Of a stretch of DNA of 64,000 nt, positions 1 through 64,000 are shown piece by piece (the stretch's first letter is position 1; each line of letters starts with the position of its first letter). Made by a program: the position numbers and the translations under genes. This DNA comes from Mobula hypostoma. Lineage: Eukaryota. Location: contig NC_086097.1 of NCBI RefSeq assembly GCF_963921235.1, forward strand, positions 25,856,001 through 25,920,000, given 5' to 3'. Under the pieces are notes generated by a model that saw nothing but the letters and a program-made list of their open reading frames with translations, was not told the origin of the DNA and made no database searches.

Positions 1-378
1 TACCCCTTCTCTTTCTTTCCATTCCCCATTCTGGATCCCTTCTCATCTGCCTATCACCTCCCACTGGTACCCCTCCTCCTTCCTTTTCTCCCATGGTCCA
101 CTTTTCTCTCCCATCAGATTCCTTCTTCAGCCATTTTCTCTTTCTACCTATCACCTCCCAACTTCTCACCATCCCACCCACCTACTTTCCCTCTTACCTG
201 CCTCACCTATCATCTTCCAGCTCGAGCTCCTTCCCCTTACCCCACCTTCTTCTTTCCCCTTCCTTTCCAGTCCTGATGAAGGATAGAACATCTCCATAGA
301 TGCTGTCTGATCTGCTGAATTCCTTCAGCATTTTATGTATGATACTCTGATTTTCCAGTATATTCAGATTCTCTTGTT
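1..378 (+). mobile_element. Penelope-like-derived repeat end (hammerhead region partly deleted)
   Basis: Pyrimidine-rich tract, then ccagtcctgatgaagg and tagatgctgtctgatctgctgaattccttcagcatttt; same family as 32465-32610 and 43530-44110. Confidence 0.65.
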
Positions 379-486
379 TCTATGTGTTGGTATAAATTGG
401 TGGTTGATAGCCAGAGGGACCCATTGGGCCAAATGGCCTGTTCCTGTTCCATGACTCTATAGCACACTATCATCTGATCTATTGTG

Positions 487-790
487 TTGGCACATGGCCA
501 AGTGGTTAAGGCGTTGGTCTAGTGATCTGAAGGTCGCTAGTTCGAGCCTCAGCTGAGGCAGCGTGTTGTGACCTTGAGCAAGGCACTTAACCACATATTG
601 CTCTGCGACGACACCGGTGTATCAAGCTGTATCGGCCCTAGTGCCCTTCCTTTGGACAACATCAGTGGTGTGGAGAGGGGAGACTTGCAGCATGGGCAAT
701 TGCTGGTCTTCCATACAACCTTGCCCAGGCCTGCGCCCTGGAAACCTTCCAAGGCGCAAATCCACAGTCTCACGAGACTAACGGATGCCT
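487..790 (+). mobile_element. tRNA-derived CORE-type SINE
   Basis: A box TGGCCAAGTGG, B box AGTTCGAGCC, CORE-like GTGACCTTGAGCAAGGCACTTAACC; possible TSD ctattgt (479-485 and 789-795). Confidence 0.75.
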
Positions 791-928
791 ATTGTCTGAT
801 CAACTTGGAAAGGGAATTAGGAGGTACAGAGAGCAAAGAACCATTGCAAGAACTGACAGAGTCGCCGCAATAACAGCAGGCAGTGATGGAAAGTTGCTAG
901 ATTTAAAAGGAAAGGAGATTTATTTATA

Positions 929-1146
929 AGCACAAGAGATTCTGCAGGTGCTGCAATTCCAGAGCAAAGCACACAAAATGCTGGAGGAAGTCAGCAGATC
1001 AGGCAACATCTATGGAGGGAAATAAGACCCTTCTTAGAACTGGAAAGGAAGGAAAGGGGAAGATGCCAGAATAAAACAGTGGGGGGAGGGGAAGGTGTAC
1101 TAGCTAAAAGATGATAGGCGAAGCCAGGTGGGTGGGAAAGGTGAGG
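929..1146 (-). mobile_element. Penelope-like-derived repeat end
   Basis: acacaaaatgctggaggaagtcagcagatcaggcaacatcta followed by a purine-rich tract. Confidence 0.6.
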
Positions 1147-1593
1147 GTTTATTTACCCTGGCACCACACTGCCCCAAGGTTTCTAGTGGAATTGATGCAC
1201 TCTTAACACTAGCCATGTTTAAAAAGACATTTGCAAGAGGCTTTGGAGTAGCAGTCATGAGGAGCTGGGATTGGATCTTCAGTACTGGTGAGGAGAGTAA
1301 TCACAGACACTGTTCCCTCTTTAAGCATCTGGCTGGTGAAATCAACCTTCTCAAGAAGCACGATTTACTTCTGCCAGTAAATAGTTAACGTAGCTCCATG
1401 CTTTGCTTCCAGAGACATGAGTTGGATTCCCATTACGACAGCTGGGAATATCATTAATTAACTTCTCAGAGCTCGGAAACCATTGTCAGCATTGGCATCC
1501 TTAAACCACTCACTGAACTGTTTTTCTAAACTCCTTTTCAGTTCACAATTACCCTTATGGAAGAAAAGTTTGCTCTTGCTAGGTGTGATTTCA

Positions 1594-1650
1594 ATGGTCA
1601 TGGAACTAGCCCGTCAATTTAATCCATTGACAGGCTAGTTCCATGACCAT
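1594..1650. repeat. 25-bp inverted repeat with 7-nt loop
   Basis: atggtcatggaactagcccgtcaat (1594-1618) vs attgacaggctagttccatgaccat (1626-1650); one mismatch. Confidence 0.9.
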
Positions 1651-2159
1651 GTAGACATAGAACACACACTTAGCTGTCTAATGGAATTAATTCTATCTGG
1701 TTAGGTATCTCCTATAATATTTCTTGCTCCCTTTTAAACATTGTACCATTTTGTAAGCTTTGGCTCTCCTGACTTTTTCCTACCCTCTTGAACCTCCTCA
1801 AATTCCTCTGAGCTGACTTCATCTCCTACATTCCATTGCCTGTATCCTCTAGGAATCTGGGAATGTTTTCCTCCCTTGTTCCCACTTTTCCAAGCGTTGT
1901 GTCACCTGCAGAGTTCAGAACTGTGAAGTGTCCTCAGCTCTAGTTCAGAATCAGATTTATTATCCCTGATAAATATTGTGAAATTTGCATTTGGACTGCA
2001 GTTTAATATATATAAAAATACTAAAAATTACAGTAAGAATATATATGTATAAAAGTAAATAATAGTGCAAAATAGTACTATTTTGTACTAAATAGTTTTG
2101 TACTACAAAATAGAATGCTGTGGACGCGATCCGAGCCATCTCTGACCATGGCACCTGGG

Positions 2160-3299
2160 GGACCATAAGATATAGGAGCAGAAGTAGGCCATTTGGCCCA
2201 TCAAGTCTGCTCTGCCATTCAGTCATTGGCTGATCCAATTCTTCCAGTCATTCCCACTCCCCTGCCTTCACCCCAATACCCTTAGATGCCCTGGCTAATC
2301 AAGAAGCTAAAATACACCCAATGACTTGGCCTCCATAGCCGCTCGTGGCAACAAATTCCACAGATTTACCACCCTCTGACTAAAGTAATTTCTCAGCATC
2401 TCAGTTCTAAATGGACGTCCTTCAATCCTGAAGTCATGCCCTCTTGTCCTAGAGAGAGAGAGTGCAGAGGAGATTTACAAGGATGTTACCTGGATTGGAG
2501 AGTATGCCTTATGAGAATAGTCTGAGTGAATTTGGCCTTTTCCCTCCTTGGAGTGAAGGAGGATGAGAGGTGACCTGATGGGTGTATAAGATGTTGAGAG
2601 GCATTGATCGTGTGGATAGCCAGAGGCTTTTTCCCAGGGCTGAAATGGCTAACACGAGTGGACATAGTTTTAAGGTGCTTGTAAGTAGGTACAAGTGGCA
2701 AATTTTTCACACAGAGAGTGGTGGGTGCATGGAATGCACTGGCAGTGAAGGTGGTAGAGGCAGATACAATCAGATGTTTTAAGAGACTCTTAGATAGGTA
2801 CATGGAGCTTAGAAAACTAGCGGGCAATGCAGTAGGGAAATTCTAGGCAGTTTCTAGAGTAGGTTACACATGGTCGGCACAATGTCGTGGGCCAAAGGGC
2901 TAATTTGAACTAAATTTTCTATGTTCTAAGGTAACTGGACTTGCTGTGTATAAGACGAAGAGAGGCATTGATCGTGTGGATAGTCAGAGGCTTTTTCCCA
3001 GGGCTGAAATGGTTGCTACAAGAGGACACAGGTTTAAGGTGCTAAGGAGTAGGTACAGAGGAGATGTCAGGGGTAAGCTTTTTACACAGAGAGTGGTGAG
3101 TGCGTGGAATGGGCTGCCGGCAACGGTGGTGGAGGCGGATACGATAGGGTCTTTTAAGAGACTTTTGGATAGGAACATGGAGCTTAGAAAAATAGAGGGC
3201 TGTGGGTAAGCCTAGTAATTTCTAAAGTAGGGACATGTTCAGCACAACTTTGTGGGCCGAAAGGCCTGTATTGTGCTGTAGGTTTTCTATGTTTCTATG
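2160..3299. mobile_element. Cluster of three CR1 3'-end fragments (- 2160-2450; + 2460-2928; + 2945-3299)
   Basis: ORF2 C-terminal motifs RGIDRVDSQRLFP, TRGH, FTQRVVSAWNGLP; (TTTCTATG)n tails. Confidence 0.85.
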
Positions 3300-3509
3300 A
3301 TTCACCACTCATCTGAGAAGCTTCTTCAGGACTGATCCGTGGTGGGTAGTCTTCTGGTTTATAAATTCTGAGTTGTTTAAAGGTATACCAATTACATGAG
3401 AGTTGTTAAGAGTCGTAGAGATAATGAGAGTTCATTGGTCTTGCCTTTGCATGAATGGAGGTGTGAACTGTTGTGGAGGTACTGGGCTAGAGATGTTAGC
3501 ACTGCGTTC

Positions 3510-6500
3510 TCTTTCTTTTTTAATCTTTTTATTAGTTTTCAAGTTCATAAACATAATAACAATGGTGATATAAAGAGATTGGAATTACATTATTGGTAAT
3601 AAACATATACAAGAGAAACTGCAAACAATACAAGTGTAATAGACTTCCAGACTCTTAATATAATCAACCATGAAGAGAAAAGAAATAAAGAGAAAAGGAT
3701 ATCACAAAGAAAGACCCCAAAAAACAAAAAAAAACGAACAGAACAACACATGGCTGAACCAATATATTAGATCGAATACATTCATTAATGTTGTCAGCTC
3801 CACTCCTCTATTCATATATTCTAAGTTACTAAAAAGGATTCGGAAAAGGTCAAGCTACATCACATGAAAATGTTGGATAAATGGCTTCCAAGTCTCTTCA
3901 AATTTAACAGAAGGATCAAAAATGACACTTCTGATTTTTTCTAAATTTAAACATGATTTAGTGTGAGAAAACCATTGAAATATAGTAGGAGGATTGGTCT
4001 CTTTTCAATTCAATAAAATGGATCTTCTGGCCATTAATGTAACAAATGTGATCATACGACAGGCTGAAGAGGATAAAGAGTTATGTTCCATCATTGGCAA
4101 ACCAAAAATTGCCATAATGGGATGGAGTTGTAAATCAAAACGCAAAACTGTTGAAATGACATAACCAAATAACATATAACAATTACAGCACGGAAATAGG
4201 CCATCTCAGCCCTTCTAGTCCATGCCGAACTCTTACTCTCACCTAGTCCCACCAACCTGCACTCAGCCCATAACCCTCCTTTCCTTTCCTGTCCATATAC
4301 CTATCCAATTTTTTTTTAAATGACAAAATCGAACCTGCCTCTACCACTTCTGCTGGAAGCTCATTCCACACAGCTACAACTCTCTCAGTAAAGAAGTTCC
4401 CCCTCTTGTTACCCCTAAACTTTTTCCCTTTAACTCTCAACCCATGCCCTCTTGTTTGAATCTCCCCCACTCTCAGTGGAAAAAGCCTATCCCCGTCAAC
4501 TCTATCAATCCCCCTCATAATTTTAAATACCTCTATCAAGTCCCCCCTCAATCTTCTACGCTCCAAAGAATAAAGACCTAACTTGTTCAACCTTTCTCTG
4601 TAACTTAGGTGCTAAAACCCAGGTAACATTCTAGTAAATCTCCTCTGTACTCTCTATTTTGTTGACATCTTTCCTATAATTTGGTGACCAGAACTGTACA
4701 CAGTACTCCAAATTTGGCCTCACCAATGCCTTGTACAATTTTAACATTACATCCCAACTCCTATACTCAATGCTCTGATTTATAAAGGCCAGCATACCAA
4801 AAGCTTTCTTCACCACCCTATCCACATGAGATTCCACCTTCAGGGAACTATGCAACATTATCCCTGGATCCCTCTGTTCTACTGCATTCCTCAATGCCCT
4901 ACCATTTACCATGTATGTCCTATTTTGATTAGTCTACCAAAATGTAGCACCTCACACTTATCAGCATTAAACTCCATCTGCCATCTTTCAGCCCACTCTT
5001 CTAACTGGCCCAAATCTCTCTGCAAGCTTTGAAAACCTACCTCATTATCCACAAAGATATTTTTCCAAGAGAGGGCAGGTCCAGAATGTATGAGTCAAAG
5101 AAGCCACCTCAGAGTGACATCTGTCACAAATAGGATTTACATGGGAGTAAAAATGAGCTAGTTTATCTTTAGGCATATGGGCCCTATGCACTACCTTAAG
5201 TTGTATCAGCGTATGTTTAGCACATTTAGAGGAAGAGCTAACTAACTGAAAATTTTTCTCCCATTTCTCTATAGGTAAGTGAAGTTGAAGTTCCCTTTCC
5301 CATTCATTTTTAATTTTATCAGATATACCTGGCTGTATTTTCATAATTATATCATAAATAGTTGCTATTAATCCCTTCTGATAAGGATTTAAGCCTAAAT
5401 TTTTTTCCATGATATCAGTTGGGTATGAAATCGGAAATGTAGGCAGCATGGTATTTAAAATGTTTCTTATTTGTAAATATCTAAAAAAAATAGGATCTGG
5501 ACAAGTTATATTTATTAGACAACTGTTCAAAAGACATGAAACAGTTATTCAAAAATAAATCACAGAAACATGTTATTCCCTTCATTTTCCATATCAAAAA
5601 GGCTTGATCCATAACAGGGTTGGAAAAAAAAATTAGATATAATAGGGCTTGATAATATAAATTTATTCAGGCCAAAAAATTTACAAAATTGGAACCATAT
5701 TTGTAATGTATGTTTAATTATTGGATTAACCGTTTGTTTTTTCAATTTAGAAAACACAAAGGGCAGTGAAGATCCTAAAATAGAAACTAATGAAAACCCT
5801 TGTACAGAGTGACTTTCGAGGTTGACCCATTGTGGACTTGGAATTATATTCCAATCTTGTGTCCAGAATATTAAATATCGAATATTAATTGCCCAATAAT
5901 AGAATCTTAAATTCGGCAGTGCTAAACCACCACCTTTCTTGGACTACCGTAAATATTTTTTTACTTAACCTAGGATTTTTATTCTGCCATATATAAGAGG
6001 AAATTTTAGAATCAATAGTATCAGAAAAAGATTTAGGAATAAAAATTGGTACCGCTTGAAATAGATATGAAAATTTAGGTAGAATAGTAATTTTAATAGC
6101 ATTGATTCGGCCAATCAGTGATAGAGACAATGGGGACCATTTAGTAAGCAATTGTTTAACCTGACTAATTAACAGTGAAAAATTGAGCTTGAATAATTCC
6201 TTATGCCTGTTAGCAATTTTAACCCCCAGATAATAGTAATCAGTCTAAATGGTGAACATCTATAAATGGGAGCCTGCATATTTAATGGAAAAAGTTCACT
6301 CTTGCTAAGATTCAATTTATAACCTGAAAAACTACTAAACTGAGCAAGCAAAGATAATACTGCCGGAATGGATTTCTGAGGGTTAGAAATATATAATAGT
6401 AAATCATCTGCATATGGTGATAATTTATGTATCGCATTCCCACGGGTAATACCAAATATATTAGGAGAGTCACGAATAGCAATAGCTAACGGTTCCAGGG

Positions 6501-6970
6501 CAATATCGAATAATAATGGACTAAGAAGGCAGCCCTGCCTAGTACCATGAAATAACTGAAAAAAGGGAGATCTTTGATTATTGGTGAATACCAAAGTCAA
6601 AGGAGTAAGGTATATCAATTTAATCCAAGATATAAATATTGGACTAAAATTGAATTTCTCAAGCGTATTAAACAGGTATGTCCATTCGACTCTTATCAAA
6701 AGCTTTCTCAGCATCCAATGAAATGACGCATTCTGGAGTTCTAAGTGAAGAAGTATAAACAATATTCATTAATCTCCTAATATTAAAGTAGGAGTAACGA
6801 TTTTTAATAAATCCAGTCTGATCGACAGAAATAATTTGAGGCAATACATTCTCCAGTCTCATTGCCAATATTTTAGGAAAAATCTTAGAATTCACATTCG
6901 GCAAAGATATAGGCCTGTAAGATGCATATTCAGTAGGTTCCTTATCTTTTTTAAGAATTAGCGTAAACAT
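3510..6970 (-). mobile_element. Degenerate L1-clade LINE ORF2 and 3' end, interrupted by a CR1
   Basis: YRPISL, DQTGF, SLDAEKAFD, GTRQGCLLSPLLF, YADDLL, CDRC...HTFWTC zinc finger; A-rich 3' end near 3515-3540. Confidence 0.88.
4164..5052 (-). mobile_element. 5'-truncated CR1 nested in the L1
   Basis: ORFs 4243-4590 and 4631-4912 (LYKALVRPNLEYCVQFWSP, LYSLERRRLRGDLI); L1 sequence resumes on both sides. Confidence 0.88.
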
Positions 6971-7369
6971 TAACCATAACTGTGTTGAAAGTAGCTGATA
7001 AGTTGTGTCATATAGGTTTTTCAGTTTGACAAATGTGGCTTCTTTAACTGCCCTTTCAAACCAGAATTACTGTTTCGAGCAGCTTTCATAATATCATAAA
7101 TTAGCAAACAGAACAGGGAAGAAATTCTGAAATTGAATATTTGATTGCTAGACCTAGTCTAACAGTAAAGAACATGTAGGGGAAACTCAGAACAGAAATG
7201 GGAGGATAGTGCTGCAACATGGAATCGAGGAAGAAGTACAGCAATAAGGAGATAAGAATAAATCACCTATCATTACTTCATTTAATGAATTAGTGTCAGT
7301 ATTCTGAAGTTAAGGATGTAATGACGACCTTGGATGAACTGGTGATGTGTGCAGAGGCAACATAACTTT

Positions 7370-8070
7370 CAGGTGTCCCGTTCACGTCCACAGAATCTCC
7401 TATCTGTTCCTCTGACTATTGAGTCCCCTATTACTGCCACTCCCCTCTTTTTCCTCTTTCCCTTCTGCACCATGGGCCCCCTGCTCAGGCACAGTAACCT
7501 GGTCTCGGTGGCATTCCCTTGGGAGGTCATCCTCGACAACTGTATCCAAAACGGTATACTTATTATTGAGAGGAATAGCCACAGGGATGCTCTATGCTAT
7601 TTGCCTATTTACATTTCCATTTCTCCTGACAGTCACCCAGCTACTTGCCTTCTGCAGGACTGCTTTCCTGTAACTTTGATCAATTATCTCCTCTCTCTCC
7701 CATACAAGCCGAAGGTCATCCAGCTGCTGCTCCAGATCCCTAACACGGTCTTCAAGGAGCTGCAGCTGGATGCACTTCACCCAGATGTAGTTCCCTGGGG
7801 AATTCTGGGTCTCTCGGGATCCCACATCCTGCATGGAGAATGTAAAAACAGCCAGTTACTACAGTTAAAGAGAAAAAATATTGGAACCTTAACAGAAACT
7901 TAGCCAGGGCCAATGCCTGACATTCCTACTCTCACCACTGGCCCACTCCCAACAACGGCCACCCAGCTTGTCTCTTCTGTACTTTTAAATAAGCGTCACC
8001 AGCCCTCGCAAATCCTCGTCGCTGTGCCCTACTCCTGCCGCTGGTTGGGCCGCCGGAATCCATCGATCCT
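7370..8070 (-). mobile_element. CR1 5' region / ORF1 remnant
   Basis: KCIQLQLLEDRVRDLEQQLDDLRL coiled coil and IPLNNKYTVLDTV, typical of CR1 ORF1. Confidence 0.65.
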
Positions 8071-8089
8071 TCAAAGGTGTTGCACACGC

Positions 8090-10290
8090 TCATAGGGTTG
8101 TTAAGAAGGTATATTGGCCTTCATTAGTCAGGGGACTGAGTTCAAGAGTCGTGAGGTAATGTTGCAGCTCCATAAAGCCCTGGTTAGACCACTCTTGGAG
8201 TATTGTGTTCAGTTCTGGTCCCTCACTATAGGAAGTATGTGGGAGCTTTAGAGGTGGTACAGAGGAGATTTATCAGGCTGCTGCCTGGATTAGAGAGCAT
8301 GTCTTATTACGAAAGGCTGAGTGAGCTGGGGCTTTTCTCCTTGAAGCGAAGGAGGATGAGAGGTGATTTAACAGAGGTGATAAACTAGGGGTTCAGAGTC
8401 AACATAAAAGCCAAAGAGAGGACATATAATAGAACAGAAACTAGAGGGAAGTTAGGGGATTGGGAAGCTTTCAAATACCAACAGAAGGAGCAAAAAATAA
8501 TTTAAGAAGGTAAAGATGTAATATGAAAGTAAGCTAGCTAATAATATCAAAGAGGGTACGAAAAGTTTCTTCAGATACATAAAAGAGAGATGAGAGTGGA
8601 TATCAGACCACTGGAAAACGATGCCAGAGCGGTAATAATAGAGGACAAGGAAATGGCAGACGAACTGAGTAAGTATTTTGCATCAGTCTTCCCTGTGGAA
8701 GACACTAGCAGTAGTCAGAGGTCATGAGGTTCCAGATGTTAGAGGTCATGAAGTGTGTGAAGTCGCCATAACTTGGGAAACTGAAAGGCCTGAAGGTGGG
8801 TAAGTTACCTGGGCCAGATGGTGTACGCCCCAGGGTTCTAGAAGAGGTGGCTGCAGAGATTGTGGAGGCATTAATAATGATCTTTCAAGAATTATTAAAT
8901 TCTGGAAGACAAGAAAGTTGCAAATGTCATTTCACCCTTCAAGAAGGGAGAAGAAAGGAAATTATAGGCCAGATAGTCTGACCTCAGTGGTTGGGAAGAT
9001 GTTGGAGTTGATTGTTAAGGACGTGGTTTCGGGGATACTTGGAGGCACATGATAAAATAGGCCATAGTAGCATGGTTTCCTTAGAGAAAATTGTGCCTGA
9101 CAAACCTGTTGGAATTCTTTGAAGACGTAAAAAGCAGGATAGACAAAGGAGAATAGATTGATGTTGTGTACTTGGATTTGCAGAAGGTAGGTTTGCAGAA
9201 GATTTGCACCTTGGTAGAAGAAATGAAAAGGATGACTATTTTCTAAATGGAGAGAAAATACAAAAATCTGAGATGTAAAGGGACTTGGAAGTCCTTGTGC
9301 AGGATTCCTTTAAGGTTCATTTACAGGTTGAATCTATGGTAAGGAAGGTAAATGCAATGTTAGCGTTCATTTCAAGAGGACTAGAATAGAAAAGCAAGGA
9401 CGTAATGTTGAGACTTTATAAAGCACTGGTGAGGCCTCACTGGGAATATTGTGAGCAGGTTTGGGCCCTCATCTTTGAAAGGATGTGCTGAAACTGGAGA
9501 GGGTTCAAAGGAGGTTCACAAAAATGATTCCAGGCTTTAACGGCTTGTCATATGAAGGGTGTTTGTTAGCTCCGGGCCTGTATTCACTGGGATTCAGAAG
9601 AATGAGGGATGACCTAATTGAAAGCTATCGAATGGTTAAAAATCTTGATAGAGTGGATGTGGAGAGGGTGTTTCTATGGTGAGGTGTCTAAGACCAGAGG
9701 ACACAGCCTCAGAATCAAGAGATTCTTTTGGAAGGGAGATGAGGAGGAATTTCTTTAACCAGAGAGTGGTGAATTTGTGGAATTCTTTGCCACAGGCAGC
9801 TGTGGAAGCAAGTTATTAACTGTATTTAAGGTAGAGGTTGATAGATTCTTAATTAGTCAGGGCATGAAGGGATACTGGGGGACGGGCTGAGAGGAAAATT
9901 GGATCAGCCATGATGAAATGGCAGAGCAGACTTGATGGACCAAATGGCCTAATTCTGCTGCTATATCTTATGGTCTTAAGATGAGACCCTTAGCGTGAGT
10001 AGTCTGTCAAAGATTTTTTCTCCCCCAGGGTGGGAATGGCTATCACAAGGGGGGCATAATTTTAAGATGTTTGGAAGGAAAATATAGGCGGGATGTATGT
10101 TTTTTACACAGAGAGTGGAGAATGCATGGAACTGTCCTGCCACAGATGGTGGCAGAGGCATAGACTCTTAGTTAGGCACATGGATGATAGAAAAATGAAG
10201 AGCTATGTAAGAGGTAGATTGATTTTGGAGTTGGTTGAAAGATCAGCACAACATCGTGGGTCAAAAGGCCTTTAGTGTACCGTAGTGTTC
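8090..10290 (+). mobile_element. Patchwork of degenerate CR1 ORF2 fragments
   Basis: PGPDGVRPRVLEEVA, LERVQRRFTKMIPG, RRMRGDL; many stops and deletions. Confidence 0.8.
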
Positions 10291-10527
10291 TTTGTTACTT
10301 TCTCCAGTTTGTTGGTCCAGATTCCAGCAAGTGCAGTCTCTTGTGTCTCCTTATCTTGGCTACCCATCTCCAAACAGCAGTTGTCAGGACCTGATTAACG
10401 GCCTTGATCAAGGGGTGATACTCTTGCAGTCATTTACACCAAGTAAAATATCTTGGGAGTCTAGATGTTTCCACCTCTGGTTGTGAAGTGTCAGGATTAA
10501 GATCTGCTTGAATCTTGTCTTTTACAG

Positions 10528-10605
10528 ATACCTGCACAAGAATAAGCTCTTATCATCTTTCAGCGAGGATGTCTTTGCAGGGGTCTTGAGTGGACCCACC
10601 CTGCT
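10528..10605 (+). CDS. TSHR: TSHR coding exon (equivalent to human exon 8; leucine-rich repeat)
   Basis: tttacag|ATAC...CTGCT|gtaagt; 78 nt, phase 2/2; translates YLHKNKLLSSFSEDVFAGVLSGPTLL, matching human TSHR [26 protein letters not shown]; absent from the ORF track. Confidence 0.93.
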
Positions 10606-11469
10606 GTAAGTAGCTGGCATTTACTGGGCGGATGGGAATTTTGCTGTAAGATTCCCACGTTTTGGGGCAGATGCCTACAAGAGATATAGAGGATGGAATA
10701 GGGACACTCAAGTCTTTGGATCTTTGATAGATTTATTATTGTCAGGAAAAACCTTGTTTTGCTTGCCATCCAGATAGAAATTCAGATTTATTTACCACCT
10801 GTACATCGAAACATACAGTGAAATAAGTCATTTGTGTTAACAGCAAGCACATGTAAGGGTGTGCTGGGGGCAGCCCACTACCATCACCACATATTCAGGT
10901 GTCAACATAGCATCCCCACTGTGCTCAGCAGAACAATGCAGAACACGACAGCAGCAAAACAAACCCCTTTCCTTCCTCCCACCCATTCGCACACGACGAC
11001 AGTCCTCCAATCCCCGGGCAGGCCTCCCGTCTCCTGGCTTTGGCCAGCAGTTGTCAAGTTCCAGACTTCTGATTGACCTTTGATCTTTGGTATAGACCCC
11101 AGGACTAGCGAGTGATAGGACAGGGAGCTCCGGGCTCGCCATCTGACCAGCCCTCGTGTCTCCTGCTCATGTGGATGTACGACCCAGAGAACCACCAACT
11201 TGGGTCAGCCAAGTTCACGGATTCACGGATCCTTCATCCCCCTTCACGTCGCTGGTCTCCAAGTTCAGAGCTGAGGCCTGATCTCTAGCTCCTCCACATC
11301 TCTGTTCCTAAACTTAATCTGACCTCTAATACCCCCACATCACTGTCCCTACATCCCAACCTGACCCCTAACTCACTTCTCTGTCCCCAGAACTTTTAAA
11401 AAAAACAAGTCTGAGCCGTGATCTCCGTGGAAGCTGCAGTTTGGCGCCAACTTGACCGGATAGATCACG

Positions 11470-12020
11470 TACTCAGAGGTAGTACAACAGGAAAGTTAAT
11501 AACAATGTCGATTGAAGTGTTACAGAGAAAGTGTAGTGCAGGCAGACAATAAGGAGCAAGTGGGAGAGGTCCTTGACTACTCTGGCCGATTTCCTGTGGC
11601 AGTGGGAAGAGTAGACAATCAGTGGCAGGGAGGGTGGTTTTTGTTCATAACTCATAATTTCATGAGATCTCGGGCAGAGCAGTTGCCATACCAAGCTATG
11701 ATGCATCCGGACAGGATGCTTTCTGGGGTGTATCTGTAAGATCATCAGGTTCACGCCAAATTTCCTTACCTTTCTGAGGAAATAGTGTGATTTCAAGGAC
11801 ATAGTGTGATTTCTTGCACGTAGCAAGACTAAGACAAGCTATTGGTGATGTTTACACCGAGGAATCTGGAGTTCCGAACCATCTCCACCTCAGCATTGTT
11901 GATACAGATGTGTTGGCGTTCAGCCCCAATTCCTAATGTCAATGACCTGCTCTTTTGTTGACATTGGGAGGAAGGTTGTTTTCTGGGCATTATGTTCTCT
12001 GTCTCCTTCCTGTACTCTGA
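11470..12020 (-). mobile_element. Rex1/Babar-type LINE fragment
   Basis: INNAEVEMVRNSRFLGVNITNSLS and YFLRKVRKFG resemble the DUF1891-type RT C-terminus. Confidence 0.6.
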
Positions 12021-12955
12021 CTTCTGGTTTGGTTTTATCAATCCAAGTCCGTTTGGTTTGATAAAAGGGCTGAGGGAGTTCATGGTGGACAGCAACTCGA
12101 CGTTAGTATCACAGAACTCTTCCTGGCGTGGTAGTGTAATGGTTAACATAACACTTTGCAGTGCCAACGGTGGGGAGGGGGGTGCTGTTCAGCTCCACTG
12201 CTGTCTATAAGGAACTTGGACATTCTGTCAATGACCGAGTGGGTTTCCTCTGGGTGCTCGGATATATGGCTACTAGGTTAATTGGTTACATGGTTGTGCA
12301 GGCCCATTGGGCCAAAAGCAGCTGTTACCATGCTGTGTCTCTTTAAAAAAAAAATTGGAGCTGCTTTATTTTTGCCATGTGTAGCAAGATACAGAGAAAA
12401 GCTTGTCTTGCAGACTGTTCATACAGATCAGATGATGACACAGTGTATTGAGTGCATAGTGCATTGCACATTACCTAGTGTCACGTTCTGTATATACAAT
12501 CAGTCTATGTATGTAGTTACTAGTACATGGTGTTTTCTAGAATTGCATTTATATTTATTGTGTCCTCTTTTTGATTTTCTCATTGTGATTTTTATGCTTA
12601 TTGTATTTTATTATGCTGCATCGGATCCGGACTAACAATTATTTCGATCTCCTTTACACTCGTGCAATAAAATGACAGTAAACAATCTTGAATCTTGAAT
12701 TATGAGGTGGTACAAGGTAAAGCAATAACAGAACGCAGAATGGCGTGTTGCTGTTACAGGTAAAGTGCAGTCAGGTAGACAATCAGACGCAAAGCCATGT
12801 TGAGGTAGACGAGGTCAAGAGTCCATTTTGTCATACTAGGGAACCATTCAATAGTTGTATAAAAGCTGTCCTTTGGGTACGTGGTTTCAGCTTTCTGCGT
12901 CTGATGGAAGACTTTTTTCCCCCACTGTTCCTCCCCCACCATCACCTTGCTCCAG

Positions 12956-13144
12956 GGATGTGTCCCAGACTAGTGTGCACTCCCTCCCTTCCAAAGGGCT
13001 GGAGCCACTGAAAGAACTGATGGCCAAGAACACATGGACCCTGAAGAAGCTGCCTCCTCTGAAGACGTTCCTGCACCTGACGAGAGCCGACCTCACGTAC
13101 CCAAGCCACTGCTGCGCCTTTAAAAACTGGAAGAAAAACAAGGG
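12956..13144 (+). CDS. TSHR: TSHR coding exon (equivalent to human exon 9; last LRRs and cysteine box 2)
   Basis: tccag|GGATGTG...AAGGG|gtgagt; 189 nt; [63 protein letters not shown]; in frame with both flanking exons. Confidence 0.96.
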
Positions 13145-13896
13145 GTGAGTGTGAGCTCCTGGGAAAGGGCAGGCCAGGGAGAGAGATGGGATGGTGGACA
13201 CCAAAATTTACCAGTGAGTTGTCATCAAGGAGCTTTTCAGAATCAGAATCAGCTTTATCATCATTCTGAGCACCCGAGCAATCATTGAGTTGTGTAGAGG
13301 GAGAGAGAGTTTGAAAAAAGTGAGCAGGATGGTTGGCACAATTTGTGTGTCGTAGACCTGAGGAATGATCGGATTGCATAAAGCGAGAGAGTTTAAAAGA
13401 AGCGATGGAGAAGGCAGTCAGCACATTTTGCATGCCACAGTTCCTGGGGAGACATTAGGCACTTGGCAAGGTCCAGTAAAAAGAAGTTAGATTTCAACGG
13501 AGAGGTCATTGTGTGAGTGGGCCAGTGTTAGAGTGCTTTGGCTCATCGAGGCTTCAGTGAGAAGAGGCGTAGGCCGTAGGTAGATTTTCTTTTGTTATTT
13601 ATTTTTTCTTATCGCACATCTAGAGCAGTTGGGACGCCAGGTCAGTGGAATGCTGCCCCTGAGGGATTTGGGAAGGGAGGGAGGCCTGCATTGTCCCTGT
13701 AAGAAGTGCATCTAACAAACCACGTTAAAAAGCTGGAACTGGAGCTAGGTGAACTCCAGATCATCTGGAAGGCTGAGGGATTGATAGAGAGGACAGGTAA
13801 AGGGAGTTGGCTGCCATTGCTGTGATTGTTCCCCTCAACAACAGATTTGGATACCGTGGGGGTGGTGGGGGGAACTTGGTAGATGAAAGTTCAGGT

Positions 13897-14159
13897 TTTT
13901 TTTTAGCATGTCGCACCAGACAGTCAGCCATTCTTGTCGGGCGCATGATGTCAGGATTGGCCTCCTTTTGGATTAACCGGGTCACAATATGGTTCCTGAC
14001 TGGACCCTTTTTTTCTAACGAGGCCGAGTGGCTAGCTTGACGCTCAACCCGGCACGGATGGAAAGCATGCTCGGGGGGATGGCCCAACTTGGATTTGAAC
14101 TTGGGAGCCTTCGCTCCAGAGTCCGGCGCTGATGCCATTGCGCCACCAGCCAGCCTAGC
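13897..14159 (-). mobile_element. Young tRNA-derived SINE with TSD
   Basis: Minus-strand A box TGGCGCAATGG, B box GTTCAAATCC, poly(A) tail; 8-bp TSD gttcaggt at 13889-13896 and 14160-14167; CpG retained. Confidence 0.85.
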
Positions 14160-16235
14160 GTTCAGGTCTCTGGCACTGAGTCTGGCTGTGCAGTTCAGAA
14201 GAGATGAACTATAGTGACAGGGGGTTCATTGGTTAGAGGAACAGAAAGGAGGTTCTGTGAACGAGAACAAGATTGCCGGATGGCATGTTGCCTCCGGGTG
14301 CCAGGGTCAGGGATTTCTCGGATCAAGTCCACCACAATCTTAAGTGGGAAGGTGAACAACCAAAGGTCATGGTCCATGTCGATAGCAAAGACGTGGGTGG
14401 GAAGGTGAGGAGATACTGGAAAGTGAGTTCAGGAATTCGGTGCTAAGTTAAAGGACAGGATCCCCAGGGTTGTGATCTTAGGATTGCTACCCGTGCGATG
14501 TGCTAGTGACAACAGAAATAGGAAGATTATACAGTTTAACACATGGCTCAGGAGTGGTGCAGGAGGGAGGGCTTCAGGTTTTTGGATCATTGGGCTCTCA
14601 TCCAGGGAAGGTGGGCCTTGCATAGATGGGATGGCTTGCATCTGGAGGGGGACCAGTGTCCTAGTGGGGAGGTTTGCTGGTGCTGCATGGGGGGGGGGGG
14701 GTGTTGGGTTTAAACTAGAGTTGCATGGGTGCAGGGTGATGGGGACCAGAGTGCCAGAATAGATAGTGGAGTGGTTGTGGAGAAAGCTGTTGTCAAGCCT
14801 ACATATGTGGCCACTAGTCAAAAGGTTGAGCATGGAGGGACTAATGTTCTGAGTTGCGTATATTTCAATGTAAGGAGTATTGTAGGAATGTCAGATGAGC
14901 TTAGGGCATGGATCAGCACATGGAATTATGACATTATAGCCTTTAGTGAGTCTTGGTTGCAGGAGGGGCAAGATGGCAGCTCCAGGGTTCTGTTGTTTTA
15001 GATGTGATAGAACAGGAGGGATTAAAGGGGGAATTGTGGCATTACTAGTCAGAGAAAATAACACAGACAGACTGGAGAATTCATCTAGTGAGGTATTATA
15101 AGTCGAACTGAGGAATAAGAAAGGTGTGACCACATTAATGGGGCTAATTATAGACCACCCAGCAATCCATGGGATTTAGAGGAGCACGTTTGTAGAGAAA
15201 TCGCAGATTGTTACAAGAAACATAAGGTTGTGATAGTAGGTGATTTTAACTTTCCATATATTGACTGGGATTCCCATGCTGTAAAAGAACTGGATGGAAA
15301 AGAGTTTGTCAAATGTCTTCAGGAAGGTTTCCTTAATCAGTGCATGGAAGTCTCGACTAGAGAGAGTACGATACTTGATCTCCTATTAGGGAATGAGACA
15401 GGGCACGTGACAGAAGTTTGTGTAAAGGAACACTTTGCATCAAGTGAGCAGAAAGAAATGGGGAAGATCTTAAGTGGATTTTTTGCATCTGTTTTTACTC
15501 GGGAGACGGACTTGCAGGTGAAAGGCATGAGGCAATGCAGCAGTGAGGACATGGACCCTGTACAGATTACAGAGAAGGAGGTGTTTGCTGTCTTAAGGCA
15601 AATTACAGTGGATAAATCCCCGGAGCATGACCTGGTGTTCCCTCGGACCCTGTGGAGGCAACTGGGGAAATTGCAGTGGCCCCAGCAGAGATGTTTAAAG
15701 CATCCTTAGCCAGGGGTGAGGTGCCGGAGGATTGGAGGATAGCTAATGTTGTTCTGTTGTTTAAGAAAGGCTCTAAGAATAAGCCAGGAAATTATAGGCT
15801 GGTGACCCTGACATCAGTAGTGAGAAAGTTATGGGAAGGTATTCTAAGGGACCGGTTATTTAAGTATTTGTATAGACAGGGACTGATTAGGGATAGTCAG
15901 CATAGCTCAGTTCAGTGACATGGTAAGTCGTGTCTAACCAATCTTATAGAGTTTTTCGAGGAAGTTAGTATGAAGGCTGATGAAGGCAAGGCAGTGGATG
16001 TTGTCTACATGGACTTTAGCAAGGCCTTTGAGAAGGTCCCACATGGGAGGTTGGTCAAGAAGGTTCAGTCGCTTGGCTTTCAAGACGAGGCGGTAAATTG
16101 GATTAGACATTCGCTTTGTGGGAGAAGCCAGAGAGTGGTAGAGCATTGCCTCTCTGACTGGAGGTCTGTGACTCGTGGTTTGTCACAGCGATCAGTGCTG
16201 GGTCTGTTGTTTGTTGTCTATCTCAATGATCTGGA

Positions 16236-16643
16236 GGGTAGGCCTCAAAATCCCCGGCCTTGCCTGCTTTTGGCGACCGAGAAGGAGGTCGAATCGTTCG
16301 GCAGAGATGCCGCTCAGTACTTGCTGTCGTTTTCGGACGACTCAGAGTCGGACTGTGGTCGGCATGGCAGGGAGAGTTGTTCTTCCTTCTCCTGTCTGCG
16401 TGAGATGTGGGACATTTGAGAAACTTTGACTTTACTGTACTCACGGACTTTCTTCATCAAGTTATGGTATTGTTACACTGTTTGTAACGATATGTATAAT
16501 TATGTGGATTTGTCAGTTTTTTCAGCCTTGGTTTGTCCTGTGTTTTGTGATATCACAGCGTAGGAAATAATGTATAATTTCTTAATGCATGCATTACTAA
16601 ATGACAATAAAAGGGGACTACGTGGCTTCATAATCTTAAAAAA
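16236..16643 (+). mobile_element. CpG-rich retroelement 3' end inserted in the CR1 RT region (family unassigned)
   Basis: CR1 frame YLNDLE is interrupted and resumes at the KF(A)DDTK-equivalent; insert ends tgacaataaaagggg...taatcttaaaaaaa. Confidence 0.6.
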
Positions 16644-17155
16644 ATGTGGTACTGTAAACTGGATCAGCAAATGTGTGGATGACACAAAGACTGGAGGTGT
16701 AGTGGCCAGTGAGGAAGACTATTAAAGTTTGCAGTGGGATCTAGAACAGCTGGAAAAATAGGATGAAAAATGACAGATGGAATTTAAAGAGTTAAGTGTG
16801 AGGTGTTGCACTTTGGGAGGACCAATCGGATTAGGTCTTACATGGTTAGCGTTAGGACACTGAGGAGTGCAGTACAACAGAGGGATCTGGGAGTACAAAT
16901 CCGTAATTGCTTGAAGGTAGCATTGTAGGTAGATAAGGTGGTGAAGGCAGCTTTTGGCACATTGGCCTTTATAAATAAATGTATTGAGTACAGGAGTCAG
17001 GATGTTATGGTGAAATTGTATAAGACGTTGGTGAGGCCTAATCTGGAGTATTGTGTCCAGTTTAGGTCACCTACCTACAGGAAAGATGTAAGTAAGATTT
17101 AAAAAGTACAGAGAAAACTTGCAAGGATTTTGCAGGGACTGGAGGACCCAAGTTG

Positions 17156-18195
17156 ATAACACACAGGAGCAGAATTAGGCCATTCAGCCCATCGAGTCTG
17201 CTCCGCCATTCTATCATGGCTGATCCTGGATCCGACTCAACCCCATACACCTGCCTTCTCACCATAATCTTTGATGCCCTGACCGATCAGGAAATGATCA
17301 ACTTCCACCTTAAGTACGGTATACGCACAAACTTGGCCTCCACCACAGTCTGTGGCAAAGCATTCCACAGATTTACTACTCTTTGGTTAAAAAAATTCCT
17401 CCTTACTTCTGTTCTAAAGGGTCGCCCCTCAATTTTGAAGCTGTGGCCTCCAGTTCTGGATCCCTCACCATAGGAAACATCCTCTCCACATCCACACTGT
17501 CTAGTCCTTTCAACATTCGGTAAGTTTCAATGAGATCCCCCGCATTCTTCTAAATTCCAGTGAGTACAGGCCCATAGCTGCCAAACACTGCTCGTATGTT
17601 AACCCCTTCATTCCCGGAATCATCCTCATGAACTTCCTCTGGATTCTCTGCAATGACAACACATCCTTTCTGAGATATGGGGCCCAAGACTGTTGACAGT
17701 ACTCTCAAGTGTGACCTGACTAGTGTGTTATAAAGGCTCAGCACTATCTCCTTGTTTTTATATTCTATTCCCCTTGAAATAAACACTAATATTGCATTTC
17801 CCTTCTTTACCACAGACTTAACCTGTAAATTAACCTTCTGGAAGTCTTGCATGAGGACTCCTAAGTCCCTCTGCACCTCTGACGTTTGAACCTTCTCCCC
17901 ATTTAGACAATAGTGCGCACTGTTGTTCCCTTTACCAAAATGCATTATCATGTATTTCCCAACACTTTATTCCATCTGACACTCCTTTGCCCATTCTTCC
18001 AGTTTGTCTACATCCTGCTGCAATTGAATTGCTTCCTCAGCACTATCTACCCCTCCACCTATCTTCGTATCAGCTGCAAACTTTACCCCAAGGCCATCAA
18101 TTCCATTATCTAAATCACTAACAAACAATGTGAAAAGCAGTGGTCCCAATACTGACCTCTGAGGAACACCACTAGTCACTGGCAGCCAACCAGAC
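17156..18195 (-). mobile_element. 5'-truncated CR1
   Basis: VTSGVPQRSVLGPLLF, KFAADTK, MHFGKGN, EVQRDLGV. Confidence 0.85.
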
Positions 18196-18601
18196 ATTCC
18201 TTGGAAAATAGAAGATTGAGAGGAGATTTGATCAAGGAATACAAAATATTATGAGGGGTATAGATAAGGTAAATGCAAGCAGGCTTTTTCCACTGAGGTT
18301 GGGTAAGATTACAACTAGAGGTCAATGGTTGCTGAGTCTCTGGCGATGATCTTTGCATCATCAGTGGGGACGGGAGAGGTTCCGGAGGATTGAAGGGTTG
18401 CAGATGTTGTTCCTTTATTTAAGAAAGGGAGTAGAGATAGCCCAGGAAATAATAGACCAGTGAGTCTTTCTTCAGTGGTTGGTAAGTTGATGGAGAAGAT
18501 CCTGAGAGGCAGGATTTATGAACATTTGGAGAGGTATAATATGATTAGGAATAGGCAGCATGGCTTTGTCAAGGGTAGGTCGTGCCTTACGATCCTGATT
18601 G

Positions 18602-19310
18602 AATTTTTTTTTAAATATAATTTTTATTGAATTTTCAAAAAGAATACATGAAAAGATAAAATCTACCCACCCCCCCTCCCCTTAACCCTCCCCCCCCCCC
18701 ATATATATAGTCCTACCTAAAAGAAAGAAAGAGAAAAAAAAAGAAGAGCCGCCTGGGTATTGGAAGGTTTCCACATGCTCCATGGGATTCAAAATAAATT
18801 TGGTATAATTATTCGTTATTTTCCCCAAGTAACCAAATTCTTTGTCGGAGCACTTAAATATGACATTCTATCTTTTGTAAATAAGGGCGCCAAATATTCA
18901 AGAATGTTAGATAATTATCTCTTAAATTATAAGTAATTTTTTCAAGTGGAATAGAACTAGCCATTTCATTATTCCAACGATCCATACTTAAATAAGAATC
19001 AGCAAGTAACTGCTATAGTCTTCTTAGCTACTGCCAATGCAATTTTTATAAATTCTTTCTGATATTTATTCAATTTAAGTTTCGGTTTTATCCCTTCAAT
19101 ATCACCTAATAGAAATAATACAGGGTTATGTGGAAGTTGAATTCCAGTAATTTGTTCCAATAAGACTCTTAAATTTATCCAAAAGGGTTGAATTTTAAAA
19201 CAAGACCAAGTAGAATGTAAAAAAGTACCAATTTCTTGATTACACCGAAAACATTTATCAGATAGATTTGAATTTAATCTATTTATTTTTTGTGGTGTAA
19301 TATATAACCA
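18602..19310 (-). mobile_element. L1-clade 3' fragment
   Basis: KCFRCNQEIGTFLHSTWSC CCHC finger; minus-strand aataaaaa and A-run at 18604-18630. Confidence 0.82.
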
Positions 19311-20760
19311 GATGAGATGCACCCCAGGCTACTGTGGGAGGCGAGGTAGGAAATTGCTGATTCTCTGGCAATGATCTTTGCATCATCAATGGGGATAATG
19401 GGAAATAATAGACCAGTGAGTCTTACTTCAGTGGTTGGTAAGTTGATGGAGAAGATCCTGAGAGGCAGGATTTATGAACATTTGGTGAGGTATAATATGA
19501 TTAGGAATAGTCAGCATGGCTTTGTGAAAGGCAGGTCGTGCCTTACGAGCCTGATTGAATTTTTTGAGGATGTGACTAAACACATTGATGAAGGAAGGGC
19601 AGTAGATGTAGTATATGGATTTCAGCAAGGCATTTGATAGGTACCCCATACAAGGCTTATTGAGAAAGTAAGGAGGCATGGGATCCAAGGGGACATTGCT
19701 TTGTGGATCCACAACTGGCTTGCCCACGCAAAGTGGTTGTAGTCAGATCATATTCTGCATGGAGGTCGGTGACCAGTGGTGTGCCTCAGGGATCTGTTCT
19801 GGGACCCTTACTCTCCATGATTTTTATAAATGACCTGGATGAGGAAGTGGAGGGATGGGTTAGTAAGTTTGCTGATGACACAAAGGTTGGGGGTGTTGTG
19901 GATAGTGTGGAGGGCTGTCAGAGGTTACAGCGGGACATTGATAGGATGCAAAACTGGGCTGAGAAGTGGCAGATGGAGTTCAACCGAGATAAGTGTGAAG
20001 TGGTTCATTTTAGTAGGTCAAATATGATGGCAGAATATAGTATTAATGGTAAGACTCTTGGCAGTGTGGAGGATCAGAGGGATCTTGGGGTTCAAGTCCA
20101 TAGGATGCTCAAAGCAGCTGCGCAGCTTGACTCTGTGGTTAAAAAGGTGTACGGTGTATTGGCCTTCATCAGTCGTAGAATTGAATTTAATGTTGCAGCT
20201 ATATAGGACCCTGGTCAGACCCCACTTGGAGCGCTGTGCTCAGTTCTGGTCACCTCACTACAGGAAGGATCTGGAAACCATAGAAAGGGTGCAGGGGAGA
20301 TTTACAAGAATGTTGCCTGGATTGGGGAGCATTCCTTATGAAAACAGGTAGTGAACTCAGCCTTTTTTCCTTGGAGTGACAGAGGATGAGAGGTGACCTG
20401 ATAGAGTTGTATAAGGTGATGAGAGGCATTGATCGTGTGGATAGTCAGAGGCTTTTTCCCGGGGCTGAAATGGTTGCCACAAGAGGACGCAGGTTTAAGG
20501 TGCTGGGGAGTAGGTACCCAGATGTCAGGGGTAAGTTTTTTTACACAGAGAGTGGTGAGTGCGTGGAATGGGCTGCCGGCAACGGTGGTGGAGGCGGATA
20601 CGATAGGGTCTTTTAAGAGACTTTTGGATAGGTACATGGAGCTTAGAAAAATAGAGGGCTATGGGTAAACCTAGTAACTTCTAAGGTAGGGACATGTTCG
20701 GCACAACTTTGTGGGCCGAAGGGCCTGTATTGTGCTGCAGGTTTTCTGTGTTTCTATGTT
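19311..20760 (+). mobile_element. Degenerate CR1 RT to 3' tail
   Basis: RPVSLTSVVGK, QHGFVKGRSCLT, GVPQGSVLGP, KFADDTK; tail ttttctgtgtttctatg. Confidence 0.88.
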
Positions 20761-20897
20761 AAGGGTGAAAGGTGAAATGTTTAAAGGCAACATTAGGGGG
20801 AACTTTTTCCACTCAAAAGGTGGTGAGTGTGGAATGAGCCGCCAGCGCAAGTGTTGGATATGGGGTCAATTTCAACAGGTAAGAGAAATTTGGATAG

Positions 20898-23166
20898 GTG
20901 TATTCTACAAACATGGAGAGTGACGTAGTTAATTCAGAAACAAAGGTTCTGAACTTAAAGAGGGGTAACTTTGAAGGTATGAGACATGAATTAGCTAAGA
21001 TAGACTGGCAAATGACACTTCAAGGATTGACGGTGGATATGCAATGGCAGGCATTTAAAGGTTGCATGGATGAACTACAACAATTGTTCATCCCAGTTTG
21101 GCAAAAGAATAAATCAAGGAAGGTAGTGCACCCGTGGCTGACAAGAGAAATTAGGGATAGTATCAATTCCAAAGAAGTAGCATACAAATTAGCCAGAGAA
21201 AGTGGCTCACCTGAGGACTGGGAGAAATTCAGAGTTCAGCAGAGGAGGACAAAGGGCTTAATTAGGAAGGGGAAAAAAGATTATGAGAGAAAACTGGCAG
21301 AGAACATAAAAACGGACTGTAAAAGCTTTTATAGATATGTAAAAAGGAAAAGACTGATAAAGACAAATGTAGGTCCCCTGCAAACAGAAACAGGTGAATT
21401 GATTATGGGGAGCAAGGACATGGCAGACCAATTGAATAATTACTTTGGTTCTGTCTTCACTAAGGAGGACATAAATAATCTTCCAGAAATAGTAAGGGAC
21501 AGAGGGTCCAGTGAGATGGAGGAACTGAGCGAAATACATGTTAGTAGGGAAGTGGTGTTAGGTAAATTGAAGGGATTGAAGGCAGATAAATCCCCAGGGC
21601 CAGATGGTCTGCATCCCAGAGTGCTTAAGGAAGTGGCCCAAGAAATAGTGGATGCATTAGTGATAATTTTTCAAAACTCGTTAGATTCTGGACTAGTTCC
21701 TGAGGATTGGAGGGTGGCTAATGTAACCCCACTTTTTAAAAAAGGAGGGAGCGAGAAACCGGGGAATTATAGGCCGGTTAGCCTAACGTCGGTGGTGGGG
21801 AAACTGCTGGAGTCAGTTATCAAGGATGTGATAACAGCACATTTGGAAAGCGGTGAAATGATCGGACAAAGTCAGCATGGATTTGTGAAAGGAAAATCAT
21901 GTCTGACGAATCTCATAGAATTTTTTGAGGATGTAACTAGTAGAGTGGATAGGGGAGAACCAGTGGATGTGGTATATTTGGATTTTCAAAAGGCTTTTGA
22001 CAAGGTCCCACATAGGAGATTAGTGTGCAAACTTAAAGCACACGGTATTGGGGGTAAGGTATTGGTGTGGGTGGAGAATTGGTTAGCAGACAGGAAGCAA
22101 AGAGTGGGAATAAACGGGACCTTTTCAGAATGGCAGGCGGTGACTAGTGGGGTACCGCAAGGCTCAGTGCTGGGACCCCAGTTGTTTACAATATATATTA
22201 ATGACTTGGATGAGGGAATTAAATGCAGCATCTCCAAGTTTGCGGATGACACGAAGCTGGGTGGCAGTGTTAGCAGTGAGGAGGATGCTAAGAGGATGCA
22301 GGGTGACTTGGATAGGTTGGGTGAGTGGGCAAACTCATGGCAGATGCAATTTAATGTGGATAAATGTGAAGTTATCCACTTTGGTGGCAAAAATAGGAAA
22401 ACAGATTATTATCTGAATGGTGGCCGATTAGGAAAAGGGGAGGTGCAACGAGACCTGGGTGTCATTATACACCAGTCATTGAAAGTGGGCATGCAGGTAC
22501 AGCAGGCGGTGAAAAAGGCGAACGGTATGCTGGCATTTATAGCGAGAGGATTCGAGTACAGGAGCAGGGAGGTACTACTGCAGTTGTACAAGGCCTTGGT
22601 GAGACCACACCTGGAGTATTGTGTGCAGTTTTGGTCCCCTAATCTGAGGAAAGACATCTTTGCCATAGAGGGAGTACAAAGAAGGTTCACCAGATTGATT
22701 CCTGGGATGGCAGGTCTTTCATATGAAGAAAGACTGGATGAACTGGGCTTGTACTCGTTGGAATTTAGAAGATTGAGGGGGGATCTGATTGAAACGTATA
22801 AGATCCTAAAGGGATTGGACAGGCTAGATGCAGGAAGATTGTTCCCGATGTTGGGGAGGTCTAGAACGAGGGGTCACAGTTTGAGGATAGAGGGGAAGCC
22901 TTTTAGGACCGAGGTTAGGAAAAACTTCTTCACACAGAGAGTGGTGAATCTGTGGAATTCTCTGCCACAGCAAACTGTTGAGGCCAGTTCATTAGCTATG
23001 TTTAAAAGGAAGTTAGATATGGCCCTTGTGGCTACAGGGGTCAGGGGGTATGGAGGGAAGGCTGGGTTCTGAGTTGGATGATCAGCCATGATCATAATAA
23101 ATGGCGGTGCAGGCTCGAAGGGCCGAATGGCCTACTCCTGCACCTATTTTCTATGTTTCTATGTCT
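20898..23166 (+). mobile_element. Young 5'-truncated CR1 with uninterrupted 724-aa ORF2 (RT and C-terminus, no EN)
   Basis: ORF 20898-23072 with NYRPVSLT, YLDFQKAFDKVPH, PQGSVLGP, FADD; 3' UTR and (TTTCTATG)n tail. Confidence 0.93.
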
Positions 23167-23299
23167 TTGGCTGAGAGAGGTGTGGAGGGATATGGTACTG
23201 TTGCAGGTTGATGGGACAAGGCCGATTAATGGTTCAGCACAGTGTAGGTGGGCCAAAAAGCCTTTTTCTGTGCTATAGTGTTCTAAGAATCCATCACTA

Positions 23300-24030
23300 A
23301 CATATGTCATGAGTTTTGTTTATTTGCAGCAGCAGTACAATAAAATATACAATGAATTCTAATTTAAAAGAATTATGAAGATAAATACATAGTGCAAAAA
23401 AGGGAGCTGAAATAGTGAGGTAGTGTTCATGGTTTTGTGATGTATGCGGAGATCTGATGGCAGAGGTGAAGAAGCCGTTTGTAAAACATTGAGTGTGTGT
23501 CTTCAGGATCCTGATGCCAGTAGTGGGAAGAGGGCACGTGCTGGGTGTCTTTAATGCTGGACGTAGCCTTTTGAGGTACAGTACTGGCTAATGAAGGTGT
23601 CCTGGATGCTGGTGGTGCTAGTGCCTGTGATACAGCCGGTTGAGTCGATATCCCTCTGCAGCTTTTTCTGATCCATTGCAGCAATGTGGTGGCTTCTCCA
23701 CGCCAGACAGTGATGCACCCAGTTAGAGTGCTCTCCTGTCCATGGAACATCTGTAGAAATTTGCTGGAGTCTTTGCTGACATACCAAATTTTCTCATGCT
23801 CCTAATGAAATAAACCAGGTGACATGTGCTCTTCATAATTGTATCAATATGGGAGCTCAGAATAGAGATGTTGGCTTCCAGGAACTTGAATCTGCTCACC
23901 CTTTCCACTGTTAAACCCTCGATCAGGACTGGTGTGTGTTCCCTCGACTCCCCTTTCCTGAAGCCATATTCAATTCCTTTGTCCTACTGACGATGAGGGC
24001 AAGGTTATTGTTGCAATGCCATTCAATCAG
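23300..24030 (-). mobile_element. Rex1/Babar-type LINE 3' fragment
   Basis: EWHCNNNLALIVSRTKEL, ERVSRFKFL, YFIRSMRKFGMS, ESTLTGCITVW. Confidence 0.72.
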
Positions 24031-24317
24031 CCTATATACCTCACGCCTTTCCCCCTCCTCTTCACCAGCTGAGATACCTTCTGAAATTTTTAGGGTCCAG
24101 CTGCCATGTTCCATCAGACTGGAAAAAACAGGAACCTCTGTAGTGTATCTGTGCTGACCTCTGACCTTAGTGTCATCTTTCTGACCAATCACAAGATCTT
24201 CCAAATCCCTTACTGTCCAAAACTCCTATCAATCTCAGCCTTGCTCATTTGGCGTACTCTACCCGAGAGGGTTGTAGAGGTTCAGTGGCTGAGAATATTC
24301 TGGATAGAGGTTAATAT

Positions 24318-24615
24318 TAAACACGAGATTCTACAGATGCCAGAAATCTTAAGCAACATACGTAAAATGCTGGAAGAACTCAGCAGGTCAAGCAGCATCT
24401 GTGGAGAGGAATTAACACTTGACATTTATGGCCAAAGTCCTTCATCGGGACTGGACAGAAAGGGGGCAGAAGCCAGAATAAGAAGGTGGGGGGAGGGGAA
24501 GGAGGACAAGCTGGCAGGTGATAGGTGAGACCAGGTGAGGGGGGGGAAGGTGGGTGGGTGGGGGTAGTAGGATGAAGTAAGAAGCTGGAAAGTGATGGGT
24601 GGAAGAGGTATAGGG
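24318..24615 (-). mobile_element. Penelope-like-derived repeat end
   Basis: aaaatgctggaagaactcagcaggtcaagcagcatc; degenerate hammerhead core at 24416-24452. Confidence 0.65.
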
Positions 24616-24866
24616 AACCCTGCCCCCAGTCCCAGGTCTCAACGCTGTCCCCTCACCCTCAACCCCACCTTTACCTTACCATCCCTTTATCAACACTTCC
24701 TTGGTCACCAGCACCCTCCATAATGGTGGAAGGTCACCGAGGATATTGTTTCTCAATTCCTGCAAGAGGAACAGTGACCAAGGATGGAAGAAGTTCAGGA
24801 CTTGCTGAGGGCCACATCAACCATACCAGCTAACACGTGAGTTTCCATGCCAATGGAAGCAACCAC

Positions 24867-25066
24867 TCAGAATCAGAATCAGGTTTATTATCACCGGCAT
24901 GTGACGTGAAATTTGTTAACTTAGTAGCAGCAATCAGAATCAGAATCAGGTTTATTATCACCGGCATGTGACGTGAAATTTGTTAACTTAGTAGCAGCAA
25001 TCAGAATCAGAATCAGGTTTATTATCACCGGCATGTGACGTGAAATTTGTTAACTTAGTAGCAGCA
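24867..25066. repeat. Perfect tandem triplication, 67-bp unit, at the 3' end of a minus-strand Rex1/Babar-like element (extends to about 25506)
   Basis: Units start at 24867, 24934 and 25001: tcagaatcagaatcaggtttattatcaccggcatgtgacgtgaaatttgttaacttagtagcagca(a). Confidence 0.95.
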
Positions 25067-25514
25067 GTTCAATGCAATACATAATCTAGCAGAGAGAAAA
25101 AAAATAAATAAACAAGTAAATCAATTATATATAATGAATAGATTTTTTTAAATGTGCAAAAACAGAAATACTGTTACTTTTTTAAAAAAATAAGGTAGTA
25201 TCCAAAGCTTCAATGTCCATTTAGGAATCTGGTGGCAGAGGAGAAGGAACTGTTCCTGAATTGCTGAGTGTGTACCTTCTACCTGATGGTAACAGTGAGA
25301 AAAGGACATGCCCTGGGTGCTGGAGCTCCTTAATACCGGACGCTGCCTTTCTGAGACACCGTTCCCTAAAGGTATCCTCGGTACTTTATAGGCTAATGCC
25401 CAAGATGGAGCTGATTAGATTTACAACCTTCTGCAGCTTCTTTTGGTCCTGTGCAGTAGCCCCTCCATACCAGACAGTGATGCAGCCTGTCAGAATGCTC
25501 TCCTCAGTGAGGGG

Positions 25515-25810
25515 GTGACGTGGTCCTGATGTGAGTAGAGCTGCTGCCTTAGATCTCCAGCGACTCCGGTTTGATCCTGACCTCAGGTGCTGTGTGGAGT
25601 TTGCACGTTCTCCCTGTGACTGCCTGGGTTTATTCCCTCATCCCAAAAACACGCGGTGGGCAGGTGTAATTGTTCTCCATAAATTACGCCTTGTGTGTAG
25701 CTGAGTGGAAGAACCTGGACAGTGATGAGAGGAAAGTAGGGAGTGAAAATAGGATCAGTGTAGGGTTGGTGAGCATTGGAGCGGACTCACTGGGTGGACT
25801 CTGTACTGGA
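25515..25810 (+). mobile_element. V-SINE (HE1-like); related copies near 12125-12345, 56910-57115, 57225-57440 and 58775-58985
   Basis: V-domain tgtggagtttgcacgttctccctgtgactgcctgggtt preceded by a degenerate tRNA head. Confidence 0.7.
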
Positions 25811-26631
25811 TGTCTCCATGAACATAGAACAATACCATACAGTGCGGGCCCTGTGGTTCACGATGTCATGTCGATCAATATAAACCTACTGCACGATCAA
25901 TCTTACTCTTCCCTCCTTCGCAGTTCATAACTCTCCATTTTTTGAGACCCATGTCCCTGTTGTATCAGCCTCTTGTGTCATTCCCTGACTGACTCTTGAC
26001 AACTCCCCTGAACTTTCCTTCAGTCAGCTTTCATGAACTTTAGGTCTGAATGTTATTTGTTTACTTTTTATTGTTTGCACACAATTTGTTCTTTTTTTTT
26101 GCACATTGGCGGATTGTCGGTCTTTTTTAATGGGTTCTATTGAGTTTCTTTGTTTCTGTGGCTGCCTGTAAGAAGACGAATTGAACATAGTATACGTAAG
26201 TTTGATAATAAATATACTTTGAACTTTAATAAATGTCATTGTTGTTGGCCATTGTCACCCAGGGGAAAAGATGCTAACTATCTACTCTATCAATGTTTCC
26301 GATGATCTTATACACCCTCTATCAAGTCACCAAGTAACTCTCCTTTGCACGCCCTCTAAAACTTCTGCATCCTTCCTATAATGAAGGGACCAGAAATGAG
26401 TGCAATACTCCAAGTGTGGTCTAAACAGAGTGTTATGGAGCTGCAATATTACCTTGCAGCTCTTGCGCTCAGGGCCCCCAATCAGTGAAGGCCAGCACAC
26501 CACATGCCTTCTTAACCTTCCTATCAACTTGCATATCAACTCTAAGGGATTTATGGACATGAACCTCAAGCTCCCTCTGTTCCTCCACACTGCTAAGAAT
26601 CATACTATCAACCTTCTGCTCTGCCTTCACG

Positions 26632-27072
26632 GGAATGGAGGAGTTAATATATGAGGAGCGTTTGATGCCTCTGAAACTGTACTCACTGGAGTTTAGAAGA
26701 ATGAAGTGGAGAAGGGATCTCGTTGAAACCTATGGAATATTGAAAGGCCTAGAGAGAGTGGATGTGGGAAGGATGTTACCAATAGTCGGAGAGACTAGGA
26801 TCAGATGGCACAGCCTCAGAATAGGAGGATATCCCTTCGGAACAGAGATGAGGGTGAATTTAATTAGCCAGAGGGTGCTAAATCTGTGCAATTCCTTGCC
26901 ACATACAACTGTGGAGACCAAGACATTGGGTTCTTGATTAGTAAGATTATCAAGTACAGGGAGATGGCAGGAGAATGGGGTTAAGAGGGATAATAAATCA
27001 GCCACAATGGAATGGCAGAACACACTCAACAGGGCCAAATGGCTTAGTTCTGTTCCTATGTATTATGGTCTT
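26632..27072 (+). mobile_element. CR1 3' fragment about 160 bp upstream of the TSHR last exon
   Basis: YEERLMPLKLYSLEFRRM...QRVLNLCNSLP. Confidence 0.8.
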
Positions 27073-27230
27073 CTAGTTTGGTCTTCCAATCTTACAATTG
27101 GAATCCTCTTTCCAACAAAATAGTGATGATGAAATGCCTGTCCTGTTTTGATTTCCTTCAGCATGATTTTCTAAGGGTTTGATGTTCCAAGACTAACGTG
27201 CATCTTCCTGATCCTCAGTTTACCCTACAG

Positions 27231-28602
27231 GCTTCTGGAGTCCCTGATGTGCAACCAGACCCTTGGCCATGGTTTCCGAAGGAGAAGGTCCTTCACCTTG
27301 TACGAAGGGGCCTTTTACCAGGACTACACAGAGGGTAACACAGACAAACACAGCCCTCAGCCGGGCCTGAAACACCAAGATTTCCACAGCAATTCCCACT
27401 ATTACGTGTTCTTCGAGGAACAAGGAGATGGAGATGTTGGCTTTGGTCAGGAGCTGAAGAACCCTCAGGAAGACCACATGCAAGCTTTTGACAGCCATTA
27501 TGACTACATGGTGTGTGGAGGTGGTGAGGAGATTGTCTGCCGGCCAGAACCAGATGAGTTCAATCCCTGCGAGGACATTATGGGTTACAACTCTTTACGG
27601 GCTATTGTATGGTTTGTTAATCTGTTGGCTATAGCAGGGAACATCTTTGTTCTCCTCATTCTGCTCACCAGCCACTACAAGCTGACAGTGCCCAGGTTCC
27701 TGATGTGTAATCTGGCCTTCGCAGACTTCTGCATGGGCGTCTACCTGCTCCAGATCGCTTCGGTGGACCTCTACACCAGGAGCGAGTACTACAACTATGC
27801 CATCGACTGGCAGACAGGTGCTGGCTGCAACTCGGCCGGCTTCTTCAGCGTCTTCGCCAGCGAGTTCTCAGTCTACACGCTCACCGCCATCACGGTGGAG
27901 CGCTGGTACACCATCAACTTTGCCATGCGCCTGGACCGGAAAGTACGGCTGCGCCACGCTGCTGCCATTGTGGCCGGGGGCTGGCTGCTGTGCGGCGCGC
28001 TGGCCGTCCTCCCCATAGTGGGGGTCAGCAGCTACATCAAGGTCAGCATCTGCCTGCCGATGGACACGGGGACCCTGCTGGCCCAGGGCTATGTGGTCCT
28101 GGTGCTCTTACTCAACATTGTGGCCTTTATGGTCATCTGTGCCTGTTACGTGAAGATCTACCTCAGAGTGAAGAGCCCCCACTACAAAGCCGGAGGCAAG
28201 GACACCAGAATCGCCAAGAGGATGGCGGTGTTGATCTTCACTGACTTTACCTGCATGGCCCCCATCTCTTTCTACGCGCTCTCGGCCATCTTGCACAAGC
28301 CCCTGATCACGGTGACCAACTCCAAGATACTGCTGGTTCTCTTCTACCCACTCAACTCCTGCGCCAACCCCTTCCTCTACGCCATCTTCACCAGGGCCTT
28401 CCGCAGGGACGTCTTCGTCCTGCTGAGCAGGGTGGGCCTCTGCCGGCAGCGGGCGCAGCTCTACCAGGGGCAGGCCGTCCCCGGTGGGAAGAACGGCTCC
28501 TCCTCCAGCCGCGACCGCGCGTCCTGCAGCCTCCGCCGATACCGTGGCAACTGCCAGCAAGTGGCGGCAGCCAGCCGAGGTTGCCGAGAGACCGAACTGT
28601 GA
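27231..28602 (+). CDS. TSHR: TSHR terminal coding exon (hinge, 7TM domain, C-tail)
   Basis: ctacag|GCTTCTGGAG gives (G)[14 protein letters not shown]-specific HYYVFFEEQ and [11 protein letters not shown]; sulfation motif [38 protein letters not shown]; stop TGA at 28600-28602. Confidence 0.97.
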
Positions 28603-28784
28603 GAGTGGACAGCTCATCAAACAAACCTTGTGGAATGCACTGATGTTTATACTTGCCATGAGGAGGTTCAGTTACCCCCACCTAGTGCTCGGTCCAAATG
28701 GTGCATTGAGGTGAGCCATTAACAGCAGCCCAGGGGGAAAGTGGGTCTAATTCAACTTAGAATGAGGAATCACAGTACTGTTTC

Positions 28785-29250
28785 TTCACCAATATATTTA
28801 AGTTTATTCACTAACAAAAATACATAGAATAATCAGAGGTTTACAAAGCTACTTGCAATTCCATATTAAACTATGATTATTATTATCTGTAAATCATTCA
28901 GCCCCTTCAGGGCCCACCACTCTCAGAACTCCCCACTGTGTCCATAGAGACTGTGTGCTCTTTCGTCAAGAAGCCTGGGGCACGGAGGTAACCCCAAAAG
29001 AGGGACAGGCAGTCGGGTCAGACGGAGCCCTCAACTGCCCACTGCCCGGACCCGTGAATGGCCAGCTTGGTCACCCCAGCTGCACGCAGACCACCAGATT
29101 CCTCGAGTGACCTAGCCATCTCTAGCGGGTGCCCGGTCAGGGGCATGCGGCTGAAGTGTAGGCAGAACTTGAGGAGCAGCCCCGTCCACCGCGGTCCTGT
29201 TTCCAGAGCCCCACAGCAACCGCTGCTGCAGTTTAGTCTAGAATTGGACC
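28785..29250 (-). mobile_element. Tx1/L1-like 3' fragment just downstream of the TSHR stop
   Basis: GLLLKFCLHFS...KLAIHGSGQWAVEG resembles the Tx1 ORF2 C-terminus, followed by an AT-rich tail. Confidence 0.5.
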
Positions 29251-30153
29251 GCCCGTTCCATAGTAATTGGCTTATAATACAGAAAGTTTTTTTATTGCGT
29301 GCCATCCATACAGATCATACTAAGCATAAGTACATCGCAGTTCGTCCAAATGGAAGAGCAATAACGGAATGGAGAATATAGTGATACACAGACTGCACAG
29401 TGCGGGGAGCCAAATAAAGTGCAAAGGCCACAACAAAGTAAACTGAGAGACCAGGGGTTTATATTTACTATATAAGAGGTCCTTTCATAGCATCCAGAAC
29501 ATTACAGCACAGTACAGGCCCTTTGACCCACAATGTTGTGCTGAAGTACTCCATCACCAGTCTAACCTTCCCCTTCCACATACTGTGAGTCCTCTATTTT
29601 TCTATCATCCACGTGCCTACCTGAGAGTTTTGTAAGTGACCCTAATGTATGTGCCTCTCCCACCACCCCGGCAGGGTGTTCCACACACTCAACAGTCTCT
29701 GTGTAAGAAACCTACCTCTGTCATCGCCCCTATACTTTCCTCCAATCACCTTAAAGTTATCTCCTCCTGTATAAGGCGTTTCCACCCTGGGAAAAGTCTC
29801 TCTGTCCACTTGATCTATGCTTTTCATCATCTCGTACACCTCTCATCCAAAGAGAAAAGCCCTAGCTTGCTCAATCTGTCCTTCCTAGGAAGCTTTCCGG
29901 GAACATAGTTACAGGGAGAACGTACAAACTCCTTACAGACTGGGGCAGGAATTGGACCCTGATTTTACAGCAGGTGCAGTAAGGTGTTGCATTAATGGCT
30001 TTGTTACCATGCCGCCTACTAATAAGCCCTGGTTTGAGCTGAGACTGGGGAGCAATTGCCTCGTTAACTGAGTCACTTATCTCTTCTAATACCCAGCCAG
30101 TTACAGTTTGTAACACATCTTGTCCACAGATGAAATAAAATTGCTCTGCTTGC

Positions 30154-31295
30154 ACGAAGCCTTTGCCAACGGTTGCAATTCAACTTTAAAGATTAGTTTT
30201 AGTTGTCACATGTTCAAAGTAAATTTATTGTCAAAGTAGTATGTCACCATATACAACTCTGAGATCCATGCAGGCATTCACAGTAGAACAGAAATGCAGT
30301 AGAATTAATTAAACTACACACAAAGACTGACAAAGTGAAAAAGAAGACAAACTGGAAATGCAAAAAAAAAACCCAGGTAATAATAGATAAATAATACTAA
30401 GAACATGAGTTGTGGTTCTATAGGTTGTGGAATCAATTCAGCGTTGAGGTGAGTGAAGTTATCCACTCTGGTTCAGGAGCCTGATGGTTGAGAGGCAGTA
30501 ACTGTTCCTGAACCTGGTGGTGTGGGACCTGAGGCTCTCGTACCCACTTCCCAATGGCAGCAGCGAGAAGAGAGCATGGCCTGGATGGTGGGGGCCCTTG
30601 ATGCTGCTTTCTTGTGCAGCACTCTTTGTAAATATTCTTAATGGTGGGGAGGGCTTTTCCTGTGATGGACTGGCCTGTGTCCACTGCAAGCTTTTCTGTT
30701 CTTGGGTGTTGATATTTCCGTAGCAGGCAGTCCATTCTCTCCACTGTGCATCTATTGTGGTTTGTCAAAGTGTAAGATGATGTGCTGAATATCGCAAACT
30801 TAGAAAGTAAAGGTGCTGCCGTGCATTCTTCGTAACAAGAAAGCAGCATCAAGGGCCTCCACCATCCAGGCCATGCTCTCTTCGCGCTGCTGCCATCGGG
30901 AAGGAGGTACGAGAGCCTCAGGTCCCACACCACCAGATTCAGGAACAGTTACTGCCCCTCAACCATCAGGCTCCTGAACCAGTGGATAACTTCACTCACC
31001 TCAAAGCTGAATTGATTCCACAACCCATAGAACTAGAATTCATGTTCTTAGTATTATTTATTTATTATTATTTGGAGGGTTTTTTTGCATTTGCAGTTTG
31101 TCTTTTTCACTTTGTCAGTCTTTGTGTGTAGTTTAATTGATTCTACTGCATTCCTCTGTTCTACTGTGAATGCCTGCATGAATCTCAGAGTTGTATATGG
31201 TGACATATACTACTTTGATAATAAATTTACTTTGAACATGTGACAACTAAAACTAATCTTTAAAGTCCAATTGCAACCGTTGGCAGAGGCTTCGT
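30154..31295. repeat. Long inverted repeat: arms 30154-30615 and 30835-31295, spacer about 220 bp
   Basis: Arms are reverse complements along their length (roughly 90% by eye), including the non-TE flank acgaagcctttgccaacggttgcaatt / aattgcaaccgttggcagaggcttcgt. Confidence 0.93.
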
Positions 31296-32464
31296 AATGC
31301 CACTTGCATGCTGAACCAAGGACAGATCCTCTGAAATGATAACACCAAGGAGCTTGAAATAACTGACCCTCTCCACACGTATATTGAAATAATGCAGTGA
31401 AATGCGTTGCTTTGCATCAACACAGACTGAAGACGTGCTGGGAGCAGCCCACAAGTGTCGGCACACTTCCCACCCACTAACTCTAGACACAAAAGAAGAC
31501 TGTGCATTAACTGTGCATTGCTTGTAACATCCTGCCTCATTGTGTTAAGAATTGACTTCAGTGAATGTGACTTGGTTAAGGACTCAAAGGTAAATTTCCC
31601 CCAGCAGAACCACAATACCAGCATCATTCATGTACATTACACACAGATCACATTGGTGTTAACTCCTCTGCTGTAACATCAGGGGATGCTAGAGATTGCT
31701 CTCTATTTGGGTCCAATGTGCTGTGGTAGAGTGACATAGTACAGATACAAACAGTTTCAGCACAAACTGACCAAGTTGTCTAACTGTCTATTGGTGTTTG
31801 GCTGTACTTCCTTCTACCCACTTCCTCTGGCAGCTTGTTTCACATACCCGCTTCTGTGTGGACAGAGTTGCCCCTCAAAGGTTCATTTTATTGTGGAAGT
31901 ATGCACATGCAGTACATCTTTGATATTTGTCTTCTCAAGATAGTCAATAAATACAGAAAGACCATGGGTGTTGATGAAAGGAAAGATATCAATTCCCAAC
32001 CACCCCCCCCCCCCGCCCGGGCACAAAAAAGAAAAGAACCAAAACATGCAGACCCCAAAAATCCCCCCTCACCTGCAGCAAAAAGCAGCCACTAATACAA
32101 TCAATGATCCCCTGCACATAACAATCCCTGACTCCCTCATTTACAGAAGAAAATGACAGCATCAAATCCACCCCCCCCCCCACACACACACAATAAAAAA
32201 ATTCATTTAAAAAACGCCAATCAACCACGTGAAAGAAAACATCAAAAAACTGAAGGAAACCAACAAAAGGTACAGGCCCCCTTTAAATTCCTCTCGTCTC
32301 ACTTTAAAACTATGCCCTCTGGTTTTAGACTCCTTTCTCTGCTCTAGGGTCCACTGGTTGTTGATGGAGTTCCAAACACTAACACCCTTCACCAAATGAA
32401 CAGAAAGTGCACACAGAATTTACAGTTGAGATGTTTCTGTGAAGTGTGAACATTAACTTGCAAC

Positions 32465-32610
32465 CTCCTTCCCCTCTCCCCACCTTATTCTGACTTCTGC
32501 CCCCTTCCTTTCCAGTCCTGATGAAGGGTCTGCTCCTGAAACATCAACTCCTTATGCATGTCCATAGATGCTGCCTGACTTGCTGAGTTCCTCCAGCATT
32601 TTGTGTGAAT
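32465..32610 (+). mobile_element. Penelope-like-derived repeat end with the best-preserved hammerhead-like core
   Basis: agtc CTGATGA agggtctgctcct GAAA ca TC aact (32514-32549), then tagatgctgcctgacttgctgagttcctccagcattttgtgtg. Confidence 0.7.
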
Positions 32611-33524
32611 TGGATTGAATTGACTTTATTACATACCCTTCATATACATGAGGAGTAAAAAATTGTTACGTTTTGTCTCCATCTAAATGTGCAATTTAGA
32701 GAAATTTGTAATTAATAGTATGTACAATAGGACAGTCAATATAACAGAAATACAATTGTATCAGCATGAATGTTGCCCATGAGAATAGAACACTGGAGAG
32801 ATACAACACAGAAACAGGCCATTTGGCCCATCCGGTCCACACTGACCTCCTGTTTAGTGATAACCACGGAGTTTCCAAGGGGATATTCAGCAGGGGATTC
32901 CAGCGATCTGGTGAGCTGAATGTCTTCATCTTGTTTTGGACTCCACACGTCGCAATGTGCAACTTTGTATAAAGACATGGAAGAGCAACTTAAGTGATAA
33001 ATAAAGCGAAAATTCTGACTTGGTAATTGCCTTTATGTTGTGAAATGTGTTGTTTTGTGGCAATATATAAAATTTTCCATAAATTAAAATAAGGATACAA
33101 TAATAAATGGTGCAAAGCGAGAGCAAAATCATTAGATAATGTTCATGGTTCAGAAATCGGATGGCGGAGTGGAAGAAGCTGTTCTTAAAACCTGGAGTGT
33201 ATATATTCAGGCTCCTGCACCTCCTCCATGTTTGCAGTGATGAGAATAGGGCATGTCCTGGGTGGTGAGGTTCTCTGTTTTGTTGCAAGTCACGCCCTGA
33301 CCAACACACCACAGGAAATACTTCGTACACGTAGATGTATATGGCATATAAACTTGATCCTTGAGGCTGTACGCTGCCTTCCTGAGGGACTACCTTTTGA
33401 ACATTAACTTGGAATCCAAGAATGTTGCTTTCTGATACAAGAGCCTGCAGATTGCCTTCGGGTTCTGTAGGGAGTAGGTTCAGAATTAGTTTACAACTGT
33501 GTTAAAGTAAAGAGGTTTATCACA

Positions 33525-35385
33525 AGACCATAAGACGGGCTTTTAAGACGGAGGAACAGAAGTAAGCTTTTGAGCCTGGTCCGCCATTGCATCATAGCTG
33601 ATTTATTGTTTCTCTCAACCCCATTCTCCTGCCTTCGCCTTGTAACCTTTAGAGCCCTTAATAATCGAGAATTTATCAACATCCACTTCAAGCATACCCA
33701 ATGACTTGGCCTCCACAGCTGTCAGTGGCAATGAATTCCACAGACTAAACCATCCTTTGGCTAAAAAAAATCCCCTCACCCCTGTTCTAAAGGGAAACCC
33801 TTCCAATCTGAGGCTGTGCCCTCTGGTTCTAGAGTCACCCACTATAGGAAACATCCTCTCCACATCCACTCTGTTTAGTCCTTTCAATATTCAATAGGTT
33901 TCAAAGATATACTCCCCTCATTCTTCTAAACTCCAGCCAGTACAGGCCCAATGCCATCAAACACTGTTCGTACGTTAATGCTTTTATAGCCGAGATCATT
34001 CTAATGAAACTCCAATGGATCCTTGGGAACTTGACAAGTCATAAAGAAATGTGGATACATTAGTCAGAAGTTAGCTCACGCTGAATGCAGTATGAGGTAA
34101 CATTTGGATGTGACAAACCATGCTGCACATGGTTCAGATAAAACCTCAGCCCAGTAGTACCATGTAAAGCAAGTTGAATACCAATCAATCCTGTCTAATT
34201 ACATCAGGAATAGGATCCTGTCTAATGACATCAGACTCCCAACACCCTGCTCACAATCAGTAGTCCCCGAGTGCCATTAAGTACTCAACGGATCAGACAG
34301 CACCCTACCAAGTGAGCAGGTTTAACCCTTCAAGTCCTGATGCAGAGTGTTGACCTGAAACATTGAGTACCCAATCTTAGAGAGTTTTTGGAGGAAGTTA
34401 CCAGGAAGGTTGAAGGCAAGGCTGTGGATGTTGTCTACATGTTCTTTGGCAAGGTCCCACATGGGAATTTGGTCAAGAAGGTTCAGTCATTTGGCATTTA
34501 GGATGAGGTGGTTATTTGGATTAGACATTGACTTTGCAGGAGAAGCTGCAGAATGGCTGTAGATGGCTGTCTCTCTGATTGGAGGCCTGTGACTGGTGGT
34601 ATGCCACAGGGAGTGGTAGTGGGTCCATTTTTGTTTGCCATCTATATCAATGATCTGGATGATAATATGGTAAACTGGGTCAGCAAATTTGCTAATGACA
34701 CCAAGATGTGAGGTGTAGCAGACCAGTAATGAAGGCTATCAAAGGTTGCAGCGGGATCTGGACCAGCTGGAAAAGTGGGCTGAAAAATGGCAGATGGAAT
34801 TTAATGCAGATAAGTGTGAGGTATTTCACTTTAGAAGGACAAATCAGGCCAGGACTTACACGGTGAATGGAAGGGCACTGAGGAGTGCAGTAGAACAGAG
34901 GGATCTGAGAATACAGATCCTTAATTCTTTGAAAGTGTCATCACAGGTAGCTAAGTTTGTAAAGAGAACTTCTGGCATATTGGCCTTTATAAATCAAAAT
35001 ATTGAGTACAGGGGTTGAGATGTTATGTTGAAATCGTATAAGACATTGGTGAGGCCTAATTTTGAGTATTGTGTTCGGTTCTGGTCACTAACCTACAGGA
35101 AACATATCAATAAGATGGAAGGAGTGCAGAGAAAACTTACAAGGATGTTGCCAGAACTTGAGGACCCGAATTATATAGAATAATTGTATAGGTTAAGACT
35201 TTATCCCCTGGAGTGTGAGAGAATGAGTGGAAATTTGATAGAGATGTACAAAATTTTGAGTGGTATAGATAAGGTAAATACTAGCATGCTTTTCCTCTGA
35301 GGTTAGCTGAGAGTAGAGCTAGAGGTCATAGGTTAAGGGTGAATGGTGAAATGTTTAAGGGGAACATGAAAGAGAACTTCTTCAC
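33525..35385. mobile_element. CR1 fragments (- 33525-34020; + 34370-35385)
   Basis: RVDVERMFPIVGDSRTRGHSLRL; QRDLDQLEKWAEKWQMEFNADKCEV. Confidence 0.8.
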
Positions 35386-38300
35386 AGAACCACACAGATG
35401 CTGCTCGGCCCACTGAGTTCCTCCTGCAGATTGGTTGTTGCTATTGTTTTAAATTATCAACTAGAACCTGGAGGTTAGAAATAGATGGCGCAAAAAATGT
35501 GAAGCAAACTGCAATGATGGACACTTGGAGAATCTGTTAGAGTTAAGCAGGGTAGAAACAGGCCCTTCAAATTCAGATTTATTTATCACAGGTATATCAA
35601 CCGTACGATGAAATGCATTGTTTGCCTTAACAACTGCCACACCCAAGGATGTGCTGGGGGAGGCCCACAATTGTCATACACATTCCGGCACCAACATGGA
35701 ATGCCCACGATGTTCCAGAGAACAATGCAAGCAGCCACAACAACAGAACAAAAGAACAACTGGAAAACAAGCCTCTTTCCCAAACACCCATCCCCTCACG
35801 CACACAGACAGTCTTTCAACCCCAGGACAGGCTGCCTCCAGTCCTTAGTCCCAGAAACACTGACTCGCAGACATTGTACCTCCAACCTCTGTCCCTGGCC
35901 TGAACTTGTAGACATGACCTTTGGCCTCTATCTCTGGATTCCGTGACTTCAATCTTTAGCCTCTCGGACTTTCTATCTCCGAGCTCCGATCACACATAGC
36001 TTTCCATTTTTCAATCATCCATACCTAGGAGTTTCTTAAATGTCCCTAATGTATCTGTATCTACCAAGTGGGCTGCCCCCTTCCATGTACCCACCACTTT
36101 CTGTGTAAAAGAATTTACCTCTGACATTCCCCCTAAACTTGCCTCCAATCACCTTTAAATTATGCCGCCTTTTATTTGCCACTCACATCCTGGGAAGAAG
36201 TCTCTGGCTATCCACTCAATCTGTGTCTCTATCAAGTTGCTTCTTATCCTGTTTTGCTCCAAAGAGAAAAACCCTAGCTTACTCAATCTGTGCTCATAAG
36301 TCATGCTCTCTAGTCCAGGCAGCATCCTGGTAAATCTCCTCTGCACCCTCTCTAAAGCTTCCACATCCTTCCTATAATGAGGCGACCAGAACTGAACACA
36401 ATATTCCAGTGCGGTCTAACCAGAGTTTTATAGAGCTGCAACATTACCTCATAGCTCTTGAACTCAGTCCCCCAACTAATGAAGGCCAACACTTTCTTAA
36501 CAACTCGATCAACCTGCACAGCAGCTTTGAGGGATCTATGGACATAGATGAATGTTTGAGTGAGTATGTTTCAAGAAAGAGTACACTTGCCACTCTCTGA
36601 GATCAGGTTAAATGTACTCATGAAAAAAGGTGATCAATGTTGGACACAGCTACGTCCCACCATCAGCAACAGTGGTTGGTAAAGCTGAAGACTGAACAAA
36701 TCTTAAAGATTGTCTATTCCAAAAGTAGTTTGCTGCATTTTGCATCAAATAGACAAAGTCTTTGCCATCCCGGAAAAAGAGATCAAATTGTGTTTGCACC
36801 TGGGTCCCATTTTTCCCTTGTCATCACCAGACCTCCAAAGCCTGGAAGTGTTCTCCGCACAGCTCAGAGCTCGCCGACCCATTGAAAGAGCGCAGTGAGC
36901 AACCAAGTCACAACGTTTAGTGCTTTCAGATTTATCTATCACATTTATGTAGAAACGTACAGTGAAAAGTACCATTTGCATTAACAACCAACACACCTAA
37001 CAACATGCTGGGGGCAGCCTGCAAGTGTCGCCACACACGCCGGTGCCAACACAGCATGCCCACAGTGTTCAGCAGAACAACACAGAACACAACACGCTAC
37101 ATAACGACAACGGCAGCAAAACAAGCCATTTTCCTCCCTCCCACCCAACCGGCAGTCCTCCAACTCCAGCCTTCTGACTTCCAGACTTCCAAACTGACCT
37201 TCGGGCTTCAACCTTTGACCCAACAAGAAGAAAGTCTGACCAGAAGGAGTCTGCTTCCATTGTGGAATGCTCACTGTTGCTCCCGTTCATCACAGGCAAT
37301 CCTAGGCAACGTTGCTTTTGGCAACCGGAGCAGCCTCATCCCACACTGAACTTAATTGGCTGCCAGTACAAACAAGTAAGACATCCACCTGACCTCAAGC
37401 TTCACTTTTTGGCCTGATGGATTAGGAAGGTGTCTGCTTCCCAATATTTACAGTAACTATTAACTTGAACACAGTCTTTTGACCACAAGCATGAGGGGAC
37501 ATGTATTTAGCCTAATCATGCTGCTTCTCCTTAGCTTCTGAAAGGCATTTTTCAACCAGGCTTTATAAGGCATTGGTTAGACCGCACTTGGAGGATTGTG
37601 AAGAGTTCTAAGCTCCATATTTAAGAAATGACTTGTTGGCATTGGAGAGGCTCCAAAGGAGGTTCACAGGAATGATCCTAGGAATGAAAGAGCTAACATA
37701 TGAGGAACATTTGATTGCTCTTGGCCTGTACTCACTGGTGCTGAGAATAATGAGGGGGAATCTCATTGCGACCTACCGAATATTGAAAAGTCTGGCATTA
37801 TCTACACGGCTGGAGTTATTGGAATGGAAAGGTGATAATGAAACTGCGTGTAGTGTAGGGCTGGAGGAGATTACAGAAATAAGGAGAGACGATGAGATTT
37901 AGAGCTGGCAGAACCCAAACTGAGCTTTGGTGAATGTGTTATTAATAATTAAGTACATCTTGGTGGAATTATTGACGAGACTTGGTGTCACTTTGCTGAT
38001 GATTAGGGTTGACCCAGAATGCTGTAGGAAGCCAGATTGAATTCATCCTTCCTTTTCATGGAACAGAGCATACCCATGCAAATTTCAACAGCTTTGGGTA
38101 GGTGTCAGTGTATAACTGCACTTGAACATTCTGGCTACCGGTGCGATTAGCTCCTGAGCAAAAGAACAAATTTCACGTCCTACGAGACAGTGGTGATAAG
38201 CCTGATTCCGATCGGGCACAGGTCTTCAGTATTATAACTGGGATGTTGTCTGGTCCTGCAGCCTTCATAGTATCCATAGCTCACAAAGAGGGAATTGAAT

Positions 38301-40589
38301 TGTTGGAAGACTGGTGTTTGTGATAACAAAGCTCTCAAGAGGAAGACAGTTCACAAACTTGGACCTTCTTAACCCGATAGAGGGTTATAAGATGATAAGA
38401 GGTATTGATAGAGTGGACAGCCAATGACTTGTTCTGTGGGCAAAAATGGTGAACATGAAGAAGCATAATTTTAAGGTGATTGGAGGAAAGTATAGTGGTT
38501 TTAGAGGTAGTTTTTTTACACAGAGAGTGGTGGGTGCATGGAATGCCCTGCCAGGAGTGGTGATGGAGGCAGATACAATAGAGGCATTTAAAAGACTCTT
38601 AGGTAGGCACGTGGATGATAGAAAAATGGCCATGTGGGGAGGAAGCATTAGATTGATCTTGGAGTGGGGTGGAAGGGCGGTAGTGTGCTGTACTGTTCTA
38701 TGTTCTGTCTCAACATGGCTGTGAACACCTCAGTCTTGTCTATAGAACCTGTGCTGGTCCTGCCATCACTGAGAATGGAGAAGTTCTCATAGCTTTGCAT
38801 TCCATTAGTCTGATTGTGCACCGTGACTAGATATGGTGGAACTGATCTGATCCATTGGCCTCTTGCATTCACACCATCTCATATTGTAGTTTAACCAATT
38901 GGCACCACTTTTAGCATGCATTTCTGCACTGTTGGCTAAATTTGGATTGATAACCTGGCTTGATTGCTTTGGTAGTGTTGGACCACAAGGTTACGTTGTA
39001 GTGATGTGTACAAAGCTCTTGACACATTATGAATGATGAACTTTAAGTTCTAAGTTTGTCTCATTTGGTATTCTTACAGTAGCACACAACACAATCCACA
39101 ATGGCACAACATGGCATCCATCATCAGGCACCCCACCACCCAGGACATTTCCTCTTCTCATTGCTGCCATCAAGGAGAAGATACAGGAGCTTGAAGACAC
39201 ACACTCAACATTTCAGGAACAGCGTCTTTCCCTCCACCTTCACAATTCTGAATGGACAATGAACCCATGTCTCTATTTAAACAATAAGATATAGGAACAG
39301 AATTACGCAATCTTGCCAATCGAGTCTGCTCCGCCATTTTGTCATGACTGATCCAGCATTAATCTCCTGCCTTCTCCCCATACCCCTTCAAACCCTGGCC
39401 AGTCAAGGATCTATCAACCTCTGCATTAATATACCCAGTGACCTGGCCTTCACAGTTTACTGTGGCAAAGAATTCCACAGATTCACCACTCTCAGTCTAA
39501 GGAAATTTCTCCTCACCTCCATTCTAAAGGATGTCCTTCTATTCTGAGGCTGTGTCCTCTGGTCTTAGACTCCCCACCATTGGAAACATCCTCCCGAAAT
39601 CCACTCTACTGAGGCCTTTCAACATTTAATAGGTTTCAATGAGGTCACCCCTCAATCATCTGAATTCCAGTGAGTAGAGGCCCAGAGCTATCAAGCACTC
39701 TTCATATGGCAAAAGCCTTTCAATCCCAAAATCATTTTCATAAACCTCCTTTGAACTTTCCCCAATGTCAGAAAATCCTTTCTTAGATAAGAGGCTAAAA
39801 ACTGCTCACAATACTCCTTAAACCCTCACCAGTACTTTATAAAGCCTCAACATTACCTCCTTGCTGTCATATTCTAGTCCTCTTGAAATGAATGCTAACA
39901 TCGTACTTGACTTCCTCACCACCGACTCAACCTGCAAATAAGTCTTTAGGAAATCCTGCACAAGGACTCCTAAGTCCCTTTGCGCCTCAGATTTTTGAAT
40001 TTCCCTCCATTTAGAAAATAGTCCATGCTTTTATTTCTTCTACCAAAGTGCATGACCACACACTTACCAACTCTATATTCCACCTGCGAGTTCTTTACCC
40101 ATTCTCTAAGTGGTCCCAACACAGGACCCTGGGTGACACCACTGGTCACCAGCAGCCAACCAAAAAAAGGCTCCCTGTATTCCCACTGCTTGCCCCCTGC
40201 CAATCAGCCACTGCTTTATCCACACTAGAATCTTTCCTATAATAGCATGGGCTTGTTGCTTGTTACACAGCTTCATGTGTGGCACCTTGTCAAAGGCCTT
40301 CTGAAAATCCAAATATGGAACATCAACAGATTCCCCTTTGTCTATCCTGCTTGTTATTTCTTCAAAGAATTCCAACAGATTTGTCAGGCAAGATTTTCCG
40401 TTGTGGAAACCATGCTGACTATGGACTATTTTATTATGTGTCAAGTACCCTGAGGCCTCATCCTTAATAATCAACTCTAACATCTTCCCAACCACTGAGG
40501 CAGACTAACTGGTCTATAGTTTCCTTTCTTCTGCCTCTCTCCCTTCTTGGAGGGTGGAGTGACATTTGCAATTTTCTGGTCTTCTAGAA

Positions 40590-41378
40590 CAGGGGTCCCC
40601 AACCTTTTTTGCACCCAGGACCGGTTTAATATTGACAATATTCTTGCGGACCGGCCGACCGGAGGTGGGGGGGGGGTGTGTGTTCAAGTCGGGTTAAACT
40701 CACCTCAACATGTCTTTTGCAGTTAAGGTTGACAACCTTCTCACTCCCAAATAAGGGACAAAAGTAGCAGTCAAATCCCGGGACACTTTACCCCCAGAAG
40801 ACTACCATGACCATGAAGCCTTGCGCGGGCACCTGTGTGCGCATGCATGATGTGGCATGTAATATACGCATGCGCATACGTGCCGAATTTTCCCCCCACA
40901 AATCAGTTTTGCCTTCATTTTCCTGACTATACTGTACATACATTATTTCTACTTTATATAGGCTGTGTATTTATCATATCATTCCTGCTTTTACTATATG
41001 TTAATATTATTTATTTTTGGTTTTATGTGTTATTTGGCATGATTTGTTAGGTTATTTTTTTGGGTCTGGGAACGCTCAAAAATTTGGTAATTGCTTCTTC
41101 GCTTCACGCCATTTCCGCACAAAAGGTTTCATAGGAACACTCTACCTTAGTGGGGGAAATACGGGACAAGGGTGGTCCCGTATGGGACAAACCAATTTAG
41201 CCCAATATACGGGATGTCCTGGCAAATACAGGACAGTTGGCAACCCTATGTTCAAGTTCAACAGTGCGTGACAGGGAATGAGGAAAGGTGCAGCTGACTC
41301 ATATCGTTTCCTCACGGCCCGGTAGCACATGCTTTGTGGCCCGGTACAGGTCTGCAGCCCGGTGGTTGGGGACCGCTG
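40590..41378. mobile_element. Non-autonomous hAT (Charlie-type) DNA transposon
   Basis: TIRs CAGGGGTCCCCAACC and GGTTGGGGACCGCTG; 8-bp TSD TTCTAGAA at 40582-40589 and 41379-41386, fitting the NTCTAGAN preference. Confidence 0.92.
40689..41248. mobile_element. Second hAT-like element nested in the Charlie-type element
   Basis: 8-bp direct repeat TGTTCAAG at 40681-40688 and 41249-41256; right end GTTGGCAACCCTA; left end TCGGGTT, with an internal TAAGGTTGACAAC at 40724-40736; GGGACA subterminal motifs. Confidence 0.7.
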
Positions 41379-43529
41379 TTCTAGAACCATTCCAGAATCT
41401 AGTGATTCTTGAAAGATCATTACTATTGCCTCCGCGATCTCTTCAGCCACCTCTTTCAGAACTCTGGGATGTAAACCATCTGGTCCAGGTGACTTATCTA
41501 CCTTTAGACCTTTCAGTTTCCCAGTACCCTGCTCTCTAGTTATGGTAATGTTACACATCTCATGCCCCCTGTCATCTGGAACTTCCATCATATAGTTAGT
41601 GTCTTCCACAGTGAAGACTGATGCAAAATACTTATTGAGTTCATCCACTATTTCGTTGCCCCCCCATTACTACCTCTCCAGCATCATTTTCCAACAGCCC
41701 ACTATCAACTCTCACCTCTCTTTTACACTTTATGTATCTGAAGAAACTTCAGGTCTCCTCTTTAATATTACTGGTTAGTTTACCTTTGTATTCCATCTTT
41801 TCCGTCTTTATATCTTTTTTAGTTGCCTACTGTTGGTTTTTATAAGCTTGCCAATCCTCTAACTGCCCACTAATTTTTTTCTCTATTATATGTCCTCTCT
41901 TTGGCATTTATGTTGGCTTTGACTTCTTGTCAGCCACGGTTGTGTCATCCTGCCTTTAGTCTGCCTCTTCCTCTTTGGGATATATATATCCTGCACCTTA
42001 CGAATTGCTCCCAGGTACTCCGACCATTGCCGCTCTGCTGCCATCCCTGCTAGTGTTCCTTTCCAATCAATTTCAGCGAGCTCCTCTCTTCATGCTTCTG
42101 TAACTCCACTGTAATACTGATACCTCTGACTTCGGCTATTCCCTTTCAAATTGCTGGGTGAATTCTATCATATTATGACCACTGGCCCATTAGGGTTCCC
42201 TTACCTTCAGCTCTCTAATCTATTCCAGTTCATTGCACAACACTCAGAATAGCTGATCCTCTAAAGAGCTCAACCGCGAGCTGCTCTAAAAATCCATCTC
42301 ATATACACTCTAGAAATTCTCCCTCTTGGGATCCAGAACCAACCTAATTTTCGGAATCTACCTGCATATTGAAATCTATCGTAACTATTGTAACATTGCT
42401 CTTTTGATATATATTTACTATCTCCCATTGTAATTTGTAGACCACATTTTTACTACTGTTTGGGTATCTGTATATAACTTCCATTAGGGTCTTTTTACCC
42501 TTGCAGTTCCTTAGCTCTATCCACACCTTCCAACCCTATGTCACCTCATTCTAATGATTTGATTTCATTTTTGACCAACAGAGCCACACTATCCCCTCTG
42601 CCTTCCCGCCTGTCCTTTCTATACAATGTGTATCCTTGGACATTAAGCTTCCAGATGTAATCTTCTTTCAGTTACAATTCGGTGATGCATAAAATGTCAT
42701 ACATGCAAATCTGTAACTGCGTTACAAGTTCATCTACCTTATTCTGTATACTGCGCATATTCAAATTTCAGTCCTGTATTTACCCTTTTTGATTTTGTCT
42801 GCCTTTTACATTGTAACTCATCCTTTTGACTGCAATTTTGCCCTATCACCAGCCTCTCCTGGCTAGCAGTCTCACTACACACTGCCTCTGTTTGAATACC
42901 AACGACCCCATCCTCAGCCCGGTTCCCATCCCTCTGCCAAATTAGTTCAAATTTGGGGGGAGGGGTGGGATATTTCTAATAGGTGCTGTATGTTGTGAAA
43001 TTCGTTGTTTTGTGATAGCAGTACAGTTCAAACAGTGATCTTTGCAGAGATCATTTGTACAACTAAAAGGCACACTGTACAGTGCCTATTAAATACAGAG
43101 GATGCAGCTGGAATCACATGCAGACTAGACTGGGAGTGGCAAAACTCCTTCACCACTAAGAAATTAAACCAAGATCCCATCAGCCCTCTCAATTCTCACT
43201 GAAAATCCATCACAAAGGACCCTCAACGTCTAGAACATGCACTCTTCTCATTACTGTCACCAGGGAGGAGGTACAGGTGCCTAAAGACTCGCATTCAATG
43301 ATTTAGGAACAACCAGCTTTTTCTCCTCTACTGTCAGATCACTGGAAGTGTTCCTGGATTCATGAACCAATCTCCTTATTCCTTTCCTTTCTTTTGTACT
43401 GTTCATTTGTTTTCGGAATTTAGTCATTTTCTACCCTTGCTCGGTACTGCTGCTGCATCACAAATTCCATATCATGTAAGTCGGAGGTAATAAATTTGAT
43501 TCTGTACAGCAGCGATGTGCATCCTAGTA

Positions 43530-44110
43530 CAGAGCAACACCCACAAAATGCTGAAGGAGCTCAGCAGGTCAGGCAGCACCCACGGAGGGAATAAATAGTC
43601 AAAGTTTTGGGCCAAGATCCTTCATCAGGATGGGAAGGATGAGGGAAGAAGCCAGGATAAGTAACTGGGGGGTAAGGGGGGAAGGAGTACCAGCAGGCAG
43701 GTGATAGGTGCAGCCACGTGAGGGGGAAGTTGGGTGGGTGAGGGAGGAGGAATGAGGTGGTAGGTGGGAGAGGTACAGGGCTGAAGAAGAAAAAGATCTG
43801 ATAGAGGACAGTGGACAATTGGAGAAAGGACAGTGGGAGGACACGAGAGATAGGTGATGGACATGTGAAGAGAAGAGGTGAAGGGGGAGCCAGAATGCGG
43901 AGGTGGGGTGGTGGTAGGGAAGAGAAGGGAAGGAGGAGCAGGGAGAAATTACCAGAAGTTAGAGAATTCGGTAGGTTTATAAAAGACGTCAGTGGACAGT
44001 TTGTCTTCAGAGCTGGAGACAGAGGGATCAGGAAACAGGAGGGAGGTGTCAAAAATGCACAAGTGAATTTAGGAGCAGGGTGGAAGTTAGAGGCAAAGTA
44101 GATGAAATTG
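43530..44110 (-). mobile_element. Internally deleted Penelope-like element (RT remnant joined to terminal repeat)
   Basis: Minus-strand frames NFIYFASNFHPAPKFT and SEDKLSTDVFYKPT (PLE-type RT C-terminus), then pyrimidine tract, CTGATGA core at about 43597-43631 and the family terminus. Confidence 0.78.
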
Positions 44111-44189
44111 TTTTATGATTCTTCAGTTAAATTCGATCAGACCTGGAGATCTTTTATTCAACACCTCATAATAATTTAGAATGTTTTAT

Positions 44190-47081
44190 AGTCAATGAAC
44201 TGGACTGCAGCCTGGATCTGTACAGTGTGAAGTAGAACTGATCAAATAATCTGATGGAAATTGGTAAGTATGATGTCGTGGGAATAACAGAGACATGGCT
44301 TCAAGTGGACAGGGCCTGGGAAATGAATATTCAAGGGTATACGTCCTATCGAAAGGACAGACTGATGGGCAGAGGGGGTGGGGTGGCTCTGTTGGTGAGG
44401 AATGATATTCAGTCCCTTGCAAGGGATGACATAGAATCAGGAGATGTAGAGTCAGTATGGATAGAACTGAGAAATTCTAAGGGTAGAAAGACCCTAATGG
44501 GAGTTATCTACAGGCCCCCAAACAGTAGTCTGGATGTAGTGTGTAAGTTGAATGAAGAGTTAAAATTGGCATGTCGCAAAGGTAATGCTACAGTTGTTAT
44601 GGGGGACTTCAACATGCAGGTAGACTGGAGGAATCAGGTTGGTGCTGGATCCCAAGAAAGGGAGTTTGTGGAGTCCCTCCGAGATGGATTCTTAGAACAG
44701 CTTGTACTGGAGCCTACCAGAGAGAATGCAATTCTAGATTTAGTGTTGTGCAATGAACCGGATTTGATCAGGGACCTTGAGGTAAAGGAGCCATTAGGAG
44801 GTAGTGACCATAATATGATGTTTTAATCTACAATTTGAGAGGGAGAAGGGAAACTCGGAAGTGTCAGTATTACAGTTGAACAAAGGGAACTATGGTGCTA
44901 TGAGGGAGGAGCTGGCCAAAGTTCAATGGAACAATTCCCTAGCAGGGATGACAGTGGAACAGCAATGGCAAGTGTTTCTGGGAATAATGTGGAAGGTGCA
45001 GGATCAGTTTATTCCAAAGAGGAAGAAAGATCGTAAGGGGAGTAAGGGGAGGCCATGGCTGACAAGGGAAGTAATTGACAGCATAAAAATAAAAGAGAAG
45101 AAGTATAACATATCAAGGATGAGTGGGAAGCCGGAGGATTGGGAAACTTTTAAAGAGCAACAGAAGGTAACTAAAAGGGCAATATGTGGAGAAAAAATGA
45201 GGTACGAGGGTAAACTAGCCAAGAATATAAAGGAGGATAGTAAAAGCTTCTTTAGGTATGTGAAAAGGAAAAAAATAGTTAAGACCTAAACTGGGCCCTT
45301 GAAGACAGAAGCGGGTGAATTTATTATGGGGAACAAAGAAATGGCAGACGAGTTGAACAGATACTTTGGATCTGTCTTCACTAGGGAAGACACAAACAAT
45401 CTCCCAGATGTAATAGTGGCCAAAAGACCTAGGGTAATGGATGAATTGAAGGAAATTTATATTAGGCAGGAAATGGTGTTGGATAGGCTGTTGGATCTGA
45501 AGGCTGATAAGTCCCCGGGACCTGATGGTCTGCATCCCAGGGTACTTAAGGAGGTGGCTTTAGAAATCATGGACGCATTGGTAATCATTTTCCCATGTTC
45601 TATAGATTCAGGATCAGTTCCTGTGGATTGGAGGGTGGCTAATGTTGTCCCTTTCTTCAAGAAGGGAGGAAGAGAGAAAACAGGGAATTATAGACCGGTT
45701 AGCCTGACGTCGGCGGTGGGAAAGAAGCTGGAGTCAATTATAAAAGATAAAATTACGACACATCTGGATAGCAGTAACAGGATTGGTCCAAGTCAGCATG
45801 GATTTACGAAGGGGAAATCGTGCTTGACTCATCTTCTGGAATTTTTTGAGGATGTAACTATGAAAATGGACAAGGGAGAGCCAGTGGATGTAGTGTACCT
45901 GGACTTTCAGAAAGCCTTTGATAAAGTCCCACATAGGAGATTAGTGGGCAAAATTAGGGCACATGGTATTGGGGGCAGAGTACTGACATGGATTGAAAAT
46001 TGGCTGGCTGACAGAAAACAAAGAGTAGCGATTAACGGGTCCCTTTCGGAATGGCAGGCGGTGACCAGTGGGGTACTGCAGGGTTCAGTGCTGGGACCGC
46101 AGCTGTTTACAATATATATTCATGAATTAGATGAGGGAATTGAAAGTAACATTAGCAAATTTGCTGATGACACAAAGCTGGGAGGCAGTGTGAAATGTGA
46201 GGAGGATGTTATGAGAATGCAGGGTGACTTGGACAGGCTGGGTGAGTGGGCAGATGCATGGCAGATGCAGTTTAATGTGGATAAGTGTGAGGTTATCCAC
46301 TTTGGTGGTAAGAACGGGAAGGCAGATTATTATTTCAATGGAGTCAAGTTAGGAAAAGGGGAAGCACAACGAGATCTAGGTATTCTTGTACATCAGTCAC
46401 TGAAAGCAAGTATGCAAGTACAGCAGGCAGTGAAAAAAGCTAATGGCATGCTGGCCTTCATAACAAGAGGAATTGAGTATAAGAGCAAAGAGGTCCTTCT
46501 GCAGCTGTACAGAGCCCTGGTGAGACCACACCTGGAGTACTGTGTGCAGTTTTGGTCTCCAAATTTGAGGAAGGACATTCTTGCTATTGAGGGAGTGCAG
46601 CGTAGGTTCACAAGGTTAATTCCTGGGATGGCAGGACTGTCATATGTCGAAAGATTGGAGCGACTGGGCTTGTATACACTGGAATTTAGAAGGCTGAGAG
46701 GGGATCTTATTGAAACATATAAGATTAAGGGATTAGACATGCTGCAGGCAGGAAGCATGTTCCCGCTGATGGGTGAGTCCAGAACCAGAGGCCACAGTTT
46801 AAGAATTAAGAGTAGGCCATTTAGAACGGAGTTGAGGAAAAACTTTTTCACCCGGAGAGTGGTGGATATATGGAATGCTGTGCCCCAGAAGGCTATGGAG
46901 GCCAAGTCTCTGGATGCTTTCAAAAAAGAGATGGATAGAGCTCTTAAAGATAGTGGAATCAAAGGTTATGGGGATAAGGCAGGAACTGGATACTGATAGT
47001 GGATGATCAGCCATGATCACAGTGAATGGCGGTGCTGGCTCAAAGGGCTGAAAGGCCCACTCCTGCACCTATTGTCTATTG
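44190..47081 (+). mobile_element. Near-complete CR1 ORF2 (APE endonuclease + RT) with two disruptions
   Basis: EN: GITETWL, YRPP, MGDFN, LDLV, GSDH (44254-44826); frameshift near 44822; in-frame TAA at 45287-45289; 565-aa RT ORF with FADD; ctattgtctattg tail. Confidence 0.92.
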
Positions 47082-47790
47082 ACAAATTTATCCCTAACAT
47101 CCTGCAAGAGATCTCTAAACATCGACCACATGTCCACAGTACATTTCCCTGCAAAAACATCATCCCAATTCACACCCGCAAGTTCTAGCCTTATAGCCTC
47201 ATAATTTGCCCATCCCCAATTAAAAATTTTCCTGTCCTCTCTGATTCTATCCTTTTCCATGATAATGCTAAAGGCCAGGGAGCAGTGGTCACTGTCCCCC
47301 AGATGCTCACCCACTGAGACATCTGTGACCTGACCCGGTTCATTAACTAGTACTAGATCTAGTATGGCATTCCCTCTAGTCGGCCTGTCCACATACTGTG
47401 ACAGGAATCCGTCCTGGACACACTTAACAAATTCTGCCCCGTCCAAACCCTTGGAACTAATCAGGTGCCAATCAATATTAGGGAAGTTAAAGCCACCCAT
47501 GATAACAACCCTGTTATTTTCGCACCTTTCCGAAATCTGCCTCCCAATCTGCTCCTCTGTATCTCTGCTGCTACCAGGGGGCCTATAGAGTACCCCCAAT
47601 AGAGTAACTGCTCCCTTCCTGTTCCTGACTTCCACCCATACTGACTCAAAAGAGGATCCTGCTATATTACCCACCTTTTCTGTAACTGTAATAGTATCCC
47701 TGACCAGTAATGCCACCCCTCCTCCCCTTTTTCCGCCCTCTCTATCCCTTTTAAAGCACTGAAATCCAGGAATATTGAGAATCCATTCCT
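47082..47790 (-). mobile_element. CR1 endonuclease-domain fragment
   Basis: RGGGVALLVRD, LYRPP, FNFPNIDW, AILDLVL, GDSDH in one open frame. Confidence 0.85.
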
Positions 47791-48089
47791 GTCCTCCCAC
47801 ATTCCAAAGACGTACGGGTTAGGGTTAGTGCGTTGGGGGTATGTTGGTGCCTGAAGTATGGCAGTACTTGCGGGCTGCCCCCAGCACATCCTCGGACTGT
47901 GTTAGTGATTGACACAAAACAAAGTACTTGTGACAAATAAAACTCATCTTAAAGAATGGTGCAATTGAGATTAACGAGCTTAACAATGGATGATTCTACC
48001 AATAATCTAAACTAAAAATGCTATGAATTCTTGGAAACGTGACTTATTTTAGTCCCACATCCTTGCTAATTTGAGAGATTTTAGTTACC

Positions 48090-48380
48090 TTAAGTTGCAT
48101 CCCTGCAGTTCAAGATCTTGGTTTCAATCCCCTTGGAGGCACATTCATATCCGTAGTCCCATTGAGGTAGTGCTGGCTGTCTTCCTTTGGGCACTAAAAC
48201 AAAAGTCAATGTAGAAGATCCCAGAGGCTTACGTGAAAGAGCAGGGAGTTTTCCCTGGAGCCCTGGTTAGTGCAAGGCTGTATATTGGATACTGCTGTGG
48301 ATGCTGACTGTGTCACTTTCTATTTAATCAGCATTTTGGGGCACCCCAAGACCGTATATAATGAGAGTATGCCTCTTTTA
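48090..48380 (+). mobile_element. Ancient Deu-domain SINE remnant (AmnSINE/SacSINE-like)
   Basis: agaagatcccagagg...aaagagcagggagttttccctggagccctgg resembles the Deu domain as recalled; highly diverged. Confidence 0.4.
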
Positions 48381-49509
48381 AGAGGAGCTTCATAATCTGC
48401 ACTGTTGACTTTCCATACAAGTGTTTTCAACTGTCTGTGACTGAGCTAACAGAAGGTTACAAGCCAGTGGCTGGGGAGTGCTAAGAATCTAGAGTTGGGG
48501 AGTAATGGTCCTCTGCATGTGGAGATATTGCTGGTGCTCACTTTATGGTCCTGCATCTGAAGAATGAGCACAGGTTAACTTACCTATACCCAGGGGCAAA
48601 ACAAAAGAGCTTGGTCCTTGAGGTTTGCCAGGTCAAAGCACCCAAGTGAATCGCGCTGCAGCAGGCTTGAATGTGTGGAATGTGTGGCAACATTTGCAGG
48701 CTGCCCCTTGGGTGTGCTGGTTGTTAACACAAGCGACACATTTCACTGAATGGTCTCATGTACAAATAAATTTGAATCAGGTCAAGGATGACTTCCTACA
48801 ATAAATATGTCGTTCATAGATATATTCCCAAAAATAAACACATGGAATTCAACACAATTAAAGGAAGGACGTGGAGGTTTAAGAGTGCAGTAGAGGTTCA
48901 CCAGGATACTAACTGGATTACAGATTATTAGCTCAAGGTGGCAGCATCCATCATTAAGGACCTTCATCACTCAGGACATGCCCTCTCCTCATCACTACCA
49001 TTCGGGAGGAGGTACAGGAGCTGGAAGATCCACACTCAACGATTCACGAGTAGCTCCTTCCCCTCCATCAGATTTGCAAATGGTCCATGAACCCATGAAC
49101 ACCACCTCATAATTACTTTTTTTGGATTTTTTTTTGTAACTTACGGCAATTTTATGTCTTTGTGCTGCACTGCTACCACAGACCAAAAATTTCAGGTCAT
49201 GTAAGACAGCAATGATAAACTTGATTCTGACAAACATGATTTGATTCCTCCAGAGCATCAGAGGCTAGAGGGAGAACAGATAAAAGTTTGTAAAATTATA
49301 GGAGGCATAGATTGGGTAGAAATAGAGGGCATAGCTTTAGGGTGAAAGGGGAAGCTTAATGGAGATGTGAAGATAGGTCTTATTACAGAGAGCAGAACAC
49401 GGTGCTGGGGTGGTAGTGGAAGCAGATTGAGTAGAGAAGTTAAAGAGGTACTACACATGAATATGCAGGGGGAATGGAGGGATATGGATTGTAGGTAGTT
49501 AGCAAGTGC

Positions 49510-52340
49510 ATGAAGCCAGTCCTCTTCAGGGAATCAGAAGTGGGGAGAGTCAGTGAGTCTTAAGGTGTTACCATTTCAGAAGACCTGTCCTGGCACAGCA
49601 TATAAGTGCAATTACAAAGAAGGTACGGCAGCAGCTCTACTTTCTTAGGAGTCTGCGGAGATTTGGCCTGACATCAAAAGCTTTGATAAACCTCTATAGA
49701 TGTGTGAGATGTGTGATTGAGAGGGTATTGACTGGCTGAATCACAGCTTGGTATGGAAACATCAATGCCCTTGAACAGAAAATCCTAAAAAAAAAGTGAT
49801 GGATACGGCCCAGTCCATCATGGGTAAAGCCCTCCCCATCAGTGAGCACATCAACACGGGGCATTGTTGCAGAGAAGCAGCATCCATCATCAGGGACCCC
49901 CAACTCCCTGGTCATGCTGCTGCCATCAGGAAGAAGGTACAGGACCCTCAGGACATGTGCAATTTTCCAGTCTTCTGGAACCATTCCAGAATTAATTATT
50001 CTTGAAAGATCATTACTAATGCCTCCACAATCTCTGACAGAACCCCAGGGTGTACACCATCTGGTTCAGGTGATGCATCTACCTTCAGACTTTCAGTTTC
50101 CCAATAACCTTATCTCCAGTTATGGTAACTTCACACACTTCATGTCTCCCGACACCTGGACCTTCTACCATACTGCTAGTGTCTTCTACAGTGAAGATTG
50201 ATGCAAAATACTTATTCAGTTCATCTGCTATTTCTTTGTCCCCCATTACTACATTGTTTTCCAGTGGTCCGATAATCCACTCTCACCTTCCTTTTACACT
50301 TTATGTATCTGAAGAAGTTTTTGGTCTCCTCTTTAATATTATTGGCTAGCTTACTTTTGTATGTCAAAATGGTTGTTGTGACATTTCTAGGGTGGTACTA
50401 TAGTGGGTAGTGTTTGTCGCTCTCACTTTCAGCTTCCATCACTTGCGAAAAGGAGAGCTGAATGCGTGAGTCTCTCCCTGCCAGTACACAGCCTCTCTGA
50501 CAGCATGTAGTACCTCCTCACTGGTAACACACAGAAACTGAACTTCTTTTAGACTCAGGCTGAACTACAGAGAATAGGGAGGAGGTCTGGCCCCTGCACA
50601 CGTAGCATGCAGGCCCGCTGACGTAAGGACACGCCCTGGTGCTTGTGTACCAGATCCCCAGCTATGGATAAATAGCTCCACTGCTTTGTGGGCATCCTTA
50701 GGAGAGACGAAGGCTACAAGAATAAGCCCAGTTAGCAAATCCAGAGTGGAGCCCCCAAGGCGGATGGATGACATTGAACATCCTTATGGCAGCTCCTGCA
50801 GCCAAGTATATTGCTTCATAATTTTTCCTTTGGACCACACTGGTGTGGCCGAGAGGAATCTTGACGACTGGGCATCTCTGGATCTCCGTACCTTCTGCTC
50901 AGGCTTGTGATGATGCTGATCATCACCCATTCTCCTTTGAGACAGACGGTTGCCAATTACCACCACAAGCACTTTCATATTCCATCTTTTATCTTATTAA
51001 TGCCTTTTTAGTTGCCTTCTGTTGGTTTTTAAAAGCTTCCTAATCCTTTAACTTCCCACTAACCTTTGCTCTATTATATGCCCTTCTTTGTATTTTATTT
51101 TGGCCTCGACTTCTCTTGTTAGCCATGGTTGTGTCATCTTTCCTTTAGAATACATCTTCCTCTTTGGGATGTATATATCCTGAGCCTTCTGATTTGCTTC
51201 CATAAATTCCAGCCATTGCTGATCTGCTGTCATCCCTACCAAAGTTCTTTTCCAAGCAATTCCGGCCAACTCTTCTCTCATGCCTCTGTAATTCACTTTA
51301 TTCTCTTGTAATACTGATACATCTGACTTTAGCTTCCACTTCTCAAATTTCAAGGTGAATTCAATCATATTATGAACACTTACCCCTAAAGGTTCTTTTA
51401 CCTTGAGCTCTGTAATCAATTCTGGTTCATTTCAACACCCAATCGAGAGTAGATTGAACAGATCCCACGGTCTATGGACTCACTTTCAAGGACTTATACC
51501 ATGTCCTTGATATTTATTTGCTTTTTTTTTAAGTTCTTGTGTATTTGCAGATTGTTGTCCACACTGTTGGGTGTGGTTTTTCATTAATTCTATTATGGGT
51601 ATTGGATTTACTGAATATGCCCTAAAGAAAATGAGGTTCAGAGTTCTATATGGTGACTTGTATGTACTTGAATAATAAACCTTTGAACTTAATAAATAAA
51701 TAAGCAATAAATATCCAGAACATGAGATGAAGAGTCCTTGAAAGTGAGTCCATGTTTAGTTTAGTGATAGGGCAAGCGAAGTTATCCCCTCTGGTTCAAG
51801 AGCCTGATGGTTGAGGGGTAATAACTATTCCTGAACTTGGTAGTATGTGTCCTGAGGATCATGTACCTTCTTCCTGATGGCAGCAGTGAGAAGGGAGCAT
51901 AGCCTGGTATGTGAGGGTCCTTGATGATGGATGCTGCTTTCCTGCAACATTGCTCCATGTAGATGTGCTCGATGGGGAGAGCTTTACCCATGGTGGACTG
52001 GGCCGCATCCACTACCTTTTATAGGGTTTTCCATTCAAGGGCATTGGTGTTTCCATATCAGACCGTGATGCATCCAGTCAATATACTCTCCACCACACAT
52101 CTATAGAAGTTTGTCAAGTTTTAGATGACACGTTAAAACTTTGCAAACTTCTAAGAAAGTAGAGGCACTGCTGTGCTTTCTTTATAATGGCACTTGTGTG
52201 CAAAACCGAGTATGGATCCTCTGAAATGATAACACCCAGAAATTCAAATTTGCTGACCCTCTCCACCTCTGATGCCCTGATGAGAACTGGCTCATGGACC
52301 TCTGGTTTCCTCCTCCTGAAGTTAATAATCAGCTCTTGAT
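49510..52340. mobile_element. Mosaic of Rex1/Babar (+ 49510-49955; - 51700-52340) and CR1 (- 49956-51450) fragments
   Basis: EVERVSKFEFLGVIISED, KKAQQCLYFLRSL, PSGRRY..TTKFRNSYYP; VKEPLGVSVHNMIEF. Confidence 0.75.
50362..50970 (+). mobile_element. Unassigned ~600-bp insertion in a CR1 (possibly an RTE-derived non-autonomous element)
   Basis: CR1 ...gctagcttacttttgtat is interrupted and resumes at ctttcatattccatc; insert ends in a (CAC)n-like tail. Confidence 0.45.
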
Positions 52341-52984
52341 CTTGTGGGAATGGGACCCCCTTCTGGGCTTTCACAACTGGCTGTTATTCAACATGCTAAG
52401 GGTACAGCCTAGGAGCTCAGCTCGCCTTCGGAGGGCCGCAATCACATGGCTCTGGAGATGGGCCGATCAGTGTGTCATGGTGGTCAGATCTATGGCTGTG
52501 TGCCCAGAGACCTGCAATCTTTGGGCACAGAGCTCGGAAAAAGTGATGCAACAGACTTTTAACATCATAAACCACCGAGCTGTTTGTTATGTCTCTCCTC
52601 TCGCTGTGAAACGGAAATACCTTTCCTCCCTTATTAGGGAGAGAGCAAGCCTGTGGTATGCCAAATACTAGATGAACAAGTAGTCTTCGGGATACTGCAA
52701 GTATATGTCTTTGCTGCACGCTTGAGTGCTTGGTGGCAGGTGCCGATGCTTTTTTTTGTTGATGGGGAGGGGGGGATCATTGCTTGCTGCCGCTTACGCA
52801 TGGGAGGGAGGGAAGGGAGGGGAGCTGGGGTTCTAACATTAAACTGTCATTCATTCTTTGGGGGCACTCCTCTGTTTTTGTGGATGGTTGCAAAGAAAAA
52901 GCATTTCAGGATGTATATTGTATACATTTCACTGGCATTAAATGTACCTTTGAAACATTTGAGTATTGCACCTGAGGAAAGTTA

Positions 52985-53203
52985 GCGTAGTAATTACAAA
53001 GGGGACAAATACTTTTCCAGCCTTCACACTTTTGATTTTTTTTAGTAAACTGTTGATGGGTTTTGGAATTTTTCTTTTGATTTGACATGATGCACAATTC
53101 TGCAGATTAGCTCAAAAAACCCTACTTCATATTTTAAAATCAGAAAATGAGACAATAAAATATGAAAACAATTGTGGGGGCAGAATACTTTTTCCAAGGC
53201 ACT
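52985..53203 (+). mobile_element. Solo right IR/DR terminus of a Tc1-like transposon
   Basis: Direct repeats ggggacaaatacttttc (about 53001) and ggggcagaatactttttccaaggcact (about 53178-53202), about 180 bp apart. Confidence 0.6.
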
Positions 53204-54299
53204 TTACTTACAAAGGAGGACTGCTTATGAAGCAGCTCACGGAATCAAACCACTTCCAATGGAATCATCTGAGCATGATTTGGCACTGCCAGAGATGGCG
53301 GAGCAGGGAATAGCAGCTGTTACACCTGTGCACCTGGCTGCCTAGAGGTTCTTGAGCAGCCACTCTAACCCTCTTCACAATTCACTTATTTTTCGGTTCA
53401 ATGTTTTTGTAACGCTCACTGTTTGTGTACTGTATGTGCACCTCAACTCTGAAAACTAATTCAAAACTCAAATTGTAAAGGGATTGCTTTTGGATAAAAA
53501 TTCATTTGACAGAAATTAATTTAAAATCTTTTTTCATGTACTGTTATGAAGCTGGAATTCAGCAGGGCAATTGCCTAAAATATCAAAATCAAAAAGGTCA
53601 AAATTGAGAAGGAATAGTAAATCAGCTGTGAGCAAGTTGTGGAGCAGACTCAATGGGCCAAATAGCCTAATTCGCTCCTATGTCTGATAAACAAGACTCA
53701 TCTGTTCTTTGCCTCATCCATTTATCTCTCTCTCTATTCTCTCTCTCTCTTCCAGTCAAGGTAACGTCAAGCTGCGATGTCCTTACATAGTGGCTCAGAC
53801 ATGGTTGATTTTAGGCTCATAAGGATGGTTTTGGGGGAAGTTAGGGGGGCAGGTTGGGAGTTCAAGGACAAGGATGAGAGGAGTTAGGAGTCAAGAGTTA
53901 GCGGCAGTAGCCGGTGCTGACATGTCGGCCAGCAATCCCTGGTCGACAGCAGATTCTACAGATGAGGAATGGTGAACCCCACCCAACCACTCAGTGAACT
54001 GCCCTGGATCAGTGAGTCCTGTGTTTGGAGAGGCTCCACGTCAGAGGCCTGATGACTGCAAGTCTGCGACTGTAGGATGAAGGCCCATCTGTGTGAGAGT
54101 GGGTGGGAGGGAGGAAATGGGCTTGTTTTGCTGTTATTGATCTATTGCTGTTCCTTGTTGTTCTCCTGAACATTGAGAGCATGCTATTTTGGTGCCGGAA
54201 GGCATGGCAACACTTGTGGGCTGTCCCTGCACATTCTTGGGTGTGTTAGCTAATGCAAACAACATATTTCACTGTATGTTTTGATGTACATGTAGTAAA

Positions 54300-56518
54300 T
54301 AATCTGAATAATCACATCTATATATTTCTGGAAATAAGTAATTTCTCGTAACTCAAAAATACTTGTACAATGGCTTTTTCAGGTAACTTGGTCCATCACA
54401 CATCACAGTACTTGAAGGGTAAATGAGTTATCTGACCTGTTGACATACGGTAGTCGTTTTAGCAGAACTTCCCTGCTTGACTAGGGAATAATTAGAATGA
54501 ATTACTGCCTTCATTTTGAAAAAAGAACAATCACCTTGATCCTGTGATCTACCTTGGAATTGCTCCTTGGTTAGCAGTAAGTAGATTGGGTTCTTCATTG
54601 GAGATGCATAGATTTTGGCCAACTCATCTCAATGAAAGTTGAAATACTGTTCCAAAAACATTACAAATCGTGAAAGTTTAATTTTTGTACAATGAATTGT
54701 CCAATTTGAGATTCACAATATATTTGAAATAAAAAATATAAATTATAACAAAGTATTCATTCTCACTCAGTTTAAAATGTTGAAGCTGGGGTTAATAATA
54801 TACATATATACATCTACCACCCCTCCCCACCCAAACATTCTGATTTAAAACCTACATGATTAGGGCAAACTGTAAATATATTCTATGTCTGCAACTTATT
54901 TCCCCCCAGAGAAATTACACAAAATCTAGGTAAATTAAAGGAATAAACACAAACTTTAAGGGTGTTTTTAATTAATTTTTCTGCAAAGGCAAAATACTTT
55001 AAGTAACTTAAAATAGATCTTAGAACAAGAAAATACTAAGTTCTCTAATTGTCTTACAAGCAGGGCCTTAAACAAAGATGACTTTATTTTATTAAGAACC
55101 TTGATTTAAATGGTACAAGATGAATTATACAAACATAATAAATAGATTTCCCTCTTACATTTATGTACAACACCAGTTGACAAGGGCAAGAAGTTGTGGG
55201 GTGTAGAAAAGAGATCAGCTAATTAAAACTGATCTTTCTCCCCACCCAACTTGCCGTGTGTACAGGCTTTTCTCTTAATTTAAAAAAAAACAAAAATTGT
55301 AAATGGTTGGTTTTGTCTCAGAAAGCAAATTAAATTTTTCTTCCAAAAGGCGCTCATCTTTTTTTTGCAAGTTCCACCATTCTATGTGCAAACTTTGTCA
55401 CTTCCTTCTCTCAAGAATCATTTCAGTTATCGCATAATACTGTCTCTGTTGAAAACGTAGCTAAAAGTGATATCGCTGTCATCATTTTTAAAAAGGTAAA
55501 TTCCCTCACTCTTCTAATAAATTCCAAAGTCTTCCACAAGATTAAAAAACCCATTATATAAAACAGGAGGGGACCAGGAAGGGAATAAAACAGAGAAAAT
55601 GTAAAAGGAATGATGATTTCTATTCAAACCTAATGTGGCAGTCCAAAATAAAAGTTGTCAATTAAAATTAGGCTGCGCACTGATCTACAGTATAGCTCGA
55701 TGTGCCACATGGAGAAAAATAAACTATGAACCATGCTGCAAAAGGAACACTTGATAACAGCACTATATAAGAGCACAATTTGGTGTGTTCAGCCTCAGGG
55801 ATCGGGCTGACTTTTAGAATTTATCACAGGTATGGCGTGAAAACAATAGGTTAGTAGAGTCTGTCTCAACTACATTGCATACCGTAATAAAATCACAGCA
55901 TAAAAAAGGTAAACAGAATACATGTCAAGGTTATCAAACTGTTCGCAATTCAAAGTCATCTATCAACTTTGCTCTACTTTTTTTTAAAATATATCAGCCA
56001 TTGTTATACCTTAATGATACATTGGTCCTGGCTCTGGAAGTTATTCAATCACTATGTGGGTGAAGGGATTTGAATTTACAAGATATTTTTCCCCAGCTAT
56101 AAACCTCCCCTATAAAAGAACATATTTTTTTAAACTTTTATATATTTAGTTTCTATGCAATTCAAATGACAGCACTTAGCACAAAGCACAGTGACCAGGT
56201 CCTCTAAATGCTTTCTCCTTGGAAGAGTCTTGGAGCTTGTAAACTCATTAGCTCTGTGGATGTATTCATCAATCAGCAAGCAATGACTGTATTATGGTAT
56301 GACTGATAGTTAAGCACACTGTTCTTTTGTTTCTTTGTAAAATGTTAGCCAGTTCAGTGGCAAGGCTTTTTCCCCCATGTAATGTAGTGTTGTACAACTC
56401 AGTAGCTTGGGTTCCAGTAGTTCTGTATTCGTTTCACTTGCAGGCTTCATACTCCAGTTTAAGTGCACATTAGTCCAGCCCAATAAGCCTGTCCTTTTCT
56501 TTAGGAAGATCTGAATTC
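54300..56518 (-). other. GTF2A1: Probable GTF2A1 3' UTR (distal end uncertain)
   Basis: About 2 kb of AT-rich sequence with no recognisable TE directly after the stop; minus-strand AATAAA at 55083-55088 and ATTAAA at 54677-54682. Confidence 0.6.
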
Positions 56519-56626
56519 TTACCACTCTGCATCTCCGATAGCTTTGGAAAAAACATAATCTCTCCCATTAAGGTTCATGATCCCATCCTTCAGGTGAAAC
56601 TTCCACTTATTCTTACTCCGGTGGAT
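56519..56626 (-). CDS. GTF2A1: GTF2A1 last coding exon (TFIIA beta-barrel C-terminus)
   Basis: Minus strand ctag|ATC CAC CGG...GAG TGG TAA; IHRSKNKWKFHLKDGIMNLNGRDYVFSKAIGDAEW*. Confidence 0.97.
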   Translation of the reverse strand: MHRSKNKWKFHLKDGIMNLNGRDYVFSKAIGDAEW

Positions 56627-59600
56627 CTAGAAACAACAATAATTGTTATGGTGAACAGTGCCACAAGGGTAACATAGATTTGCTTGCTCCTCCAACCATC
56701 CCCAACTTCAAGGTCTCAACTTCTGATGGTTTTGAGGAACAACAACTTCCTTCTCTGTCATAGGAAGGGTTGAAAAAGTTCTACCTTACGGAAAGTAATC
56801 TGAGGAGAGGACTTCGAAACAATTAAGGGTTTTGATAGGGTGGACACAGAGGTATCTCTTGAGCAGACTTCATATTCAGTCTCTTTTCCCAAATATGGGG
56901 CAGCAAAATAGCATAGCAATTAGCATAATGCTATTACAGTGCCAGCGACACAGGTTCAATACTGCTGCTGTCTGCAAGAAGTTTGTACATTCTCCCTATG
57001 ACCGCATGGATTTCCGCCAGACGCTCCAGCACAGGTTAGAAGGTTAACTGGTCATGTGAATGTAATTGGGTGGCACTGGCTTGTTGTGTCAGAAGGATCT
57101 GTTACTGTACTATATCTAAAGATTTAAACAAGATTTAAGATTAGCTTTATTTGTAACAAGTACATCAAAACATTGCGTTGTGAAATGCGTTGTTTGTATT
57201 AACGACCAAAACAGTCCAAGGATGTGCTGGGGGCAGCCTACGAGTATCACCATGCTACCAGTGCCAACAGAGCATGCCCACAACTTACTAACACGTACAT
57301 CTTTGGAATGTGGGAGGAAACTGGAGCACCCAGAGGAAACCCCCAGTCACAGGGAGAATGTACAAACTCCTTACAGGCAGCAGGAGTTGAACACTGATCA
57401 CTGGCACTGTAAAACGTTAAACTAACCGCTACACTACCATGCTAATCAACCATCAAGCAAGACAAGGGCAGCAATCAGAGGGAACAACATCTCCAAGTTC
57501 TCCTTCAAGTTGCATTCTATCCCAACTCGGGGAAGGCAATGTCCTGCTGAGAAGTTCCAGAAGTTCCTTTCCAAAATCACAGTGGAAAGATCAAGCTTCT
57601 CTCAAAGGGCAATCTCAAGGGGTGAAAGCACAAGGAAAAAGCTTACCTCTTTTACAGAGTAACTAGAACAGGACAGTAAATCCGCTTTAATAATGTCATC
57701 CGCTTAGTGAAAAATGTAAATGTGAAAGAAATTGCTGTCCTCCCCATTTCAAAACTCTAAAGAGAAAATGCTGAATCTTATTGTCTGCCTACACTGCATT
57801 TTCTCTGTAACTGTAACACTTCATTCCGCATTCTGTTATTGTTTTCCCTTGAACTACCTTGATGCACTTTTGTAATGGAAAAAAATTGCATGAATGGTAT
57901 GCACTGTAAAAAGGACATAAAATTAGCTGAAAATAATTTGATCTGTGGCTTCAACAAATGCAGTGATCTCAGGGGCAACTAAAACTATTTTCCAAAGTAG
58001 TCCAATTACGAAAATTTTTAGAATGTTATAGACAGTTGAAATTCATGCCAGAGAAATAGGAAGCTGCTTCAAAAGCCAACATAAAGGATACTGTTTCTTT
58101 TTTCTTCTTAGTGCCCAAAGTAAATAAACACATTGAATGGTTCATTACTGTTTGTTCAGCAATCTGCCAAAGCAAATCAAATATCTTATTATCCACACGC
58201 GCTTCTTCTCCTTTCTGACTACAATTACTTTCAGTGAGACACATATGAAAATTTCAATCAAAGAATAAATATTAAGTCAACAAATCTTCATCTAGAACAC
58301 TCCAAAAAACACCCTACCCAGTAGTCTGTTGCAGCTTCTGGATAACTGCAAGTATCTTGCTTCCCTTCCATTCTTGCTGCAGGTTTCTCCCCAATCATCT
58401 GTGGCTTGGAAAATGAAAAGGGCAAGAAGTAGATGCAACTCCAGCTGCTGAACTTACTGGAGTAGCTGTACAGATGCTCCCGCCATGATTTGCCCCTTAT
58501 CCCCTCCTAAAAATGAGTACAGCTGGTCTCATGTGAACAACTTCAATAATATCTTCCTCTGCCCTGCCTGTAGCTGCCAATTTCAGTAGGACCTTAACTT
58601 CTTGAACACATTCTGCACTAGCTCCACTTGACAAATAAATCCTGGCATTCCCACTAGTTTTTCCATCAGCCACAAAAGCTCTGAGATGACTGCAAATATC
58701 TTGCATACATTCATAGTTTAATAATCTACATATTCATAAATGAAGACAACTGGAACATAGTTCACTGTATCAACAGCGACAGCTCAGGGCGTCAGAGTTC
58801 AGAATTCAATTCCAATGCTGTCTGTAATAAGTTTGTACAAACTTCCTGTGAGCAGGTGGGTTCCTCCAGGTGGTCCGGTTTCCTGTCACATTCCAAAGAT
58901 GTACCAGCTAGTAGGTTAATTGTGCTGTGATGGGATTAGGGTTAAATAGGCAGCTTGCTGGGCCAGAAGAGCCTGTTCCACGCTGTATTTTTACTTTATT
59001 TATTTAGAGATTCAGCACAGTAACTGGCTATTCCAGACCAACAAGCCCACATCACCTAATTACAGCCGTGTGACCAATTATCTTACTAATCTGTACATCT
59101 TTAGATTTTGGGAGGAAACAGGATCACCCAAAGTAAACCCACATGGCCATGGGGGAAGAAGTACAAACAGCAGCCAGAATTGAAACCTGGTCGCTGATGT
59201 AATAGTGTTACGCTAACTGTGACACTACAATGCCACCATAAGAGGGAAATCTCATTTATTTATTTAGAGATAAATTGGCCCAACAAACAAATAAATAGCC
59301 ACAGTAAAGGCCCTTCGGCCCACGATGTTATGCCAATCTTTTAACCTACTCTGAAGATCAATCTAACCCTTCCCTCCTACGCAGTCCTCCATTTTTTCTA
59401 TTATTCATGTGCTTATATAAGGGTATCTGTCTCTGCTACCATCCCAGGAAAGGCATTCCACACACCTATCATTCTCTGTATAAAAGATTTACCTCTGACA
59501 TCCCCCTTTATTTTCCTCCAACTACTTAAAATTATGCCCCTGCATATTTGCCATTTCCACCGTGGCTATCCACTATATCCACGTCTCTTATCATCCTGTA

Positions 59601-61108
59601 CACATCTATCAAGTCACCTCTCATCCTCTTTCACTCCAAAGTGAAAAGCCTTAGTATGTTCAACCTAACTTCATTAGACATGCTCTCTAATCCAGGCAGC
59701 ATCCTGGTATAAATCCTCTGCACCCTCTCTAAAGTTCCCACATCATTCTTATAATGAGGTGACCAGAAGTGAACAACTAAGGGTCACAACACCAATACTG
59801 TGGACAAGTAGGCCCATTGACAAGAATCTGAATGGCCAAAGCAAAGTAAGCTACAGAATAAGTGCAGGTATATGAAATTAGTACATATGATCAACATGGC
59901 CATGATGGACCAAATGCCCAACTCTGGGTATTTGACTGACTAAATGAATATGGCAACACTGCAAAAAAAATGGAGCACAGGTAGAAGATGGGGTATAACC
60001 CTGGTTTCAAGAGCCCTGAGGTTTTATTTTAGTTCCTAATATTTGCAGTTCCCCCATAAATTTCCTCCACAGACTCTTCAGTCTTTCCTGTAACATAATG
60101 ACCAAGAATATATGGTCATTATGGTCATATATGGAGGATAAGAGTTGACCTGATAGAGGTATATAAGACGATGACAGGCATTGATCTTGTGGATAGTCAG
60201 AGGCTTTTTCCCAGGGCTGAAATGGCTGCCACAAGAGGTTTAAGGTGCTTGGGAGTTGGTACAGAGGAGATGACAGGGGTAAGTTTTTTTACACAGAGAG
60301 TGGTGAGTGCGTGGAATGGGCTGCCGGCAATGGTGGTGGAGGCGAACACAACAGGGTCTTTTAAGAGACTTTTGGATAGAGCTTAGGAAAATAGAGGGCT
60401 ATGGGTAACCCTAGTAATTTCTAAGGTAGGGACATGTTTGGAACAACTTTGTGGGCCGAAGGGTTTGTATTGTGCTGTAGGTTTTCTATGCTTCTATGTT
60501 TCTAATATATGAAATTCTCAAGCTCTGATCCAACTAGTACTGCACTGTGTATATTTTTTATTCACCCTGCTTTAATATTCTACGTTCCAGTTAATAAAGA
60601 AAATCATCCTATATTCCTTTATAACCATGTTATTCCGTTGTCCTGCCATCTTTCAAGATGCTAGTAAGTACACTTCCAGTTTCCTTTGATCCTCCATGTT
60701 ACTTAATAATCTCCCATTTATTGTATATTTCCATACCTTTTCACATCTGACCATATGCATTACCTCACACTTCTCAGGATTAAACTTTTTTTTGCCACTT
60801 TCTTTTTTCTCTTTATCTGCAGCTAAAGGCGAGGGAGTTGTGGACACGCTATGCCAGTACCACGGGCTGCTCAGCACAATCTTCACTGATTTGATGCAAT
60901 TTCACTGTATAAGTGACAAATAAGGCTAATCTTCATTTGTCTTCCTACTGAAGGAAGTGTTTGTCCACAATATAAACCACACAGCCAGATTTGTATTATC
61001 TGCAAATTATTTTATTATACTCTCTACAATTATATCACCGCTTCGGTTGTAGTCAGCCAGAGCTATCAGTAGTTCAACAAATTGGTTCATCATAAAAAGA
61101 GAAAAATA

Positions 61109-61746
61109 CACTCAGTGCTCTCTTTATTAGGTGCACCACTACAATTAATCCAAATATCTAATCAGCCAATCATGTGGCAGCAACTCAATGGATATAAGCA
61201 CACAGACATGGTCAAGAGATTCAGTTGCTGTTCAGACCAAACAACAGAACGGGGAAAGAGATGTGATCTAAGTGACTTTAACTGTAGAATGATTGCTAGT
61301 GCCAGACGGGGTGGTTGGAGTATCTCAGAAACTGCTGATCTCCTGAGGTTTTCCCACACTACAGACTGTTTTTGCACCATTCTCTGTACACTCCAAAGGG
61401 TATCCAGTGAGCAGTAATTCCACAGGAGAAAAGGCATTGTTAATGAGAGGTGAGGGGAGAATGGCCACATTAATTCAGCTGACAGGAAGGCAACAGTAAC
61501 TCAAATAACAACATGTTACAACAATAGTGAGCAGAACAGCATTTCTAAATGCCTGAAACGTCGACTGCACCTCTTCCTGTAGATGCTGCTTGGCCTGCTG
61601 CGTTCACCAGCAACTTTGATGTATGTTTCTAAATGCACAACCCGTTAAACCTTGAAGAGGATGGGGTGCTGCAGAAGACCATGAACATACACTCAGGGGC
61701 CACTTTATTAGATATAGGAGGTACCTAATAAATTGGCCACTAAGTG
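61109..61746 (+). mobile_element. Internally deleted Tc1-like transposon
   Basis: TA|CACTCAGTG..CTTTATTAGGT ... ACCTAATAAATTGGCCACTAAGTG|TA; transposase N-terminus GKRCDLSDF..MIASARRGGWSISETADLLRFSHTT. Confidence 0.85.
61553..61625 (+). mobile_element. 73-bp Penelope-derived insert with 11-bp TSD
   Basis: tttctaaatgc at 61542-61552 and 61626-61636; insert begins ctGAAACGTCGACT. Confidence 0.8.
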
Positions 61747-62629
61747 TAGGTACACAATGTATAATGAGAACTTATTTTGCAGTGCTCAATGGCTTTTTCC
61801 AGAAGAGTTCATGATTTGCAAATAACTGCAAGTATTATCTCCAGCATACAGTGCTTTAATGAAAATTAAAACTGCAATTTCTCTATAATCTAACCCACCC
61901 GCATACACTCAAACCTCTATAATTCATACAAATCTAGTCTTGTATGAAAATTTTAAATGTTCAATAGATACCTAATTTTCCAGTCCGTTTACCTTTTGGG
62001 GAGTCTTCCTAAATCAGGAGGCAAATGCAAGGCTTTAATGTGAAAAAGGCTGGAACCACAAAACTGCAAATAAGCTTAATGCTGTCAGTTCTGATTAGAG
62101 ACCAGCTCCAGAAAAACCTGGCCCACAGTATTTGCCTTAGAAAGCAAACCACTTACAAGTCAACAGAATAACTTTGCTCATGCCCAGAAATTGGGTAAGA
62201 TTTCCAAACTCTAAATTCCATAAGTTCCCATCTCAGATTTTTTTGCAGAGTTAAAATAAACCAACCCTTCTCAGGTTCTGAAACGTATGGTCAATAACAG
62301 CCAAGATGTTTCCACTCACTTTGTGAATCTCAGAATAAGCTGCTGCTATTCAGCACATAGCAAGTGAAACTGTGTCCTCTGATGAGTTGGACACTGCCTG
62401 CCAGATGGTTCTGTTTGTTTTAATTGTGGAAGTTTCTTTTTATAAACCTTCCTGTGCTAATACAAATTCAATAAATAGTATAAATATATCAAACAAAACA
62501 CAGCATCCAAAATCCTCTGAATAAAGTGTCACGAGTTAGGACTACCCGTACACGATTACTCGCTCAAAAGACCTTATGCAGAACTAATCCACTACTTCAT
62601 GTGATCATGCACTAACCATAATTCCTTAA

Positions 62630-62940
62630 GTCACAGAAGTAGAATCAAGCCATTCAGCCCATCAAATCTGCTCTACTATTCCATCATGGCTGATTTATTA
62701 TCCCTCTCAACACGATTCTTTTGCCTTCTCCCCGAAACCTTTGACGCCCTTACTAATCAAGAACCAAACAACTTCCACTTTAAATATACAAAATGACTCT
62801 GCCTCCACAGCCATTTATGGAAATTAATTCCATGGATTCACCACCCTCTGGCTAAAGAAATTCTGCTTCATCTTTGTTCTGAAGGGAGGTCTTTCTATCC
62901 TGAGGCAGTGCCCTCTTATCCTAGACTTCCTCACTATCAT
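62630..62940 (-). mobile_element. CR1 3' end in the GTF2A1 last intron
   Basis: Same 3' UTR as other CR1 copies (gccattcagcccatcaaatctgctc; ttcaccaccctctggctaaagaaatt). Confidence 0.75.
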
Positions 62941-63245
62941 GCAACAATTGAATTATTGGCAGAAGTGTTTAGGCAGGGTGACTGCAGGGGGGATTGAGGA
63001 GAACCACAAAACATAGATAAGTTTTTATCACAGAAACCTTACACAAATTGGTGGAGCTATGAACAATTTACGATTGATGCAGAAACACCTTGATACTACA
63101 GAGAAACCTGGAAGTATGATATAGGAACTTTCACCTTGTCATTCTCTGGAATGTTCAAGACTCACAACACTTATAAGGAATAAATCTGAAATTAGAGCCA
63201 AGCATGTTGACCACAGTTAAGCTCTGATATTCTTTAGGTTCTCAC

Positions 63246-63335
63246 CTTATCATACTGGCACACTACGACATTTTCTGTGTCAAACAGTTCTTGGCCTTCT
63301 TCATCACTAACATCATCTTCACTGTTCAGTGGCTC
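63246..63335 (-). CDS. GTF2A1: GTF2A1 penultimate coding exon
   Basis: Minus strand ctag|GAG CCA...GAT AAG|gtgag; 90 nt, phase 0; EPLNSEDDVSDEEGQELFDTENVVVCQYDK. Confidence 0.96.
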
Positions 63336-63631
63336 CTAGGAGAGAATCAGAATAGACGATTAACCCACTTAAAATCAATTTCCACAAATCAATCAAGCCC
63401 AGTTAAATGGTGCAGTACACAAAGACACTCACAATATATGCCCTACAATCCTCAGAATCTTCCATTCCTCCTCTCTGCTCCCTCAAGCATTCCCTTTCCA
63501 ACCACCACTAATAACTGTGGTTTCAATTGCCACCGCCCTAGTCTGGAATTCCTATCTTGACCTCTCCGATGCCCAACGTTAACTGTTATATGGCTGATTA
63601 CACATATACAAAGCATCTTATTGAATTTCTA

Positions 63632-63790
63632 AACACAAGAGATTCTGCAGATGCTGGAAATCCAGAGTAACACAAAAAGTGCTGGAGAAACTCAGCAGGT
63701 CAGCAGCATCAATGAAAAGGAATAAAAAGCTGTGTTTTGGGCAGAGACCTTTAATCAGGACTGGAAAGGAAGGGTAGGAAGCCAAAATGA
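63632..63790 (-). mobile_element. Penelope-like-derived repeat end
   Basis: acacaagagattctgcagatgctggaaatccagagtaacacaaaaagtgctggagaaactcagcagg; degenerate core at 63727-63764. Confidence 0.65.
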
Positions 63791-64000
63791 TGATTTTCTT
63801 TTGTGTTCAAGATACTATTTAAAGCAGTTTGGTAAGTAATAACTGCAGTTTGATAATGGAACATCCGCTTTTCACATATCCATTACAACATTTTGACTCT
63901 GCACTATCTTGAAATAAAACAATAGTACTACTTCTGCAAAGAAAATTCCTGTCACAATACATGCCATCTATTTACTCGCAATATTGTACCAAAGATGTAG

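Follow-up and report, generated by a model that had tools for sequence, protein, structure and literature searches.

Minimal hammerhead ribozymes (min-HHRs) occur in the pLTRs of metazoan Penelope-like elements (PLEs), where the G10.1-C11.1 pair is called highly conserved (PMC4209133), and cleavage of such hammerheads as dimers has been described (Lunse et al., via PMC6765202). In PAc, a Poseidon element of Anolis carolinensis, two internal reverse transcription start sites, which bound the tail, have been measured (Frangieh et al. 2024, PMC11167929). Craig et al. 2021 give a CX2-5CxxC linker for Neptune and Nematis (PMC8557442), and a preprint reports that Neptune and Poseidon are found in vertebrates and that non-LTR retrozymes occur in one chondrichthyan (bioRxiv 10.64898/2026.07.22.740005). 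Statements about these sources refer throughout to the excerpts of them used for comparison.

Here we analysed a 64-kb stretch of genomic DNA (the window), in which a first-pass annotation had recognized a dispersed, Penelope-derived repeat family with a minimal hammerhead. The repeats are very probably 5′-truncated, mostly decayed pLTRs of an autonomous, likely Neptune PLE, for whose minimal type I hammerhead cutting is predicted solely in the dimer or when protein assists. In its layout the motif is the min-HHR of PLEs as described in 2014, a kind already known, and in the features examined the family agrees with an EN+ PLE carrying a min-HHR; it is not novel in kind. Its value lies in its scale, with at least 48,612 intact motifs and young intact parents, which form a natural data set for the role of the PLE hammerhead and for the origin of tails and inverted pLTRs. 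The highest count met in the excerpts of PMC4209133 is about 9,000, in Xenopus.

Like the min-HHRs of PMC4209133, the motif is of type I, lacks loop III and has a palindromic 15.2-16.2, an extra nucleotide between 9 and 10.1 and a helix I of 4-5 bp; copies are mostly solo and dispersed, with some close pairs on opposite strands and few full elements. It differs in a helix II of just 4 bp and in the 10.1-11.1 pair, which is G10.1.U11.1 in the dominant young and A-U in the older subfamily. No cartilaginous fish is named in the text or the searched supplement of PMC4209133. A title and abstract search returned no description of the family in sharks or rays, and Repbase or Dfam may already hold it.

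PAc (PMC11167929) resembles the family in having two 3′ sites downstream of the hammerhead, a hammerhead at the pLTR-ORF junction and uncleaved RNA as the presumed main template. It belongs to another clade, and its frame starts inside stem II, whereas the frame here starts about 55 nt after the cut. Long/short head-to-head pairs and a pile-up of 5′ ends, both described below, were not found in the excerpt of the PAc account, and a title and abstract literature search returned nothing on point about twin priming in PLEs. Metazoan non-LTR retrozymes (bioRxiv 10.64898/2026.07.22.740005) share the type I hammerhead and the derivation from PLE pLTRs, but they are head-to-tail tandem units without an ORF, whereas copies here are single, head-to-head or ORF-attached. 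With Neptune EN+ PLEs (PMC8557442) the family shares a C-terminal GIY-YIG, the CX2-5CxxC linker, a CCHH motif, DKG, partial tandems, an adjacent inverted 5′-truncated copy, a 30-40-bp tail at one end only and a hammerhead near the 3′ end. Unlike them, it has clear 9-15-bp target duplications, and no microsatellite targeting was evident in the junctions listed.

Family fragments in the window

Fifty genomic copies supplied a profile, which was searched against the window and, as a control, against the reversed window. It recovered nine fragments, where about eight copies had been claimed; their E values run from 1.5e-38 to 7e-5, and the reversed window gave nothing better than 0.13. All seven cores of the first-pass annotation were found again at their positions and on their strands; the profile matches at 968-1083(-) and 35379-35437(+) were absent from that list. 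The fragments and the parts of the focal motif are as follows.

32465..32606, + strand: focal copy, an old-subfamily pLTR fragment with pyrimidine tract, hammerhead motif and downstream segment to the short 3′ end (E 1.5e-38)
32514..32549, + strand: damaged min-HHR of the focal copy, read from the sequence and compared with the subfamily profile
5′ half of the focal min-HHR, + strand: stem I 5′ arm, 32514-32517; CTGATGA, 32518-32524; extra A, 32525
3′ half of the focal min-HHR, + strand: stem II, 32526-32537; GAAA, 32538-32541; TC, 32544-32545; stem I 3′ arm, 32546-32549
After 32545, + strand: predicted cut of the focal min-HHR
173..379, + strand: old copy; an internal deletion left the motif without GAAA, cleavage site or 3′ arm of stem I
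932..1143, - strand: old copy, absent from the earlier core list; core damaged, 3′ half of the motif deleted (E 4.3e-18)
24319..24572, - strand: old copy within an intron of the TSHR-like gene and antisense to it; CCGATGA and TAAA stand in its core
34326..34373, + strand: weak, divergent, motif-only fragment; core reads CTGATGC (E 7.3e-5)
35379..35437, + strand: divergent fragment with only the segment downstream of the motif (E 2e-5)
43530..44099, - strand: old copy with an RT remnant; damaged motif at 43597-43631, RT remnant at 43966-44099
61553..61627, + strand: young-subfamily stump that starts 10 nt before the cleavage site and stops at the short 3′ end; antisense, inside an intron of the TFIIA-like gene
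63630..63788, - strand: old copy whose core has become CTGATTA and which has lost GAAA and the cleavage triplet

None of the nine fragments has a fully intact motif, and an Rfam scan of the window returned no hammerhead family at E<=10. The claim that every copy in the window is damaged was right about the motifs and needs one amendment, as the 61553 copy is young and 5′-truncated rather than decayed. In the focal copy, which is 84-88% identical to its best genomic relatives, the core letters survive; two G-to-A changes at CpG sites hit the helix-III palindrome (ACGT to ACAT) and the first stem-I pair, and stem II is damaged too. As far as sequence can tell, the damaged end fragments of the window are likely inert.

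The reported join between the 43.5-kb copy and an RT remnant held up: 43966-44099(-) is 75% identical to the RT region of a full-length element (E 8.5e-19) and contains LSTDVFYKPT. A deletion of ~720 bp removed the linker and GIY-YIG region and joined the remnant to the pLTR, leaving 433 bp between motif and RT anchor, compared with about 1,120-1,160 bp in 5 of 19 other loci. The 61553 stump is 96-97% identical to the full-length element at locus L114 and is flanked by an 11-bp target duplication (61542-61552 and 61626-61636). Family density is 140 per Mb in the window and 333 per Mb in 132 kb of flanks, which are biased towards repeats; extrapolation from both would put the 3.48-Gb genome at very roughly 0.5-1 million pLTR fragments.

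Full-length parent element

A protein search of the genome gave 49,719 candidates, and the 144 scored matches include stop-free frames of up to 1,058 aa. Twenty loci, chosen for long frames, were examined. Frames of 1,058, 1,058, 1,039 and 1,018 aa carry YIDD and LYIG, and the full-length ORF is a single frame with RT, a CX4CxxC linker and a GIY-YIG at the C terminus, set between motif-bearing pLTRs, as the proposed Penelope-like origin leads one to expect. Genomic loci found via the RT remnant of the window show the order RT, GIY-YIG, motif, and the motif lies ~300 bp past the ORF in 20/20 long-frame loci. Tandem pLTR copies, suggested earlier as a check, were found at three of these loci (L114, L115 and L119) as direct pLTRs, 97.7-98.8% identical and with a motif in each. 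At L114, direct repeats of 218 bp (98.6% identical) flank a 1,039-aa frame; the repeats measure 244 bp at L119 and 922 bp at L115. Four further loci (L117, L121, L122 and L123) have an inverted pLTR upstream.

The element protein contains DKG, YIDD, CKRNKCYTC (923-931), a CxxC before LYIG, His 988 and His 1004, and its linker and CCHH motif are laid out as in Neptune1_Nv. Pfam matches to RVT_1 (E 4e-5 and 2e-6) and, in one of two proteins, to GIY-YIG (E 0.0099) all lie under the curated cut-offs. Protein homologues number 1,629 at E<=1e-20, the best named one being from Chiloscyllium (72%), by which the genome is likely that of a shark or ray. The parent is likely a Neptune-clade EN+ PLE, a placement made by motifs: its linker type is given for Neptune and for Nematis, which shares it (PMC8557442), and Neptune and Poseidon are found in vertebrates (bioRxiv 10.64898/2026.07.22.740005).

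Frames and pLTRs indicate an autonomous element that was active recently and of which the vast majority of copies are truncated; the short copies are its 5′-truncated stumps. The short copies are 5′-truncated or inverted pieces, about 96-100% identical to ORF-bearing elements. The idea of a separate, mostly non-autonomous family had to be abandoned; in its place stands an autonomous element, of which many copies keep a long ORF. Short copies lack autonomy in no more than a trivial sense, being truncated pieces of their parent. Since the core motif was found genome-wide, and RT and GIY-YIG in full-length relatives, those absences that could be examined as evidence against the first-pass reading did not arise.

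The stop-free frame begins ~55 nt past the cut. At L114, about 55-140 nt past the cut, a short frame running through the ribozyme overlaps the candidate main-ORF ATG in a TGATG stop-start arrangement, which could couple translation. The N-terminal, Pro/Ser-rich part of the ORF has tandem duplications at L113, L115, L124, L129 and L130, some of them frame-keeping; they are about 212 bp long in four loci and consist of multiple shorter units in L113.

Hammerhead motif and its subfamilies

Two exact 34-nt motif patterns matched the genome 7,638 and 40,974 times, and their reversed controls 0 times; high copy number and the layout read earlier, with the ACGT palindrome as helix III, are both borne out by this count. 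The intact motif consists, in order, of stem I, CUGANGA, the extra A, a stem II of 4 bp, GAAA-C-G-UC and the other arm of stem I.

In a set of 77 old copies, conservation was 83-99% at most positions and only 48-61% at 6 of the 8 positions of four ancestral CpGs, confirming CpG decay of old copies. The extra A was A in 76 of the 77, and the free core position N7 varied (U46/A15/C13). The earlier attribution of damage to consensus CpGs applies to these old copies and does not by itself account for CCTGAAA, whose T is fixed in the largest of the young subfamilies (40,974 versus 7,638 exact copies), with the other CpGs intact. The loop, first read as TCTTGG, becomes TCTCGG after CpG correction.

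Subfamilies differ at sites that hammerheads tolerate, namely N7 (U, A, C), loop II, the outer stem I pair (C-G to U.G) and 10.1-11.1 (G-C to G.U). The last is G-C in the middle-aged subfamily, G-C in the old one after CpG correction, G.U in the dominant young and A-U in the oldest; pairing is kept across subfamilies and base identity is changed. No subfamily examined departs from the invariant core letters, the extra A or the palindrome, while loop II, N7, N17 and the flanks vary.

For covariation, a pattern fixing only the 5′ arms was used and one fixing both arms was left out; the first 30 of 165 matches were taken. Among these, in an older subfamily with a longer loop, A stands opposite AGTT in 10/12 copies; chance mutants of the main family have it in 4/18 (Fisher P=0.002). 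In the older subfamily, moreover, U is the partner of A10.1 in 12/12 copies and N17 is U in 12/12. Stems I and II thus covary between subfamilies, as had been proposed for checking, through two double changes between two subfamilies, one of which needs CpG correction on the main-family side; independent events are few. This older subfamily is known from motif copies, its joining to an RT ORF being presumptive. When four sequence runs of other organisms were aligned to an old copy, the differences lay for the most part at CpG and N7, and the stems gave no new covariation.

All subfamilies retain a TGCTG/CAGCA inverted repeat, with a changing loop, at +33..+55 from the cut (32580-32599 of the window). 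It sits just ahead of the short reverse transcription start site and may be a protein-binding hairpin.

Two lookalikes were set aside. A search for a second family with an AGCU palindrome gave 725 matches against 175 in the control, and most of the 100 matches listed had no stems. A repeat at L131 and L228 has CTGATGA and GAAAGCT at hammerhead spacing and no stem I; it is probably a chance match.

Ends and pairing of young copies

A pattern lying downstream of the ribozyme matched 25,716 times, and the first 100 matches listed served as our sample of young copies; nearly all of them come from the first 10 Mb of one contig, a regional bias. Their 3′ ends fell near +65 (48 copies) or +102 (50) from the cut, 37 nt apart, with 2 elsewhere. 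By their 5′ ends, 40 copies reached -325 or beyond, 7 began in -324..-61, 44 in -60..-18, 2 in -17..-1 and 7 in 0..+12. The cut was crossed by at least 3 nt, uncut, in 93 of the 100.

The 83 loci contained 39 head-to-head junctions, of which 31 had two classifiable 3′ ends and 8 did not. One long and one short arm were joined in 30 of these 31 pairs (P=3e-8 against 0.5), and in 21 the 5′ ends of the two arms lay within 25 nt of each other. The pairs are mostly enclosed by a 9-14-bp target duplication and make up about one-third of the sampled insertions. Long/short pairing is predicted alike by priming from both nicked strands and by fold-back of the first cDNA. Close motif pairs seen were mostly of this head-to-head kind, with motifs on opposite strands, so that no dimer is possible within one RNA. 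Head-to-tail tandem units with a complete hammerhead and no ORF were found neither in the window nor among the 100 young copies.

These ends fit the explanation that we favour. Reverse transcription would begin within the RNA, at one or the other of two sites that lie just downstream of the ribozyme, as in PAc, on a template that would be mostly uncleaved. It would then run off at the RNA 5′ end, set by a pLTR promoter, or stall at the folded ribozyme, yielding stumps of 90-160 bp, and rare longer templates would give full-length tandem copies. Selection would maintain the stems in the master lineage, and inserted copies would drift neutrally, decaying mainly at CpG. Against this, a cleaved and re-ligated circle would also yield copies that cross the cut; the clade is assigned by motifs, covariation events are few, the window copies are Rfam-negative and the motif shows no stability beyond that of shuffles.

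A pLTR promoter or stalling of the reverse transcriptase may lie behind the accumulation of 5′ ends ahead of the ribozyme. A promoter in the pLTR is known for Penelope. It is possible, though doubtful, that the short copies form a SINE-like mini-element, a pLTR transcript of ~100-150 nt headed by the hammerhead and mobilised by the protein of the parent. The 44 young copies that start at -60..-18 include 6 direct insertions with a clear target duplication; TCAGTT at about -38 is initiator-like; and in 4/4 runs of unrecorded type the summed depth of contigs on the pLTR exceeded that at the ORF start several hundred-fold (contig depth is no measure of copy number). However, the 5′ ends are scattered across more than 40 nt with a gradual transition to full length, short copies are near-identical to ORF-bearing elements, and stalling at a hairpin explains the same 5′ peak. 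Such a transcript is compatible with truncation of an autonomous parent, as a sub-mechanism of it.

Two minor 5′-end clusters, at -326..-364 and -414..-455 (8 and 7 of the 100 copies), lie near the ORF stop, and a gap in the 5′ ends spans the pyrimidine-rich 3′ UTR. In the L114 pLTR and at 32495-32515 of the window, a branch-point-like sequence, a pyrimidine tract and a CAG come directly before stem I, a layout that recalls the D. virilis intron ending at helix I; these letters are initiator-like as well. Some EN+ PLEs have a spliceosomal intron in the pLTR or 5′ UTR; here, an intron ending at that point found no support: 0 of 146 genomic motif copies showed a spliced junction before stem I, and none of the 15 joints listed of 115 was a GT-AG joint ending there.

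Genome-wide, 122 junctions lay exactly at the cut, compared with 61 at +5 and 73 at -5. Inversions, several with stem I microhomology, accounted for 18/30 of those inspected at the cut, 12/20 at +5 and 18/20 at -5, and plain flank junctions for 9/30, 6/20 and 2/20, which scale to about 37, 18 and 7. One insertion flanked by a target duplication (L155) begins at the first base after the cut. This twofold excess weakly suggests that some template RNA is cleaved, in well under 1% of copies, and to that extent it counts against a template that is never cut.

An account that joins these strands is rather unlikely to hold. The youngest burst, of more than 40,000 copies, would have come from a master with a tuned-down hammerhead (G.U at the base of stem II, and C7 locking a dead hairpin); most insertions would stem from a short capped transcript starting just ahead of the ribozyme; both nicked strands would be primed, one per reverse transcription start site; and copies starting at the cut would record germline self-cleavage. 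The excerpts compared from the PLE hammerhead literature contain no in vivo observation of this kind.

We consider it improbable that the ribozymes in both pLTRs cut efficiently in vivo, with the unit RNA ligated to a circle and pLTRs made by more-than-unit reverse transcription (Cervera and de la Pena 2014). Full-length copies do exceed one unit by a variable upstream overhang (218, 244 and 922 bp), and a ligated junction has the same sequence as an uncut one, alongside the slight excess of 5′ ends at the cut. In PAc, however, ribozyme mutants left insertion in vitro unchanged, and RNA-seq yielded no reads with a start or end at the cut (PMC11167929). Moreover, the most successful subfamily has the weaker stem II, and a circle leaves the pile-up ahead of the ribozyme unexplained.

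Predicted folding of the motif

In the monomer, GACG pairs with CGUC in the minimum free energy fold, whose advantage over the hammerhead-like fold is 4.0 kcal/mol for C7 and 2.2 kcal/mol for U7. The isolated motif does not exceed shuffles in stability (z from -0.1 to -1.2), the palindrome duplex is predicted at -1.7 kcal/mol, and stem II is weaker in the dominant young subfamily (-2.3 versus -3.9 kcal/mol). A single motif would accordingly be modelled as a catalytically inactive hairpin with its core paired to the cleavage site. The folding agrees with reports that motifs of this kind have low activity or depend on protein, cleavage itself being a prediction.

From this hairpin one could argue that the motif no longer works as a ribozyme here and is retained as a hairpin or binding site beside the reverse transcription start sites. 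Ninety-three of 100 copies are uncut, the G10.1-C11.1 pair, highly conserved according to the 2014 paper (PMC4209133), is gone from the dominant subfamily, and Naiads spread without canonical hammerheads (PMC8557442). We nevertheless think this a rather unlikely outcome: the invariant core, extra A and palindrome persist in every subfamily examined while neighbouring positions change, and the related PAc motif cleaves once protein is added (PMC11167929).

That the hammerhead likeness is a chance match in an unrelated repeat such as a SINE, as the missing Rfam hit and the damage to all window copies might suggest, is exceedingly improbable and contradicted by the full-length pLTR anatomy, with the motif in both terminal repeats of intact PLE ORFs, by the compensatory stem changes and by the published lamprey and cichlid min-HHRs, which share the extra A and CGUC (PMC4209133 supplement).

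Host genes and neighbouring features

The window holds a TSHR-like gene (best PDB match, thyrotropin receptor, E 2.7e-188) and a TFIIA subunit 1-like gene, and the focal copy lies between their coding ends. Intronic copies had been proposed for both genes. This holds for the 24416 copy, between two TSHR-like exons, and for the 61553 copy, between two TFIIA-like exons, and is probable for those at 269, 968 and 63727. Sense-strand copies near genes in the window have broken cores; intact sense-oriented intronic copies elsewhere in the genome could in principle cut host pre-mRNA.

Long LINE-type frames (AP endonuclease and RT) lie at 45290-46993, 44242-45286 and 20898-23069 (+), and such fragments dominate the window. 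At 61685-61751, 58 bp from the young stump, a hairpin gives a sub-threshold Rfam mir-9256 match on both strands (43.5 bits, gathering 80) and is probably a small inverted-repeat element.
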